Source: an uncultured delta proteobacterium (lineage in GTDB: Bacteria; Desulfobacterota; Zymogenia; Zymogenales; Zymogenaceae). From it: a DNA stretch of 64,000 bases. A program made the translations under genes and the position numbers. Where the stretch lies: contig CAVTLK010000005.1 of NCBI GenBank assembly GCA_963735595.1, positions 512,001-576,000 on the forward strand, written 5' to 3'. Of this stretch, positions 1 through 64,000 are shown in pieces. Below the pieces are notes generated by a model. The model worked only from the letters and a program-made list of their open reading frames with translations. It did no database searches and was not told the DNA's origin. Within the stretch, counting starts at the first letter, position 1; every line of letters begins with the position of its first letter.

Positions 1-1
1 G

Positions 2-229
2 GCCGATCACCCGATCTGCTGGATAAACGCCGGCTATTCGGCGGGGTGGTGCTCTTCGAGCTTCGATATCCCGCTGGAGGCCCGTGAAATCACCTGCACG
101 GCGATGGGCGCCCCCGCGTGCACGTTCATCATGACCCACCGCAACAAGATCATCGAGCGGGTGGACCGGTTCCGTGAGCTGCTGATGACCAAGCGTCCCG
201 AGGAGGTAACGACGGAGGAGCTGTTATAG
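2..229 (+). CDS. V4R-domain protein, 3' part only
   Basis: Hand translation of frame 2: ADHPICWINAGYSAGWCSSSFDIPLEAREITCTAMGAPACTF...LL*, matching the V4R pattern C..AGY..GW...E..C.A.G...C.F. TAG at 227-229. Confidence 0.8.
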   Translation, partial: ADHPICWINAGYSAGWCSSSFDIPLEAREITCTAMGAPACTFIMTHRNKIIERVDRFRELLMTKRPEEVTTEELL

Positions 230-323
230 TACGGCAGCTCTTTTGCGATTGGAATGAAAACGCGGGAGTATAAACTCCCGCGTTTGATTTATAAGAACCC
301 CTTTTCTATACTAACTCTATTCC

Positions 324-447
324 TGTCATTGCGAGGAGGCTGTAAGGCCGACGAGGCAATCCCGGACGCGGTAGCTACCAATAATCACGTTAGTATACAG
401 AACAGTGTCCGAGATCGCCACGCCCCCTTCGGGGGCTCGCGATGACA
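324..447. repeat. Palindromic REP/RPE-like element, type A, copy 1
   Basis: Terminal inverted repeat TGTCATTGCGAG ... CTCGCGATGACA with internal hairpins; related copies at 44402 and 51354. Confidence 0.85.
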
Positions 448-455
448 ATCCTTTT

Positions 456-539
456 GGATTAAGGGGACACCAGACTTAATAGCACTTCCGCAGTTTATTT
501 TAAATTATAGGTAATTAAGTATAGTGTCCCCTTAATTCC
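456..539. repeat. MITE/REP-like element, type B, copy 1
   Basis: ATTAAGGGGACAC ... GTGTCCCCTTAAT inverted repeat, inner ACTTAAT/ATTAAGT pair, AT-rich core; second copy at 51522-51605. Confidence 0.85.
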
Positions 540-712
540 GTCCCTTTAATTCACCCGCAGTTGATTGACCAATCATTCACATTTTTCTTGACAAGCAGGT
601 TTCCCTTTGATACAAACGGCGTATAATCTGCCAGTTTACGTAATGTGGCAGAGTAAAGCAGATTATCGCAGATTATCATCGACCGAAAGACAGGGCAGCC
701 AGGGGTAAAATA

Positions 713-1186
713 ATGGCCGTCAGGAAAAACAACGCGAATTCCCTTACAAACGGCTCGGTAAAGGCCGACAGGGCGATTGCCTCGTCCGGCTCCGGCTCGG
801 GCCTGCCCCTCATGAACATCAGCGACCTCGCCAAGAGGCTCGATATCTCCCCCCGCACCATCCGCTACTACGAAGAGATCGGCCTGCTCGATTCCATCAA
901 GCGCACGGTGGGGGGGAAGCGCGTCTTTGCCGACAATGACCTGCGCCGCATCCGGTTCATCCAGAAGCTCAAGATACTGGGGCTGACGCTGGCCGAGATG
1001 CAGGAGCTCAACGCGATCTACGAGACCCACCGCAAAAACTCCAAGGTATTCCCCCGCATCATAGAGCTGTTTGACAGCCACAAGAAATCGATCGACCACC
1101 GGATAGAAGAGCTCAAGCTCCTCAAGACCGAGATCGAGGAGTTCCAGAAGCGGATGCGGGATAAGCTCAAGAAGGAGCAGGAGTAG
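713..1186 (+). CDS. MerR-family transcriptional regulator
   Basis: MNISDLAKRLDISPRTIRYYEEIGLL helix-turn-helix plus coiled coil; true start may be the ATG at 812. Confidence 0.93.
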   Translation: MAVRKNNANSLTNGSVKADRAIASSGSGSGLPLMNISDLAKRLDISPRTIRYYEEIGLLDSIKRTVGGKRVFADNDLRRIRFIQKLKILGLTLAEMQELNAIYETHRKNSKVFPRIIELFDSHKKSIDHRIEELKLLKTEIEEFQKRMRDKLKKEQE

Positions 1187-1216
1187 GGGACGGGGACAGA
1201 TACACGTCGATCCGGG

Positions 1217-1297
1217 GTGCCACTGACAAGCTACGCTTGTCAGTGATATGGGGTTTTAGGGGGATCAACACGGACAACCTGTGGTTGTCCGTGGCAC
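1217..1297. repeat. REP doublet (two hairpins in inverted arrangement)
   Basis: GTGC-CACTGACAAG-ctacg-CTTGTCAGTG, spacer, then CACGGACAAC-ctgtg-GTTGTCCGTG-GCAC; intergenic. Confidence 0.75.
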
Positions 1298-1316
1298 TCA
1301 GCACAAGGCGGCTACC

Positions 1317-1862
1317 GTGGCAGACGAAGAAAAGAAAAGCCAGCGCGGCCTCGTCCAGGTATACACCGGAAACGGCAAGGGGAAGACCACGGCGGCCCTC
1401 GGCCTGGCGCTGAGGGCGGCGGGCCACGGCAAGAAGACCGTCGTCATCCAGTTCATGAAGGGCGAGATCTATTACGGCGAGCTGGGGGCGGCAAAGATGC
1501 TCGCCCCGTATCTCGAAATCATCCAGATGGGCCGGCCCGATTTCGTGAACAAGAGCGACCCCGACCCCAAGGACGTGCGGTTGGCGCGGGAGGCCCTGGA
1601 TCTGGCAAAGGAGATCGTTGCCGGCAGGCGGTACGACATCGTGGTGCTGGACGAGATCAACGTGGCGCTGGACTTCGGGCTGGTCGATCTTGCCGACGTG
1701 ATCGCGCTGATCGATGCGCGGCCACCCGAGACGGAATTGATACTTACCGGCAGGTACGCGAAGAAGGAGATCATCGACCGTGCGGACCTCGTCACCGAGA
1801 TGCGGGAGGTCAAACACCCGTACAATGCCGGTGTTGAGGCACGGCCGGGAATAGAACGGTAG
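1317..1862 (+). CDS. cobO: Cob(I)alamin adenosyltransferase, CobO/BtuR family
   Basis: VYTGNGKGKTTAALG, QFMKG, VLDEI, LTGR and ADLVTEM..VKHPY motifs; GTG start chosen just after the REP. Confidence 0.95.
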   Translation: MADEEKKSQRGLVQVYTGNGKGKTTAALGLALRAAGHGKKTVVIQFMKGEIYYGELGAAKMLAPYLEIIQMGRPDFVNKSDPDPKDVRLAREALDLAKEIVAGRRYDIVVLDEINVALDFGLVDLADVIALIDARPPETELILTGRYAKKEIIDRADLVTEMREVKHPYNAGVEARPGIER

Positions 1863-1904
1863 ACGACATTAAAGTAAATGCAATATCCTCCCGTGGAGGC
1901 GTGT

Positions 1905-3581
<1,677 letters not shown>

Positions 3582-3619
3582 ACCATACTACATAAACGAT
3601 ATCTATAGAGACACAACCC

Positions 3620-4024
3620 ATGACCAAAGGACGAAGAATCAGGATACTCCTCGGCAAGCCGGGGCTGGACGGCCACGACCGCGGGATCAAGGTCGTCGCG
3701 CGGGCACTGAGGGACGCCGGCATAGAAGTCATCTATACGGGGCTTCACCAGACGCCGGAGATGATCGCGGCGGCGGCCATCCAGGAAGACGTAGACGCCG
3801 TGGGGCTCTCGGTCCTCTCGGGGGCGCACAACCACCTCTTTAAAAAGGTCATCGAGCTCCTGAAGAAAGAGGGGGCCGACGACATCGCCGTATTCGGCGG
3901 GGGCATCATCCCCGACAAGGACATCACGGCGCTCAAGGCCGCGGGCGTCGGCGAGATATTCCTGCCGGGCGACAGCACCGACCGGATCATCGAGTGGATA
4001 CGGGGCAATATCAACCCCCGGTAA
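3620..4024 (+). CDS. Cobalamin-binding small subunit of acyl-CoA mutase
   Basis: [10 protein letters not shown] (DxHxxG), GLSVLSGAH and FGGGIIP motifs. Confidence 0.95.
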
Positions 4025-4158
4025 CCCCCACGAGGATACGAGGATATGAGTATATGCTGGCCGCCGGAAGCGGCGACAAACGGGGGAGCCCGAGAAAATC
4101 GTTTTTTTCGTCATATTAGAGTCACTGATTTAGAGATAACCAGACAAGGAGGATTTCT

Positions 4159-5370
4159 ATGAGCGACAGAAGGGTTTACGTCCTCGGGGGCGGCATCTCG
4201 AAGATGGCCGCCGAGCGCCCGGACGGCAATATTCGCGACTGGGTCGTGGAAGCGGTCATGGAGGCCGTGGTGGACGCCGGTGTTGATATCGCCGATATCG
4301 ACCATGCCACGACATCGTACTTCTCCGACCACTTCGACAAGCAGCTGAAACAGGGTGCTATCTTCCACGACTGCGTGGGGATGTGCCCCAAGCCCAACGT
4401 GCGCGTTGAGGGCGGCGGCGGAACCGGGGGGCTTGCCATCCGAAACGCCTACGCCTACATCAAGTCAGGCCTTTGCGACTCGATGATCGTCTATGGCACC
4501 GAAAACATGGGCCGCCATGTCCCCTCGGACGTGGCCCAGCAGTTCATCGCGCTGGCCTCCGACACCGACTGGGAGGTCCAGGTGGCCGGCTTCTATGTCG
4601 CCTACTATGCCATGATGATGCGGGCGCACATGGATATGTACGGGACTAAGGAAGAGCAGTTTGCGCGGGTATCCGTCAAGAACCACCGCAACGCCATCTA
4701 CAACGAGTACGCCCAGAGCCCCATGCGGATCACCGTAGACGACGTTATGAATTCAACCCTCATCACCTCGCCCTACAAGGTGCTGGACAACTGCCTCCTT
4801 TCCGACGGTGCGTCATGCCTGATCTTCGCGACCGAGGAGTGGGCCAAGGCCCATTCGACCTCGTGGCACCGCAAGCCGCGCATCGAGGTGGCGGGCACCG
4901 GCTGCGGGACGGACACGATGCGGCTGGCCGACCGGCCGTCCCCCTATCCCGGCATCGCCCACTTCCGGTCAAAACGCTTTGCCTCCCAGCAGGCCTACGC
5001 GATGGCCGGCATCAAGAACCCCGCCAAGGAACTGGACTGCTTCGAGGTGCACGACGCCTATTCCGGCGTGGAGATGGTCAGCTGCGAAGACCTCGGCCTC
5101 TGCGGCCTGGGACAATCCGGCAAGCTCTACGAGGAAGGCTACTTCGACCTGGGCGGTGAGCTCCCGGTCAACACCTCCGGCGGCCTCATCGGCATGGGCC
5201 ATCCCGTCGGCGCCACCGGCATCAACCAGGGTATCGAGGTGATGAAACAGCTCCGGCAGGAGGTCCATCCCCAGCGCCAGGCCAAGATCATCAATGGGCA
5301 GGGCGGTATGGACTCCCACGGCGGAACCGGAACCTTCGTGGCCATCAACATCTTCCGGCGCGTGGACTAA
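4159..5370 (+). CDS. Thiolase-fold (SCP2/archaeal type) protein lacking the catalytic cysteines
   Basis: KNHRNA..N..A, SDGA, EVHDAY, NTSGGL..GHPVGATG motifs; the nucleophile loop reads VEGGGGTGG. Confidence 0.88.
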   Translation: MSDRRVYVLGGGISKMAAERPDGNIRDWVVEAVMEAVVDAGVDIADIDHATTSYFSDHFDKQLKQGAIFHDCVGMCPKPNVRVEGGGGTGGLAIRNAYAYIKSGLCDSMIVYGTENMGRHVPSDVAQQFIALASDTDWEVQVAGFYVAYYAMMMRAHMDMYGTKEEQFARVSVKNHRNAIYNEYAQSPMRITVDDVMNSTLITSPYKVLDNCLLSDGASCLIFATEEWAKAHSTSWHRKPRIEVAGTGCGTDTMRLADRPSPYPGIAHFRSKRFASQQAYAMAGIKNPAKELDCFEVHDAYSGVEMVSCEDLGLCGLGQSGKLYEEGYFDLGGELPVNTSGGLIGMGHPVGATGINQGIEVMKQLRQEVHPQRQAKIINGQGGMDSHGGTGTFVAINIFRRVD

Positions 5371-5388
5371 GAGAAAGGAGAAACAATC

Positions 5389-6018
5389 ATGGCAAAAAGT
5401 GTATTCGACGATCCTCAGAAGACGTTATATCCCAAGCTCCCGAAGATAAACGACCTGGCGCCGGGCAAGGACCGGGGCCTTGTCTCCACGAAGCTCCACG
5501 TCTTCAAGGCCGACGATCCCATCGGACCCAAGCTCCACTGGGATCCAATCCACCGGCCCGACCAGGACCCGTGGAAGGACTTCCGGGAGATCATGCGTGT
5601 CGAGTGGAAGATGGAGATCACCTATCGCCACTCCCTCGGCAAATACTCCAAGTTCTTCATCGAGCTTGAAAATAAGAAATTCTTCGCCACCGAGTGCCCG
5701 AAATGCGGCTTCGTCTACGCGATCCCGCGGCCGGTCTGCCCCGACTGCCTGGTAATCACCACGTGGAAGGAGCTGCCCGGCACGGGGACGCTTGCCAGCT
5801 ACTCGATTTCGGAATTCGTGCCGGCCTTCATGAAGGTCGAGCTTCCCTACGTGCTGACGATGGTCAAGCTGGACGGGGCCGATTCTCTGTTTACCCACCA
5901 GCTCAGGAACTGGGGCACGGACCGGACCAAGATCAAGACCGGGATGCCGGTGAAGGTCGCCTATTCCAAGGAACCGGTGGGCCATCCGATGCTGCTGATG
6001 TGGTTTGAGCCGGCCTAA
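5389..6018 (+). CDS. Zn-ribbon/OB-fold (DUF35-type) thiolase partner
   Basis: CPKC...PRPVCPDC ribbon followed by GTLASYS, LPYV..VKLDG and IKTGMPV; directly follows the thiolase-like gene. Confidence 0.9.
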   Translation: MAKSVFDDPQKTLYPKLPKINDLAPGKDRGLVSTKLHVFKADDPIGPKLHWDPIHRPDQDPWKDFREIMRVEWKMEITYRHSLGKYSKFFIELENKKFFATECPKCGFVYAIPRPVCPDCLVITTWKELPGTGTLASYSISEFVPAFMKVELPYVLTMVKLDGADSLFTHQLRNWGTDRTKIKTGMPVKVAYSKEPVGHPMLLMWFEPA

Positions 6019-6034
6019 TTAGTGTGAGGACAGC

Positions 6035-7186
6035 ATGTTAAACTATGACCTGACCGAAGAGCAGAACATCCTGCGCAAGACCGTTCGCGATTTCGCCGAG
6101 AAGGTCATCAAGCCCAGGGCCGAAGAGCTCGACGAAAAGGCCGAATTTTCCGTCGATATTACCAGACAGATGGGCGAGCTCGGGCTTTTCGGCATGTTCG
6201 TCTCTGAGGAGTACGGGGGGTCTCACGTCGGTTATGTCTCCTACATCATCGCGGTGGAGGAGATTGCCCGGGTGGACGGCTCCCAGGCGGCGACGGTGGC
6301 GGCGGCAAATTCGCTCGGCATCGGGCCGATCTACTACTTCGGCAGCAAGAAGCAGAAGGACCAGTGGCTTCCGCGGCTCTGCTCCGGCGAGATACTCGCT
6401 TCGTTTGGACTGACCGAGCCCAACGCGGGGTCGGACGCCGGCGCCAGCAAGACGGCGGCGGTGCTCAAGGACGGCCACTGGATCATCAACGGATCAAAGA
6501 TCTTCATCACCAACTCGACCTCCCCGATGGCCGGGGTCTGCACCGTTCAAACCGTCAGCGGGACCCGTCCGGACGGCAAGAAAGAGGTATCCTGCATACT
6601 GGTTCCGTCCGACACGCCGGGATTCAAGAAAGTCCACATGACCAAGAAGATGATGTGGCGCGCCTCTGATACCGGCGAGCTCTATTTCGACGACGTGAAG
6701 GTGCCGGAGGAAAACCTGCTGGGTAAACGGGGCGAAGGGTTTCACCAGATGCTTGAGACGCTGGACGGCGGCAGACTCTCTATCGCCGCAATGGGGCTGG
6801 GGGGTGCGCAGGGCGCCTTCGAAGAGGCGCTCAGGTACGCCAAGGAGCGCGAGCAGTTCGGCAAACCCATCGGCAAGTTCCAGGCAAACGCCTTCAAGCT
6901 GGCCGACATGGCCATGGAGATTGAGGCGGCACGGAACCTCCTCTACAAGGCCTGCTGGCTCAGGGAACAGGGAAAGCCCTTCGGGCAGGTGGCGGCGATG
7001 GCCAAGCTCTACTGCAGCGAGGTCATGTCGCGGACGGTCAACCAGGCCGTCCAGATCCACGGCGGCTACGGGCTCATGAAGGAGTATCCGGTGGAGCGTT
7101 TCTACCGTGATCAGAAGCTGCTTGAGATAGGAGAGGGAACCAGCGAGGTGCAGCGCATCGTTATATCGAGGAACCTTGGTCTCTAA
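6035..7186 (+). CDS. Acyl-CoA dehydrogenase, short/branched-chain type
   Basis: FGLTEPNAGSDA, NGSKIFITN, REQFGKPI, QIHGGYG and EIGEGTSEVQR motifs. Confidence 0.96.
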   Translation: MLNYDLTEEQNILRKTVRDFAEKVIKPRAEELDEKAEFSVDITRQMGELGLFGMFVSEEYGGSHVGYVSYIIAVEEIARVDGSQAATVAAANSLGIGPIYYFGSKKQKDQWLPRLCSGEILASFGLTEPNAGSDAGASKTAAVLKDGHWIINGSKIFITNSTSPMAGVCTVQTVSGTRPDGKKEVSCILVPSDTPGFKKVHMTKKMMWRASDTGELYFDDVKVPEENLLGKRGEGFHQMLETLDGGRLSIAAMGLGGAQGAFEEALRYAKEREQFGKPIGKFQANAFKLADMAMEIEAARNLLYKACWLREQGKPFGQVAAMAKLYCSEVMSRTVNQAVQIHGGYGLMKEYPVERFYRDQKLLEIGEGTSEVQRIVISRNLGL

Positions 7187-8141
7187 CACACCATCGCTTG
7201 CCGAACGGGTCCTTTCGGGCAACGTGCGGGCCGCGGCGCGGCTCATGCGCGACATCGACGACGGGATGCCGAACGCGAGCGAAGAGCTGAAAAAACTATA
7301 CCCCCACACCGGGAAGGCCTACCTGCTTGGTATTACCGGCCTTCCCGGTGCGGGCAAATCCACCCTCGTCAACCGGATCGTCGAGCGGCTCAGGCAAGAC
7401 GGCCTTACCGTAGGGTTGGTGCTTGTCGATCCCACGAGCCCCTTTACGGGCGGCGCGATCCTCGGCGACCGGGTGCGTATGGCCCACCACTTCACCGACC
7501 CTGGCGTCTTCATCCGGTCGCTGGCGACCCGGGGGCACCTGGGCGGCCTTTCCTGGTGCACCAACGACGTCGTGAACGTCCTTGACGCGATGGGAAAGGA
7601 CGTGGTCATCATCGAGACCGTTGGGGTCGGCCAGGATGAGACGGAGGTTGTCTCCACGGCTCATACGACGGTCGTCGTCCTCACGCCGGGGATGGGCGAC
7701 GAGATCCAGGCCATCAAGGCGGGTATCCTCGAGGTGGGGGACGTCTTTGTGGTCAACAAGGCGCGCCGGGAAGGTGCAGACCGGGCGGTCCGCGACCTTG
7801 AAACGATGCTTTCCATGAGGGGGTGGAAGGCCGACGAGTTTCGGCCGCCCGTGGTCAAGACCGAGGCGCTCTATGACGAGGGAATGGACGAGCTCATGGA
7901 CGCGATCGGCCGCCACCGGGCGTTTATAGAGGGCGGCCAGGGCTTGAGAAAAAAGCGGATCGAGCGGGCGCGCTACGAGCTGGTCGAGCTCCTGAAAGAG
8001 GGCCTGCTCTCGGCGGTGCTTGACGTTCAGGGGGGGCAGGAGGCGATAGACGCGGTCTCCGAGAAGATCGCCGAAAGGGTCACGGACCCCTACACCGAGG
8101 TGAACCGGATCATCGCCGGGGCGCTCAAGCCCCGGGATTGA
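7176..8141 (+). CDS. meaB: MeaB/ArgK mutase-associated GTPase chaperone
   Basis: GITGLPGAGKST, VDPTSPFTGGAILGDRVRM, IETVGVGQ and VNKA motifs; lies in the mutase cluster. Confidence 0.95.
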   Translation: MVSNTPSLAERVLSGNVRAAARLMRDIDDGMPNASEELKKLYPHTGKAYLLGITGLPGAGKSTLVNRIVERLRQDGLTVGLVLVDPTSPFTGGAILGDRVRMAHHFTDPGVFIRSLATRGHLGGLSWCTNDVVNVLDAMGKDVVIIETVGVGQDETEVVSTAHTTVVVLTPGMGDEIQAIKAGILEVGDVFVVNKARREGADRAVRDLETMLSMRGWKADEFRPPVVKTEALYDEGMDELMDAIGRHRAFIEGGQGLRKKRIERARYELVELLKEGLLSAVLDVQGGQEAIDAVSEKIAERVTDPYTEVNRIIAGALKPRD

Positions 8142-8337
8142 TACGCCGATCGTTCCCGCATACACGGCGTTGTCGTCCATGCTCCCCTCAACGGAATTGA
8201 TCACACGGCCCGTTAATCCGTCTTTCCCTTTTCTCCACGGTATCCTTCGATAAAACTTCCTTGAGTCCGCCGCAATAGTCATATATACTATTACTTGGAA
8301 CTAACGACAGTAATATATACGAGAATGGAGGAGACTC

Positions 8338-9525
8338 ATGAGAGATGTGGTCATCGTATCGGCGGCGCGAACGCCGGTGGGAAGCTTCGGGGGCGCGCTG
8401 AAGGGCCTCGGGGCGATACAGCTCGGGGCTACGGCGGTAAAGGCCGCGATCGAGCGGGCGGGGATCAAGCCCGCGGACGTTGAAGAGGTAATCCTCGGCT
8501 GCGTGCTGCAGGCGGCCCAGGGCCAGAACGTGGCGCGGCAGGTCGCGATGGCAAGCGGCATACCCCAGGAGGTGCCGGCCCTCACGATAAACAAGGTCTG
8601 CGCCTCGGGCCTGAGGTCCGTGTCGCTGGCGGCCCAGATCATCAAGGCCGGTGACGCCGACGTGGTAATCGCCGGCGGAACCGAGAACATGAGCGACGCC
8701 CCCTACGCGCTCACCGACGCCCGCTGGGGCTACCGGATGGGCGAGGGCAAAATCGTGGACGTCATGATCAAGGACGGCCTGTGGGACGCCTTCAACAATT
8801 ACCATATGGGAATAACCGCCGAGAACGTCGCGGAGCAGTGGAAGCTGACGCGCGAGGCGCAGGACGCCTTCGGCCTGGAGAGCCAGAAGCGGGCCGAAAA
8901 GGCCATCAAGGAAGGGCGCTTCAAGGACGAGATCGTCCCGGTTATGATCCCCCAGAAAAAGGGCGACCCTAAGGTGTTTGACACCGACGAGTTCCCGCGT
9001 TTCGGCGCGACCGCCGAGGCCCTGGCGGGCCTCAAACCCGCGTTCAAGAAGGACGGCACCGTCACCGCGGGAAACGCCTCGGGCATCAACGACGGGGCGG
9101 CGGCCTTCGTGGTGATGAGCGCCGAGAAGGCAAAGGCGATGGGGCTCAAACCCATGGCAAAGGTCGTTTCCTACGCGTCGGCGGGGGTGGACCCGGCCAT
9201 CATGGGGACGGGGCCGATCCCGGCCACGAAAAAGGCGCTGGCAAAGGCGGGGATAAAGGTCACGGACCTGGACCTCATCGAGGCCAACGAGGCGTTCGCC
9301 GCCCAGTCGCTGGCGGTGGTCAAGGACCTGGGGCTGGACACCATGATGGACAAGGTAAACGTCAACGGCGGGGCAATCGCCATCGGGCACCCGATCGGCG
9401 GCTCCGGCGGGCGCATCCTCACGACACTGCTCTATGAGATGAAGAAACGCAAGTCGAAATACGGACTGGCCACGCTGTGCATCGGCGGCGGCCAGGGTGC
9501 GGCGATAATTGTGGAAGGGATGTAG
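8338..9525 (+). CDS. Acetyl-CoA C-acetyltransferase (canonical thiolase)
   Basis: NKVCASG, NEAFA, GHPIG and LCIGGGQG motifs all intact. Confidence 0.97.
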
Positions 9526-9552
9526 TCGGAAGGATAGATCGGCGGAACATAC

Positions 9553-9587
9553 AATGGCGGGGCTAAGGCCCCGCCATTTTGTTTTTT
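9553..9587 (+). terminator. Intrinsic terminator
   Basis: AATGGCGGGGC-taag-GCCCCGCCATT followed by a T tract. Confidence 0.85.
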
Positions 9588-9600
9588 GGTAATCTCCAAT

Positions 9601-10635
9601 CTATATATCTTCAAAATCAGTAAAATAGCTTATTCGGTCAGCCATATTATAATTGTAGAGATTTTCCGATTCAAGCTTCTTCTTCAAGCACTCCAGAAAA
9701 ACACGAATCGATTGGTGAAAAAGAAGTTTTTTCTTTCTACTATAGTAGTCCTTCTTGTTAATCTCTTTGCCGTGAACGATATTACTTCGAAGCCCATAAA
9801 AATCATACGCCCAGACCTCAATGTCTGTGGGACTGGACACTAATTCGTTTCCGCTACCGTCCATTAGTGGTGGATGTGGTCTTGTTCTTCTGTTTGTAGG
9901 AATTGGAGTATTTATATATCTATGTATCTTCCTGATAAAATCCCGCCTTTTACCAAAGCCTCCCAGAAGAATTTCGAATCCAACACACATCATAATTATT
10001 CTTGACTCATACTTAAAACCCTCTGTATTGGAATGCGCAAAAGAGACCCATTCTAGAGATCTTACTATTAATCGACATAGTTCTTTCCTATTTTTATCTT
10101 TAAGAAGATCCTCAAGTGATCTTAATAGCTTCTCATTGTAATTAATGGCCCAGCCGCTATTTATGTAAAACGGCGTGTAAAAATAAACTTCTTCTAACTT
10201 CAGTCCTCCGGCGCCCCTTCTAATATAACTCCCTGAAAACGGGGCTATGTCGTAATGGCCAACCCTAAAGTTTTGGGTGTAAAGCTGAAAATCATCAGAA
10301 GCAAAGGCGTTCACGCTATTGTTATTAACTATGGACGAAAAGCAAAGTATTGTTACTATATCTCCTAGCTTCTTGCTTTGACTTTCCTTTAAAGGAGCGA
10401 AATTATTCGGATGTTTGAATGATGCAACTGTGATTGAGTCGATGGGTTCATTTTTCGAATGTTTTACGTATTGTTTGAAAATCCTTTCTAAGTGCTCCTT
10501 TTCCTCCCTATTGCCACCCAGGTATGTGTCTTTACTTTCGTGGAAGTCCCAAAAAAGAAAGCCGTCTATTATAAGCTCATTCTTTAGAGATATATATGGA
10601 AGAAAACTTACCTGCGACTGTATATTATTTGACAT
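9601..10635 (-). CDS. Putative HEPN-domain ribonuclease
   Basis: AT-rich 344-aa ORF with an R-X4-H motif (YGLRSNIVHG) and an upstream GFEILL helix. Confidence 0.7.
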   Translation of the reverse strand: MSNNIQSQVSFLPYISLKNELIIDGFLFWDFHESKDTYLGGNREEKEHLERIFKQYVKHSKNEPIDSITVASFKHPNNFAPLKESQSKKLGDIVTILCFSSIVNNNSVNAFASDDFQLYTQNFRVGHYDIAPFSGSYIRRGAGGLKLEEVYFYTPFYINSGWAINYNEKLLRSLEDLLKDKNRKELCRLIVRSLEWVSFAHSNTEGFKYESRIIMMCVGFEILLGGFGKRRDFIRKIHRYINTPIPTNRRTRPHPPLMDGSGNELVSSPTDIEVWAYDFYGLRSNIVHGKEINKKDYYSRKKKLLFHQSIRVFLECLKKKLESENLYNYNMADRISYFTDFEDI

Positions 10636-10680
10636 ATCGCCGTAGTCCCATTTACTGGCTACTATTAGATAATCTGTTGA

Positions 10681-11022
10681 TTAAATATCCCCGTCCAATA
10701 TGCTTCTTATTATCTGTAATATTTCGTCCTTCTTCTCATTTTTTAGTACTCCCACCGACGACGTTATCACCTTCTTGGAAATAGTAAAGATACTCGTCGG
10801 CACGACCTTGCTCTGGCGGCCGAGTCCACCCGACTCGAAATCGGTGTCATTGACAATAATGGCGTGTTTTTCGGACGTACGTATGGGTTGAGCGGAAATC
10901 TTGCAGGCAATGAAATCTTCGTTTTTCAAGTCAACGATGACAAACGCCGGTCGATTTTTAGATTTTGTTTGACTTGTAAAGGGGTAGTAGCAGAAGACAA
11001 CTTGACCGCTTACCAGCTTCAT
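10681..11022 (-). CDS. PemK/MazF-family toxin
   Basis: GQVV..YPFT....K.RPA.V, CKIS and DFESGGL...S motifs; ATGA overlap with the upstream stop codon. Confidence 0.9.
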   Translation of the reverse strand: MKLVSGQVVFCYYPFTSQTKSKNRPAFVIVDLKNEDFIACKISAQPIRTSEKHAIIVNDTDFESGGLGRQSKVVPTSIFTISKKVITSSVGVLKNEKKDEILQIIRSILDGDI

Positions 11023-11573
11023 TGATTCCAAGCTTCATCTTCCTCTTCCGAGAGCCATTCTCTATCGAGGTGCATTTCGCTCAGTTTTAGCATTATCCGG
11101 TTTTCGACTGCTTCTTCTTCGCGTGCCCTTTTCTCAAAAAAATCCCTCATCGATTTGTGGGTGATCGTCTCGCTCCCCTCCTCGGTCGGTTTCAGTCCGT
11201 GCCGGGCGGCAATCCACGGCGGCTCCTGGTGGGTCATCCGTTCGAGCTCTGTTGGGGAATAATCACCGTAGAGGTCAAGGATATAATCGATGAGAGTCTT
11301 TACTCTTTGGTCTGGAAAGTCGGGGCAATCGGGGTCTTCATCGATCGGATGGTAGGAGAACTCCTTGAATCGGCGGTAGAGCCGTGGTTGGACGGGGCCG
11401 CGCACCCAGGCCTGGATTTCTTCTCGAAATAGCGGTTGGTCATGAAGGCCGAGAAACCATCCCTGGGCGTAGTATACGAGTTTCTGCAATTTAAGATTGC
11501 TGATATTGTCGCCACGCTCGTGGAAGTAACAGAGAATGTAATCGGCAATTTTATCGGCTGTGGCGATACTCAT
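11019..11573 (-). CDS. Panacea/SocA (DUF4065) antitoxin with acidic C-terminal extension
   Basis: ISNLKLQKLVYYAQ, LF.E.IQAW..GPV and L...TH.E.PW motifs; GGAGGAGG ribosome-binding site before ATG 11573. Confidence 0.92.
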   Translation of the reverse strand: MSIATADKIADYILCYFHERGDNISNLKLQKLVYYAQGWFLGLHDQPLFREEIQAWVRGPVQPRLYRRFKEFSYHPIDEDPDCPDFPDQRVKTLIDYILDLYGDYSPTELERMTHQEPPWIAARHGLKPTEEGSETITHKSMRDFFEKRAREEEAVENRIMLKLSEMHLDREWLSEEEDEAWNQ

Positions 11574-11745
11574 TCTGTTACCTCCTCCATTCACAATTCC
11601 ATGTAAAGTATAGTCACACTTTTACCGGCCTGTCAACAGAATAACCCCAATACGATTTTCAGTATGAAGATTATGCATTACTTTTTCTCCCACAATAGCA
11701 AAGTTTATTGTAGAATGACGCCTCTATGAGAAAGGAACCATAACC

Positions 11746-12393
11746 ATGCCCGTCCAAAAACTCTTCTGGGACGATCCCTACCTGACCCAAATCGAGGCCG
11801 CCGTTACCTCTGTTGAGGGCGACGCCGTCACGCTGGACCGGACGATCGCCTACGCCTTTTCCGGCGGCCAGCAGTCGGACTCGGGGACGATCGGCGGATA
11901 CGAAATCCTCGACGCGCGGTGCGACGGGCTGGATATCCGCTATACGATCCCGGCGGGCCATACCCTGAAGACCGGCGACAGGGTCGCCGTGATTATCGAT
12001 TGGGACAAACGATACCGGATCATACGGCTCCACTTCGCGGCCGAGCTGGTCCTCGAACTGGTTTACCAGAACTACGGCCGGCCTGAAAAGATCGGGGCCA
12101 ACATCACGGACGACAAGGCGCGGGTGGACTTTTATTGGAAGGGCAGCATCGCCGAGACCTTCCCGTTCCTGGAAAACAGAATCAGGGAGCTCGTGGACGC
12201 GAACCTGGATATTGCGAGCGAATTCACCGACGAACGAGAGCAGCGCCGCCGCTGGCGCATCGACGGTTTTGCAGAGGTCGCCTGCGGGGGAACCCATCCG
12301 AAAAAGACCGGAGAGGTCGGGCCGGTGAAGCTCAAGAGAAATAACATCGGCGGCGGCAAGGAGCGGATAGAGATATACCTGCCGACGGCATAA
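11746..12393 (+). CDS. Free-standing alanyl-tRNA editing protein, AlaX-like
   Basis: LFWDDPYL, LDRT..Y..SGGQQSDSG, CGGTH..TGEVG and GKERIEI motifs. Confidence 0.9.
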   Translation: MPVQKLFWDDPYLTQIEAAVTSVEGDAVTLDRTIAYAFSGGQQSDSGTIGGYEILDARCDGLDIRYTIPAGHTLKTGDRVAVIIDWDKRYRIIRLHFAAELVLELVYQNYGRPEKIGANITDDKARVDFYWKGSIAETFPFLENRIRELVDANLDIASEFTDEREQRRRWRIDGFAEVACGGTHPKKTGEVGPVKLKRNNIGGGKERIEIYLPTA

Positions 12394-12542
12394 ACCATCG
12401 GCAGAGTCTTGTGGGCCGCGGGGATTTAGATCGGACGGACACCGGTATGGTGTCCGTCCTTTATTTCGGGCAAAGAAATATCTTGTATCAGGTAATATAT
12501 ATGATATACTTATATCATGTATATCATAACGCGGGGGAGTCT

Positions 12543-12896
12543 ATGGCCGAGCAGGCAAAAGAACGGATACGCCACATTCAGCTGGTCGTGCCGGCGGAAA
12601 CATATAAGGAGTTCAAGAAGATATGCGTAGACGAAGAAACCAACATGCGCGCAAAACTCCTCCAATTGATAGACGTGGCCATCGCCGCCGGCGCCGAGGC
12701 GAAAAAGAGTTTCTTTGATATGAGCGGTGAAGAAAGGGCCGCCATGTACGCGGAGGGCGTAGCGGCCGAAGTCGCCCGGCACCACGCAGCGGGAAGATAC
12801 ACAACCCACGGGGACGAGCACGGCGTGTACCGTCTTTATCCCGACGGCCGGAAGCGATACGTAAATCGATCCGATCGGGACGAGCAGGGTGACTGA
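12543..12896 (+). CDS. Putative antitoxin with ribbon-helix-helix-like N-terminus
   Basis: Small ORF with GGGGAG ribosome-binding site, overlapping the start of the zeta-like ATPase gene. Confidence 0.6.
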   Translation: MAEQAKERIRHIQLVVPAETYKEFKKICVDEETNMRAKLLQLIDVAIAAGAEAKKSFFDMSGEERAAMYAEGVAAEVARHHAAGRYTTHGDEHGVYRLYPDGRKRYVNRSDRDEQGD

Positions 12897-13512
12897 TCAG
12901 AAACCGATTCTGGCGGTCTTTGCCGGCCCAAACGGATCGGGCAAGACCACGCTAACCCGGATCGGTTACATAAACTCCACGGGTTTGCCCCGCCTCTACA
13001 TCAATGCCGATTCCATCGCCAAAGACCTTTCCATAGACGCCTACAGGGCGGCCCTGGAGGCGGAACGGCTGAGAAACGACGCGATCGCTGCCGGTGTATC
13101 GTTTGTCATGGAAACGGTCATGTCTACCCCGGGAAAGGTGGAAATGCTTCGCGAGGCCAAAAGGAAGGGATACCATATCCATTTGGAGTATATAACAACA
13201 CAGAACCCGGCCATCAATGTAGCGCGTGTCCGTAACAGGGTTCAAGACGGCGGCCATGACGTGCCGGAGGGAAAAATAGTATCACGATACGAGCGGAGCA
13301 TGAGGCTTCTGCCCAAGGCCGCGCGCATTGCCGACGTCGTGTCTCTATACGATAACTCCTCGACCAAACCGATTCTTATCGCCGAAAAAACATCCGACGG
13401 CCGATGGCTCATCTATCTCCAGCCGAGCCCCTGCTATTGGACGGAACCGCGCATCAGAAGGCTGCTCGAAATCAACGACAGCGAGACGGTGAACAAGGTG
13501 CAGAGTATATGA
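12889..13512 (+). CDS. Zeta-toxin-like P-loop ATPase/kinase
   Basis: FAGPNGSGKTT, INADSI, ETV, RV..RV..GGHDVP..I..RY.RS and YDNS motifs. Confidence 0.88.
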   Translation: MTDQKPILAVFAGPNGSGKTTLTRIGYINSTGLPRLYINADSIAKDLSIDAYRAALEAERLRNDAIAAGVSFVMETVMSTPGKVEMLREAKRKGYHIHLEYITTQNPAINVARVRNRVQDGGHDVPEGKIVSRYERSMRLLPKAARIADVVSLYDNSSTKPILIAEKTSDGRWLIYLQPSPCYWTEPRIRRLLEINDSETVNKVQSI

Positions 13513-13712
13513 GAGTTCCGGATTTCGAATGGGCCGGGCCGATCTTTTGTCCCGCGAAGAAACACATGCCTCCTTTTGATTGCATGCCTGTCAATTATCC
13601 TTGACAACCGGTTTCCTATAGTATATTTGTCATATATCAAGAGCGGCGGATAGAGTATCCGCCGTCGCCTTATCCGGGCCATCTGAACATGGAACACAAA
13701 AGGAGATTAGGA

Positions 13713-14102
13713 ATGAAACGCGTATTGTTTGCCGTTGCGATCGTTGCGTCGCTGCTGATGCTCATGTCGTTTATCGGATGCTCCGGCTCCGACGAACCGG
13801 CCACCGAAGAAACCACCCCCATGGAGACCGTGGGCCCCGATACGGCCGCGGAGCCCGTAACCGCCATCGACTGGCAGCGCAAGGGCGTTGACCTGATCCT
13901 CTCCGGCAATAACGATGAGGCCCTGGCGGCCCTGAACAAGGCCATCGAGCTGGACCCCACGCTTTCCATCGCCTACTACAACAGAGGTGACGTCTACAAG
14001 CGGCTCGGGCAGACCGACATGGCCCTGGCCGATTTCAAGGTTGCCTGTGACGGCGGCTGGGACGTCGCGTGTAAAGAGTATGCGACGCTGGGCGGCAAGT
14101 AA
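13713..14102 (+). CDS. TPR-repeat lipoprotein
   Basis: Signal peptide with FIGC lipobox; TPRs (KAIELDP..AYYNRG) ending in a ACDGG...AC cap. Confidence 0.85.
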   Translation: MKRVLFAVAIVASLLMLMSFIGCSGSDEPATEETTPMETVGPDTAAEPVTAIDWQRKGVDLILSGNNDEALAALNKAIELDPTLSIAYYNRGDVYKRLGQTDMALADFKVACDGGWDVACKEYATLGGK

Positions 14103-14135
14103 CCGATAGACTATCGACCGTCACCGGCGCACAAG

Positions 14136-14166
14136 AAAGGCGGGGGAGATCCCCCGCCTTTTTTTT
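14136..14166 (+). terminator. Intrinsic terminator, probably bidirectional
   Basis: AAAGGCGGGGGA-ga-TCCCCCGCCTTT plus T tract, between convergent genes. Confidence 0.85.
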
Positions 14167-14234
14167 GTATACCCGGATATCTGAACGCCGTCGCTCGCCG
14201 GCGGTCGTATCATATCTCATATCCGAACGCGGCC

Positions 14235-15413
14235 CTATAGCACCCACTGCCCCTCGGCGTGGGTGAGCGTACCGTCCGGCGTGAGCCAGAGCCTCAGGTT
14301 TCCGCTTTTGGGCGCCCCGTTGACGCGGGAAGAAAAGCTCATCGTCGCGATGACGGTGCCGTCCGCCGTGCTCGCGCCCGTGACGTATGCGCTGACCGAG
14401 AGCGTCCCCCCGGACCTGAAGAAATCCGACACCCCCCTGAGCATGGCCGACCGGCCGGCGCCCCCGGCCGAGCCGCTGTAGTCGGGCGAGACGAGGGCCG
14501 AGAGAGCCCCGGTATCCCCCCGGGTCAGCGCCGCGGTAAAGGCGCGGACAAACCGGGAGGCCACGGCCTCGGGATCGGCCGTCTCCGATTCCCCGACCGG
14601 CGGCCCCTCCGCGGGTATATCCGATGCGCCGTCGGCGGCGGGCGCGGGAGCCTTTTCGTCCATGATGATTGCCGAGATCAGTCCCGCGTCCGTCTCTATG
14701 GCCGGCGGCTCCCCGGAAAAGGCGAGGTCGACCGGCAATTCGTCAACCGGCACCGGAGCGCCCCTGCCGAACCTCAGCCCGGATGTCCGGCCGTCCGGCG
14801 CGCACAGGGTGATCGGGCCGCCGCCGGGCCCGGTGAAATAGGCGCACCCCGCCCCCACGGAGGCGTATTCACCCCACGCGAAGATACCCATCGCCGCGGT
14901 GATATCGGCGCCGGTCTTAGGAGATGTCACGACGGTAATCGTGCCGCCGCCCATCGAGAGCGTACATACCCCCCCCGGCGGCGCGGCGGCCCGCATCCTG
15001 CCCGATTCGAGGCGGACCGAGATGTCGTAGACTACCCGGTCACTCCCGTCGTCCCCGGCGCGCCGGGGTGCGATATCCGTGATCTCGAGTGTCGCCGACG
15101 GCCCGAGGACCAGCCGTGTCCCGCCGGAGAAGGCGAGCTCGGCCGTGCCCCCGGACCCGGTGGCGATCGTATCGCCGGCGCCGATCTTTTCGTGCCGCCA
15201 GACGGAGACGAACGAATCAGTGCCCCGGTATTTGACGGAGACCGCTCCCTTGGCCCCCTCGGCACCGTCGATGCGGGCGATTCGCGCGACGGGAGCGGAT
15301 GCGGCGCAGACGCTCGTATCCATCGAAAAGACCAGGGCCGCGGAGAGTACGAGCCCCGCGGCGATATGGGATATCGAACGCGTCGACCGTGGGGCGATAG
15401 ATCGTCGTATCAT
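14235..15413 (-). CDS. Exported FecR-like-domain protein with C-terminal NTF2-like domain
   Basis: Signal-like segment; GDTIATG..GTAELAFSGGT...LGP..L; C-terminal F..A...GD..ALSALVSPDY. Start is 15413 or 15419. Confidence 0.65.
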   Translation of the reverse strand: MIRRSIAPRSTRSISHIAAGLVLSAALVFSMDTSVCAASAPVARIARIDGAEGAKGAVSVKYRGTDSFVSVWRHEKIGAGDTIATGSGGTAELAFSGGTRLVLGPSATLEITDIAPRRAGDDGSDRVVYDISVRLESGRMRAAAPPGGVCTLSMGGGTITVVTSPKTGADITAAMGIFAWGEYASVGAGCAYFTGPGGGPITLCAPDGRTSGLRFGRGAPVPVDELPVDLAFSGEPPAIETDAGLISAIIMDEKAPAPAADGASDIPAEGPPVGESETADPEAVASRFVRAFTAALTRGDTGALSALVSPDYSGSAGGAGRSAMLRGVSDFFRSGGTLSVSAYVTGASTADGTVIATMSFSSRVNGAPKSGNLRLWLTPDGTLTHAEGQWVL

Positions 15414-15429
15414 CGTCACGTTCTCCTGT

Positions 15430-17106
15430 TTAAAACTCCAGGCGCACGAAGGCGCCATAGACCGCCTCCCCGTAGGACAGCGGGGGTTCGGGCGAGGCCA
15501 CGGAGAGGAGCCTCACGTCCATCCCGAGGGTGCCGGTTATCCCGCCGGCCGCCAGGAAGACCTGCTCCAACCGGGCCTCGAACCCGTGCTCATAGAGGTC
15601 CTCGGCGTACCTGCGCTGATAGAAGATCCCGTCGTAGCGCAGCGACCACCGGGTGGGGTAATCGGAGCCCGGGTTAATGACGGCGGAAATCCCCGCCACG
15701 ACCCGCGGGCCCACGTCCAGGTAGCGCCTGCCGGCCGCGTTGTCGTCTACCGACTCGAGTTTCACCTGGGCCATGAGGTCCGCGGAAAGGGTATAGCGGT
15801 CCGCTTCGTGCCGCCAGCCGAGGGAAAGGGTTACCGTATTGGCCAGGGTGTCAAGGTCAGCCGCCGTCAGGTCGTCGTCGCGTTCCAGGTCATACGCGGC
15901 GCCGAAACGCCACGGCCCCCGTGTGTCGGTCAGGCCGACGTGGGCATAGATGCGCTCGAACGAGACGGTATTGCCGGGGTCGGCGGACCGCTCGGAGGTA
16001 TGCGAGATCGTACAGTCGAGGGCGAGGTTGGTAAAGTGCGAGCCGGGGTCGTACATGAACGGCCGCCAGGTGATCGTAACGGCGGGGTCGCGGGTGACGG
16101 CGTGGTACTCGGTCCCATAGATATCCGTCACCAGGCCCTCGTAATAACGAAAATATGCGGTGGCGGTAAACGCGTCGCTCGGCGTATAGCGCGCCCCGAT
16201 CGACATAGTCTCGCGATCCGCTGAATAGGCGCCCATCGCGCCCACGAACGCCGGGTCCACGCGCTCCCACGCGGCCAGTATCGAGAGCTCGTTCCTGAGG
16301 GGGGTGAACGAGAGGGCGAGCCAGGCGGCGCTCCCCCATTCCGCACTGTCGTCCGATTCCCGGTCGGCAACGGTGCGGCTGACCGCGATTTCGCCGGCGG
16401 CGATCAGTCGTTCGTTCATTAGCGCGAGGCGGCCGGCCGCCGACCAGACGTCGTTGGCGTAGTCGGTCACGGTAGTGCCGGGGTAGAGGTCGGTGATCTC
16501 GGTATGGACGTAGTTTGCCGAGAGCGAGAGGCCGGGCGCGGGGGCGACCTCGACGCGAAGGCCGCCGAAGGCACGGCCGTAGGTATCGGTCTTGGGCCAG
16601 CGGTTGACGCCGCCCAGCGCGGAGAGGGCCAGCCCCTTCGTGGGCGAGAGCGTTGCCGAGGCCCCGAAGAAGGCGTTGTTGAAGGTGTAGTTGGAGTAAA
16701 CGGCCGAGAGGTCGCCCAGGCCGATATCGAAGGTCTCGCCGGTCAGCCTCAGGCGGATTTCGTTTGCCATCCACTCCTCGCCGGGGTTCCGCTGGAGGAG
16801 CGCGTCGCTCGTGTGCCTGCCCCAGAAGGAAAACTCGACCCCGGTGCCGGAGGGAAGCGGTTGAGAAAAGGTAATCCGCAGGTTCTCGTCGTAATGCCAC
16901 GCGTCGCCGGTCTCGGAATCGACGTCCAGCGTGGAGTTGAGGCGGTTACCCCAGACGGATTCGTAATAGACGTCGACCGAGTAGCTCGTGCGGAGATACC
17001 CTCCGCCGGGGAGGTCGCCGGCGTGGGCGGCAGGCACGGGGAGAGCGACGATGCCCAGGGCAAGGAAGAGAAAAGAGGTCGCTAACGTGGAGATAAATTC
17101 CCTCAT
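15430..17106 (-). CDS. Putative outer-membrane beta-barrel protein
   Basis: Signal peptide (AHA), many amphipathic beta strands, C-terminal FVRLEF. Confidence 0.75.
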   Translation of the reverse strand: MREFISTLATSFLFLALGIVALPVPAAHAGDLPGGGYLRTSYSVDVYYESVWGNRLNSTLDVDSETGDAWHYDENLRITFSQPLPSGTGVEFSFWGRHTSDALLQRNPGEEWMANEIRLRLTGETFDIGLGDLSAVYSNYTFNNAFFGASATLSPTKGLALSALGGVNRWPKTDTYGRAFGGLRVEVAPAPGLSLSANYVHTEITDLYPGTTVTDYANDVWSAAGRLALMNERLIAAGEIAVSRTVADRESDDSAEWGSAAWLALSFTPLRNELSILAAWERVDPAFVGAMGAYSADRETMSIGARYTPSDAFTATAYFRYYEGLVTDIYGTEYHAVTRDPAVTITWRPFMYDPGSHFTNLALDCTISHTSERSADPGNTVSFERIYAHVGLTDTRGPWRFGAAYDLERDDDLTAADLDTLANTVTLSLGWRHEADRYTLSADLMAQVKLESVDDNAAGRRYLDVGPRVVAGISAVINPGSDYPTRWSLRYDGIFYQRRYAEDLYEHGFEARLEQVFLAAGGITGTLGMDVRLLSVASPEPPLSYGEAVYGAFVRLEF

Positions 17107-17229
17107 ATCTTCCGCGAGGAGATAGGTCCTTGTATATTTAAAAAGTTATCGTCACATCTCTGGCCCATCATGGAAATAGTCGCCTATAATCGAGCCAATA
17201 TATGTGAGTAAATGACTGTCTTTGCCGTT

Positions 17230-19911
17230 TCATGTTAAAAACTCAATCCTCAGCGTCTCGTCCGGCATAAGCGTTACCGGTGTATCCAGCACCACGAGCG
17301 CGCCGCCACCATCGACCGGCTCGATATGCCCCGAAAGTGCAATGTCCCCCTTCGTGATCGTCGCACTGCCCGCCGTGCCCCCGATCGCCCCTAGCGAGAG
17401 CCGCTGTATCTCCAACCTCGCGTACAGGACCGTCAGCTCCGCCCGCACTTTCCCCTTTTCCACCCGCTGGGTAAACGTCCCCCAGCCCGTGCCGGTAGAC
17501 CAGAAGGTCTTAAAATCGTCCGCGCTCACCTTCGGGGCAAAGCCGTAGGCCTTTCCCGGCGCGTCGAAGGTAAAGCCCGAGAGCGCGATCACCAGCCCCC
17601 AGTTGGCCATCGCCCGGATATAGTGGTTGCCGCACTCGACCTCGTTAAAGGGATTTCGGTATCTCCCGTCGTAGCGCATCCTGATGCCTTTGACAATGGA
17701 GAGCCCCTCGTCGACCATCCCCTCGCCGATCAGGTGGACGGCCACCTGGTATTCGAAGCCCGTCATGACCTCGTCGGCATAGACGAAGGGCAGGCGCGGC
17801 CTGCCGCCGTCGGGCCAGGTGCAGATGATCAGCCCCGGCTCCCCCTCCGTGGCGAAGACCCGCTCCGGGTTGATGTGCCCGGCGAGGTCGGCCCGCCAGT
17901 TGTAGCGGAAGACCGAGGCAAGGGCCGTCTTGACGTTTGACTCGTCAAAGAGGTATCCCAGCCCGAAGAGGCGCACCAGCGCCTGCCCAAAGAGCTGGTC
18001 CGACAGGCAGCCTGTCCCGTACTGGTACTTGGGGTTGCCCTGTTCGTCCTTATCCTGGCCGCCCATGCTGACGTCCGTGGCGACGGGAGAGAGCCGGTCG
18101 GCGTCCGGGTCGATCCGCTGGACGTAGTAGCGGCCGTTGAAAAGCTCGGCGTCCATCCAGGCCGCCCCGCGCCGGGCCAGCGCCTCGTACCCGGCGGCGG
18201 TATCCCCCTCCCCCATGACGCGGGCCATCCGGGCGCCCGCGACCAGCGCCCCGGCATAGAGGCTTCCCATCATGGTGTTGGGGCCGTAAAACTCGATGTC
18301 ATACGTATTGTGCTGGAGACCCTCCATCACCCCGTCCCTGTCGGCGTCCCAGTATTTCCAGGCGTATTCGAGGGACTTTTTGACCGAGGGCCAGAGGCCG
18401 GCGAGCCAGTCCCGGTCGCCGGTCAGCATGTAGTCCCGGTATATCCGCATGACCCCGCCCATCTGGCCGTCGGCCGCCGGATGAAAGACCTCCCCTAATC
18501 CCGCCGTCCCTCCCAGGGCGGCCTCGGCGGCCTTCATCCCCAGCGGGACCGAGATCCGAAACGCCATCCGGCCGTCGTCGGCCATGCTGTAGCGGTACTC
18601 GGCCTCCCGCATGGAGCGCTCGAGCGTCGGGAAGAGGAAGGCGAGCGTCTGGGCGTAGTTCCAGACATGGGTGCAGGAACCCTCGCAGCAGCCGTCCCCG
18701 CAGTGGCAGCCCTCGAACGAATAGAGGGTGCCGTCGGGCAATACGATGCAGGTGGTGGAGCGGATCGTGGAAATCTGGCTCGATACGGCGTCGAGCACGT
18801 AGTCGGGCAGCGTCGAGGAGAAGAGGGCGTCGGAAAAACGCCTGGTCGCCGCCAGCAGCCGGCCGTGGTGCTCGGCAAGGTATACCGCGGCGGTAAAAGC
18901 GTCCGGAAAGCGTTGGGCGTAATGGTTTTGCCAGCGCGGCTTTTCCGTCACGGGCGCGCCGTCCGGACCCGTCCCGGTCACGTCCGGCCGCCAGTATCCC
19001 TCCATCGTGGGAAACGACCATGTCACGAAAAGCGGCAGCGTCACGGTCTCCCCCGGACCTATCGTTGTCTTCATCCCGAGCGTCGCGATGTCGCCGGCCA
19101 GCGGCGGGTAGGTCCGGTCGACGACATCGCCCGCGGGCTGCACCTCGTCCCAGAATGTCAACAGGTTCTCGAACCAGGCCCCCCGCGCCCAGGCCCGCGT
19201 GTAGGTAACGTCCGCGTGCGGGGTGAACATCCCCATGGACCCCCACCGGGGCGATTCGGGCTTCTTTTTCTCGGAGGCCATGTTTATCCCCCGCACCCCG
19301 TCGCGCTCCACGAATTCGTTGTAGTTGGTGAAGTCCCCGTCCACGCAGTTGTGCATGTTGAAGAGCACCGTCGCCGAAACCGGGACGGCCCTGGGGTTTT
19401 TCAGCTCAAAGAGGAAGACCGCGCCGGGGATGGAGCTGTCCTCCACGTTGTGGGGGACGAGCGGGTTATAGGCCGTCAGCGTCACCTCGAGCGGCATATC
19501 CGGGTCGGTGAACTCGATCCCGGCAAAGGGGTAACGGCCGGTGAAGGACGCCCGCTTCATGTGAGGCAGTCCCAACCCGGTGAGCCGGTTGGCCCCGAAA
19601 CCGGACCCGGAAAAGAGGCCGGGGCCGGAGCCCGCGAGCATCCGCATCGGGCGCTCGGCAAGCACTTTTACGACGGGGTCCTTGCCCTGTTCCCGCGCCC
19701 AGAGGGTGAAGAAGGAAAAGGCGTTGATACTCCCCTTGTTGGGCCGGTTCTGGATCTCCCAGTCGACCAGCTGGCCCCGGCCGGTCAGGGCTATCGTGCC
19801 GGTGCCGATGCCCCCCAGCCCAAAGGCGATCTCGTCCAGGTACCGGCCCTCTTTCGGGGCGGGGGGCCCGAAGGTCATGAGGTCTTTTTTCGGATAGGGT
19901 TTTGCGTCCAC
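17230..19911 (-). CDS. GH116-family glycoside hydrolase (GBA2-like)
   Basis: LGGIGTG..GRG...W, GSCTHVWNY, HNTYDIEFYG, EVMTGFEY and NPFNEVECG.HY.RAM motifs. Confidence 0.92.
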   Translation of the reverse strand: MDAKPYPKKDLMTFGPPAPKEGRYLDEIAFGLGGIGTGTIALTGRGQLVDWEIQNRPNKGSINAFSFFTLWAREQGKDPVVKVLAERPMRMLAGSGPGLFSGSGFGANRLTGLGLPHMKRASFTGRYPFAGIEFTDPDMPLEVTLTAYNPLVPHNVEDSSIPGAVFLFELKNPRAVPVSATVLFNMHNCVDGDFTNYNEFVERDGVRGINMASEKKKPESPRWGSMGMFTPHADVTYTRAWARGAWFENLLTFWDEVQPAGDVVDRTYPPLAGDIATLGMKTTIGPGETVTLPLFVTWSFPTMEGYWRPDVTGTGPDGAPVTEKPRWQNHYAQRFPDAFTAAVYLAEHHGRLLAATRRFSDALFSSTLPDYVLDAVSSQISTIRSTTCIVLPDGTLYSFEGCHCGDGCCEGSCTHVWNYAQTLAFLFPTLERSMREAEYRYSMADDGRMAFRISVPLGMKAAEAALGGTAGLGEVFHPAADGQMGGVMRIYRDYMLTGDRDWLAGLWPSVKKSLEYAWKYWDADRDGVMEGLQHNTYDIEFYGPNTMMGSLYAGALVAGARMARVMGEGDTAAGYEALARRGAAWMDAELFNGRYYVQRIDPDADRLSPVATDVSMGGQDKDEQGNPKYQYGTGCLSDQLFGQALVRLFGLGYLFDESNVKTALASVFRYNWRADLAGHINPERVFATEGEPGLIICTWPDGGRPRLPFVYADEVMTGFEYQVAVHLIGEGMVDEGLSIVKGIRMRYDGRYRNPFNEVECGNHYIRAMANWGLVIALSGFTFDAPGKAYGFAPKVSADDFKTFWSTGTGWGTFTQRVEKGKVRAELTVLYARLEIQRLSLGAIGGTAGSATITKGDIALSGHIEPVDGGGALVVLDTPVTLMPDETLRIEFLT

Positions 19912-20072
19912 GGCGGGCCTCGTATGGGATTTCGGCCACTATATCATAGAACGCCCCGATCTTACCCCCAATTTTTTGGGGTCGGAAAAAATCCTTGAAT
20001 ATCGGGACTCTATCGGATACAATCGGAAAAACACACGCGTACCGGGGAACTCCTCGGAAGGTGAATAAACCG

Positions 20073-21707
20073 ATGAAAAAGCTGCTCGGCGCCGATATAT
20101 TGATCCAGGCCCTCCTGTCCGAGGGGGTCACGGTCGCCTTCGGGTATCCCGGCGGGGCGATTCTGCCCCTTTACGACCGGCTGTGCGACAGTCCCATCCG
20201 GCATATCCTGGTGAGGCACGAGCAGGGGGCGGCCCACATGGCCGACGGCTACGCCCGGGCCTCGGGGGGCGTCGGCGTGGCGATCGCTACCAGCGGCCCC
20301 GGCTCCACCAACCTCGTCACGGGGCTCGCCACCGCCTATCTCGACTCTTCGCCTGTCGTGGCGATCACCGGCCAGGTAGAGCGCCGCTTCATCGGGACGG
20401 ACGCCTTCCAGGAGGTGGACATCGTCGGGATCACCATCCCCATCACCAAGCACAACGAGCACATCATGTCGGCCGGCGATATCTTCGGCGCGGTCAAGCG
20501 CGCCTTTTATCTTGCCCGAAACGGCCGGCCCGGCCCGGTGCTCCTCGATATCCCCAAGGACGTGCTGGAGGAAGAATCACCCTTCGACCCGCGCCAGGAG
20601 GTGGCCATCGAGGGCTTCAACCCGATCCTCGAGGGGCACGGGGGCCAGATCAAGCGGGCGGCAAAGCTGCTGGCCCAGGCCAAATCCCCGGTCATCGTGG
20701 CCGGCGGCGGGGTGATCCGGTCGCGGGCGACCGACGAGCTGCTCAGGCTCTCGCGTCTTCTGGGGGCGCCGATCCTCACGACGCTCATGGGTAAATCGGC
20801 CGTGCCGCAGGACTTCGAATACTACCTCGGCATGATCGGGATGCACGGCAGCCGCACGGCGGTCCAGACCCTTCAGGGCGCCGACGTCATCGCGGCGGTG
20901 GGGGCGCGTTTCGGCGATCGGGCGGTGTTGTCCTATAAGAAATTCGAGAAGCTTGCCCGCTTCATCCAGATAGATATCGACCCGGCCGAGATCGAAAAGA
21001 CCGTCGAGGTGGATATCCCCATCGTCGGGGACGCCAGGAAGGTCCTGCACGAGATAAACAACCGGCTGGAAAAGGAAGAGGGAACGATAGCCGTGCGGGA
21101 GGCGCCCGAGGCGCGGTTGGAGCGATATGACGGGTCGGGGCCGCTTTCCACCCCCGCGGTGGTGCAGGCGCTGTCGGACCGGGGCGAGGACTCTATCATC
21201 GTCACGGACGTGGGGCGCCACCAGATATGGGCCGCAAAGTACTATAACAGCCCGCGGCTCCCCCTCGGCCTCTTCATAACCTCGGGGGGATTGGGGACGA
21301 TGGGCTTCGGGCTGCCCGCCGCCCTCGGTGCAAAGATTGCACACCCCGACAAAAAGGTCGTCCTGATCACGGGTGACGGGAGCTTTCTCATGAACATCCA
21401 GGAGCTTGCCACATCGAGTCACCACGCCATCCCGGTCGTGGCCGTCGTGATGAACGACCGTCACCTCGGCATGATCCGCCAGCTCCAGGACACCTTCTAC
21501 AAGGCCAAACACGTCGAGTGCACCTTCCCGCCCGACGTGGACTACGTCGGCCTGGCGCGGGCCATGGGGCTTGACGGGACGAGGGTTACCGATATCGGAC
21601 AGGTTGGAGAGGCCGTAGAGAAGGGGCTTTCCTCCGACCGGACCTTTGTCGTGGAGTGCATCATCGAGTCCCAGGAAAATATCCCGTACCAGTCGTACGA
21701 CGAGTGA
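20073..21707 (+). CDS. ilvB: Acetolactate synthase large subunit
   Basis: FGYPGGAILP, RHEQGAAHMADGYAR, TDAFQE, SGGLGTMGFG and GDGSF.MN motifs. Confidence 0.95.
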   Translation: MKKLLGADILIQALLSEGVTVAFGYPGGAILPLYDRLCDSPIRHILVRHEQGAAHMADGYARASGGVGVAIATSGPGSTNLVTGLATAYLDSSPVVAITGQVERRFIGTDAFQEVDIVGITIPITKHNEHIMSAGDIFGAVKRAFYLARNGRPGPVLLDIPKDVLEEESPFDPRQEVAIEGFNPILEGHGGQIKRAAKLLAQAKSPVIVAGGGVIRSRATDELLRLSRLLGAPILTTLMGKSAVPQDFEYYLGMIGMHGSRTAVQTLQGADVIAAVGARFGDRAVLSYKKFEKLARFIQIDIDPAEIEKTVEVDIPIVGDARKVLHEINNRLEKEEGTIAVREAPEARLERYDGSGPLSTPAVVQALSDRGEDSIIVTDVGRHQIWAAKYYNSPRLPLGLFITSGGLGTMGFGLPAALGAKIAHPDKKVVLITGDGSFLMNIQELATSSHHAIPVVAVVMNDRHLGMIRQLQDTFYKAKHVECTFPPDVDYVGLARAMGLDGTRVTDIGQVGEAVEKGLSSDRTFVVECIIESQENIPYQSYDE

Positions 21708-21725
21708 TGATAGAGGAGCCTGACC

Positions 21726-22244
21726 ATGCAAAAGATCATCTCTATTCTCGTGGAGGATAGGCCCGGCGTCCTCATGCGGATTGCCGGCCTCTTCTACCGA
21801 CGGGGCTTTAATATAGACGCCCTGTCGGTGGGCAGCACCGAGATACCCGGCAAGAGCCGCTTTACCATCACGGTAAACGGCGACGAGGGCGTCCTCGAGC
21901 AGGTCAGGAAACAGGTGCAGAAGCTGCTCAACGTCCACCGCACCGCCGAGCACGACAGCAAGAACTCGCAGCTCAGGGAATACGCGCTGATCAAGATAAA
22001 CTTCACCGAAAACACCAAGACCGAGATCATACACCTGGTCGATTTCTTTCGGGGCCGGGTTATCGACATCTTCGACGGGGCGGCCATCATCGAGATCGCC
22101 GAGGAGGAACCCCGCGTCGACGCCTTCATAGAGCGGCTCATCCCGTATGGGATTATCGAGTCGGTGAGGACCGGGAAGGTATCCATGTACCGCGGCAAGA
22201 AGTCGCTGTCGGCCCCCACGAAGGTGATCAAGCTGGCGGGGTAA
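21726..22244 (+). CDS. ilvN: Acetolactate synthase regulatory subunit 1
   Basis: ACT domain DRPGVLMRIAGLFYRRGFNI; C-terminal GIIESVRTG. Confidence 0.92.
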   Translation: MQKIISILVEDRPGVLMRIAGLFYRRGFNIDALSVGSTEIPGKSRFTITVNGDEGVLEQVRKQVQKLLNVHRTAEHDSKNSQLREYALIKINFTENTKTEIIHLVDFFRGRVIDIFDGAAIIEIAEEEPRVDAFIERLIPYGIIESVRTGKVSMYRGKKSLSAPTKVIKLAG

Positions 22245-22297
22245 CGATCGGGCCTTCTATGCCCCCGGCAAGAGGCACGGGGGTTAAGGAAAAAGCA

Positions 22298-22849
22298 ATG
22301 GACAAAAAATTAGACCGGATCCTTCGGATCTACCCGAAAGAAGACGAAAAGGAATATACGCTCTACATCCTTTGCGAGAACAAGCCCGGCGTGACGGCCA
22401 ACGTCAGCAACGTTATCTCCCGGCGCGGCTTCAACATCACGTCGTTTATCGGCGCCGGCACCATGACCGACGACGTCTACAAGATCATCATCAAGCTCTA
22501 CGCCACCCCCACGGGCCTGAAAGGGATCGTCAAACAGCTCGCCAAGCTCATCAATATCATCGAGGTCAAGAACTCCATGTCCGATGAGTTCGTCGAATAC
22601 GAAATGGTCCTGGTGAAACTGACCTACAGCCCCGAAAACCACGGCGATATCTTCCAGGTCGTCAACCACTACTACGGCGAGATCGTGGACCTCACCGACG
22701 ATAAGCTGACCGTGGCCTTTACCGGGACGCCCGCCAAGCTCGACACGATCCTGGCGCTCATCAGGCATTTCGGAATCCGGGATATCGTCAAGTCGGGAAT
22801 CGCCGTCATGAGAAAGCACGAGGAAAACGGTAATATCGGCCCGGCATAG
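22298..22849 (+). CDS. ilvN: Acetolactate synthase regulatory subunit 2 (divergent paralogue)
   Basis: ENKPGV..V..ISRRGFNI, KQLAKLINI, E..LVK and FGI..IVKSG motifs. Confidence 0.85.
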   Translation: MDKKLDRILRIYPKEDEKEYTLYILCENKPGVTANVSNVISRRGFNITSFIGAGTMTDDVYKIIIKLYATPTGLKGIVKQLAKLINIIEVKNSMSDEFVEYEMVLVKLTYSPENHGDIFQVVNHYYGEIVDLTDDKLTVAFTGTPAKLDTILALIRHFGIRDIVKSGIAVMRKHEENGNIGPA

Positions 22850-22915
22850 CGCCGGGACGATCCTGTTGGCTGAAACGCCAACCGCGGAAATTGCCCGCTG
22901 AGATACTGACTGCAT

Positions 22916-23749
22916 ATGCAACAAGAAATCCTGATACCCATTCTTATCACCGTGGCAGCCGGGCTATCTACCGGAGTCGGGAGCGTCGCCGCCCTTTTCG
23001 TCAAGCAGTTCAAACACACCTACCTTTCGGTAATGCTCGGCTTTTCGGCAGGGGTCATGCTCTACGTGGCGTTCGTGGATCTCCTGGGAAAGTCGATTAC
23101 AGAGATTGGGCTGGTGACCAGCAACCTCTGTTTTTTTGGCGGAATCCTTGCCATCGCGGTCATCGAACGATTTATTCCACACGCGTACCTGGGTGAAGAG
23201 GATGCGGCGTTCCCGGCCGACGCGCCGGCCGAAAAGATACGGCTTCACCATCACCACGGCGGCCGCCGCTTTCGCGGGGGTAAAACCGCCGATCAGAGGC
23301 GGCTCATGAACGCCGGCCTCATGACGGCCGCCGGGATAGCCATCCATAATTTCCCGGAGGGGATGGCCGTCCTCTTTACCTCGATGCACGACCTGACGAT
23401 CGGGGGATCGCTGGCCGTGGCGATCGCCCTGCACAACATACCGGAGGGGATCGCCGTTGCGATGCCGGTCTATTACGCCACCGGGGACCGGAAGAAGGCC
23501 TTCCTCTATTCGTTTTTTTCGGGCGTGACGGAGCCGATCGGGGCGGTTTTCGGGTATCTTCTCATCGGACCTTTTCTCACCGAACCGGTGCTGATGGGCA
23601 CGCTTTCGGCGGTCGGGGGGATCATGGTCTTTATCTCGTTTGACGAGCTGCTTCCGGTTTCGTTTTCACACGGCGAGGAGCACCTCGCGATAATGGGCCT
23701 CCTGATCGGGATGGCGGTGATGGCGCTGTCGCTGTCAATTCTGATATAA
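22916..23749 (+). CDS. zupT: ZIP-family metal transporter
   Basis: GFSAGVMLY, IAIHNFPEG, IALHNIPEG and DELLP motifs; His-rich loop. Confidence 0.95.
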   Translation: MQQEILIPILITVAAGLSTGVGSVAALFVKQFKHTYLSVMLGFSAGVMLYVAFVDLLGKSITEIGLVTSNLCFFGGILAIAVIERFIPHAYLGEEDAAFPADAPAEKIRLHHHHGGRRFRGGKTADQRRLMNAGLMTAAGIAIHNFPEGMAVLFTSMHDLTIGGSLAVAIALHNIPEGIAVAMPVYYATGDRKKAFLYSFFSGVTEPIGAVFGYLLIGPFLTEPVLMGTLSAVGGIMVFISFDELLPVSFSHGEEHLAIMGLLIGMAVMALSLSILI

Positions 23750-23770
23750 GACGCGGGCGGGGTAATTACT

Positions 23771-24544
23771 ATGATATGGACAACGTATCGCCGGCACGTA
23801 CCGGCGCTGGTGATCATGATCATTGCGGCCGGATTGTGGCTCGGGCTTCTGCCCTTTCTGCCCGATCCGTTGACCGTTTATTGCTCGTTCTCAGACAATC
23901 CCGTCTTTGCCACGGAACCGATAACTCCGCTCATCGCGATGTGCGGATTCATGCTGATGTCCCACATTGTCATCGTGTTTATCGACCTATTCTTTATTGC
24001 CCCCGCGGTCCCAGGGTATATCATGGCCTTGGTCGACTGGATCGTGGAGGGATTCACGGCGGTCTTCTATCTTTCTATTCTGGGCGCCGCCGCCGATATC
24101 CTGCCGTGTATCATCGGCCTGGTCGGCGGATACCTCGCGATGCTCGTCGTCCTAGGAGTACTGTATCGAAGGTCAAAGGAATCTGTCGAGGAGGCGGCCA
24201 CACCCCTGTTCAGCTCTCCGTATTTCGAGAGGGTGGCGCCGTCTTTCATGACACGGGTATTCTTTTTCCTTCGGCCAATGTTCCCCCTTTATATCATTAT
24301 TGTACCGGGTGGGATCAGAATCATCGGGGTTCTCTACGACATCACCTATCCCTGGGAACGGATCGCCGAGTTGAAAGAGGGCGCTTTTTTTACGTTCTTC
24401 TCCAACCGGCCCATCAAACTGAACCAGACGTTGAGCAATACCGTGGAGATCCGCCTGAAGGAGCGGAGGAGCTATCCGTTGATATCGGTCGCGGACCGGG
24501 ACCGGTTCCTGAAAACGGCGGCGAATCTGATGGCGGGAAGGTAG
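23771..24544 (+). CDS. Hypothetical multi-pass membrane protein
   Basis: Four to five hydrophobic segments plus a soluble C-terminal domain; follows zupT closely. Confidence 0.7.
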   Translation: MIWTTYRRHVPALVIMIIAAGLWLGLLPFLPDPLTVYCSFSDNPVFATEPITPLIAMCGFMLMSHIVIVFIDLFFIAPAVPGYIMALVDWIVEGFTAVFYLSILGAAADILPCIIGLVGGYLAMLVVLGVLYRRSKESVEEAATPLFSSPYFERVAPSFMTRVFFFLRPMFPLYIIIVPGGIRIIGVLYDITYPWERIAELKEGAFFTFFSNRPIKLNQTLSNTVEIRLKERRSYPLISVADRDRFLKTAANLMAGR

Positions 24545-24725
24545 GGCATGCCCGTATCCGCGGCCACAATCCGGCGTAGTTACCCGTTTACCGGACGCCG
24601 GTAACGGCCCGCATAAAGTGGGCAAACTGTGACCTGGATTACGCCCCGTTTGATGCAGATATGCTATTTTGTTGCAAAAGGTATATTTCACAATGATTAG
24701 ATCGTATAGTATGGAGGTAGTGAGG

Positions 24726-25235
24726 ATGAAAAGAAGCGTCCCTGTGTTCTCGTCACTATTTGCCGTTACCCTGTTTTGCCTGATCATCGTCGGCGGAATT
24801 AATACGGCACTGGCTGCCGACGACCTGACTACGGCGTCGGTAAGCGGAAAGTACAGCACCCTGTTGATGACCCTCTACGTGCCCCAGGATCAGGGCTCGT
24901 ACGGTAACTTCAACGACTACGGGTTCTATAGCAGTACATCGTACGCCGGATATACTGGTATTCCGGCGGGCTATTGGGTTTACGTATACCCGAACTGGTA
25001 TGTCTGGAAGAACGTTTCGGCGGGCGGTGGAACAAACCTCGCGAAGGCCTCCGTCAACGGGAAATACTACAACCTGCTTAAAACGATCAACGTCCCCCAG
25101 GATAAGGGCTCTTACGGCGATTTTGACGATTATGGGTATTATTCGAGCACATCGTACGCAGGATATGATAATATCCCGGCCGGCTACTGGGTCTATGTCT
25201 ACCCCGACTGGTACATCTGGGGAAACCAGCGATAG
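24726..25235 (+). CDS. Secreted protein made of two tandem 58-aa aromatic-rich repeats
   Basis: GGAGGT ribosome-binding site; signal peptide ending ALA; repeats at 24834-25007 and 25047-25220, 44 of 58 aa identical. Confidence 0.88.
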   Translation: MKRSVPVFSSLFAVTLFCLIIVGGINTALAADDLTTASVSGKYSTLLMTLYVPQDQGSYGNFNDYGFYSSTSYAGYTGIPAGYWVYVYPNWYVWKNVSAGGGTNLAKASVNGKYYNLLKTINVPQDKGSYGDFDDYGYYSSTSYAGYDNIPAGYWVYVYPDWYIWGNQR

Positions 25236-25267
25236 CTGCGTGGGGTAAAAGCCCGCTCAGAGAGCAG

Positions 25268-25303
25268 AAAACCCCCTTCCTTTATGGAAGGGGGTTTTAT
25301 TTT
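25268..25303 (+). terminator. Intrinsic terminator
   Basis: AAAACCCCCTTCC-tttat-GGAAGGGGGTTTT hairpin followed by T-rich sequence. Confidence 0.85.
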
Positions 25304-25518
25304 CAGTTCACGGGATCACATGCAGTACGCCCGTTCGGGCAGCCAAGTAATAAAAATACGTAATATTTTATTATTGAAAAGAGCCGTCTGAGAGTGTATA
25401 ATCCAACGCCAAAAAGCACCGGTGAGACAGATACCGGGCGACGAACCTGAGCGCCGAATCGTTGGGCAGCATTGCGGACTATCATCTGTTTATTCGGAGC
25501 ATCGACGGATTTACGTAT

Positions 25519-28206
25519 ATGACATCAGGAAAAGTACGGACGCGCCTTTTGATTGTCGAAGACAATCCCGTTGAAACACAGCGCATTAGTCAGATGCTTT
25601 CCGAGGCGGCGGGCCGGGAGTTCGCTGTGGACGCCGTTGCCGGCCTCGCCAAAGGGTTGGGCATCCTCGACCGGGAGAGTTTCGACGCCGTCCTCCTTGA
25701 CACCGATCTATCCGTCGGCTCAGGTACGGATACGCTCAGAGAGATCCTCGTCCGCCACCCGCATGTCCCGGTTATCGTTATTTCCGACGCCGAAGACGAG
25801 GGGACAGCTGCCCGGGTAATCCGAGAGGGCGCCCGGGATTATCTGATCAGGGGACGGATAGACGGCGCTACGGTCGCAGAAGCGGCCCGCCGTGCGATCG
25901 GGAGAAGGCCCGATCGTGATCGAGACGAAACCATCCATCGGGAGATAGACACGGGAATCGAAGAGCAAATGGCCCGGTTGGAGCACATAACCGAGGAACT
26001 GACCGAGCGCAATGAATTTAATTTCGCGTTGTTTGAGCACAATCCTATAGAAACCATCGTCGTCGACCTCGAGGGGAAGATTGTCAACTTCAACCGGGCC
26101 AAAAGGCTGACGGAGGGAAGGGTACCGAAGGTCGGGGAGTTGATGTATCGTGACTTTGCGGGCGGCCACCAAAACGACATGTGGCAGGAGATGATGGACG
26201 CCATCGTCGGCGGAACGGTCAAGCACTTCCCCGCGCAGAAGTACGATGACCGCTACCTCGCGATAACCATCTCGCCCTTTTCTCGGGGCGCTATCATCAC
26301 GTCCCAGGACATTACGGCCCAGAGAGAGGCCCAGGAGGCCCTCAGGGAATCCGAAGAGAAATACCGCCTGGTCGTGGAAAACGCCGTAGACGGGGTCGCG
26401 ATCGTCCGGGACGGCCTGATCAGCTATCTCAACCCGGCCGCCTGCTCGATCATGGGCTATCCGAAGGGGGAGCTGATAGGCAGGGGATTCCTCGAATGCG
26501 TTATCCCCGAAGAACGAGACGAGGCAGCGTGGGAGTACGAGCGCAAGCTCTCCGGAGATCAGCTCAGGTACCCCACAACGCTCAGGTTCGTCGGCAAGGA
26601 CGGATCACTCCGATGGGCCGAGATCAGCGCCGTGGCGGCATCCTGGGAGGGGAAGCAGGTCCTGCTCTCCTTCATACAGGACGTCACCGACCGGAAGAAA
26701 ACCGAGGAGGTGCTCAGGCAGTTCGAGGAAAAATGGCGGAATTTTATCGAAACCTCCCGGGATATTATTTTTTTGACGACGACCGAGGGCAAGATCGTCG
26801 ATATAAATCCGGCGGGACTGGAGCTTTCCGGGTATACGCGGGAGGAATTCATCGGGAAGAACATAGCCGAGAGCTACGCGAATCCCCGGGATTGGGAGCC
26901 CTTCATCGGATCGATAGTAGAAAAGGGGTTCGTAAAGGATTTCGCGCTGGACCTGCTACGGAAAGACGGGTCGGTCGCCCATTGCCTTGTCACGGCTTCC
27001 CAGCGCAAAGATAAGGGCGGCAACGTCATCGGGTTCCACGGGATCATCAAGGATATAACCGAGAAAAAGAACCTGGAACAGCAGCTCATCCAGTCCCAGA
27101 AGATGGAGGCCATCGTAGCCCTGGCGGGAGGTATAGCCCATACCTTCAACAATATTCTCGTCGGGATCATGGGATACTCCGAGTACCTTTTGAGTAAGAA
27201 GGATGTGGGTGATCCCGACTATAAGGCGCTCAAGACCATTAACGAGGGAACCATCAAGGCGTCCACTCTCGTCGGGCAGCTCCTGGACGCGGCGCGGGTC
27301 GGGCAGTATCACCCCGGCAGGGTAAACCTGAACGACGTCGTAACCGGTACTCTCCCGCTCGTCGAGGGCACCTTTGAAAAGGCGATCGAGGTCACGACAA
27401 ATCTGGGCGGCGACCTGCTGATTATCGAGGGCGACGCCGGCCAGCTGGAGCAGAGCGTGCTCAATCTCTGCATCAACGCCAGAGACGCGATGCCGTCCGG
27501 GGGCAGGCTCGTCATTGAGACCACGAACAGGCGGGTGGATAAAGATTTCGCGGATACGCATCTCGGGCTCCGCGAGGGGGACTACGTTGTGCTGTCTGTC
27601 TCCGACACCGGCGTCGGAATGACCCCGAATGTCAAGGAACGGATATTCGAGCCGTTTTTCACCACGAAGGAAGGGGTCGGCGTAACGGGGATGGGGCTTT
27701 CAACGGTGTACGGGATCATGAAAACCCACGGGGGCAAGATAACCGTATACAGCGAGCCCGGCAAGGGGACGACGTTCCGGCTCTACTTCCCGGCCCTGAT
27801 GGATCAATCGACCGATTCCGCCGATCAAAACGGAGAGCGTGGAGGCAAGATCCTCATCATCGACGATGATCCCGGTATCAGGGAAGTCTGGAGCCGTTTC
27901 CTGTTTAGCCACGGTTTTACGGTTCTTGACGCCAAGGACGGCCGGGCGGGAATCGAGCTCTTCCGCGCGCGGCGCGACGAGATAGACCTCGTTATCGTCG
28001 ACCTGGTCATGCCGGGTATGGGCGGTAAGGAAACCATCCCGAGGCTCAGGGAGATAAAGCCGGATATAAAGGTACTGGGCTGTTCGGGATACAGCGCCAA
28101 CGGCCAGGCGCGGGAGATGGTTTCGCTGTCCCCGGACGGCTTTATACAGAAGCCGCCGGAGCTTTCCGAGCTCCTGGAAACGGTCAAAAAGATCCTGGAC
28201 AAATAA
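25519..28206 (+). CDS. Hybrid sensor kinase (REC-PAS-PAS-PAS-HisKA-HATPase-REC)
   Basis: QSQKMEA...LAGGIAHTFNN, NLCINARDAMP, DTGVGM and FEPFFTTK motifs; receiver domains at both ends. Confidence 0.95.
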   Translation: MTSGKVRTRLLIVEDNPVETQRISQMLSEAAGREFAVDAVAGLAKGLGILDRESFDAVLLDTDLSVGSGTDTLREILVRHPHVPVIVISDAEDEGTAARVIREGARDYLIRGRIDGATVAEAARRAIGRRPDRDRDETIHREIDTGIEEQMARLEHITEELTERNEFNFALFEHNPIETIVVDLEGKIVNFNRAKRLTEGRVPKVGELMYRDFAGGHQNDMWQEMMDAIVGGTVKHFPAQKYDDRYLAITISPFSRGAIITSQDITAQREAQEALRESEEKYRLVVENAVDGVAIVRDGLISYLNPAACSIMGYPKGELIGRGFLECVIPEERDEAAWEYERKLSGDQLRYPTTLRFVGKDGSLRWAEISAVAASWEGKQVLLSFIQDVTDRKKTEEVLRQFEEKWRNFIETSRDIIFLTTTEGKIVDINPAGLELSGYTREEFIGKNIAESYANPRDWEPFIGSIVEKGFVKDFALDLLRKDGSVAHCLVTASQRKDKGGNVIGFHGIIKDITEKKNLEQQLIQSQKMEAIVALAGGIAHTFNNILVGIMGYSEYLLSKKDVGDPDYKALKTINEGTIKASTLVGQLLDAARVGQYHPGRVNLNDVVTGTLPLVEGTFEKAIEVTTNLGGDLLIIEGDAGQLEQSVLNLCINARDAMPSGGRLVIETTNRRVDKDFADTHLGLREGDYVVLSVSDTGVGMTPNVKERIFEPFFTTKEGVGVTGMGLSTVYGIMKTHGGKITVYSEPGKGTTFRLYFPALMDQSTDSADQNGERGGKILIIDDDPGIREVWSRFLFSHGFTVLDAKDGRAGIELFRARRDEIDLVIVDLVMPGMGGKETIPRLREIKPDIKVLGCSGYSANGQAREMVSLSPDGFIQKPPELSELLETVKKILDK

Positions 28207-28231
28207 AAAGGGGGCCGAGGCCCCCTTTTTT
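28205..28231. terminator. Bidirectional intrinsic terminator
   Basis: AAAAAGGGGGCC-ga-GGCCCCCTTTTT between convergent genes. Confidence 0.88.
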
Positions 28232-28250
28232 GTTTCTATCACGATCGATC

Positions 28251-30213
28251 CTACAGCTTCAGTTCCCCCAGCCCCAGCTCTTTGATCTTATCCTTCGTCG
28301 GGCCGCCGGTGGTCCGGTCCCAGCCCATCATCTCGAAGAAGCCCTTCTCGAGCCCCGGCATATCGAGGGTCAGTCCCTTGTGGGGGCCGGCCGTCATCGG
28401 GGGGCTGCCCCATCCGCGGCCGTGCATGGCGGCGTCCTTGGCCTTGAGCCCCTCGCGGACGTTGAAGGCCTTACGCAGCGACAGCAGCCGCTCTCCGATG
28501 ACCCAGTAGTCGTCGGGCCCGAGCTTCCAGCCGGTCGAGGCGTTGATGTATTCGATGATCGGAAGCGGGCTCGTCAACGGGCCGAACTCGCACATCCCGC
28601 AGCCGTTCATGATCTGCATATAGACCGTTGTCGCTTTGTAGAGGGCAACGTCCTTCATCTGGCCCTTGGCTGCCTTGATCTCTTTCTTGGCCCGGGGGAA
28701 GATCTTCTTAACCCCCCAAAGGTTGCCGTACAGGAGGCTGGCGATGGTATGGCGGCCGGGGGTCGGCTCGCACTGGTAGGCGAGCGCAAAGCCCTTGTCG
28801 AGCTTGGGATCGTGCATGGGAAGCTCCTGGCCTCCCGCGTGCACGGCGTATTTATCCGGCGCCCTTGCCGATCTCCTCGGCGGCCTTACGGGAGCCGTCG
28901 GCCAGGAGGTCGCCGATTCCCTTGCGCTCGATGATCATCTCTACGAGCTTCTTGATCTCGGCGGACTTACCCCAGCCGAGCTTGAGGCCCCCGGTATCCT
29001 TTTCGGTGATGATGCCTTTCTCGAAGCATTCTATGGCAAAGGCTACCGTCCCGCCGGTAGAGATCGTATCGATGCCGGCGCGGTTGCACATCTCGTTGAT
29101 CTCGACGATGGAGTCCAGATCGTCGTGGAGGATCAGCGCGCCAAAGGCGCAGAGGGTCTCGTACTCGGGCTTGTGCCCCTCGGTCCCCTTGTATTTTCCG
29201 GTCTTGATGTCGAAGATCCCGCCGCAGCCCAGCGGGCAGGACTGGCAGTGATATTTCTTCTTCTCGTTCCTGACGAGCTCCTTATCCGAGAGCTTGTAGC
29301 TCATCGTGTCGACCGGGAACTCTTTGTAGCCCACGCCGTCCCAGTTCTTGACCGGGCTGTCGCCCACTTCCGCCGAGTAGCCCGTCAGGCCGCCGGTGCC
29401 GTACTGCTTCATGAGGAGCCGGACGGTGGAGGGCTGGGTCGGGATGGAGACGCCGGTGCGCCCGATGATCTTGCTGATGAAGTTGAGCAGCATGACGGAT
29501 ATCTTGTCGGGCGGGCCGATCTTCTTGAACTTGTTCATGAACTTCTTATTGAGGTCTTTCATCTTCTCCGGGTCGGCAACCGTAACCTTGCCCTTGCCGC
29601 GGACGGAAAACGCCTTGAGCTTCTTGGAGCCCATGACGGCGCCCAGGCCCGAGCGGGCGGCGATCCGGCCGCTGTCGGTAACGACCCCGGAGATGAGGGA
29701 GATCTTTTCCCCGGACTGCCCGATGCTGGCAACCTGGATGTTCTTGTCCTTGAGGTCGGCCTTGATGATCTCTTCCGTCTCGACGGTGTCTTTACCCCAT
29801 AGCTTTTTGGCGTCCTTGAACTCGATCTTCTCGTCGGCGATATGCACCCAGACGGGTTCCTTGGCCGCCCCGGTGAAAAAGACCGCGTCGTACCCGGCCT
29901 TTTTGAGCTCGTTGGAGAAAAAGCCGCCCGAGTTTGCGTCGCCCCAGCCGCCGGTCAGCGGCGACTTGCCGACGACCATGTAGCGTCCGGAAAACATGGC
30001 GCCCGTCCCGGTCAAGAGCCCCGTGCAGAAGCCGAGGTAGCTCTCGGCGGAGAGGGGATTGATACCCGGTTTCTGCCGTTCGGTGATGACCGCGGCGCCC
30101 AGCCCATAGCCCGAGAGATACTTCTTGTAGAATTCCTCTTTCGGCTTGATAACGTCGAAGCTTTTCTTTCCCAGATCAATGATCAGGTATTTTCCCGTGA
30201 ATCCGCCCGGCAT
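28251..30213 (-). CDS. Aldehyde:ferredoxin oxidoreductase family protein, frameshifted near 28857
   Basis: KSPLTGGWGDANSGG, GAVMGSKKLKA, CQSCPLGC and PEYET motifs. Removing one G from GCCGGATAAA gives GKGADKYAVHAGGQELPMHDP and joins the two ORFs. Confidence 0.92.
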
Positions 30214-30331
30214 ACTGGCCTCCGTTATTGTATGGTGAGTTTCAATTACCTATTATATACGTGCGGTGGGGGAAAGCAATATCTTTTTATAGTGCAAGCC
30301 CGCGTATCGGCCGATCGGCGGGTCTTGGGGT

Positions 30332-30367
30332 CTATACCGGGTCGATGATCTGTTTCAGGTTCTCGGG
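30332..30367 (-). repeat. Possible degenerate copy of the 3' end of the selenoprotein gene
   Basis: Reads PENLKQIIDPV* versus AEKLKKIQCPAK* at the end of 35726-37345; 20 of 30 nt match in the core. Confidence 0.4.
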
Positions 30368-30681
30368 GCGCTACCTCAATAGGCTTTCAAGGATATCTAT
30401 GTCGTTGGTGCTTTTATAGTTTTCTGATTCTTTCTCTCTTAATTGACCTCCAAGGATCATTTCCAGTTTTGAGATATAGTAGTGCTCTATTGTTACCACT
30501 CCTTCACTGGAATGGTAAGATGAACGGGTTTATATAGTTTTCGGTTCTTGCTGAGAGAAATAGTACGAGAAAAGTAACGAGAGGAACTTAATTGACTCCT
30601 CGATAATAAGTCTCGATGGGACTAACCTTCATAATGGCTCACAGTATATGCAGATAACAGAATCCCTGCATTTCAATAAAA

Positions 30682-33600
30682 TCACTTCGACAGCACGTCA
30701 TTGAGCAGTGCGACTAACGCATCGACGTTAAAAGGTTTCTCGATGTACCTGTTATTGGTGGTCTGTAGGAATAATAGCGTATCTTTGTTCAGGACGTCCC
30801 CGGTTATGAAAACGACCTTGTCCGCTATCTCGGGGTGGTGCTTATGGATATAGATGAACAGCCCCTTTCCGTCAATTCCCGGCATCTTAATGTCAGATAT
30901 CACCGCATCGTATTTTCGCTTCTCGATTAGACGTATGGCTTCCTCCCCGGATGAAGCCGCCTCAATAAAGAACCCTCCCTCGGTAAGGGATTCCTCCAGG
31001 AGGTTCCGGAGCGACTCCTCGTCCTCTACCACGAGCACGGTCTTAACGCCTTTCGGCACCTTTACGGGGGTCTTGACCTCCTCTCCTTTCTCTTCTTCTC
31101 TCTCTTCCGTCATCGGAAGCGTCACGATAAACTTTGTACCCTTGCCCGGTTCGCTTTCCGCTGAGATGGTTCCACCGTGCTCCTTGATAATACCGTAGGC
31201 CATGCTGAGCCCAAGGCCCGTTCCCTTCCCAACTTCCTTTGTGGTAAAGAACGGATCGAATATCTTCTTGACCAACTCCTTGTCAATACCCGGGCCGTTA
31301 TCCTCGAACTCTATTAGGATAGCATTATCTTTTCTGTAAGTTCTGATGATAAGCGCCGCTTTCTCGCGATCGGCAAGCGCATCGCGGGCGTTATTGATGA
31401 TGTTGATAAAGACCTGGTGAAGCTGGTAGGCATCGGCGTATGTCTCGGAGAGATCCTCGGAAAACAAAGTCCCCACGGAAATATTGCTGACCTTTAAATC
31501 GTATTCCCTGAGCTTGAGCGCTTCCATCAGGGTATTGTTGATATTGACCATCTTGCGTTCCGGCTTGTGCTCCCGGGCGAACGCCAACAACCCGCCGACT
31601 ATCTTTGAAGATCGTATCGATTCTTTGAGGATGACGCTCAGTTTGTTCTTGATGTCCGCGGGCACGTCTCGTTTCGCAAGCAACTGCGCGTTGCCGATGA
31701 TCGAGGTGAGCGGGTTGTTGAGCTCGTGGGCTACACCGGAGATCATCGTGCCCACGGCCGAGAGTTTCTCGGTCTGCAGAAGCTGAAGTTCCAGATTTCT
31801 CTTTTCCGTGATGTCTCTCACCACGCCCTGAAAACCGACGGCGTTTCCATCCTTGTCCGTTATGGAAGTAACCGTCACCAGGGCATTGATCAGCGTACCG
31901 TCCTTCTTCTTTAGCTTCAGCTCGCGGGAGTCAATAAATCCTTTTCTCAGTACTTCCTTCACGAATTTTTCACGATCTTCAGGATCGGCATAAAAATCGA
32001 CTATATTCAGGTTTTTGAACTCTTCTGGTGAATAACCGGACAGCCTTCTTACCGCCTGATTTACATCGATGATCCTGCCATCCAGTGCAGCGATATATAT
32101 GAAATCCGGGGATGTCTCAAACAGGTTCCTGAACTTTTCCTCGGATTCCCTCAGTGCTTCTTCCGCCCGCCTGCGGTCGGTGACGTCGTGGATAATGGAA
32201 TGCAGAAGTTCTTTTCCTTTTGCCTCGATTTTGCTGCTGAATACCTCCACATCCCTAACGGAGCCGTCCGCCCTCCGATGATGAAACTCAAAATGAACAC
32301 GTTCTAATGATCTCACTTTTTCTATCTCTTTCTTAACTTCATCGGGCGGGAGCGTGTTGATATCCTGGATACTCATTTCTTTGAGTCGTTCAATCGGCCA
32401 GCCGTAAAATCTTGCCGCAGCTTTGTTCGCTTCGACAATACGCCCGGTATCCGGATCAATGATCAGCTTGACGGCGGCGTGGTACTCGAACAATTTTCTG
32501 AAAAGCTCCTCGCTCTGTCGAAGTTCCTCTTCGGCTTTCCTGCGCCCGGTCAAGTCCCGGGCGATGCCTACGGTGCCGACGACCTCTCCTCGTTCATCGA
32601 AGATCGGGGTCTTGATCGTCTCTATCCAGTTAATCTTCCCCTGTTTATCAGCCAGGGGCTCTTCGACGATCTTTACAGTCCCCAAACGCATGACCTCTCT
32701 ATCGTCCTCCTGGTAACGCCGGGCCAGGTCTTCGGGCCATATGTCAAGATCGCTTTTGCCGATGAGATCCTCGGAGGAAAAACCGCACGATCGACCGAAA
32801 GGATCGTTGACTGCGAGGAATCGGCCCTCCGCATCCTTGAGCCAGGCAATTTCGGGAATGTTGTTGATAAGGGCCTTAAGGCGGCGCTCCGATTCAAGAA
32901 GGGATGCGGTGAGCTGCCCAGCTCTTCCTCGGCTCGCTTTTGTTCGGTGATGTCAGTTATCAGACCCGTAAAACCGATAACGGAACCGGCCTCAACGATG
33001 GGATTGGATGACGAGCGGACATACCGATAAGAGCCGGTTTTTGTGATAGTTCTAAATACCGCCTCTTTTTTGATTCCTTCTAAAGATTGTCTAAAGACGG
33101 AGATGAGCTTTGGAAGATCTTCTGGATGAATGAATTCGGCGAAGTTCTTCTTCATATATTCATCTGCGCTAAAGCCCGATATATTCTCAGCAACCGGGCT
33201 GATATACATGACTGTTCCGTTTAAGTCGATATTGAATACGACATCGTTGATGTTCTCCACGAGGGAACGGTATTTCTCCTCATTTTTTCTAAGCGCCTCT
33301 TCAGCCAGCTTGCGATCGGTGGTTTCTTTCATGATTTCCAAAGCGCATTGCCGGCCGTCGGGAAGCGAGATTGGCAGTGAGTGGATCTCGAGCCACGAGC
33401 CGTCCTCCATCCGGGTCTCCCGGACATGGATTGTCTTATCGGCGAGCGAGCGGGCGGCAGTGCAGTATTCGCAGGGAAAACTACTCTTCCGGTAATGCTT
33501 GTGGCACTTCTTGCCAAGCCCGCCGCCGTACTTCTCTCGAGACGCCCGGTTCTGAAACACCAGCACCATATCCTTATCGATGATGTCTATCGGATCGGGC

Positions 33601-35051
33601 ATCGCATTGATGATGCTTTCGTTGAACTCCTTGATGTAACCTATATCCCGTTGGGCCTGTTCCTCGCGTTGTTTTGACTCGATGGCCCGAAGTGCGTAAC
33701 CGACATCCCCGGCGACTTCCTCCAACAGCTTGATTTCCTCGGCATCGAAGAGATCTGTCCGATCGGCATAGACGTTCAGTGCCCCATAAATATTCTTTCC
33801 ATGAAAGATGGGGGTCGCGATTGAACTCTTATACCCTCTCTTCTCAGCCTCTTTTCGCCACGGCGCGTATTGTGGTACTGTTAAATCCTTTAAAACGGAT
33901 GTTTTCCCGGTCTTTATCGCCATCCCGGTCGGCCCCATCCCCGTCGCTTCACCGTCCCAGGTCATCTTGACCTTTGTGAGATACCCGTCTTCATATCCGT
34001 AATGGGCGGCCGGCACGACCCTTTTGTGGCCCTCTTCAATCATCCCTATCCAGACCAATCGGTACCCGCTCAGCTCCGAGAGAATATGACACACGTCTTC
34101 TAGGAGCTTCTCTTTGTCCTTTTCCTTTACGATAACTTGGTTAACAGTTCGGATTGATTTCAGCAGGCGATTGAGATGAGCGATATGTTCCTCGGCACGT
34201 TTGCGCTTCGTGATATCGTTCACGACAATGTAAAGGCCCTTGACCTTCCCGTCAGAGCCGATATTTGGTATATACGTGACCAGTCCGTATATCGTGTCTC
34301 CGGAGGATACTTCGATCGGCGCCTCGAAAGTGATCCGTTGGCCGGATAGGGCTTGCTTTACGTAGGGCTTTGACCGCCGGAAGGCTTCATCCCCGATCAC
34401 TTCCGGTATCGTACGTCCCAGGATCGATTCCGGTTTTTGACCGTGCCACCGTTCATACTGGGCATTGGCAAACAGATAGCGGAGCTTGCGGTCCACTTGG
34501 GCGACGGTGCCGGGCAGGTTATCGGCAATGGCCGAGAGAAGTTTTTCTCGTTTTAGAAGCTCCTCCACGGCCCGCGCGATCGCGGTGATATCGTTTCTCT
34601 TTTCCTGTCCATCCGGCCTATCCCGATCTATCTTCTCCTGCGCTTTTCCGAGCGAGACACGAGCTTTTTTTCGCTCGATGCCGTACAGCAGAGAACGTAT
34701 CAGCGCAAATGCGGTGATATGCCCTTTCACAAGGTAATCCTGGGCACCCGCCTGTAGCGCAGATAACGCGATGGACTCATTTTCAGTAACGGAACAGACG
34801 ATTATGGGGACATCGGAGGCAACGGGTTTCAGCTTTTTTAGCGTATCAATACCTTCACTGTCGGGGAGGTTAAGGTTAAGGAGGACAATATCAAACCGTT
34901 TTCTCGCCAAGATATCCTGCGCCGATGAAAGCCGATCGACCGTTTCCACGATGAACAGGCCTTTTTGCCCTTTGGCAAGCAGGTCCGTGATTGCCCGGGC
35001 ATCGAGGACATTGTCCTCGACGACGAGGACCCGTATCGATTCTTTTTTCAT
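30682..35051 (-). CDS. Large hybrid sensor kinase (REC-PAS-GAF-multiple PAS-HisKA-HATPase-REC), frameshifted at 32917-32919
   Basis: Adding one base at CTGGGCAG restores EEELxQLTASLLESERRLKALINNIP and joins the two ORFs; GVAHELNNPL and GKGTGLGL motifs; lower GC than flanks. Confidence 0.92.
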
Positions 35052-35725
35052 CTGAATATCTCTCCCGTTGTACGATGCAAGGTTGCCTTCATAAGATATG
35101 AAAAGAGGGAAGCGGATTTACTATTGAACGGTGCAATGAGAAATATAACTGTAATTATATAATATCTTAGGGCGTTTGTCGAGATACCATCGGTACCTTA
35201 TATGTTCATATATGCATGTATCCTCGATAATTATGAGATGTTCGGCTCTTTTTTTGTACATATCCATACGTTCAAACCGAAACCTTTATATAGGAGTTAC
35301 CACTTTAAAATAGTGAAGACAAATCCAATCGGATAATACCCTGCCTCGGAAATCGAGGATGACAGCAAAGGGGTTTCAGTTATTTCAGGCATTTGGAGCC
35401 TGTAGAAATAGAAATATAGGAATTGGTGGGAGCGATCCGCACGCGATGGAAGCGGACTTGCCGGCAGTTACCGTCCGAGTTGCCGCGCTGCCTTCGGCTT
35501 CTCGAAGGGGGAAATTCCGTGTTGATGTCAAGGAAGTTTCAGGACAAGTTCGGCATGGGGATCATCGCGCTCATCATCAAGAGAAACGAGATCAACAAAG
35601 CGAATAGTGCTGAAGCACGGAAGAAACTGATCGAGGAGTTCGAGATCAACGCGGCGATGCTTGACCGGGGCCTGGAATACCTGATAATCTCTAATCATTA
35701 TAGCGGTTTTTTTAATTACTGCCGG

Positions 35726-37345
35726 CTACTTGGCCGGGCATTGAATCTTCTTCAGCTTTTCGGCATAGACGAAGTTGTCGTCGTTTTCGGGGTTGTGGCA
35801 GGAGATACAGTCGGTCGCCGAGGTGAGGTGGCGCATCTTGTTGGCCGTGTTGTCCTTGACGTGCAGGCTCCCCGGTCCGTGGCAGACCTCGCACTGGACG
35901 CCCAGGAGGTCCTTCGCCGTCAGGATATTGTTGAATCCCCCGGGCTTGCGGTAGCCGGTGGTGTGGCAGGCGATACAGTTCGGCTCGAACTGCCGCTCGT
36001 CTTCCCGGAGGGTCTCATAGGCCTTCACGTGTGCGGTCCCGGAGACAAAGGAGTATATCCTGGTGTGGCATACTTTGCAGCTTTCCATCCCCACGTAGTG
36101 GGGCTCGACCGAGAGAGAGGAGGTATCACGCCTGCCTTCCTCGAGCAGCGATTCCTTTTCCTGGTTCTTTATCTCCAGGAGCTTGTCGGCGTACTTCTTG
36201 AAAATACCCCTTACATCCGGGTCGTCCGCAAGGCTCGCATCCAGAGCGATCAGGGACGCCGTCACGGTGTTCGGATGCTCCGCATCCGGCCCCTCTCCCA
36301 GCTTTTCGAGCCTCTTATTTACCTGCTCCATTTCGTCGGTGACGACCTCTTCGATCGCTGCGACGTCCTTACCCTCTTTCTTCTGGGCCTCGATATCGGC
36401 AATGAAGATATCGAGCTGCTTCTTCCTCATGATCAGCTCCCGGTGCTCGAAGGAGTCCGATTTTTCGCTTCCTGCAATAAAGAAGTTATAGGGGCGTTTG
36501 GTATCGCCGATCGAGAAATCCAGCCGGTCGATATACTTGCCCCGGGCGAATATCTCGGTAATCAGGGTGTTTTTCTCGGTGATCGGCTGGTAGAGGTTGA
36601 TATCGCCCCCGTGGCCCACGATAATCAGGTCGACGGCGTCAAAGCCCTTCGCCAGGACCTTGGCGTCGTTGGTGCCGGTATGGGCGAGCACCACGATGAA
36701 GTCGGCCTTGTTCTCAAGCTCCCGTATGACGGCGGCCAGCGCGTTCTCCGGATCGGATAGGATGATCCCGAGCTCCTCCTGACGCGTGGCCTTAAAGTCC
36801 GTATCCTTCCCGATGACCGAGGTTATGCCGACCCGAAATCCGTTGACCTTGACGACGGTATAGGGCTCAAAGACGTACTTATTGGTCTTCGCGTCCAGTA
36901 CGTTGGCGGCAATAAACGGGAAATCGGCCGTCTTTTCGAGGTCCTTGAGGTAGTCCAGACCCAGCGCGAATTCCTTTTCGCCCAGCCCCAGGGCGGTCCA
37001 TCCCATCGCGTTATACGACTCGATGATCTTCCTGCCCTGGATAGCAAGCGTGATGTCGGGGTCGTCGCCGTAGTTATAGTCATGGAACAACAGGTCGCCC
37101 GCGTCCAGGAGGAGAAGGTCCTTAACTTCTTCCCGCACCGTACCGATATATGTCGCCTTTCTTGGCAGACCGCCAATTTGGTTGGATTTTCACCCACAGG
37201 GCTCGGTCTCGCCGAGGACATCGTTGCTGTAGACGATCGTGAAGTCGGCGGCCGGCGGCGTGTAGTTATCGCAGTACGATACGCCCATAAAGATGAAGAA
37301 GAGAGCCAGAACTATCGCGATGTTGGGCCGGAGGGTCTTACGCAT
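35726..37345 (-). CDS. Exported selenoprotein: UshA/5'-nucleotidase-like domain with CGU motif plus tetraheme cytochrome c (c554-like) domain
   Basis: ATG 37345 reads MRKTLRPNIAIVLALFFIFMGVSYC...YSNDVLGETEPCG-TGA(37192-37190)-KSNQIGGLPRKATYI in frame with the annotated ORF. LLDAGD motif, four CxxCH motifs, SECIS-like hairpin after the TGA. Confidence 0.88.
37162..37192 (-). promoter_or_regulatory. Sec UGA codon and bacterial SECIS element
   Basis: UGA, 13 nt, then UUGGC-GGUCU-GCCAA, similar to the E. coli fdhF SECIS apex GCAGGUCUGC. Confidence 0.82.
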
Positions 37346-37571
37346 CAAGGTACTCCAAAGATATTTTTGTTATTATACGATATGGGGGGGAAGCTGTCAA
37401 TACCGGATGCGTACCCACCCCGCGGGATACATGCCGTTTACCCCCGAAATTTGTCTTGAATAACACTATACGAATGATACAATATACTATGTGCCGTCCC
37501 CGGACGTGACATGGATTTCCGGAGCCGTACCCCGCGTTAAACAGAGCGGATCTTTTTGAAGAGGTGTCGTA

Positions 37572-39338
37572 ATGAAGAAAGAATGGCAAGAGGTCTTTTC
37601 CAAATACCTGAACCGCCGGGATTTCCTCGGCTCGGCGTCAAAAACGCTGCTCGCGCTGGCGTCCGTCCCGCTTCTCGGTTCCCGGGCCGCCGCGGCCGTG
37701 CCGATGGGCCTGGGCATTACGGCGTCGGGGCCCGGCCCCAGGACGCTGCTGACTAACGGGCTGGTTGTCGACGGCACCGGCACGGCGGGATACATCGGGA
37801 GCGTGCTGATTTCAGGCGATACTATCACTGACGTCGCTCCCGGTACGCTAAGCGCGGGCAATGCTGCGGTCATCGACTGCACGGACAAGGTAATTGCCCC
37901 CGGCTTTATCGACGCCCATTCGCACATGGACTGGTACCTGCCGGTCGCGGGGCACGACGATCTCAAGACGCCGTTTACCGCGCAGGGGATCACCACGTTC
38001 GTGGCGGGCAACTGCGGATACGGCGTGGCGGGTTTCAAGAAGGACACGCCCCACCGGGACCTCATCACCGCTTGGAAGAAGGGGTTGTTGGACGTCACGT
38101 GGGACACGATGGAGGACTACTTTGCCCGGCTCAGACAGGTCGGGATGACCCATAACCTGGTCAATCTCGCCGGACACGGCACGACCCGAACCTCCATCCG
38201 CGGCTTTGAGGCCGGACCGATGGCGGATGCGGAGATGACGGAGATGCTCTCGCTCCTTGAGGCCGCGATAGACCAGGGGGCTTACGGCGTCTCATTCGGC
38301 CTCCAGTACGAGCCGGGCCTGTTCGCGTCGACCGGCGAGATCACCAGGATCTGCGAGCTCGTGAAAAAGAAGGACAAGGTCGTCACCGTCCACTCGAAGG
38401 CCTACTCGACGCTCTCGGGCACCTACCCGATGAAACCGCTCGGGGCGCCCCACAACCTGATCGCCCTCAAGGAGATGCTGGATATCGCCAAGCAGACCGG
38501 GGTCAGGCTCGAGCTCTCCCACCTGATCTTTGTCGGGTCCCTGACCTGGAAGAACTACGACACGGCGCTTAAGATGATCGATGATGCAATCGCCGACGGC
38601 GTTGACGTGGCGTTTGATACCTATGCGTATCACTGCGGCACGTCCCACATTAACGTCTTCTTCCCGCCCGAGTTTCTGGCGAGGGCGCCGGAGGTCTACG
38701 ACGACGAGGCCGCGCTCAGAGGCATCAAGCTTCAATTCACCTTTATCGTCAATGTCCTCGGGTTCGGGTTTGACGACATTCAGATCACTTACGCCGGCGT
38801 GGACGATCTCAATCAGTATAACGGCATGTTCCTCTCGGAGATCGCCCGGGCCCGTGGGATGGACGATTTTACCAACTTCTTTGATATCGCCAAGCGGTCA
38901 AACGGCGTCGCACGGGTGCTCAACCACCGCTATTCCAACGTTGAGATCGTCGAGGAGCTGATGAAGCACCCGAGGTCGCTCTTCATGACCGACGCCTCCG
39001 TGGAGGAGACGGGGGTGCAGAACCCGGCCTGTTTCGGGTGCTTCCCGAGGTTCCTGGAGTGGTCGCGGGATAAAAAACTCCTCACGCTCGAAGAAGCGGT
39101 CAGGAAGATGACCGGCGCCACGGCCGAGCGGTTCGGCGTTGTGGATCGCGGGTTATTACGGAAAGGGGCACCGGCGGATATCACGGTCTTTGACTGGAAC
39201 ACCGTCAAGGACAACAATACGGTGTCGGAGACCAGCAACGCCCCCACGGGTATCGAATACGTCTTCATCAACGGGAAGAGGGTATTGAAGGGCGGGGTCG
39301 TCGATCCCAAGATCAAGGCCGGGGTCGTGGTCGGATAG
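37572..39338 (+). CDS. Tat-exported amidohydrolase, N-acyl-D-amino-acid deacylase family
   Basis: NRRDFL Tat motif; APGFIDAHSH, QGITT..GNCG, FPRFL, EAVRKMTG and ADITVFD motifs. Confidence 0.92.
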   Translation: MKKEWQEVFSKYLNRRDFLGSASKTLLALASVPLLGSRAAAAVPMGLGITASGPGPRTLLTNGLVVDGTGTAGYIGSVLISGDTITDVAPGTLSAGNAAVIDCTDKVIAPGFIDAHSHMDWYLPVAGHDDLKTPFTAQGITTFVAGNCGYGVAGFKKDTPHRDLITAWKKGLLDVTWDTMEDYFARLRQVGMTHNLVNLAGHGTTRTSIRGFEAGPMADAEMTEMLSLLEAAIDQGAYGVSFGLQYEPGLFASTGEITRICELVKKKDKVVTVHSKAYSTLSGTYPMKPLGAPHNLIALKEMLDIAKQTGVRLELSHLIFVGSLTWKNYDTALKMIDDAIADGVDVAFDTYAYHCGTSHINVFFPPEFLARAPEVYDDEAALRGIKLQFTFIVNVLGFGFDDIQITYAGVDDLNQYNGMFLSEIARARGMDDFTNFFDIAKRSNGVARVLNHRYSNVEIVEELMKHPRSLFMTDASVEETGVQNPACFGCFPRFLEWSRDKKLLTLEEAVRKMTGATAERFGVVDRGLLRKGAPADITVFDWNTVKDNNTVSETSNAPTGIEYVFINGKRVLKGGVVDPKIKAGVVVG

Positions 39339-39365
39339 GATGGATCGCTGATGTAATTAATTATA

Positions 39366-39398
39366 ACGGCGCTGCCCGGTTTACCCGGGCAGCGCCGT
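39366..39398. terminator. Strong hairpin or terminator between convergent genes
   Basis: ACGGCGCTGCCCGG-tttac-CCGGGCAGCGCCGT, a 14-bp stem. Confidence 0.7.
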
Positions 39399-39435
39399 CA
39401 CAGCCTCAGTTACGGGGCCCCCTCGAAGGGCGCCC

Positions 39436-41112
39436 CTATTTTTTCGCCCCTTTTGCCCGCTCCAGCTCCATCTCCCTCAGCTTCCGCCGCAGGACCTTTC
39501 CGATCACGCTCTTCGGAAGCTCGTCCATGAACTCGACGGCCTTCGGGACCTTATAAGCGGCCAGGTTCTTCTTGCAGTAGTCGATGACCTCGTCGGTGGT
39601 CAGCACCTCTCCCGGTTTGACGACGATAAACGCCTTGATCGTTTCGCCCCGGTACTTGTCCGGCACTCCCGCGGCGCACGCCTCCAGGATCTTCGGGTGC
39701 TCGTAGAGGAGGTTGTCTATCTCAACGGGGTAGATATTATACCCACCGGCGATGACCATATCCTTTTTCCGGTCCACGACGGAGAGGTAGCCGTCTTTAT
39801 CGAAAGACCCGATGTCACCGGTATAAAACCACCCGTTCTTAACGACCTCTTTGGTCTCGTTGGGTTTGTTGTAGTATCCCATCATCAGCTGGGGGCCCTT
39901 GATGATAATTTCACCCGTCTCGCCGGGCCCGAGCTCTTTCTTGCCGGTATCCGCGTCCATGACCTTGACGTCCGTGTCGGGCAGCGGGATACCCACGGTT
40001 CCCGCCTTTATCGTCCCGCTGCTGGGGGTCATGGTCGCCGCCGGCGAGACCTCGGTCATCCCGTAGATCTCGGACATGGTGGCGCCGGTAAGATCCTTGA
40101 GGTCCCGCAGCGTCTCCGGCGCCAGGGGCGCGGCGGCGGAAAAGAACCCTTTTATGAAGGCGAGGTCCATCTTGCGGAATTCCGGGTCGTTGAGGAGGCC
40201 GACGAAGATCGTTGGAACGCCGGGCAGCCACTGCGGCCTGGTCCGCTTGAGCATCTCGATGATCCCCTTCGGCTCGGGACGGGGTATCAGGATCTGCTGC
40301 CAGCCCATCCAGATGATGAAACAGCTGATGAAGTTGCCGGCCGAATGGAACAACGGGTAGGTCGCCACCATCGAATCCTTCCCGAACTCGAGATCGGGAA
40401 ACCATGCTCGAACCTGCTGCACGTTCGCGGAGAGGTTCTTGTGGGAGAGCATGACGCCCTTGCTGACACCCGTGGTCCCGCCGGTGTAGATGATCGTGGC
40501 GAGGTTATCCCACGCGCTGGCGTCCTTGACGGCGTCCTTCGGGTATTTCTTTATCAGGCTGCTGAACTCGTGGACGGTTTCGGTTTCCTCGATCTCCCGG
40601 TGCATCGCCTTTTTCACGTACGGGAAGAGCTGCTTTTTAGGAAACGGCAAGTATGAATGAATATGACAGGCGATTATCTTCTTTATCTTGGTCCGGGGCA
40701 TCAACCCCAGCATGCGGGGCACCAGGAGCGACATGGTGACGATGATTTTTGCGCCCGAGTCGTTGAGCTGGTACTCAAGCTCGCGCTCGGTATAGAGGGG
40801 ATTGTTCTGCGCGATGACCGCCCCGATGCGGAAGATCGCGAGGTCCGCGATGACCACCTGGGGGATGTTCGGGAGACACACCGCCACGTTGTCCCCTTTC
40901 TTCACGCCCAGGCCGATTAGCGCCTTCGCGAAACGGTTGACCATATCGTTGAGCTCTTTATAGGTGTATTTCTTGCCCATATATTCGAGGGCAGGGCTGT
41001 TCGGATAGTTCTCCGCAGTCCTGGTCAGCACCTGGGAGATAGTGACCTTCTCGTAGTCAACGCTTCGGGGAACACCGGGGGGGTAAAACTTGTACCATAC
41101 TTTTTCCGCCAT
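39436..41112 (-). CDS. Long-chain fatty-acid--CoA ligase
   Basis: YTGGTTGVSKG, YGMTE, GWFYTGDIG, DRKKDM and LPKSVIGKVLRR motifs. Confidence 0.95.
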   Translation of the reverse strand: MAEKVWYKFYPPGVPRSVDYEKVTISQVLTRTAENYPNSPALEYMGKKYTYKELNDMVNRFAKALIGLGVKKGDNVAVCLPNIPQVVIADLAIFRIGAVIAQNNPLYTERELEYQLNDSGAKIIVTMSLLVPRMLGLMPRTKIKKIIACHIHSYLPFPKKQLFPYVKKAMHREIEETETVHEFSSLIKKYPKDAVKDASAWDNLATIIYTGGTTGVSKGVMLSHKNLSANVQQVRAWFPDLEFGKDSMVATYPLFHSAGNFISCFIIWMGWQQILIPRPEPKGIIEMLKRTRPQWLPGVPTIFVGLLNDPEFRKMDLAFIKGFFSAAAPLAPETLRDLKDLTGATMSEIYGMTEVSPAATMTPSSGTIKAGTVGIPLPDTDVKVMDADTGKKELGPGETGEIIIKGPQLMMGYYNKPNETKEVVKNGWFYTGDIGSFDKDGYLSVVDRKKDMVIAGGYNIYPVEIDNLLYEHPKILEACAAGVPDKYRGETIKAFIVVKPGEVLTTDEVIDYCKKNLAAYKVPKAVEFMDELPKSVIGKVLRRKLREMELERAKGAKK

Positions 41113-41543
41113 CATCTGCTCCTTATTGGTATTTCGTACAATATACAATAGGCCACGCGGTATTGTTACGGCCCCGATCGCGCCCCTGTGGCCGTGCCTT
41201 TTTCTAAGGGAATAATTATGTACCAGTCAAGATGTGGAGCAACAAAACGAGGATATAGTATCAGGATTTTTGCATACGTGCAAGTTTTGTTGTCGTCGGG
41301 GCCGGGGAAAACAGGGCCGATCCCACGGCCGCAGCTCCGGAACTTACTAACGGCGGACGGGCGTTGGGGGAAGCAGCGATCGTCCAGGGGGACGGACGGG
41401 TGCCCGTCGGGTGCGGGTGGTCGTTATCGGGGATCTATGGTCTGAGATTGTGGAAGGGTGGCGCGGCAGATAGGACCGGCGGATTTCACCGGTTCCGGCG
41501 GCCATGACATCGAGGGAATCGACGCGGCGCCTGAGCCCCGGCC

Positions 41544-41987
41544 TCAGTAGTTATAGTACGTGTCGTTGTAGTTGTCGTATACGTTGTAGTACATGTCGCT
41601 GTAGCTGTCGGAATAATTGTAGTAGTTGAAGGCGTCCGAATAGTTATAGTAGGTGGAGTTCGTGTAAGCGGTGTACGTGTCGTTATAGTTGTCGTATACG
41701 TTGTAGTACATGTCGCTGTAGCTGTCAGAATAATTGTAGTAATTAAAGGCGTCCGAATAGTTATAGTAGTTGTTATAGCCGCCCCCGCCGCCGTCCGAGT
41801 AGTTATAGTAGAGGTTCGCGTACCCGCCGTAACACTCGTCCTGGCCCTGCGTTACGACGGCGGTGACGCCGAGGGTGCCCAGCAGCGCGGCGCCCTTGGC
41901 CATACGCACCAGCGCCTCGCGCCGGCTGAGCTTCTCCGGCCGTTTCGTTACTTCTTCCTGGGATGTTTTCTTCTTCTTGTCTTTCAT
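41544..41987 (-). CDS. Twin-arginine-leader peptide with Tyr/Asn/Asp-rich repetitive core (candidate RiPP precursor)
   Basis: LSRREAL plus hydrophobic helix; 33 Tyr in the last 95 aa; the internal duplication differs only at synonymous sites. Confidence 0.85.
   Translation of the reverse strand: MKDKKKKTSQEEVTKRPEKLSRREALVRMAKGAALLGTLGVTAVVTQGQDECYGGYANLYYNYSDGGGGGYNNYYNYSDAFNYYNYSDSYSDMYYNVYDNYNDTYTAYTNSTYYNYSDAFNYYNYSDSYSDMYYNVYDNYNDTYYNY
41556..41769. repeat. 97-bp direct repeat, period 117 bp, inside the Tyr-rich peptide gene
   Basis: 41556-41652 versus 41673-41769: four mismatches, all synonymous in the minus-strand frame. Confidence 0.95.
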
Positions 41988-42337
41988 CGGTGCTGCTCTC
42001 GGGTATTCGTTTTCTGGATACGAACCGTTGTGATGAGATCCCCCGCCGATGGCTGTTACCCAATGTCAGCGGCGTCCCCCTGTTTATGTTAAATATACTA
42101 TACGTGATGCGGCCCGATGTGTCAACTGATTCCGCGCGAGAGCGCCGCGTTTTAACGCGGGTAATTTGCCGTGCGTGATACAGATCGATACGCACGTTCA
42201 TACTGCTTCGGGGAATACGCCCGCATGTCTTCGCCACATTTTCCCGACAATCCTCTTGACTTTCTTGGCCATCCGGCTAATATACTATGTTATTACTTTG
42301 ACCGTTCGGAGCACGTCCGAAAATAACGGGAGCACCC

Positions 42338-43099
42338 ATGACGGAGCCAAAAAAGGTCTTTTCGCGGCCCAAAAGCCTCACCGATAAACCGTATCATTTC
42401 TGCCCCGGCTGCAACCACGGCATCATCCACCGCATCGTGGGGGAGGCGCTGGACGAATTCGACCTCGTCCCCCGGACGACCGCCGTTGCCTCGGTGGGCT
42501 GCAGCGTCTTTCTCTACGATTACTTTGCCATCGACGTGCTGGAGGCGCCCCACGGCAGGGCGCCGGCCGTCGCCACGGGCGTCAAGCGGTCGCAGCCGGA
42601 CAACATCGTTTTTACCTATCAGGGCGACGGCGACCTGGCCTCCATCGGGATGAGCGAGATCGTGCACGCCGCCAACCGCGGGGAGCCGATAACGGTGATT
42701 TTCGTCAACAATACCGTCTACGGCATGACCGGCGGCCAGATGGCCCCCACGACCATGCTCGGCCAGAAGACCACTACCTCGCCTTACGGCCGGGAGTATT
42801 CCCAGGACGGCTACCCGATCCGCATGGCCGAGATGCTTGCGACGCTGGAGGGCGCGGCCTTCGTGGCGCGCGTTGCCGTCAACAAGCCCAAGAACGTCAT
42901 CGCCGCTAAGAAGGCGATCAAGAAGGCCTTCAGGATGCAGATAGAGGACATCGGTTTTTCGTTCGTCGAGGTCCTGTCCACCTGCCCTACCAACTGGCGG
43001 ATGACGCCCAAGGAGGCGGCGTGGCGGGTGGAGGAGGAGATGGTGCCCTATTTCCCGCTGGGCGTTTTTAAAGAGCGGACGATGTCTGACGTTATGTAA
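42338..43099 (+). CDS. 2-oxoacid:ferredoxin oxidoreductase beta subunit
   Basis: [41 protein letters not shown] and CPTNW motifs. Confidence 0.95.
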
Positions 43100-43213
43100 A
43101 GGAACCACCCACGGAATACGGAGTTTTCCGTGGGGCCCGGTTAGAAGAGAGGAGTACGACAACAGCGCTTCCGGCTCGGGCAGGTTACATAGGCACTTAT
43201 AAGGTATCCTTTA

Positions 43214-43771
43214 ATGTACTTTGACACAACGATGGCCGGGTTCGGCGGCCAGGGAATCATGCTCATCGGTAACCTCTTCGCCTACGCCGCGATGGAGGAG
43301 GGCAGGCAGGTCACCTACATGCCCACGTACGGCGTGGAGATGCGGGGCGGCACCGCCAACTGCACCGTCGTCATTTCCGACACCGTCATCGGCTCGCCCA
43401 TCATAGGCCACCCGATGAGCGCTATCGTCATGAACCGGCCGAGCCTCACGCGATTCGGGCCCACCGTCAAAGAGGGGGGACTGGTGCTCATCAACGAATC
43501 GCTGATCCCGGACTCCCTCGAATCCCGGCCGGACCTCAGGCAGGTCCGAGTCCCGGCCAACGATATCGCACAGAAGCTGGGCAGCGACAAGATGGCCAAC
43601 ATGGTGATGCTCGGCGCGTTCCTCGAGCTGATCGGGGTCGTTCGGCCCCAGTCGATTTTCGATTCCTTCTCGCACGTGCTGGACGAACGGTACCACCGCC
43701 TCATTCCCAAGAACGTCGAGATGATCACTGCGGGCATTGAATTTGCCGCCAACAACGGGGGAAAGCCATGA
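43214..43771 (+). CDS. 2-oxoacid:ferredoxin oxidoreductase gamma subunit
   Basis: AGFGGQG, PTYGVEMRGGTANC, IGSP and NMVMLGA motifs. Confidence 0.95.
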   Translation: MYFDTTMAGFGGQGIMLIGNLFAYAAMEEGRQVTYMPTYGVEMRGGTANCTVVISDTVIGSPIIGHPMSAIVMNRPSLTRFGPTVKEGGLVLINESLIPDSLESRPDLRQVRVPANDIAQKLGSDKMANMVMLGAFLELIGVVRPQSIFDSFSHVLDERYHRLIPKNVEMITAGIEFAANNGGKP

Positions 43772-44343
43772 CCGAAGACCTCAAGGTAGGTGAAAAGATC
43801 AAGCTCCTCAGGGAGAAGAAGAAACTCTCCCTGCCCGACCTCGCCCAGAAATCGGGCTTCTCATCGGCCATCCTCTCCCAGATCGAAAACCACATGATAT
43901 CCCCGCCGCTGGGCACGATTATCAAGCTTGCCAAGGCGCTGGAAGTGGAGCCGGGCTATTTCTTCAAGGAAAAACCGAAATCCCCCTACGTGATCGTCAG
44001 GAAAGACGAGCGTGTTTCGGTCTCGCGGGTTGCCAGCAAGGAGGGGGTCAGCTACGGCTATTCCTATGAGTCGCTGGGTGCCGACAAGAAGGACCGTAAG
44101 ATGGAGCCCTTCATCGTGACGCTCGATCCCGAGTCGCTCAAGAAACCCGCCCAGTCCACCCACGACGGCGAGGAGTTTATCTTTGTCCTGGAAGGCGAGA
44201 TGGAGGTAACCCTGGGCGACCATTCGGACGTGCTTGCCGCCGGCGATTCGATCTACTACAGCTCGACCATCCCCCACCGGGTGGGCGCCAAGGGGGATTC
44301 CCCGGCCAAGATACTGGCGGTGCTTTACACCGGGGCAAAATAA
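43768..44343 (+). CDS. XRE-family regulator with cupin domain
   Basis: Helix-turn-helix with LSQIEN..SP; MEPFIV, HDGEEFIFVLEG and GDSIYY.S..PH motifs; ATGA overlap with the gamma subunit. Confidence 0.95.
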   Translation: MTEDLKVGEKIKLLREKKKLSLPDLAQKSGFSSAILSQIENHMISPPLGTIIKLAKALEVEPGYFFKEKPKSPYVIVRKDERVSVSRVASKEGVSYGYSYESLGADKKDRKMEPFIVTLDPESLKKPAQSTHDGEEFIFVLEGEMEVTLGDHSDVLAAGDSIYYSSTIPHRVGAKGDSPAKILAVLYTGAK

Positions 44344-44401
44344 ACAGAACCGGGTATATCCGCAGGGCCCCGGGCGTACCGTGGGGAGAGTCCTGGAATC
44401 A

Positions 44402-44436
44402 TGTCATTGCGAGCGACGTGGCGGACAGCAATCCCC
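44402..44436. repeat. Left half of the type A palindromic element
   Basis: TGTCATTGCGAGCG...GCAATCCCC; no right arm seen. Confidence 0.7.
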
Positions 44437-44521
44437 TGACTATGAGGTGCAGGCGCCGTATCGCATTGATAACCCGACGGTGCTGCTGCGAATCTAAGGC
44501 CGTCCATTAAAGGAACGAAGT

Positions 44522-45433
44522 ATGTGGATCAAGAAACCGGGACCGGTCACCGACCGGATTGTGCTTCTGGGCAGGGAAGAATCCTGCATCTATCTCGTGA
44601 AGGGGGTCAAGGGGGCTGATCACGCGATCATCGGCGGGGGGATGATCCATATCGTGCCGGAAGTGCTCTCCCAGCTCAAGACGTTCGGCATCGACGAGGA
44701 CGCGATCACCCGGCTCCTGGTGCTGCACACCCATTTTGACCACTGCGGCGCTGTGCCGGTGCTGCAAAAGCGGCTCAAAAACCTGAAGGTCTATACCTCC
44801 CCCCGCGGAAAGGATCTCCTGGCCAACCCGGACGTCGCGGCCCAGATCAAGGCCCTCAACGAGGGAATGATCGCCATGAACAAGATGGAAAAAGAGGCAC
44901 AGGAGTTCGGACTGGTCTTTGACGGCATCCGGGTGGACGGGGTCGTCTCGGGGGGCGACCGGGTCGAATGGGGGGGCAACGGCATCGAGATCATCGACGC
45001 GCCGGGGCATTCGTCCTGTTCCATCGCGGCGTACCTGCCGGCGGACAAGGCGCTCTTCGCGTCGGACGCCGGCGGCATCCCGTACGGCGACACGGTCTTT
45101 GCCGCCGGTAACAGTAATTTCACTCAGTTTCAAGAGACCCTCGAGAAATTTGCGGCCTACGACGTAGCGGTCCATCTCTCGGAGCACTACGGGGCGTTCA
45201 CCGGGGCCGAGGGGAAAGGCTTCATACACCGCGCGATCGCCGCGGCCAAGGATACCCGCGCGCTCCTGGAGGAATCATACACGAAGACGCGCGACATCCC
45301 GAAAAGCACCGTTGAGATCACCGATTCCATGATGGGCGGTAAGGGTGAGGGCTATTTCCTGCCCCGGCCGGTGGTGGAGATGGTGGTGGGCCAGATGCTG
45401 CGCCACATCGCCAAGACTATCGACGGGAAGTAG
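44522..45433 (+). CDS. MBL-fold metallo-hydrolase
   Basis: HTHFDHCG, APGHS, LFASDA and distal EHYG motifs. Confidence 0.92.
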   Translation: MWIKKPGPVTDRIVLLGREESCIYLVKGVKGADHAIIGGGMIHIVPEVLSQLKTFGIDEDAITRLLVLHTHFDHCGAVPVLQKRLKNLKVYTSPRGKDLLANPDVAAQIKALNEGMIAMNKMEKEAQEFGLVFDGIRVDGVVSGGDRVEWGGNGIEIIDAPGHSSCSIAAYLPADKALFASDAGGIPYGDTVFAAGNSNFTQFQETLEKFAAYDVAVHLSEHYGAFTGAEGKGFIHRAIAAAKDTRALLEESYTKTRDIPKSTVEITDSMMGGKGEGYFLPRPVVEMVVGQMLRHIAKTIDGK

Positions 45434-45775
45434 GATTCGGCCGGATAATAAGGGCTTATTGGATACCTGTAATGAAACCGTATACCGTACTGATATATAA
45501 CAACTGCCGGTGAGGCGCCGGTCCGGGGCCCGGGCGGTCCCGCGGCAGCGCTTCACCGATCGCTCCCGCCGGAAAGGGCTAACCATTCACACCCTCTCCG
45601 CGGTGGCGGAGAGGTCCGTGCACACAGATCCACAGATTCCCAACACCAGTATCGATTGTGGCCGGGCGGCACCGGACGCCGGCATGTCCGCGATCGCGGA
45701 TCATGCACGGGAAAAGACCGGGACGCAGATCCGCGTTTTTCTTCCCCGGACAATCATGAATAAAGGAGAGATACG

Positions 45776-46357
45776 ATGAAGATCGATGCGCGCGGGCTCG
45801 ACTGTCCCGAGCCCGTGGTCAAGACAAAACAGGCCCTCGGGATGATCGACGAGGGAACCGTCGAGATCCTCGTGGACAACGAGGGGGCCGTCGGGAACCT
45901 CCAGCGGCTCGCGCAGTCGCAGAAGCTTGCCTGTTCGGTCGTCAAAGAGGGGAAATGCTGGCGCGTGCGCGTCACCAAGGCGGGGTCGGACGCCGACGCG
46001 CCCGCAGTCTGCGCCCCTGCAGTCGGAGAGACGTTCCTGATCGTCGGTACCGACTCGCTCGGAAAGGACGAGGCGCTCGGGAAGGTCCTGATGATCCGGT
46101 TCTTCGAGACGATGGCGGCGGGTAATGACCTTCCCCATACGGTCTTTTTTCTCAACGCGGGGGTCCGCCTGACAACCACCGAAGACAGCGTCGTACCGCA
46201 GCTGCGTAAGCTCGCCGAAGAAGGCGTCAACGTCTTTTCGTGCGGCACCTGCCTGAAGTTCTATGAAATCGACAAGGAGCTTAAAGTCGGCAAGACCGGC
46301 AGCATAGACCAGGTGGTGGACGCCGTGACGGGGACGCTCCGGGTGGTGTGGGTGTAG
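45776..46357 (+). CDS. yedF: Sulfurtransferase-like selenium metabolism protein (TusA plus DsrE-like domains)
   Basis: DARGLDCPEPVV.TK, LG....LG..LM..F, F.NAGV.L and SCGTCL.FY motifs. Confidence 0.9.
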   Translation: MKIDARGLDCPEPVVKTKQALGMIDEGTVEILVDNEGAVGNLQRLAQSQKLACSVVKEGKCWRVRVTKAGSDADAPAVCAPAVGETFLIVGTDSLGKDEALGKVLMIRFFETMAAGNDLPHTVFFLNAGVRLTTTEDSVVPQLRKLAEEGVNVFSCGTCLKFYEIDKELKVGKTGSIDQVVDAVTGTLRVVWV

Positions 46358-46375
46358 GAGGGATAAAGCGGATGA

Positions 46376-46421
46376 GGGGTCGGGTCTTTGGATTATGACG
46401 TATATCCAAAGATCCGATCCC
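46376..46421. repeat. REP-like palindrome, GGGGTCGGGTCT type
   Basis: GGGGTCGGGTCTTTGGAT ... ATCCAAAGATCCGATCCC; related GGGGTCGGGT arms near 51932 and 54099. Confidence 0.7.
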
Positions 46422-46496
46422 GGAGCTTCCTGCGGCGTGGCGTTGCTCGTCTTCGGTTATAGGAATAGGTAGTATGTTCCTTAACCCACGATACCG

Positions 46497-48074
46497 CTAA
46501 ACGGTTCCCTTATCCTTTGCCGGTACGGTCGGGTAAAGCTCTTTGGAGCAATCAGGACAAATTCCGTGAGTAAAGTTGGCGTCGGAATGATCCCTGATGT
46601 ACTCCTCTATTTGATTCCAGTATCCCTTATCGTCCCTGATCTTTTTACATTTCGCGCAGATAGGCAATAACCCCGACAGCGTCTTGACCTTCTCGAGAGA
46701 TTCCTCCAATTGACGAATAAGCCGCCCCTTTTCCTCCTCTATTGTGTTCCGTTTGAAGGCAATCCCTATGCTTACGGCAATCCCCTCGAAGAAATCGATC
46801 ATCTCCGTCGTGAGCATGTCATTTCGTTTATCGTTCAATTGAAGAAGCCCTATTATTTCGCTCTCGGATCGAAGAGGGATGAGGGCAACCGATTCATATC
46901 CGTCGATGAAACAACGGCCCCTGAGGCCCGGGACGATCTTCTTCTTTGACAAGGCGTCAAGGTCGGGTTTGCCGTTCGTCCAGAAGCTCCCGTTCCTGGT
47001 ATAGTCCGGGAGTATATGATCTATCTTCCCGGAAATCACGCTACCGCACAGGCATTCCAAGGAAGGGGCGGCCTGTAAATCTCTGACTATTTCTCCCGAT
47101 TTATCGCGTGCGCAGAGATGCGTTTCAGCCTCAACGAAGCTTGCGTTAAATCCGCTTGTCTCGTAATAGGGGAAATCATCCCCTTCTTTCAGGCGTATTC
47201 CGACAGCGTCAAAACCGGTATAGTCCTTGATCAGGAGAAGGATGAGCATAATCCTGTCTTTCTTTTCGCCTACCTGGTTGAGCACCTCCAGTATCTCGAC
47301 CACCAGTCTCTGGCGGTCCTTTTCTCGCCTCCACTCGGTGATATCGCGTCCGATACCCTGTATCGATATGAGCTTCTCTTGAACGTCGTGCTTTGGAGTC
47401 AGCTGCAGCTCCAGCCAGAGTAACGTTCCGTCTTTACGCAATAAACGGAAGTCAATTAGGGGCGTCAGGTTATTCGTCTTTTCGAAGTAGTCTTTCACTT
47501 TTTGTTGGTCTTCCGGATGCACGATACTAAAAAAGAGATCTCTCCGGGCATAGAACTCTTCCGGACGGTAACCGGTGATACCAGTCGATGACGGGCTGAC
47601 GTAGTCAAACCCTCTCGTCGGTGAGAGGCGGTAGCGGAATATGAGGTCCCGTGCGCTTTCGGCCAGGAGCTTGAAGAGCTCCCTCGTCTCCCTGATCGAC
47701 TCATCGGTTATTTTTTTTGCGGTAGTGTCCCTCCTGGTCTCGATGATTCCCTTGATACCGCCGCCGTCGTCAAAGATCGGATACGCATGTATGGACCAGA
47801 CCCTGCCGTCGGGAGAGACAAACTCGTTTTCGCGGGGGGTTTTTACTTCGAGCGCTTCGGTCAGGGGACAACCCGGACAGATCTCGGACGCGCCGGAGAA
47901 GACCTCCCCGCACCGTTTTCCAACCAGCTCTTCGGAGGAGATACCGACCGATTGGCCCGCACATGTATTGGCCCAGAGTATTTTTCTGTCGGTGTCTATA
48001 TAGATGATGGATTCCGGTATGCCGTTAAGGATGACCTTTTCCAGGTCTATGATTTCTTTGGTTGTCTCTCGCAT
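46497..48074 (-). CDS. PAS-PAS-GAF sensor with C-terminal CxxC...HGICxxC domain and no kinase domain
   Basis: Two PAS/PAC blocks, a GAF block with YES..LIPL, then LSGLLPICAKCKKIRDDKGYW...FTHGICPDC; lower GC than flanks. Confidence 0.88.
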   Translation of the reverse strand: MRETTKEIIDLEKVILNGIPESIIYIDTDRKILWANTCAGQSVGISSEELVGKRCGEVFSGASEICPGCPLTEALEVKTPRENEFVSPDGRVWSIHAYPIFDDGGGIKGIIETRRDTTAKKITDESIRETRELFKLLAESARDLIFRYRLSPTRGFDYVSPSSTGITGYRPEEFYARRDLFFSIVHPEDQQKVKDYFEKTNNLTPLIDFRLLRKDGTLLWLELQLTPKHDVQEKLISIQGIGRDITEWRREKDRQRLVVEILEVLNQVGEKKDRIMLILLLIKDYTGFDAVGIRLKEGDDFPYYETSGFNASFVEAETHLCARDKSGEIVRDLQAAPSLECLCGSVISGKIDHILPDYTRNGSFWTNGKPDLDALSKKKIVPGLRGRCFIDGYESVALIPLRSESEIIGLLQLNDKRNDMLTTEMIDFFEGIAVSIGIAFKRNTIEEEKGRLIRQLEESLEKVKTLSGLLPICAKCKKIRDDKGYWNQIEEYIRDHSDANFTHGICPDCSKELYPTVPAKDKGTV

Positions 48075-48354
48075 CTTGGTCTTCCTCTCTTGGCGTGTGT
48101 TCAGGAACTCCCTTTGAATAATCTTTCTTAGCACATCAAATACATTATACACCATAATTGCGGCTCTGGTATCGGCGCTATCGTTAAAGATCGTGGGGGA
48201 TCTAATCGGGTATAGACCCGGTCCGGTAATCGAAGCCGGCGGCTAAGGGGCAACCGGCTATCTTAGCCTCCCGTGGCCGAGAGACATTTAGAAAGGGAAA
48301 CGGCGGGTGCAATCGCGTCCGAAGAAAGCGGACCTCTACAGTCCGCCCCTTCGC

Positions 48355-48414
48355 GGCGGTATCGACCGTGTGCTGGACGCTGTGATGGGGACGCTCCGGG
48401 TGGTGTGGGTGTAG
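48355..48414 (+). repeat. Stranded copy of the yedF 3' end
   Basis: 52 of 60 nt match 46298-46357, last 28 nt identical; GGIDRVLDAVMGTLRVVWV* versus GSIDQVVDAVTGTLRVVWV*. Confidence 0.95.
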
Positions 48415-48482
48415 CGAAGGATGAAGCAGGGGGGGCGAGGCGGCGTCGAAAAGAGGTTAGAGCCGGGCAATAGGCAAGCCGG

Positions 48483-49343
48483 TCAGTTGACGCCGAATAT
48501 CCTGGCGTCGCCGGGCACCTTTCGAATCCTCTTTATCGACCGAATATCGTCGTCCTCATAGCCCAGCTCGTAGGACCCTCCCCCTCCGTCGGGAAGCATG
48601 ATATAGACGAGGCCCCTGTCGTGGCGATAGTATCTGAAATAGCCGCTTCTGGTACCGTCCTTGAATACTAACTGGTAGACCCGCACCTCTTCCTTATCCT
48701 GCTCGTCACGGGACGTAATCCTTATCTGTATCAGGTTCCCGAGGAAGCCGCCGTCCCGGCTGTCGGTGGAGGCGCCGTCCCCCGACGCGGGCGAATTGAA
48801 CGTAATATCGATCTTCTTGTTAAGGAAGCCGTCCGGCGATTGCCTGCCCCGGTCGATTCCGTAAAACAGGAGAGACAGCGCCAGCAGGGCCAGGACGGCA
48901 CCGAGAACCCGCCTGACCCTTCGTCTCTTCAGGAATGTTCCCCACCCTTTGAAAACGGACCGGAATGATTGGCCGATCGCCTCCACGGAGTACTCGATGA
49001 ATCCCGGCTCCAGCTCTTCTTCAACGACCTGCCGGACGATATTCGCGCCGCAGCCGGGGCAGAGCACCATCTTCTTGTTCTCGGGCACCTTAATTTCCCC
49101 GCCGCAGTTTTCGCACCGTGCGCGGATGACCCTGGTATCCGTATCCACCGGGACCGGGCTGCTATTGCCTGCCGGTCTGCCCGGGGACGATCCTTTTGAT
49201 TTTCCGGCCGTTAACGATATAACGGGTTTCCTGATGAATATGCTTGCCCTGCACCTGGGGCAGGCAACGCGTTTGCCTGATTCGGGGATCAGGTCATCGC
49301 TGATAGACCCTTTGAATTTGCATACCGGGCATAATATATCCAA
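48483..49343 (-). CDS. Zinc-ribbon (MJ0042-like) membrane protein
   Basis: CPVC...IP..G..V.CPRC and CENC...CPGC ribbons, one transmembrane helix, C-terminal domain. Confidence 0.85.
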   Translation of the reverse strand: MDILCPVCKFKGSISDDLIPESGKRVACPRCRASIFIRKPVISLTAGKSKGSSPGRPAGNSSPVPVDTDTRVIRARCENCGGEIKVPENKKMVLCPGCGANIVRQVVEEELEPGFIEYSVEAIGQSFRSVFKGWGTFLKRRRVRRVLGAVLALLALSLLFYGIDRGRQSPDGFLNKKIDITFNSPASGDGASTDSRDGGFLGNLIQIRITSRDEQDKEEVRVYQLVFKDGTRSGYFRYYRHDRGLVYIMLPDGGGGSYELGYEDDDIRSIKRIRKVPGDARIFGVN

Positions 49344-49481
49344 TATGAGGCCTCAAACGAATATATAGTTGTATTTTACTATCATATTTTGCATAACCTT
49401 CCAACAACAAATACAAAATACATTGCGCCGAGACGCCGGGATCGGGCATCAAAAAAAGACGAACAGAATGCAAAAAAAAGC

Positions 49482-49517
49482 TTGACACGCATTCCATAAA
49501 TGAATATACTGTTCGCT
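49482..49517 (+). promoter_or_regulatory. Sigma70 promoter overlapped by a putative TetR operator
   Basis: TTGACA-17 nt-TATACT; AAATGAATATACTGTTCGCT (49498-49517) recurs at 50162. Confidence 0.8.
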
Positions 49518-49531
49518 ATTGAGGGCATCAC

Positions 49532-50146
49532 ATGATTCAGACGAAGAAGGACGACGTAAAAAAGAGGATCGAAGACGCGGCACTCGTCGTCTTTGCGGCG
49601 AAGGGTTTCGAGGGAACCACCATGGCCGATATCGCGCGCGAGGCGGGCCTGTCCGTCGGCAACATCTACCGTTATTACCGGAGCAAAGACGCGCTATTTT
49701 ACGCAGTGCTCTCCCCCGATTTCGTGTGCGACTTCACAAGCCAGATCGGCATGAAGATGAAGACGGCAGAGGGCGTTGAGCTGGACAAGGTCAAGGAGTT
49801 CCGCCCCATGCAGATTCGGGACGAGGCGTTGAAATCTTTTTTTGCCGATAACCGGCTGCGCATCGTCATCCTCTTCGTCCATGCGGCGGGCACGCAGTAC
49901 GAGGGGTTCAGGAAGGACCTGGTCAACTTCACCATCGACACCGCCCTCCGGTACCTGCACACGGTAAGCGGCAAGCCGCTTGACCTGACCCCGGCCAAGC
50001 GTCGGGTGCTCGCCCTCATCTACGACAACATGTACGGGGCCATCGCCGGCATCCTGACCCGGTTCGAGGGCAGGGACGATATCGCGGCGGCCTACGACTG
50101 CTTTTTCGACTATCACTATATGGGCATCGCGAAGTTTCTCAGTTGA
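49532..50146 (+). CDS. TetR/AcrR-family regulator
   Basis: AA..VFAAKGF..TTMADIAREAGLSVGNIYRYY.SK..L motif. Confidence 0.95.
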   Translation: MIQTKKDDVKKRIEDAALVVFAAKGFEGTTMADIAREAGLSVGNIYRYYRSKDALFYAVLSPDFVCDFTSQIGMKMKTAEGVELDKVKEFRPMQIRDEALKSFFADNRLRIVILFVHAAGTQYEGFRKDLVNFTIDTALRYLHTVSGKPLDLTPAKRRVLALIYDNMYGAIAGILTRFEGRDDIAAAYDCFFDYHYMGIAKFLS

Positions 50147-50161
50147 GTTTTTTTGTCTATA

Positions 50162-50181
50162 AAATGAATATAGTATTCGCT
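50162..50181. promoter_or_regulatory. Putative TetR operator, copy 2
   Basis: AAATGAATATAGTATTCGCT with palindromic core GAATA-tag-TATTC; 18 of 20 nt match copy 1. Confidence 0.78.
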
Positions 50182-50209
50182 TTTCGTTTCAGATCTTAAT
50201 GTGGGGGAA

Positions 50210-51317
50210 ATGGAGATGAAAGACAAACGGGAGAAGGGCCGGATGTGCGGTGTGGGGGGCGCCGACGTTAAGCGGGCGGGGGCGGCCGGGGCGTGCGGCG
50301 TGCGCGGTGGTGCGCCGGAGCCGTCCGGCAGTACGGCGAAGCGCGGTACAGCAAAGGGCGGCACGGGATTTAGCATACGGCCGATGCGCGCCGGCCACCG
50401 GCGGTCGCTCGACGCGGCCCTCAAGATGGGGCACTGCGCGCCGGCGGTGATGGCGGCGCTGATCGCCGACGGCGACCCCGGCCGGGAGAGCGCCGTTATG
50501 TTAGCCTCGGCGATGGCCGGCGGTATCGGCAACAGCGGCCGCGAGTGCGGCGCGCTGACCTCGTCGATCCTGTACCTGGGCGACCGGTACGGGGAAGGGG
50601 AAGGGGCCGGGCCGGGCGGGGTGCCGCTGTCGATCTCATTGTCACAGCGGCTGATCGACCGGTTCGGGGAGGTGCACGGCGGCATCCATTGCGAGGAGAT
50701 CAGGAAGGGCGGGAAAAACCCGCTGCCCTGCATGCGGGCAATGGTCAGCGCGCCGGAGCTCGTCCGGGAGGTCATCGGCGCCGACGTGACGCCCCCCGGC
50801 GATGCGTGCCCCGACTGCCATACCTCCGGCCTGCCGGCGGCTTGCGGGGAACGGCCGTTCCACTGTGTACGCCGCGTCTTTTCGGAGCTTTCCGGCATCG
50901 TCCCCGAGTGCGGGCGGCTGACGGATATGACCTACCCGTTCGTCGGCGGGTTCGCGCTCTCGGGCGGGACGTGCACGGCCGCCGCCGCGGGGGTGCTCGC
51001 GATAGGCCTTGCGACGGGCCGGATCGAGAACAGCTACCGCCGGGTCTTCGCGATGATGGCGAGGATGTTAATGGGCGGCGACATGATGGCCGACGATGTA
51101 AATAATTTCAACCCGGCCATAAACCGGGGCCAGGTGCTCATGGAGTGGTTTGCCGAAACGTATGGGAGCGTGCGCTGCGCCGACCTGACGGGGATCGATA
51201 TCCGGGAGCCGAAGCGGCCGGCCGCTACTTCTCCGAAGGCGGCATCGACCGCTGCGAGGCGATCGCCGCGGCGGTGGCGACAGAAGGCACAGGGAGATTA
51301 TCGGGGACCGGGGGTAA
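50210..51317 (+). CDS. C-GCAxxG-C-C family redox protein with two tandem domains, frameshifted near the 3' end
   Basis: HCAPAV, AGGIG..G.ECGA, F....G.IHC.EI, then HCV, GG....GGTC.A, YGSVRC.DLTG. Indels near 51209 and 51280-51290; start and stop uncertain. Confidence 0.75.
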
Positions 51318-51353
51318 GGTTGGGGCGGCAATGGGGCGGGTACGTCCCTCACC

Positions 51354-51446
51354 GTCATTGCGAGGAGCGGCAGCGACGAAGCAATCCCCTTGTTGTACGG
51401 TGACAGTCAGGGGATTGCCGCGCACCCTCCGGGTGCTCGCAATGAC
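51354..51446. repeat. Palindromic REP/RPE-like element, type A, copy 3
   Basis: GTCATTGCGAG...GCAATCCCCT / AGGGGATTGC...CTCGCAATGAC. Confidence 0.9.
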
Positions 51447-51521
51447 ATGAAAATGGATTAGCTTATTCAGGAGGTTTTCATGAAACGGGCGGCCTGAATG
51501 CCGGTGTGCGGATTTGAGGCG

Positions 51522-51605
51522 GAATTAAGGGGACATAATACTTAATTAATTGACCCTTAGCTTAAATTATAGAAATTGTAATTAAGTTTTGTGTCCCCTT
51601 AATTC
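51522..51605. repeat. MITE/REP-like element, type B, copy 2
   Basis: Perfect 14-bp inverted repeat GAATTAAGGGGACA/TGTCCCCTTAATTC; shares the internal TAAATTATAG with copy 1. Confidence 0.88.
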
Positions 51606-51636
51606 GTGAGATTTACCAAAACAAAGGAGAAAGACA

Positions 51637-51915
51637 ATGGAAAACAAGGAACTGTACGAGAGGGCCAAACGGCGTGTCAAGGCGCGGATGGGCTTTTACA
51701 CCCACCTGGGCATCTATGCCGCGGTGAACGTGGTGCTGTTTGCCGCCAACTGGAACGAGACGGGGACGTACGATTTGCGTGGTTCACCTGGCCGCTGGTC
51801 GGCTGGGGCATGTGCCTGACCTTTCATTTCCTTTCGGTATTCGTGTTCCGCGGCGGGATCACCGAGCGGATGATCCAGCGGGAGATGGAGAAAGAGGCGA
51901 AGGGTAGGGAAGTAG
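51637..51915 (+). CDS. 2TM-domain small membrane protein, frameshifted
   Basis: YERAKRRV....GFY.HL..Y..VN then, after adding one T at GATTTGCG, FAWFTWPLVGWG..L..H..VF; stop position inferred from the duplicate at 54028. Confidence 0.82.
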
Positions 51916-52000
51916 GGAATGAGGGCAGGAAGGGGTCGGGTTCTTGGTATGAATGGATTAGAACCGGAGATTCGGCACCCGGCTTCTCCTGTTCCTCGTA

Positions 52001-52029
52001 AAAAAACGGCGGCATTTGCCGCCGTTTTT
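52001..52029. terminator. Bidirectional intrinsic terminator
   Basis: AAAAACGGCGGCA-tt-TGCCGCCGTTTTT between convergent genes. Confidence 0.85.
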
Positions 52030-52082
52030 CTTACCTGCACCGATCACTTCCATCCGTTCCGGGTTTCTCGACAGTACTTCTG

Positions 52083-52334
52083 CTAGAACCCGCTGCCGAA
52101 TCCCGATCCGCCGGAGTTGTCGTGGAAGTTGTTGTTCATATCCCCCGGGACCGCGCCGCTCCCCGGCAGGGTCGCCGCGCCGTTGTTAGAATTCCCAAAA
52201 TGGCTGGAGTCCGAAGCAGCGGGGGGGGGCGGAGGCGGCGGCGGCGGAGGCGGATCCATGGAAACGGCGAAAGCAAACGCCGCGAGTAAGGAAACTGCCG
52301 TAAGGGCAAAGAATAAAATTCGTAAAGCTTTCAT
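52083..52334 (-). CDS. Small secreted poly-proline, Gly/Asn-rich protein
   Basis: AAGGAG ribosome-binding site, signal peptide ending AFA, run of 11 Pro, terminator downstream. Confidence 0.75.
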   Translation of the reverse strand: MKALRILFFALTAVSLLAAFAFAVSMDPPPPPPPPPPPAASDSSHFGNSNNGAATLPGSGAVPGDMNNNFHDNSGGSGFGSGF

Positions 52335-52482
52335 ACAACGCTCCTTTTACTGAATCAACGGTTCAAGTATATGGGCATATCTCCGCCGAGTCAATATTTA
52401 TCTTGACAAAAGATAAGATTATTTTACTATAACATCAATATTATCGTCGTTCCATAACCTCTCAGAGCACATGGAGGATAGC

Positions 52483-53958
52483 ATGCTCAAGAAAATCGTC
52501 CTGATCTGTCTGGCAACGGCCGTCCTGGCGGTTCCGCTGTATGCCGCGGAGTGGCAGGACAACCCCGTTTTCATCCGCGGTGTTCAAAAGAACACGATCT
52601 TCACCTACTACGGGACAAGCTTCGGCGGTGGTGACTTCAGCTCGAGGTCCCATGTCCTCGAGACAATCCCCTACGCCCGCCTTGTCATGGCCGACAATGA
52701 TGCCTATATTCATTCCCTTTATGTCGGCTACGTCCATAACCTCTCGGCCGAGCGGAATTTCGGCGCCTTCGTCAGCCATGGCCTGACGTGGAGCAGCTCC
52801 GACGGTCTCTATTACCAGACCTTCCCCACCACCGGGAACTACTACACCGAGAGCTACCGGGATAAGGTCCTCAACTGGGACACGCGCCTGGACCTCGTCT
52901 ACTCCCAGAAGCTCACCGACCGCCTGGCGCTCGGCGCGGCCTTCACGTTTGCCTACACCGACCTCACCGAGAAGACCCATTACGATACGATCGATAGTTC
53001 GGCCGGTTTTGGATTCCGCACGTACGAGTACGCCCTCACCAGCAGCCGCTACAATCTTGCCGGGACGATCGGGGCGGCCTTCAAGGCGACCGATTCCCTC
53101 GAGCTCGACCTGGCCCTCGAAGCGGGCGGTTTCTTCGGGACAAAGGGGTATGAGGAGCACCTCCTCAACTATGAGGATCTCGGCGAGCGGCACGACTACG
53201 ACAACACGGGCGGCCTCGACGGGTTTACCGTCAGGACCAGGCTCGACGGGAAATTTAAGCCCTCGCCCTCGTTCACGATTCCCTTCCGGTTTGCCTATAC
53301 CCACGCCCGCGGACTGGAGAAGTACGACGGCTTCGGGACCTATACGCCGTCGGCGGGCGCCGCGGGCCCCTACTGGAAGGACTACCGCTCCTACTACAAC
53401 ACTAACCGCTTTGACCTCGGCGCGGGCGTGAACCTCTACCCGAAGGGTGACAAGGGGATGGAGGTCTTCCTCTGGGCGCTCTACGCCTATAAGTATGGGG
53501 ATGAGCACCGGTTCAGCACCACCGACAAAACCGGCGTCGGCTTCAACAACGACATGACCGATACCGTCGTGAGGTTCAACAACCATACGGTAGGCCTCTC
53601 GGCCGGCGTAAACGTGCCGATCACCGACGCGCTGAAGCTCTCCGGCGGTCTGAGCTACTCCTATACCTTCCTCAACCTCCGCGAGAATCAGAATTACTAC
53701 CGTAACCTGGCCCAGATCAGCTACTACGACTACGACGGCACGGGATATGAGCGGTCTCTCGCGGCAAACATCGGGATATCCTATATCACGGGCAACCTCA
53801 AGACGACTCTCACCACCTCGATCCCTATCCTCTACAAATCGGATTACCGCCTGGGCGGCGCGCACACCTTCCCCGCCCTCTTTGGGGGCGACCCGATCGG
53901 CTACACCTCAGAGCGTCGCGATTATTCGATCATCCTGTCGATGTCCTATAGCTTCTGA
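52483..53958 (+). CDS. Putative outer-membrane beta-barrel protein, Tyr-rich
   Basis: GGAGG ribosome-binding site, signal peptide, amphipathic strands, C-terminal MSYSF; TTGACA at 52403. Confidence 0.85.
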   Translation: MLKKIVLICLATAVLAVPLYAAEWQDNPVFIRGVQKNTIFTYYGTSFGGGDFSSRSHVLETIPYARLVMADNDAYIHSLYVGYVHNLSAERNFGAFVSHGLTWSSSDGLYYQTFPTTGNYYTESYRDKVLNWDTRLDLVYSQKLTDRLALGAAFTFAYTDLTEKTHYDTIDSSAGFGFRTYEYALTSSRYNLAGTIGAAFKATDSLELDLALEAGGFFGTKGYEEHLLNYEDLGERHDYDNTGGLDGFTVRTRLDGKFKPSPSFTIPFRFAYTHARGLEKYDGFGTYTPSAGAAGPYWKDYRSYYNTNRFDLGAGVNLYPKGDKGMEVFLWALYAYKYGDEHRFSTTDKTGVGFNNDMTDTVVRFNNHTVGLSAGVNVPITDALKLSGGLSYSYTFLNLRENQNYYRNLAQISYYDYDGTGYERSLAANIGISYITGNLKTTLTTSIPILYKSDYRLGGAHTFPALFGGDPIGYTSERRDYSIILSMSYSF

Positions 53959-53991
53959 TCCGTCGCCCGGTAAAGACCGGACGGCATAACG

Positions 53992-54022
53992 ACGGGCCCG
54001 TTATCATCGGGCCCGTTTTTTT
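53992..54022 (+). terminator. Intrinsic terminator
   Basis: ACGGGCCCG-ttatcat-CGGGCCCGT followed by a T tract. Confidence 0.85.
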
Positions 54023-54027
54023 GTCCG

Positions 54028-54110
54028 TCATCGAGCGGATGATCGAGAGGGAGATGGAGAGAGAGGTGAGGGGAGGGAAGTAAGAAGAGAAGGAGGGAGG
54101 GGTCGGGTCT
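54028..54110 (+). repeat. Stranded copy of the 2TM gene 3' end and downstream sequence
   Basis: Aligns with 51859-51942; IERMIEREMEREVRGGK* versus TERMIQREMEKEAKG...; both copies run into AGGGGTCGGGT. Confidence 0.88.
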
Positions 54111-54154
54111 ATAAAGTGAAACAAAACTAAAGATACGCCCCTCTCTTCCCAGAA

Positions 54155-54676
54155 TTAAGGATCACGTTGTGGCATCTTAGGTTTCTTCGAAGGTTTAAGC
54201 CATATATAGGGTGAAGCGTATATTTTTCTTAGGTATTCTTCCCGCTCACTAATATCCTCAAGTTTCTTATTTTCCGATCTAATCTGTTGATAATAATTCA
54301 ACGCTTGTTTTGAAGCTCGACGAACAAATCGTATCGGTAAAAAAAAGAAGGCTGCCACAGCTATCAGTCCAACGCAACTTACGATAAGAAAGCCGTACAG
54401 GGATTCGGTAGGAATTAGGAACTGAGCTAGTATTTGAAGGGCGAATCCCACTAACATGAGTATCGCCCCGGTCCGTGCCTCGATCCCCTGTATTAACCAA
54501 GAAAGTAATAGGTCACAGGCGCCGGGAGAGTAACAGAAACCCCACAAACCCAAGCTTTTTACGTCGCTATATACGCTATCCGGTTTCTTAAATATAAAGC
54601 TACGAGCTATGAAAATGGCACCTAACGCATCTATAAGCATACCGCTTACAGCACAAACGACATTTACCTTCATCAA
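54155..54676 (-). CDS. AT-rich hypothetical membrane protein
   Basis: Three hydrophobic segments; composition differs from the flanks. Confidence 0.7.
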   Translation of the reverse strand: MMKVNVVCAVSGMLIDALGAIFIARSFIFKKPDSVYSDVKSLGLWGFCYSPGACDLLLSWLIQGIEARTGAILMLVGFALQILAQFLIPTESLYGFLIVSCVGLIAVAAFFFLPIRFVRRASKQALNYYQQIRSENKKLEDISEREEYLRKIYASPYIWLKPSKKPKMPQRDP

Positions 54677-54707
54677 TTACTACTGCCTTTAAAACCGATT
54701 TGTTTCC

Positions 54708-55025
54708 TTACTTCTTTTCCTCCCTCCACCCAATCTCCACCAGCCAGAGTCCGTCGCCGGACTTGACGAGCTGGGAGAAGCCCTCGAATCCTTCCACGTC
54801 CGACACCATGATCCAGGGCGACGCGTTGAGGGCGGCGAGTGCCTCGGGGGTGGCATTTCCGTCGTCGGCGAACGCGAGCCTACCGCCGGGCGCAAACCGC
54901 GCGTGGCGGGCGGCCGTGATCACCGGCAGCATGAATTCGGTCGGTTCACGCCGGGAAACGACCTGTTCTTCCCGGAGATAGTCGGTCATAACTTCATTCA
55001 TCTTCTTTCGTCGGTCGGCTGTCAT
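54708..55025 (-). CDS. Hypothetical protein
   Basis: GGAGG ribosome-binding site before ATG 55025; host-like codon usage. Confidence 0.65.
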   Translation of the reverse strand: MTADRRKKMNEVMTDYLREEQVVSRREPTEFMLPVITAARHARFAPGGRLAFADDGNATPEALAALNASPWIMVSDVEGFEGFSQLVKSGDGLWLVEIGWREEKK

Positions 55026-55185
55026 CTCTTTTAGCCCTCCCTTTTTCACCTGCCGTCTTTGTCCCCGCGGCATTCGTCGGGAATAGTACTGACACTATAC
55101 GTAATTATACCTTTTATTTACGGGAGATGGGTTTATTTAATTACGTACGGTGTCGCCACAATTCCCCGAAATCCCCTTAACCCCC

Positions 55186-56923
55186 TTAACCCGAATAGGC
55201 CTTCAGGGAATACTCCAGCACCATCCGGTGGGTGTTGAAGAACGAGCCGTTGATGGCAATCGCGTTGCGCATGACGTTTATCCAGTCGTCCCGCTCGTGG
55301 TAGAACATCGGGATGATGACATACTCCAACTTGCCGTAGAGAGACTCGGCGTGTTCCCTGTCGCTGCTTTCCTGCTCGCGCGCCTGCCCGACGGCCCACC
55401 CGGTAAGCCCCTCGATGCACCCCTCGATCCACCAGCCGTCCAGGACGCTCAGCGACGGTACGCCGTTGTGGGCGGTCTTCATACCGGACGTCCCGGAGGC
55501 CTCGAGGGGCTTCTTGGGCGTATTGAGCCACAGGTCCACGCCCGCCACCAGCAGCTTTGCCACCTCGATGTCGTAGTTCTCGAGGTAGACGACCTTGATA
55601 TCGTTCTTGAGCTGCCGGGAGAGGTCGACTATCCGTTTAATCAGGTCTTTGCCCGGCCAGTCGTGGGGGTGCGCCTTGCCGCCGAAGATGAGCTGTATCG
55701 GCCCGGCCTGCCTGGAAATCTCGATGAGCTGGTTTACGTCGTGAAAGATCAGGTCGGCCCGTTTATAGGCGGTGGCCCTGCGGGCACACCCGATGGTCAT
55801 TATATGCGGGTCGAGCCCGGCGCCGGTTCGGCCGTTCACGCAGTCGATGAGCCGGACCTTCGCCTCCTGGTGGGCCGCCCATATCTCGTCCTTGGGGATA
55901 CTCAGGGCATACCGGAGGCTGAACGATTCGCGCTGCCATCCGGGGATATAGGTATCGAAGAGCCTCGCCAGGCCCTCGCACACCCAGGTCGCCGAATGCA
56001 CGCCGTTGGTTATCGAATCGATCTGGTAGCCGGGGAACATCTCCCGCGATACCTTCCCGTGCTGCTTGGCGACCCCGTTGTGATAGCGGCTGAGGTTGAG
56101 CGCAAGCAGGGTCATGTTCAGCGCGTCGTTGCCGCCGATTTCCCGGAGGAAGTCAAGCGGGACGTAGTCGCCCAGGACCTGCTGGACGAGGTCGTAGGGG
56201 AACTGGTCCATCCCGGCCGGAACGGGCGTGTGCGTGGTGAATACGCATTGTTTCTTTACGCCGTGGATGTCCCAGACGGGGTCGCAGTCCCTTTTTGACT
56301 CGTTGAGGAGCGTGAGCACCAACAGGGCCGAATGCCCCTCGTTCATATGATACCGGTCGAGCGAGGTATACCCCAGCTCCCGCAGCATCGTCAGGCCGCC
56401 GATCCCGAGGATCACCTCCTGGCAGAGGCGGTAGCGCCGGTCCCCCCCGTAGAGGTGGTAGGTCAGCTCCCTGTCGGCCCCGGCGTTTTCCGGGACGTCG
56501 GCGTCCAGGAATATCACCGGCAGGCAATGGCCGGCTACCCCCCGCACGGTGTACATCCACGCCTGGATGACGACGGGCCTGCCTTCTATCTGCACCGTGA
56601 CGCGGGCGGGCAGGAGGGCCAGCAATTCGCACGGGGTTCCACTCGTCCGGCAGCTCCTCCTGGCATCCCTGGTCGTTGATCTTCTGGCGGAAGTATCCCT
56701 TTTTTGTCAGCAGGCTGACCGCCACCATCGGCACGCCCAGGTCGGCGCACGACCGTATCGTATCGGCGGCCAGGACCCCCAGGCCCCCGCTGTAGGTCGC
56801 GATCCGTGAGTCGATGCCTATTTCCATCGAGAAATAGGCCACCCTCCGCTCGTCCTTTAGAAGTATATCCCCCGGAGGGCAGTCTTGCCCGAAATCCCGC
56901 CTGGCCGTATCATCCATGTTCAT
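55186..56923 (-). CDS. glgP: Alpha-glucan phosphorylase, frameshifted at 56633-56636
   Basis: [39 protein letters not shown] and EASGTSGMK motifs; removing one C from AACCCCG joins the two ORFs. Confidence 0.95.
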
Positions 56924-58229
56924 TACCCGCCAGGGAGCTTTGCACCTGCGAGATTTCGACCTCTTTCTCCTGCCCCGTCTTCATGTCCTTGATCTTGACC
57001 ATCCCGCGGGAAAGCTCGTCGGGCGCCACGATGACGACCTGTGCGGCGCCGGACCTGTCGGCATAGGCGAATTTCTTCTTGAGCTTTCCGCCGTCGGTAT
57101 AGACGTCGGTATTGACCCCGGCGGCCCGCAGCTCGTGGGCGATCTTCATCGCCGGGCCCATCTCGGCCTCCCCGAAGGCGATGACCAGCACCGCCGCGGC
57201 GGACCCCGCATCGGCAAACAGACCCGTCTCGTTTACCACGTCTATGATGCGCTCCAGCCCCAGGGCCATGCCCGTGGCCGGCACGTCGATGCCGGTGAAG
57301 AGCCCGATCACCCCGTCGTACCGCCCGCCGCCGGCGAGGCTGCCGATCTTTGGGGCGGTGACCACCGTCTCGAAAACCGGGCCGGTATAGTAGGCAAGGC
57401 CCCGGGCCAGGCGCGGGGCAAACGAGACGCGCGTGGGGTCAATGCCGGCCTCGGAAAGGAGCCGGAATATCTTCGTGAGGTCTGCGAGCGCCCCGGCCGC
57501 GAGTTCGTTTCCGGAAAGCTCGCCGCCCATGCGGGCGAGGTCGGCCGCCGCGTCCCCCGTTGTCCCGGTGAGCGAGAAGAGCGAGTCTATCGCCGCCGCC
57601 GAAAATTTCGCCTCGGCAAACTCCGCCCTGACGGCCTCCTCTCCGACCTTATCGAGCTTATCCAGGACGCGCATGGCAGCGGCGGCGCGCGTCTCGTCGA
57701 TGCCGATGTGCGCCATGATCCCTGCCAGGAGCTTCCGGTGGTTGACGAGCGTCACCGAGCTCTTGAAGCCCAGGTCGCCCATGACATCGGTAATGAGCGC
57801 GATGATCTCGGTGTCGGCCGCAGCGTCCCTGACCCCGACGATATCCGCGTCGCACTGGAAGAACTCACGAAGCCTCCCGCGCTGGGGCTTTTCGGCCCGC
57901 CAGACCGGCTGGATCTGGTAACGCTTGAACGGCATGACGATCTTGTCCTGATACTGGGCGATGACCCGGCACATGGGCACGGTCAGGTCATACTTGAGGG
58001 CCACCTCCCTGCCCCCCTTGTAGGCCAGGTCAAAGATCAGCCCCTCGCCCTCGTCGCCGTATTTGCCGGTGAGGATATCGTAATACTCCATGGCGGGGGT
58101 GGCCAGCGGGGCAAAGCCGTAGGTCTCGAACCGCTTCTTGATGATGCCGATGACGTGCTCGCGCACGCGCATATCGTCGGGGAGGAAATCCCGGGTGCCC
58201 TTCATGATCCGTGGTTTGATGATGTCCAT
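56910..58229 (-). CDS. hisS: Histidine--tRNA ligase
   Basis: [44 protein letters not shown] and GGGRYD motifs. Confidence 0.98.
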
Positions 58230-58408
58230 GTCGGTCTATTTTTTCCTGTATTGAATTGGGTGGCGGACGTCCCTTTTGTATCAGAAGCGGCCAGAAAAGT
58301 CAACAAACGGCGCCCGGCCCGTGTTTCGGTTCACCGCGCGGCAAAGGCGCCGGCCGGCTGCCCGCCATGAGTGTGCTGAAATATACCGAAATATGCCCCA
58401 TTTTTTTC

Positions 58409-58438
58409 TTGACAACCGATAAATAGCCGTGCGAAAAT
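58409..58438 (+). promoter_or_regulatory. Putative sigma70 promoter of the RRM gene
   Basis: TTGACA-18 nt-GAAAAT with a TG extension; implies a leader of about 200 nt. Confidence 0.5.
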
Positions 58439-58652
58439 AACCAAAAATCGGGTATTGGTGCCCGAGTGAAGGTGCTGCCGGAGAGGGAGTTTGACTGCCT
58501 TCCTTGAGGTGATCAGCGAACTTAAAGGCGGCTTTTTTATTTTCTGATTCTCGTGTTTAACATACTGTTCTGTGCGCCGAGGTCCTTCAGCATTTCTCAC
58601 TTCCACCTCCCCAGAAGTTCAGTGTTAGCAGGAGAGTAAGAAGGAGTTGAAG

Positions 58653-58949
58653 ATGCAGGAAAACAAGTTGTTTGTCGGAAACCTCACCTACTCGGTCACG
58701 ACCGAGGAACTCACCGATCTCTTTTCCAACCACGGCACGGTTGTCGAGGCCAAGGTTATCGAGGGAAAGGGCTTTGGGTTTGTCGAGATGTCCTCCAAGG
58801 AAGAGGCCGACGCGGCCAAGGAGGCCCTGAACGGCACGGACTTTTCCGGAAGGACCCTGAACGTGGATACGGCAAAGCCGCCGCGAAGCAGGGACGACAG
58901 GGGCGGCGGTAACCGGGGCGGCGGCGGCGGAGGCTTTCGCCGGTACTAA
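58653..58949 (+). CDS. RRM RNA-binding protein with Gly/Arg tail
   Basis: RNP2 LFVGNL and RNP1 KGFGFVEM motifs. Confidence 0.95.
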   Translation: MQENKLFVGNLTYSVTTEELTDLFSNHGTVVEAKVIEGKGFGFVEMSSKEEADAAKEALNGTDFSGRTLNVDTAKPPRSRDDRGGGNRGGGGGGFRRY

Positions 58950-58967
58950 ACCAATCGGTTTTTAGCC

Positions 58968-58999
58968 AAAAAAAGGAGGGAACTATCCCTCCTTTTTTT
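58968..58999. terminator. Bidirectional intrinsic terminator
   Basis: AAAAAAAGGAGGGA-acta-TCCCTCCTTTTTTT. Confidence 0.88.
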
Positions 59000-59172
59000 A
59001 TTGGGCGCGAAAATGCGTTACAGGACACACTCGGTATGGAGTAACGGCTTAATCGACTATGAGACACCGGGTCGCTGATCTCCTTCTCCTCGCGTGGGAG
59101 GCGCGCCGGTTTATGACCTCTTTTCGGGGAGGTGGATTCAAGGATTTTTCGCAGCGGGGGGGGCCTTGACGA

Positions 59173-59472
59173 TTATTCCTTTCGCCTGAGGTCCTCCCGG
59201 AAGTTGAGGGCCACGTAAAGGTTAAAGGCCACCTCCGGCGGGAACAGTGCGACCCGATCGCCGTCTTTGACGTGATCGTCGAAAGCGGCGATCGTTCCGT
59301 TTATCATGATCATCCTGACACAGTCCTTCGTGATACCAACGATGGATACGATCTCCTCGACGGACGAGCCGTCTTCGACCTCCAGGTCTATTTCGCCTAC
59401 CGGGCCGCAGTCAATACGTTCCCTCAGGGAAGCAAAGAGCTTTGCTGTTATCTTGATCGTGTTCAGGGTCAT
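59173..59472 (-). CDS. MoaD/ThiS-like protein without C-terminal GG
   Basis: KLFASLRE, ING and DGDRVALFPP followed by a 20-aa tail. Confidence 0.85.
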   Translation of the reverse strand: MTLNTIKITAKLFASLRERIDCGPVGEIDLEVEDGSSVEEIVSIVGITKDCVRMIMINGTIAAFDDHVKDGDRVALFPPEVAFNLYVALNFREDLRRKE

Positions 59473-59565
59473 TCCAGCACCCTCATGGGTTAGTACGCAG
59501 ACACCCGTTTACGGGCCCGTAAAGTGAGACGGATACTATTCTTCCGCGTGCCTGATCGCACCGTA

Positions 59566-59802
59566 TCAGCCGCCGGCGATCGGGGGGAATATCCCCACCC
59601 GGTTGTCCTCGCTCAGCGGGGTTTCTTTTGTTCCATGAATGCCGTTGACGAAAATGATCTTCTTGATGTTATCGGGTATCCCCAGCAGGGCAAGGATATC
59701 CCCCACGGTGCTTCCGCGGGGGATATCCATGATAGCGTGTCCTGTGCGTTCATCCGATGAGTATTTTCTGAATCCGGCAAAGAGTTTTATCTCGACCTTC
59801 AT
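59566..59802 (-). CDS. MoaD/ThiS-family sulfur carrier
   Basis: KLFAGFR, FVNG and terminal FPPIAGG. Confidence 0.93.
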   Translation of the reverse strand: MKVEIKLFAGFRKYSSDERTGHAIMDIPRGSTVGDILALLGIPDNIKKIIFVNGIHGTKETPLSEDNRVGIFPPIAGG

Positions 59803-59900
59803 GGCTTACGGGAGTTGTTTCCATTCATAGCGAAATCCCGGCGTTATCCCCGCGCGGCTCTGCGATCGGAGGCGGCGGCGCCGGCCCGTGGTATTCGGGA

Positions 59901-61631
59901 CTAAAAGTTGAAAACCTCATCGAGTTGGGCGTCGGTAACCTCGAACACCTTGCCGTGCGGTTTCAATGTCTCGGTCAAGAAGAATTTCGGCAGGCGATCA
60001 TCCGCGCTGGTCAACCCGGCCTTCCGGTTAAACTCCCGCTCCGTCTTGAGTATCCGCTTGCCGAGAGCAAGCACGTCATCGGCGGTGAGTTTCAGCCCGT
60101 ACTGGGCGTTGAGCATCTCATAGATGCCCTCGAAACCGGCAGGGATGTCCAGGATCGCGAAGGCCACGAAAACGCACATACCCGCGGTATCCAGGGCGGC
60201 CGTGGCTATTTGGAGGTTCCTGGATGTATCGACCTGCCCCTCCGGTTTCAGGGGATCCACAAAACCTCCAACCTTCAGGATGTTGGGGGCGATCGCGTAT
60301 CCGGCGGTATGGTCGGCGCCCATCGTCGAGGTGGCATAGGTGACCCCGATGCCCATAATGGGCCTCGGATCATACGCGGGGAGCCCCTGACCCTTCACCA
60401 CGGGCACCCGGGACACGTTGTACGCCTTGCCGACGGATGCCGCACCGTTACCGAGGATTAGGCCGAGCTCCGAACCTTTTGGCACTTCCTTGATCAATTC
60501 AATAGCCCCCTTGGCATCACCGAATTTCTTGACGCCGGCCTCCATCGCCACGGCGACCGCGTCCCCCCATTCGATAGTGTCCAGGCCGTAGTCGTCACAA
60601 TGGCGGTCTATCTGGGCGATTGCGTCCAGGTCATCGATCCCGCAGTTGGCCCCGTTTGCCCATATCGTCTCGTACTCCGGTCCCTTCGTGACGTACTTGC
60701 CGTCCTTGTCGTGGTAGATGCGGGAACACTGGATTACGCATCCGGGCATGCACCCGTGGGCGATTTTCCCGCCCCGTTCAAGGATCACGTCGTGCTGCCT
60801 TTCACCGCTGATCTTTTCCACCCCCTCAAATCTCCCCTCGGAAAAGTTCCGTGTCGGGTAACCGCCGGCCTCGTTGATGATGTTTGCCAGGACGTTCGTT
60901 CCATAGGTTGGAAGGCCCTGACTGGTAACGGGATGGGTCTTGAGGGCATCCAGAAGCTTCTTCGATGCCTTCTTGAATCCTTCGGGATCCACGGGTTTGG
61001 CATACTGCCCGCCGCTATCGTCGATGACAACGGCTTTCAGCCCCTTTGATCCCATGACAGCTCCTACTCCTCCCCGGCCCGCGTGCCGCGTGGGACGATT
61101 CTCACGGTCCGTGATCGCAACGGATGCCGCCTTGAGGAGCATTTCCCCCGCTTGTCCGATGGAAGCGTATCCGACCTTCTGCCCGAACTTCGCGGTAAGA
61201 TGTGCCACGGTGTCGTAGTTACCCAAGCCCTTCAGATCGTCTGCGGGCTCGATCGTGCCTCCGTCCTTGGACAGGATGAGCTTATAAAACTTGTTTCCCT
61301 TCGGTTTCCCCTCCACGACCACCGCGGCGATCCCCATCCTGCCGAGTTTGTTGCCCACCACGCCGCCCGAGTTGGATTCCTTGATGCCGCCGGTTAGCGG
61401 GCTCTTGCACCCCACGGATAGACGTCCGGCGTTCGGGGCGGGCGTGTTATTCAGGAGACCGGGGGCAAACACCAGCTTATTCTCGGGTCCCAGGGGGTCG
61501 CATGTCGGCGGCACCTCCGCCGCCACGATGGTTGAGGTAAGACCCCTGCCGCCCAAGCCCCGGTAGGCTTCGGGTACCGATTCTACCCTGACCGTAAGAT
61601 CATCCATGTTGACCCGTAAAATCTTGTCCAT
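59901..61631 (-). CDS. aor: Aldehyde:ferredoxin oxidoreductase, tungstopterin family
   Basis: KSPLTGGIKESNSGG, GRGGVGAVMGSKGLKA, C..GC..QC, PEYET, D.YGLDTI and PAYDPR motifs. Confidence 0.95.
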   Translation of the reverse strand: MDKILRVNMDDLTVRVESVPEAYRGLGGRGLTSTIVAAEVPPTCDPLGPENKLVFAPGLLNNTPAPNAGRLSVGCKSPLTGGIKESNSGGVVGNKLGRMGIAAVVVEGKPKGNKFYKLILSKDGGTIEPADDLKGLGNYDTVAHLTAKFGQKVGYASIGQAGEMLLKAASVAITDRENRPTRHAGRGGVGAVMGSKGLKAVVIDDSGGQYAKPVDPEGFKKASKKLLDALKTHPVTSQGLPTYGTNVLANIINEAGGYPTRNFSEGRFEGVEKISGERQHDVILERGGKIAHGCMPGCVIQCSRIYHDKDGKYVTKGPEYETIWANGANCGIDDLDAIAQIDRHCDDYGLDTIEWGDAVAVAMEAGVKKFGDAKGAIELIKEVPKGSELGLILGNGAASVGKAYNVSRVPVVKGQGLPAYDPRPIMGIGVTYATSTMGADHTAGYAIAPNILKVGGFVDPLKPEGQVDTSRNLQIATAALDTAGMCVFVAFAILDIPAGFEGIYEMLNAQYGLKLTADDVLALGKRILKTEREFNRKAGLTSADDRLPKFFLTETLKPHGKVFEVTDAQLDEVFNF

Positions 61632-61690
61632 GGCAATCTCCTTCATAATGTATATGAAAGCATAGTGAGGTTAAAGAGCGTGATGAAAAT

Positions 61691-61747
61691 AAAAAAAGGA
61701 AGAAACCCCGACGAGCCTGTGAACTGCTTCGTCGGCCTCTCTTCCTT
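61691..61747 (-). terminator. Leader terminator (riboswitch expression platform)
   Basis: Minus strand AAGGAAGAGAGGCCGACGAAGC-loop-GCTCGTCGGGGTTTCTTCCTTTTTTT; the 5' arm overlaps the aptamer 3' end. Confidence 0.75.
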
Positions 61748-61828
61748 TGCAAACACGGCAGGGTAGCGAATTGCTTCGCGACCCCTATCGTCCCGGACAT
61801 CCCAGATGGATCTCCGGGATCGGAAGCG
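61739..61828 (-). ncRNA. Moco/tungsten-cofactor-type riboswitch candidate
   Basis: P1 CTTCC/GGAAG, stem TCCCGGA/TCCGGGA, stem GGGGT-CGCGAA-GCAA-TTCGC-TACCCT with GNRA loop, then CTGCCGT..TTTGCAAAGGA; sits upstream of aor-moaD. Confidence 0.75.
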
Positions 61829-61909
61829 CCTATCTATATGTGTACGGCTTAATTTGTATACGAATTATGAGTATTTGTCAAGAAGTTTTTCCCTGGCTAT
61901 AAATATCTC

Positions 61910-62626
61910 TTACGATGCTGCTATTACGTGCGCGCGGAAGACGCTTCCCCGGCCCTTCGGGCACGCCGCCCTGCACGTGCGGCAGGTGTAGAGCGAATAT
62001 CCCTTCTTGGTGGTAATCGAAGATTTCGACCGGCACAACTTCTGGGTGACGCCGGCATCCCCGACCGCGCCCGCCGGGCACGCCGTCACGCAGGCGCGGC
62101 AGTCATCGCACCCCAGCCTGTACGCGGCGACGGCGTCGCCGTCAAGGTCCCGGTCGACCAGCAGGGCGCCCAGCGTGATCCGGTTTCCGAACCGGTCGTT
62201 GGTAAGCAGCGTGTTTGTGCCCATCACGCCCAGCCCCGCCAAGACGGCCGCGTGCTTCAGGGAGAGGATCCCCCGCCCCTCGCGCTTTTCTTCATCCCAG
62301 TACTCGTACGGCTCGCTCGGGACGGGAACCGTTCCGACCCCCTTGTCCTCAAGCAGGATCGCCAGGTCGCGCGTGAGCCTGAACACCTCCGAAAGCGTCG
62401 CCTCGTTGGCCCACGTGTAGGGGACCGGGCCGGGCGCGCGCATCGCCCCCTCGGGCAGCCGCCTGGCAACGACCACCACGGACCGTGCGCCGGCCCAGAT
62501 GTCGGCCGGGGCAAACCCCGGCGGCGCCTGGGAAAACCGGGAGACCGGCGCGACGCCGCAGAGGTCGGCGCCGGCCTTTGCGGCAAGTCTTTTAATGCGG
62601 GACGCAGTTATCATCGGCATGCTCAC
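61910..62626 (-). CDS. Epoxyqueuosine-reductase-like 4Fe-4S protein
   Basis: GADLCGVA, SLKHAAVLAGLG..G.N.L....FG, CDDCRACVTACPAGA and C..CRTCRAACP motifs. Confidence 0.85.
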   Translation of the reverse strand: MSMPMITASRIKRLAAKAGADLCGVAPVSRFSQAPPGFAPADIWAGARSVVVVARRLPEGAMRAPGPVPYTWANEATLSEVFRLTRDLAILLEDKGVGTVPVPSEPYEYWDEEKREGRGILSLKHAAVLAGLGVMGTNTLLTNDRFGNRITLGALLVDRDLDGDAVAAYRLGCDDCRACVTACPAGAVGDAGVTQKLCRSKSSITTKKGYSLYTCRTCRAACPKGRGSVFRAHVIAAS

Positions 62627-62862
62627 TTTCGGTGGGTAACGAAAAAACTGACTATATCATATTTCTGATATGGGTCAAAGGGCGTTCAATGATTATGACC
62701 AAACTTTAGCGGCCGCGTTCCCCCTTGTCGCCCGCAGATCGGCACACGGAGCCGTCGTCGCGACGCTCGGCGTGTATTTTTTCCTTTTCATGTGGGCGGC
62801 AATATGTTCAAATGGGGCATCCTGCCGTTACGCCATATTAATCTGTTGAGGGGCATATTTCT

Positions 62863-64000
62863 ATGGTTCAATCCTACGACGTCATCGTTATCGGATCGGG
62901 TTTTGCCGGCCCCGTCGCCGCTATGAAGTGCGCGGAAAACGGACTGAAGACCCTCATGATCGAGCGGTCGGAGAAGGTCGGAGAAAAGGTCATCTCGGGC
63001 CTCACGATTCCCATTTACGGGTTCCTGTTCGGGCCAAAGTTCATCCGGGACGGAAACCCGCCGATCGAACGGCCCGTGGACGGCATCATCAACTATATCG
63101 TCAAAGATATCGACACCGGAGATATAGAGGTCGACGATACCCTCATGATCCCGAAACCCCTCTCACCGATCGTGGCGTTCGGCTACAACGCGTACTGCAT
63201 GCCGTTTTGCGAGTGGGAGGCCAGGAAAGCGGTGGAGGCGGGCGCGGAGCTTCTCACCTCGACCACGGTCACCGACCTGATCGTGGAGGGCGGGATAGTT
63301 GCCGGCGTGGTCATCGAAGGCGGCCGGCGCATCCGGTCGAAGATCATCATAGACGCCGAGGGGTCGCAGGGGCTCGTGGCCGTGCGCGCCGGCGTCCGAA
63401 AAAAGTACCCGCCTGAAACGATCTCGCTTGCCGATACGTACGACTACGAGATGCCCAAGGACGCGGTCGACAGGCTCATGGGCTATTCCATCCGCTTTTC
63501 GTGGGGATGGGACGAGCAGCGGATCGCCCCGCCGCTCGGCCACGGAAACGGGCTCATGGTGTGGCCCTACCGGGAGAGCCTCCATTTCATGCAGGACCAG
63601 TGCCTGAGGCTCGACGAGGGGCGGGTGGTGAATCTCAAGAAGGCCTTCGACGAGTACCACGCCAATGTCACTTCAAAGCTCCCCTGGTGGGCCGACGATA
63701 TCGCCCCCCACATAACGCTGAGGGCCCGGATGTGGGAGGGGTTCGAGATATTCGTTGGCCTTGACGACAAGCTTGCCGCCATGCCGAACCACACCGACGG
63801 GATGATCCTGATCGGGGACGCGGCGGGCCTGGAGAGCACGGAGCTGTGCGACGGGGTGCCGGCGGCCTGGTTTTCCGCAGAAATCGCCGCCGACGTGGCG
63901 ATAAAGGCGGTCAAGAGGGGCGACGTGTCGGCCCGGTTCCTTTCCCGATACGACAGGAAGATACGAAGACACCCGATCATCCAATGGTCCATCAGGGCGA
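62863..64000 (+). CDS. FAD-dependent oxidoreductase (FixC/geranylgeranyl-reductase-like), runs off the window
   Basis: Hand translation MVQSYDVIVIGSGFAGPVAA..., IIDAEG and LIGDAAG; no stop noticed before 64000. Confidence 0.88.
   Translation, partial: MVQSYDVIVIGSGFAGPVAAMKCAENGLKTLMIERSEKVGEKVISGLTIPIYGFLFGPKFIRDGNPPIERPVDGIINYIVKDIDTGDIEVDDTLMIPKPLSPIVAFGYNAYCMPFCEWEARKAVEAGAELLTSTTVTDLIVEGGIVAGVVIEGGRRIRSKIIIDAEGSQGLVAVRAGVRKKYPPETISLADTYDYEMPKDAVDRLMGYSIRFSWGWDEQRIAPPLGHGNGLMVWPYRESLHFMQDQCLRLDEGRVVNLKKAFDEYHANVTSKLPWWADDIAPHITLRARMWEGFEIFVGLDDKLAAMPNHTDGMILIGDAAGLESTELCDGVPAAWFSAEIAADVAIKAVKRGDVSARFLSRYDRKIRRHPIIQWSIRA

Follow-up and report, generated by a model that had tools for sequence, protein, structure and literature searches.

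A gene on the minus strand of the window (the whole stretch of DNA analysed, 64,000 nucleotides) encodes a 539-aa member of the UshA-like family NF041198, in which a 5'-nucleotidase-type domain, as predicted, is followed by a tetraheme cytochrome domain with the fold of cytochrome c554. The catalytic residues of nucleotidases are lost and a C-G-(U/C) motif is invariant, its last residue in this protein being encoded by an internal TGA. We propose, with a probability of roughly 40%, that the product is a membrane-anchored, periplasm-facing thiol:cytochrome oxidoreductase working in the oxidising direction, a heme-wired soluble counterpart of DsbB, VKOR and MauE. Electron transfer between a thiol/disulfide couple and the hemes, whichever its direction, is held at somewhat better than even odds. 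The features of the gene are the following.

37372..37400, minus strand: putative sigma-70-type promoter-like site, TTGACA-17-TATAAT, 12 of 12 consensus positions (from the sequence)
37353..37356, minus strand: Shine-Dalgarno-like GGAG, 7 nt 5' of the ATG (from the sequence; purine-rich in kin)
35726..37345, minus strand: whole gene, 539 aa, NF041198 UshA-like selenoprotein with four hemes (frame translation and profile match)
37271..37345, minus strand: putative export signal, residues 1-25, up to the conserved Cys25 (helix 7-23 in the model, hydropathy)
36146..37252, minus strand: predicted 5'-nucleotidase-type N-terminal fold, residues 32-400, with a degenerate dimetal site and a long linker helix (structure model, ligand counts)
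37190..37198, minus strand: Cys50-Gly51-Sec52 motif, TGA at 37192-37190 (C-G-(C/U) in 71 of 71 covering rows; 27 TGA and 31 TGY in DNA)
37162..37176, minus strand: candidate bacterial SECIS-type hairpin, 5-bp stem, GGUCU loop (comparative support; weak taken singly)
36302..36451, minus strand: helical hairpin insertion, residues 299-348 (DSSP helices 299-323 and 329-348; missing from shorter members of about 400-480 aa)
35729..36109, minus strand: cytochrome c554-like tetraheme domain, residues 413-539, CxxCH at 36079, 35977, 35893 and 35809 (PF13435 and structure alignment)
35738..35740, minus strand: Cys536, probable axial heme ligand (Cys/His alternation, c554 alignment)

The frame runs from an ATG at 37345 to a TAG at 35728-35726, and its lone in-frame TGA is codon 52 (37192-37190), in the context GETEPCG*KSNQIGG. 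The mechanical ORF track opens it only at a GTG at 37138 (470 aa); as the earlier note had suspected, the frame is hidden behind that start and extends through the one TGA to the ATG, and the four CxxCH motifs announced for the C-terminal end of a 539-aa product are found at residues 423, 457, 485 and 513. The TTGACA box is unchanged in all 8 family genomes aligned, with a -10 box near consensus, and the gene is present in all 10 genomes of the host's family, which fits a housekeeping role. Another near-consensus promoter is found at 35182-35154, close to a pair of genes for a PAS/GAF response regulator and a hybrid kinase (window 30682-35051).

Export, previously predicted from a signal peptide, is consistent with the N-terminus, where a basic stretch is followed by a hydrophobic helix and by Cys25, conserved in 10 of the 10 closest rows. 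Cys25 is the probable anchor of a lipoprotein, although its lipobox (VSYC) is atypical. This is the only hydrophobic segment, the best hydropathy of any later 19-residue stretch being 1.08, and all 12 Cys/Sec positions can be assigned to a role, none being spare. Fragments from wetland metatranscriptomes (n=3) were mostly 85-99% alike; they come from relatives and are no proof of expression in this host. The best public DNA run shares 0.26 of words, and thus contains no reads of this strain.

The internal TGA is very likely read as selenocysteine, judging from codon conservation and from the gene content of the host. It is kept in all nine family kin: eight have a full gene with one TGA, and the ninth is split over contig ends, with the TGA in the N-terminal piece. 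A motif-pattern search of loci L026-L150, in which only loci within the pattern are counted, gave 58 distinct motifs, 27 with TGA, spread across phyla, and 31 with TGC or TGT. Homologues with neither Cys nor Sec at this position had been named beforehand as a possible refutation; one or the other is present in 71 of 71 rows. TGC or TGT in place of the TGA had been named as well, and the contigs of four of four public runs, which are those of relatives and not this strain's reads, have no other letter at 37190-37192.

The host genome contains selB, two selD genes (one with its own in-frame TGA), a tRNA-Sec with anticodon TCA, and selA, so that the selA/selB/selC/selD set, proposed earlier as a check, is located in full. 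In this assembly selA is in two frames (G000:C4:329754-331101). It is whole in four of the five kin searched (G001, G002, G003, G007), and one tuf copy (C4:550906-551806), the second selD (C3:24665-25476) and an aldehyde:ferredoxin oxidoreductase (AOR) gene (window 28230-30213) are split over two frames as well; the selA split is therefore likely an assembly indel. In another kin genome, G005, selA (G005:C16:161118-162382) is in five pieces with several stops, though the TGA-bearing UshA-like gene is kept; this reflects either an assembly error or a recent loss of Sec synthesis. The yedF at 45776, taken by the earlier note as a sign of selenium use, is correctly identified (TIGR03527, 180 bits against a cut-off of 110) but lies 8 kb off, outside the locus, so that the relevant selenium evidence is the set of sel genes elsewhere in the genome. 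A gene for a heme c assembly protein was also found.

The hairpin UUGGC-GGUCU-GCCAA, described before, is located 13 nt past the UGA (37176-37162), its loop 18 nt past it. In the part of PMC13188914 that was available, bacterial SECIS elements are described by a loop of 3-9 nt, a stem of 4-16 bp, a G first in the loop and a distance of 16-37 nt from the UGA, with a free energy of -7.5 kcal/mol or lower. Agreement is found for three of the four criteria taken from that part of the source, the geometry (5-nt loop GGUCU, 5-bp stem, 18 nt) being in range and energy being the exception: the isolated hairpin reaches -5.0 kcal/mol, and the 48-nt segment -8.6 but in another fold, with -7.6 in the 95%-identical kin G003. 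Its stability was no better than that of shuffles (three windows, z -0.01 to -1.2), and the minimum-energy fold is a different one. Of the TGA genes, 23 of 27 have a hairpin at -4 or below, versus 10 of 31 of the Cys genes; GGT, a synonymous choice, is the loop codon in 25 of 27 and 6 of 28, respectively, kin not being independent. RNAalifold, run on 17 TGA genes, gave no consensus structure, as the stem occurs in two registers, with loops of 5 and 6 nt. Two named structures, derived from the same sequences on which they were scored, showed 70% and 78% paired cells, and 6 and 3 double changes; at other slides 28-48% of the cells were paired. Support for the hairpin, weak alone, is comparative. 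A genome-wide scan for motif and hairpin was noisy, with 22 matches, two of them this gene and its paralogue.

The protein matches NCBIfam NF041198 (UshA_like_PCGU) with 523.1 bits against a cut-off of 275, residues 13-528 being aligned to positions 2-519 of the 519 in the profile, and contains its PCG-U motif (P49-C50-G51-U52). The UshA-like identity proposed earlier is thereby borne out over the full length, and the gene is a further member of a catalogued family, not a new one. Since the profile spans the heme domain, that domain is part of the known family, and the heme fusion is no additional twist: the curated model already covers it. Published lists, in the portions available, include UshA-like selenoproteins since 2008 with no function given; the portions of PMC2398784, PMC9312934 and PMC13188914 at hand tabulate them as COG0737 UshA-like, CxU, with neither function nor hemes. 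A literature search returned no study of this family, and none combining c554, nucleotidase and selenocysteine; another, on disulfide bond formation with multiheme cytochromes and DsbA, returned nothing touching it. The closest named matches are deltaproteobacterial MAG proteins, and many matches begin past the TGA. Of 151 genomes of the host's phylum, 37 have a match over the NF041198 cut-off, and members are also found in Myxococcota, Planctomycetota, Acidobacteriota, Nitrospirota and others.

Other members of different architecture were observed. In the host, a heme-less paralogue of 318 aa (G000:C1:959983-960925; L056:7972-8925) also carries PCG-U, its hairpin is stronger (-10.9 kcal/mol), and the next gene encodes a MobA-like NTP transferase; short TGA-bearing matches like it occur in nine of nine family kin. 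Long fusions (920-1330 aa) with large unannotated extensions are found at L079, L087, L101, L117, L132, L134 and P0048; the one at L101 has a Peptidase_M61_N match, and those at L132 and L134 come after a signal peptidase gene.

The structure was predicted with pLDDT 88.7 and pTM 0.82, the latter no more than hinting that the domains are fixed relative to each other. The domain that had been called metallophosphatase-like is modelled as a 5'-nucleotidase-type (calcineurin-like) fold, which VIA-align superimposes on 3ivd with Z 34.1 and rmsd 2.2 over 278 aligned residues. Its nucleotidase motifs are altered (NDVH to NDVL, GNHE to GEKE). In alignment A1, the first-site His44 is found in 0 of 71 rows, Asn123 in 0 of 83 and His124 in 2 of 83; we take these to be dimetal ligands and, for His124, the catalytic GNH histidine of 5'-nucleotidases. 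In the same alignment C50, G51 and C/U52 occur in 71 of 71 rows, with the caveat that a C in database proteins may stand for a U that was written as C. As the aligned rows indicate, the catalytic histidine has been lost family-wide while C-G-U/C is invariant. The C-terminal nucleotide-binding domain PF02872 has no match in the protein, PF13435 being found in its place.

The heme domain was aligned to 1bvb over 127 of 127 residues (Z 11.9, rmsd 2.8; next match 7.7). Outside the CxxCH motifs the only invariant histidines are His439 and His495, and the ligands available to the four distal heme sites are His439, His495 and Cys536 only, in models that carry no hemes. At the last conserved ligand site, the 56 heme-bearing loci divide into 18 with Cys and 38 with His. 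Since the end of the model falls on c554 residue 182, Cys536 corresponds to about residue 179, presumably a heme ligand in c554. Cys536 probably ligates heme, because Cys and His alternate there and because it maps near that residue. Of the 25 Sec-type loci 18 have this Cys, against none of the 31 Cys-type loci. Position 521 carries His in 24 of the latter and 2 of the former, and Asn in this protein. The Asn would leave one heme open, as is heme 2 in c554 and OcwA according to the available part of 10.1101/641308. Co-evolution of the Sec/Cys state with the heme-ligand state was considered and dropped, since the counts follow two large clades on a quick tree. A complex prediction of N-domain and heme domain with four hemes, for the homologue P0003, scored 0.03 and was used neither way.

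The earlier view of an exported redox enzyme coupling a Cys/Sec centre to a heme chain holds as far as sequence can test it, and a cycle can be outlined. UGA52 would be decoded as selenocysteine via SelB and tRNA-Sec, and the protein would be exported, anchored by Cys25 and loaded with four c hemes. Cys50 and Sec52 would alternate between the thiol/selenol state and a selenenylsulfide, in exchange with envelope dithiols directly or via DsbA- or thioredoxin-type carriers. The heme domain, placed on the linker that holds the closing lid in nucleotidases, would re-oxidise the pair in one-electron steps; one of its hemes would be ligated by His and Cys536, another would have no distal His, and the electrons would reach partner cytochromes and the quinone pool. 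The oxidising reading is supported by the invariance of C50, G51 and C/U52 in a domain that has lost its nucleotidase ligands, by the absence of any spare Cys/Sec position, and by the following co-occurrence and neighbourhood data.

In a 2026 preprint (10.64898/2026.03.05.709764), as far as its available part goes, MauE has a periplasmic CGC loop as required active site and replaces DsbB in E. coli, 20% of bacterial species have none of DsbB, VKOR and MauE, and further disulfide pathways are said to be missing. Because of this CGC precedent, co-occurrence with the three oxidases was examined in 151 genomes of the host's phylum, at least 90% complete, in 46 of which the heme-fused form was called by hand from match rows (one row unlisted). 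MauE is present in 6 of these 46 genomes versus 50 of the 105 without the form, and any of MauE, VKOR and DsbB in 9 of 46 versus 56 of 105, kin not being independent; counted by family, the latter figures become 6 of 20 versus 32 of 54 (p 0.04). Among the 69 genomes with a DsbA-like protein, an oxidase is found in 4 of 20 with the heme-fused form versus 30 of 49 without. DsbD_TM, used as a control, is not avoided (34 of 46 versus 84 of 105), a single control being thin. This pattern, together with the MauE precedent, argues for the oxidising reading, although shared ancestry may account for the avoidance of MauE. No enrichment of DsbA-like proteins is seen with the heme-fused form (20 of 46 versus 49 of 105); known oxidases are also little enriched with them (34 of 65 versus 35 of 86), and a PF01323 match is absent from 6 of 10 family genomes. 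Some DsbA-like matches contain one in-frame TGA (G036:C51, G039:C309, G014:C98, G068:C15, G109:C61, G125:C9, G145) and are probable DsbA-like selenoproteins.

Neighbourhoods were collected for 94 loci with an N-domain match, a few being true nucleotidases or heme-less; 90 chosen neighbours or fusions and 42 cluster representatives were scanned, out of 193 candidates. A CxxC DsbA-like gene lies directly downstream in 4 of 94 loci (L127, L131, L140, L141), thioredoxin or TlpA adjoins in 2 (L064, L079), ResB or ResB/CcsA is close by in 2 (L131, L141), and NapC-type or b/c-type membrane cytochromes adjoin or lie within about 5 kb in 6 (L065, L066, L067, L069, L113, L119). These neighbours are again in favour of the oxidising reading. 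Against it count the lack of DsbA-like enrichment, the mostly unrelated neighbours of most loci, with none found family-wide, the absence of any NapC match in a search of the host genome, and the heme-less paralogues with the same motif. The window contains no redox partners of the proposed kind. The host carries a VKOR-DsbA fusion (G000:C1:1050575-1051747), so that the UshA-like protein is not needed as sole oxidase, and this too speaks against the oxidising direction. Moreover, selenocysteine and His/Cys hemes as a rule go with low potential and suit reduction, MccSep being an example.

Here the gene is flanked by a divergent amidohydrolase gene and by the PAS-domain two-component pair. In kin the AOR gene comes directly after it; in the window the PAS/GAF regulator and hybrid kinase pair separates the two, which adjoin in G001, G002, G005 and G006. 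L065, L066, L067, L069 and L119 share a conserved link with two proteins, a NapC-type cytochrome of 16 hemes and one combining 9 hemes with cytochrome b, and L066 has a tandem heme-less Sec paralogue as well. A second full-length Sec copy in G001 (L064:3848-12236, G001:C72) lies in an arsenic-resistance-like cluster, with thioredoxin, a DsbD_2 membrane protein, an Acr3-type transporter, an ArsP permease and TauE. A DUF1573 Ig-like gene is directly upstream in L078, L082 and L106, and DciA directly downstream in L084, L086, L100 and L105. Elsewhere in the window, 50201-51400 encodes a protein with two C-GCAxxG-C-C (PF09719) stretches, the second of which may end in a frameshift; PF09719 includes selenoprotein members.

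A wider form of the oxidising reading would make NF041198 the missing fourth disulfide-forming route: a soluble, often selenium-using, dead-nucleotidase scaffold, passing thiol electrons to a c554-type heme wire and not to quinone, and replacing DsbB, VKOR or MauE in many anaerobic lineages. We regard this generalisation as doubtful.

Electrons might instead run the opposite way, from quinol through NapC/CbcL-type cytochromes to the hemes, with Cys/Sec reducing envelope disulfides, sulfenic acids or thiol-bound metalloids. The six loci with NapC-type 16-heme and b/c-type 9-heme neighbours, the second G001 copy among thioredoxin, DsbD_2, Acr3-type, ArsP and TauE genes, and the neighbouring ResB/CcsA, which require reduced CxxCH, all speak for such a flow, as does the general suitability of Sec and a His/Cys heme for reduction. 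Reductant suppliers of the DsbD_TM type are, however, equally common with or without the heme-fused form, the avoidance concerns oxidases and not DsbD, and DsbA-type neighbours fit poorly; this direction is considered unlikely.

Still less is to be expected from a respiratory or detoxifying polysulfide, persulfide or selenite reductase, in which the substrate would be attacked by Sec next to a heme that is open or has a Cys ligand. The combination of Sec with a probable His/Cys heme recalls MccSep (PMC13510729, available part), the Sec-type loci account for all the Cys536 cases and lack His521 in 23 of 25, and heme 2 is the open site in c554 and OcwA (10.1101/641308, in the same part as above). 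But these correlations follow the two large clades, the fold is unlike that of MccSep, and no sulfur-respiration genes were found among the scanned neighbours; besides, many Cys-type members, in Myxococcota, seem to have His at every heme site, so that a catalytic heme would not be family-wide.

A residual metallohydrolase, SoxB-like or nucleotidase-like, with C-G-U and hemes as redox switch or co-substrate site, appears improbable. This protein keeps D42, D84, H222 and H245, with Glu for Asn at 123, and a possible single-metal set, D84/E123/H222/H245, occurs in 29 rows out of 81; SoxB comes second among the NCBIfam matches (86 bits against a cut-off of 550) and shares the fold of the N-domain (Z 32.1) and its linker helix over about 280 residues. 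The set is nevertheless lost in the close orthologues G007, G008 and G009, the catalytic and first-site histidines are gone, and the substrate-binding lid is missing. Finally, a pseudogene or split gene, its TGA a true stop or an assembly error, might be suggested by the two-frame selA and by a hairpin weak alone, but is largely refuted by the TGA in nine of nine kin and across phyla, by Cys in homologues, by the selA intact in four kin beside tuf, second selD and AOR splits expected as assembly indels, and by the in-frame TGAs of the heme-less paralogue and of selD1.

Compared with other NF041198 members, nothing family-defining differs, apart from the 50-residue helical insert and the Cys in place of His at the last heme-ligand site of this branch. 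UshA/CD73 and SoxB have the N-terminal fold and linker helix in common with it (Z 32-34, about 280 residues), while here the lid domain is swapped for a cytochrome, a C-G-U loop is added, and the motifs read NDVL and GEKE. With Nitrosomonas cytochrome c554 (1bvb) and hemes 1-4 of OcwA it shares the fold, four CxxCH and two conserved distal His, but the domain is compact, fused to the N-domain, and has its last distal His replaced by Cys. MccSep (ExtKL, NF040886), a multiheme selenoenzyme polysulfide reductase, is likewise exported and multiheme, with c-type hemes, a single Sec and a His/Cys heme that is only predicted for the present protein; it has five hemes, an Ig-like Sec domain and no CxU pair, in contrast to four hemes and a Sec within a nucleotidase fold, and its profile match is weak and limited to heme motifs (E 7.6e-7). 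The periplasmic CGC loop of MauE resembles C-G-U and may, by analogy, have the same role, but MauE, DsbB and VKOR are four-helix, quinone-using membrane proteins with no homology to this soluble heme domain protein, whose activity is a prediction.

A gene such as this one usually enters annotations wrongly, as a hypothetical protein cut down to 470 aa. To the published record the analysis adds the loss of the catalytic His, a c554 fold in the place of the lid, the Cys536/His alternation, a conserved sigma-70 promoter and the rare co-occurrence with MauE, VKOR and DsbB. The family matters in being widespread across the phylum and beyond, with a function so far only proposed. If envelope disulfides are indeed made or broken via hemes, part of the gap left by DsbB, VKOR and MauE would be filled, and a second chemistry, after MccSep, would link selenocysteine to a multiheme chain.
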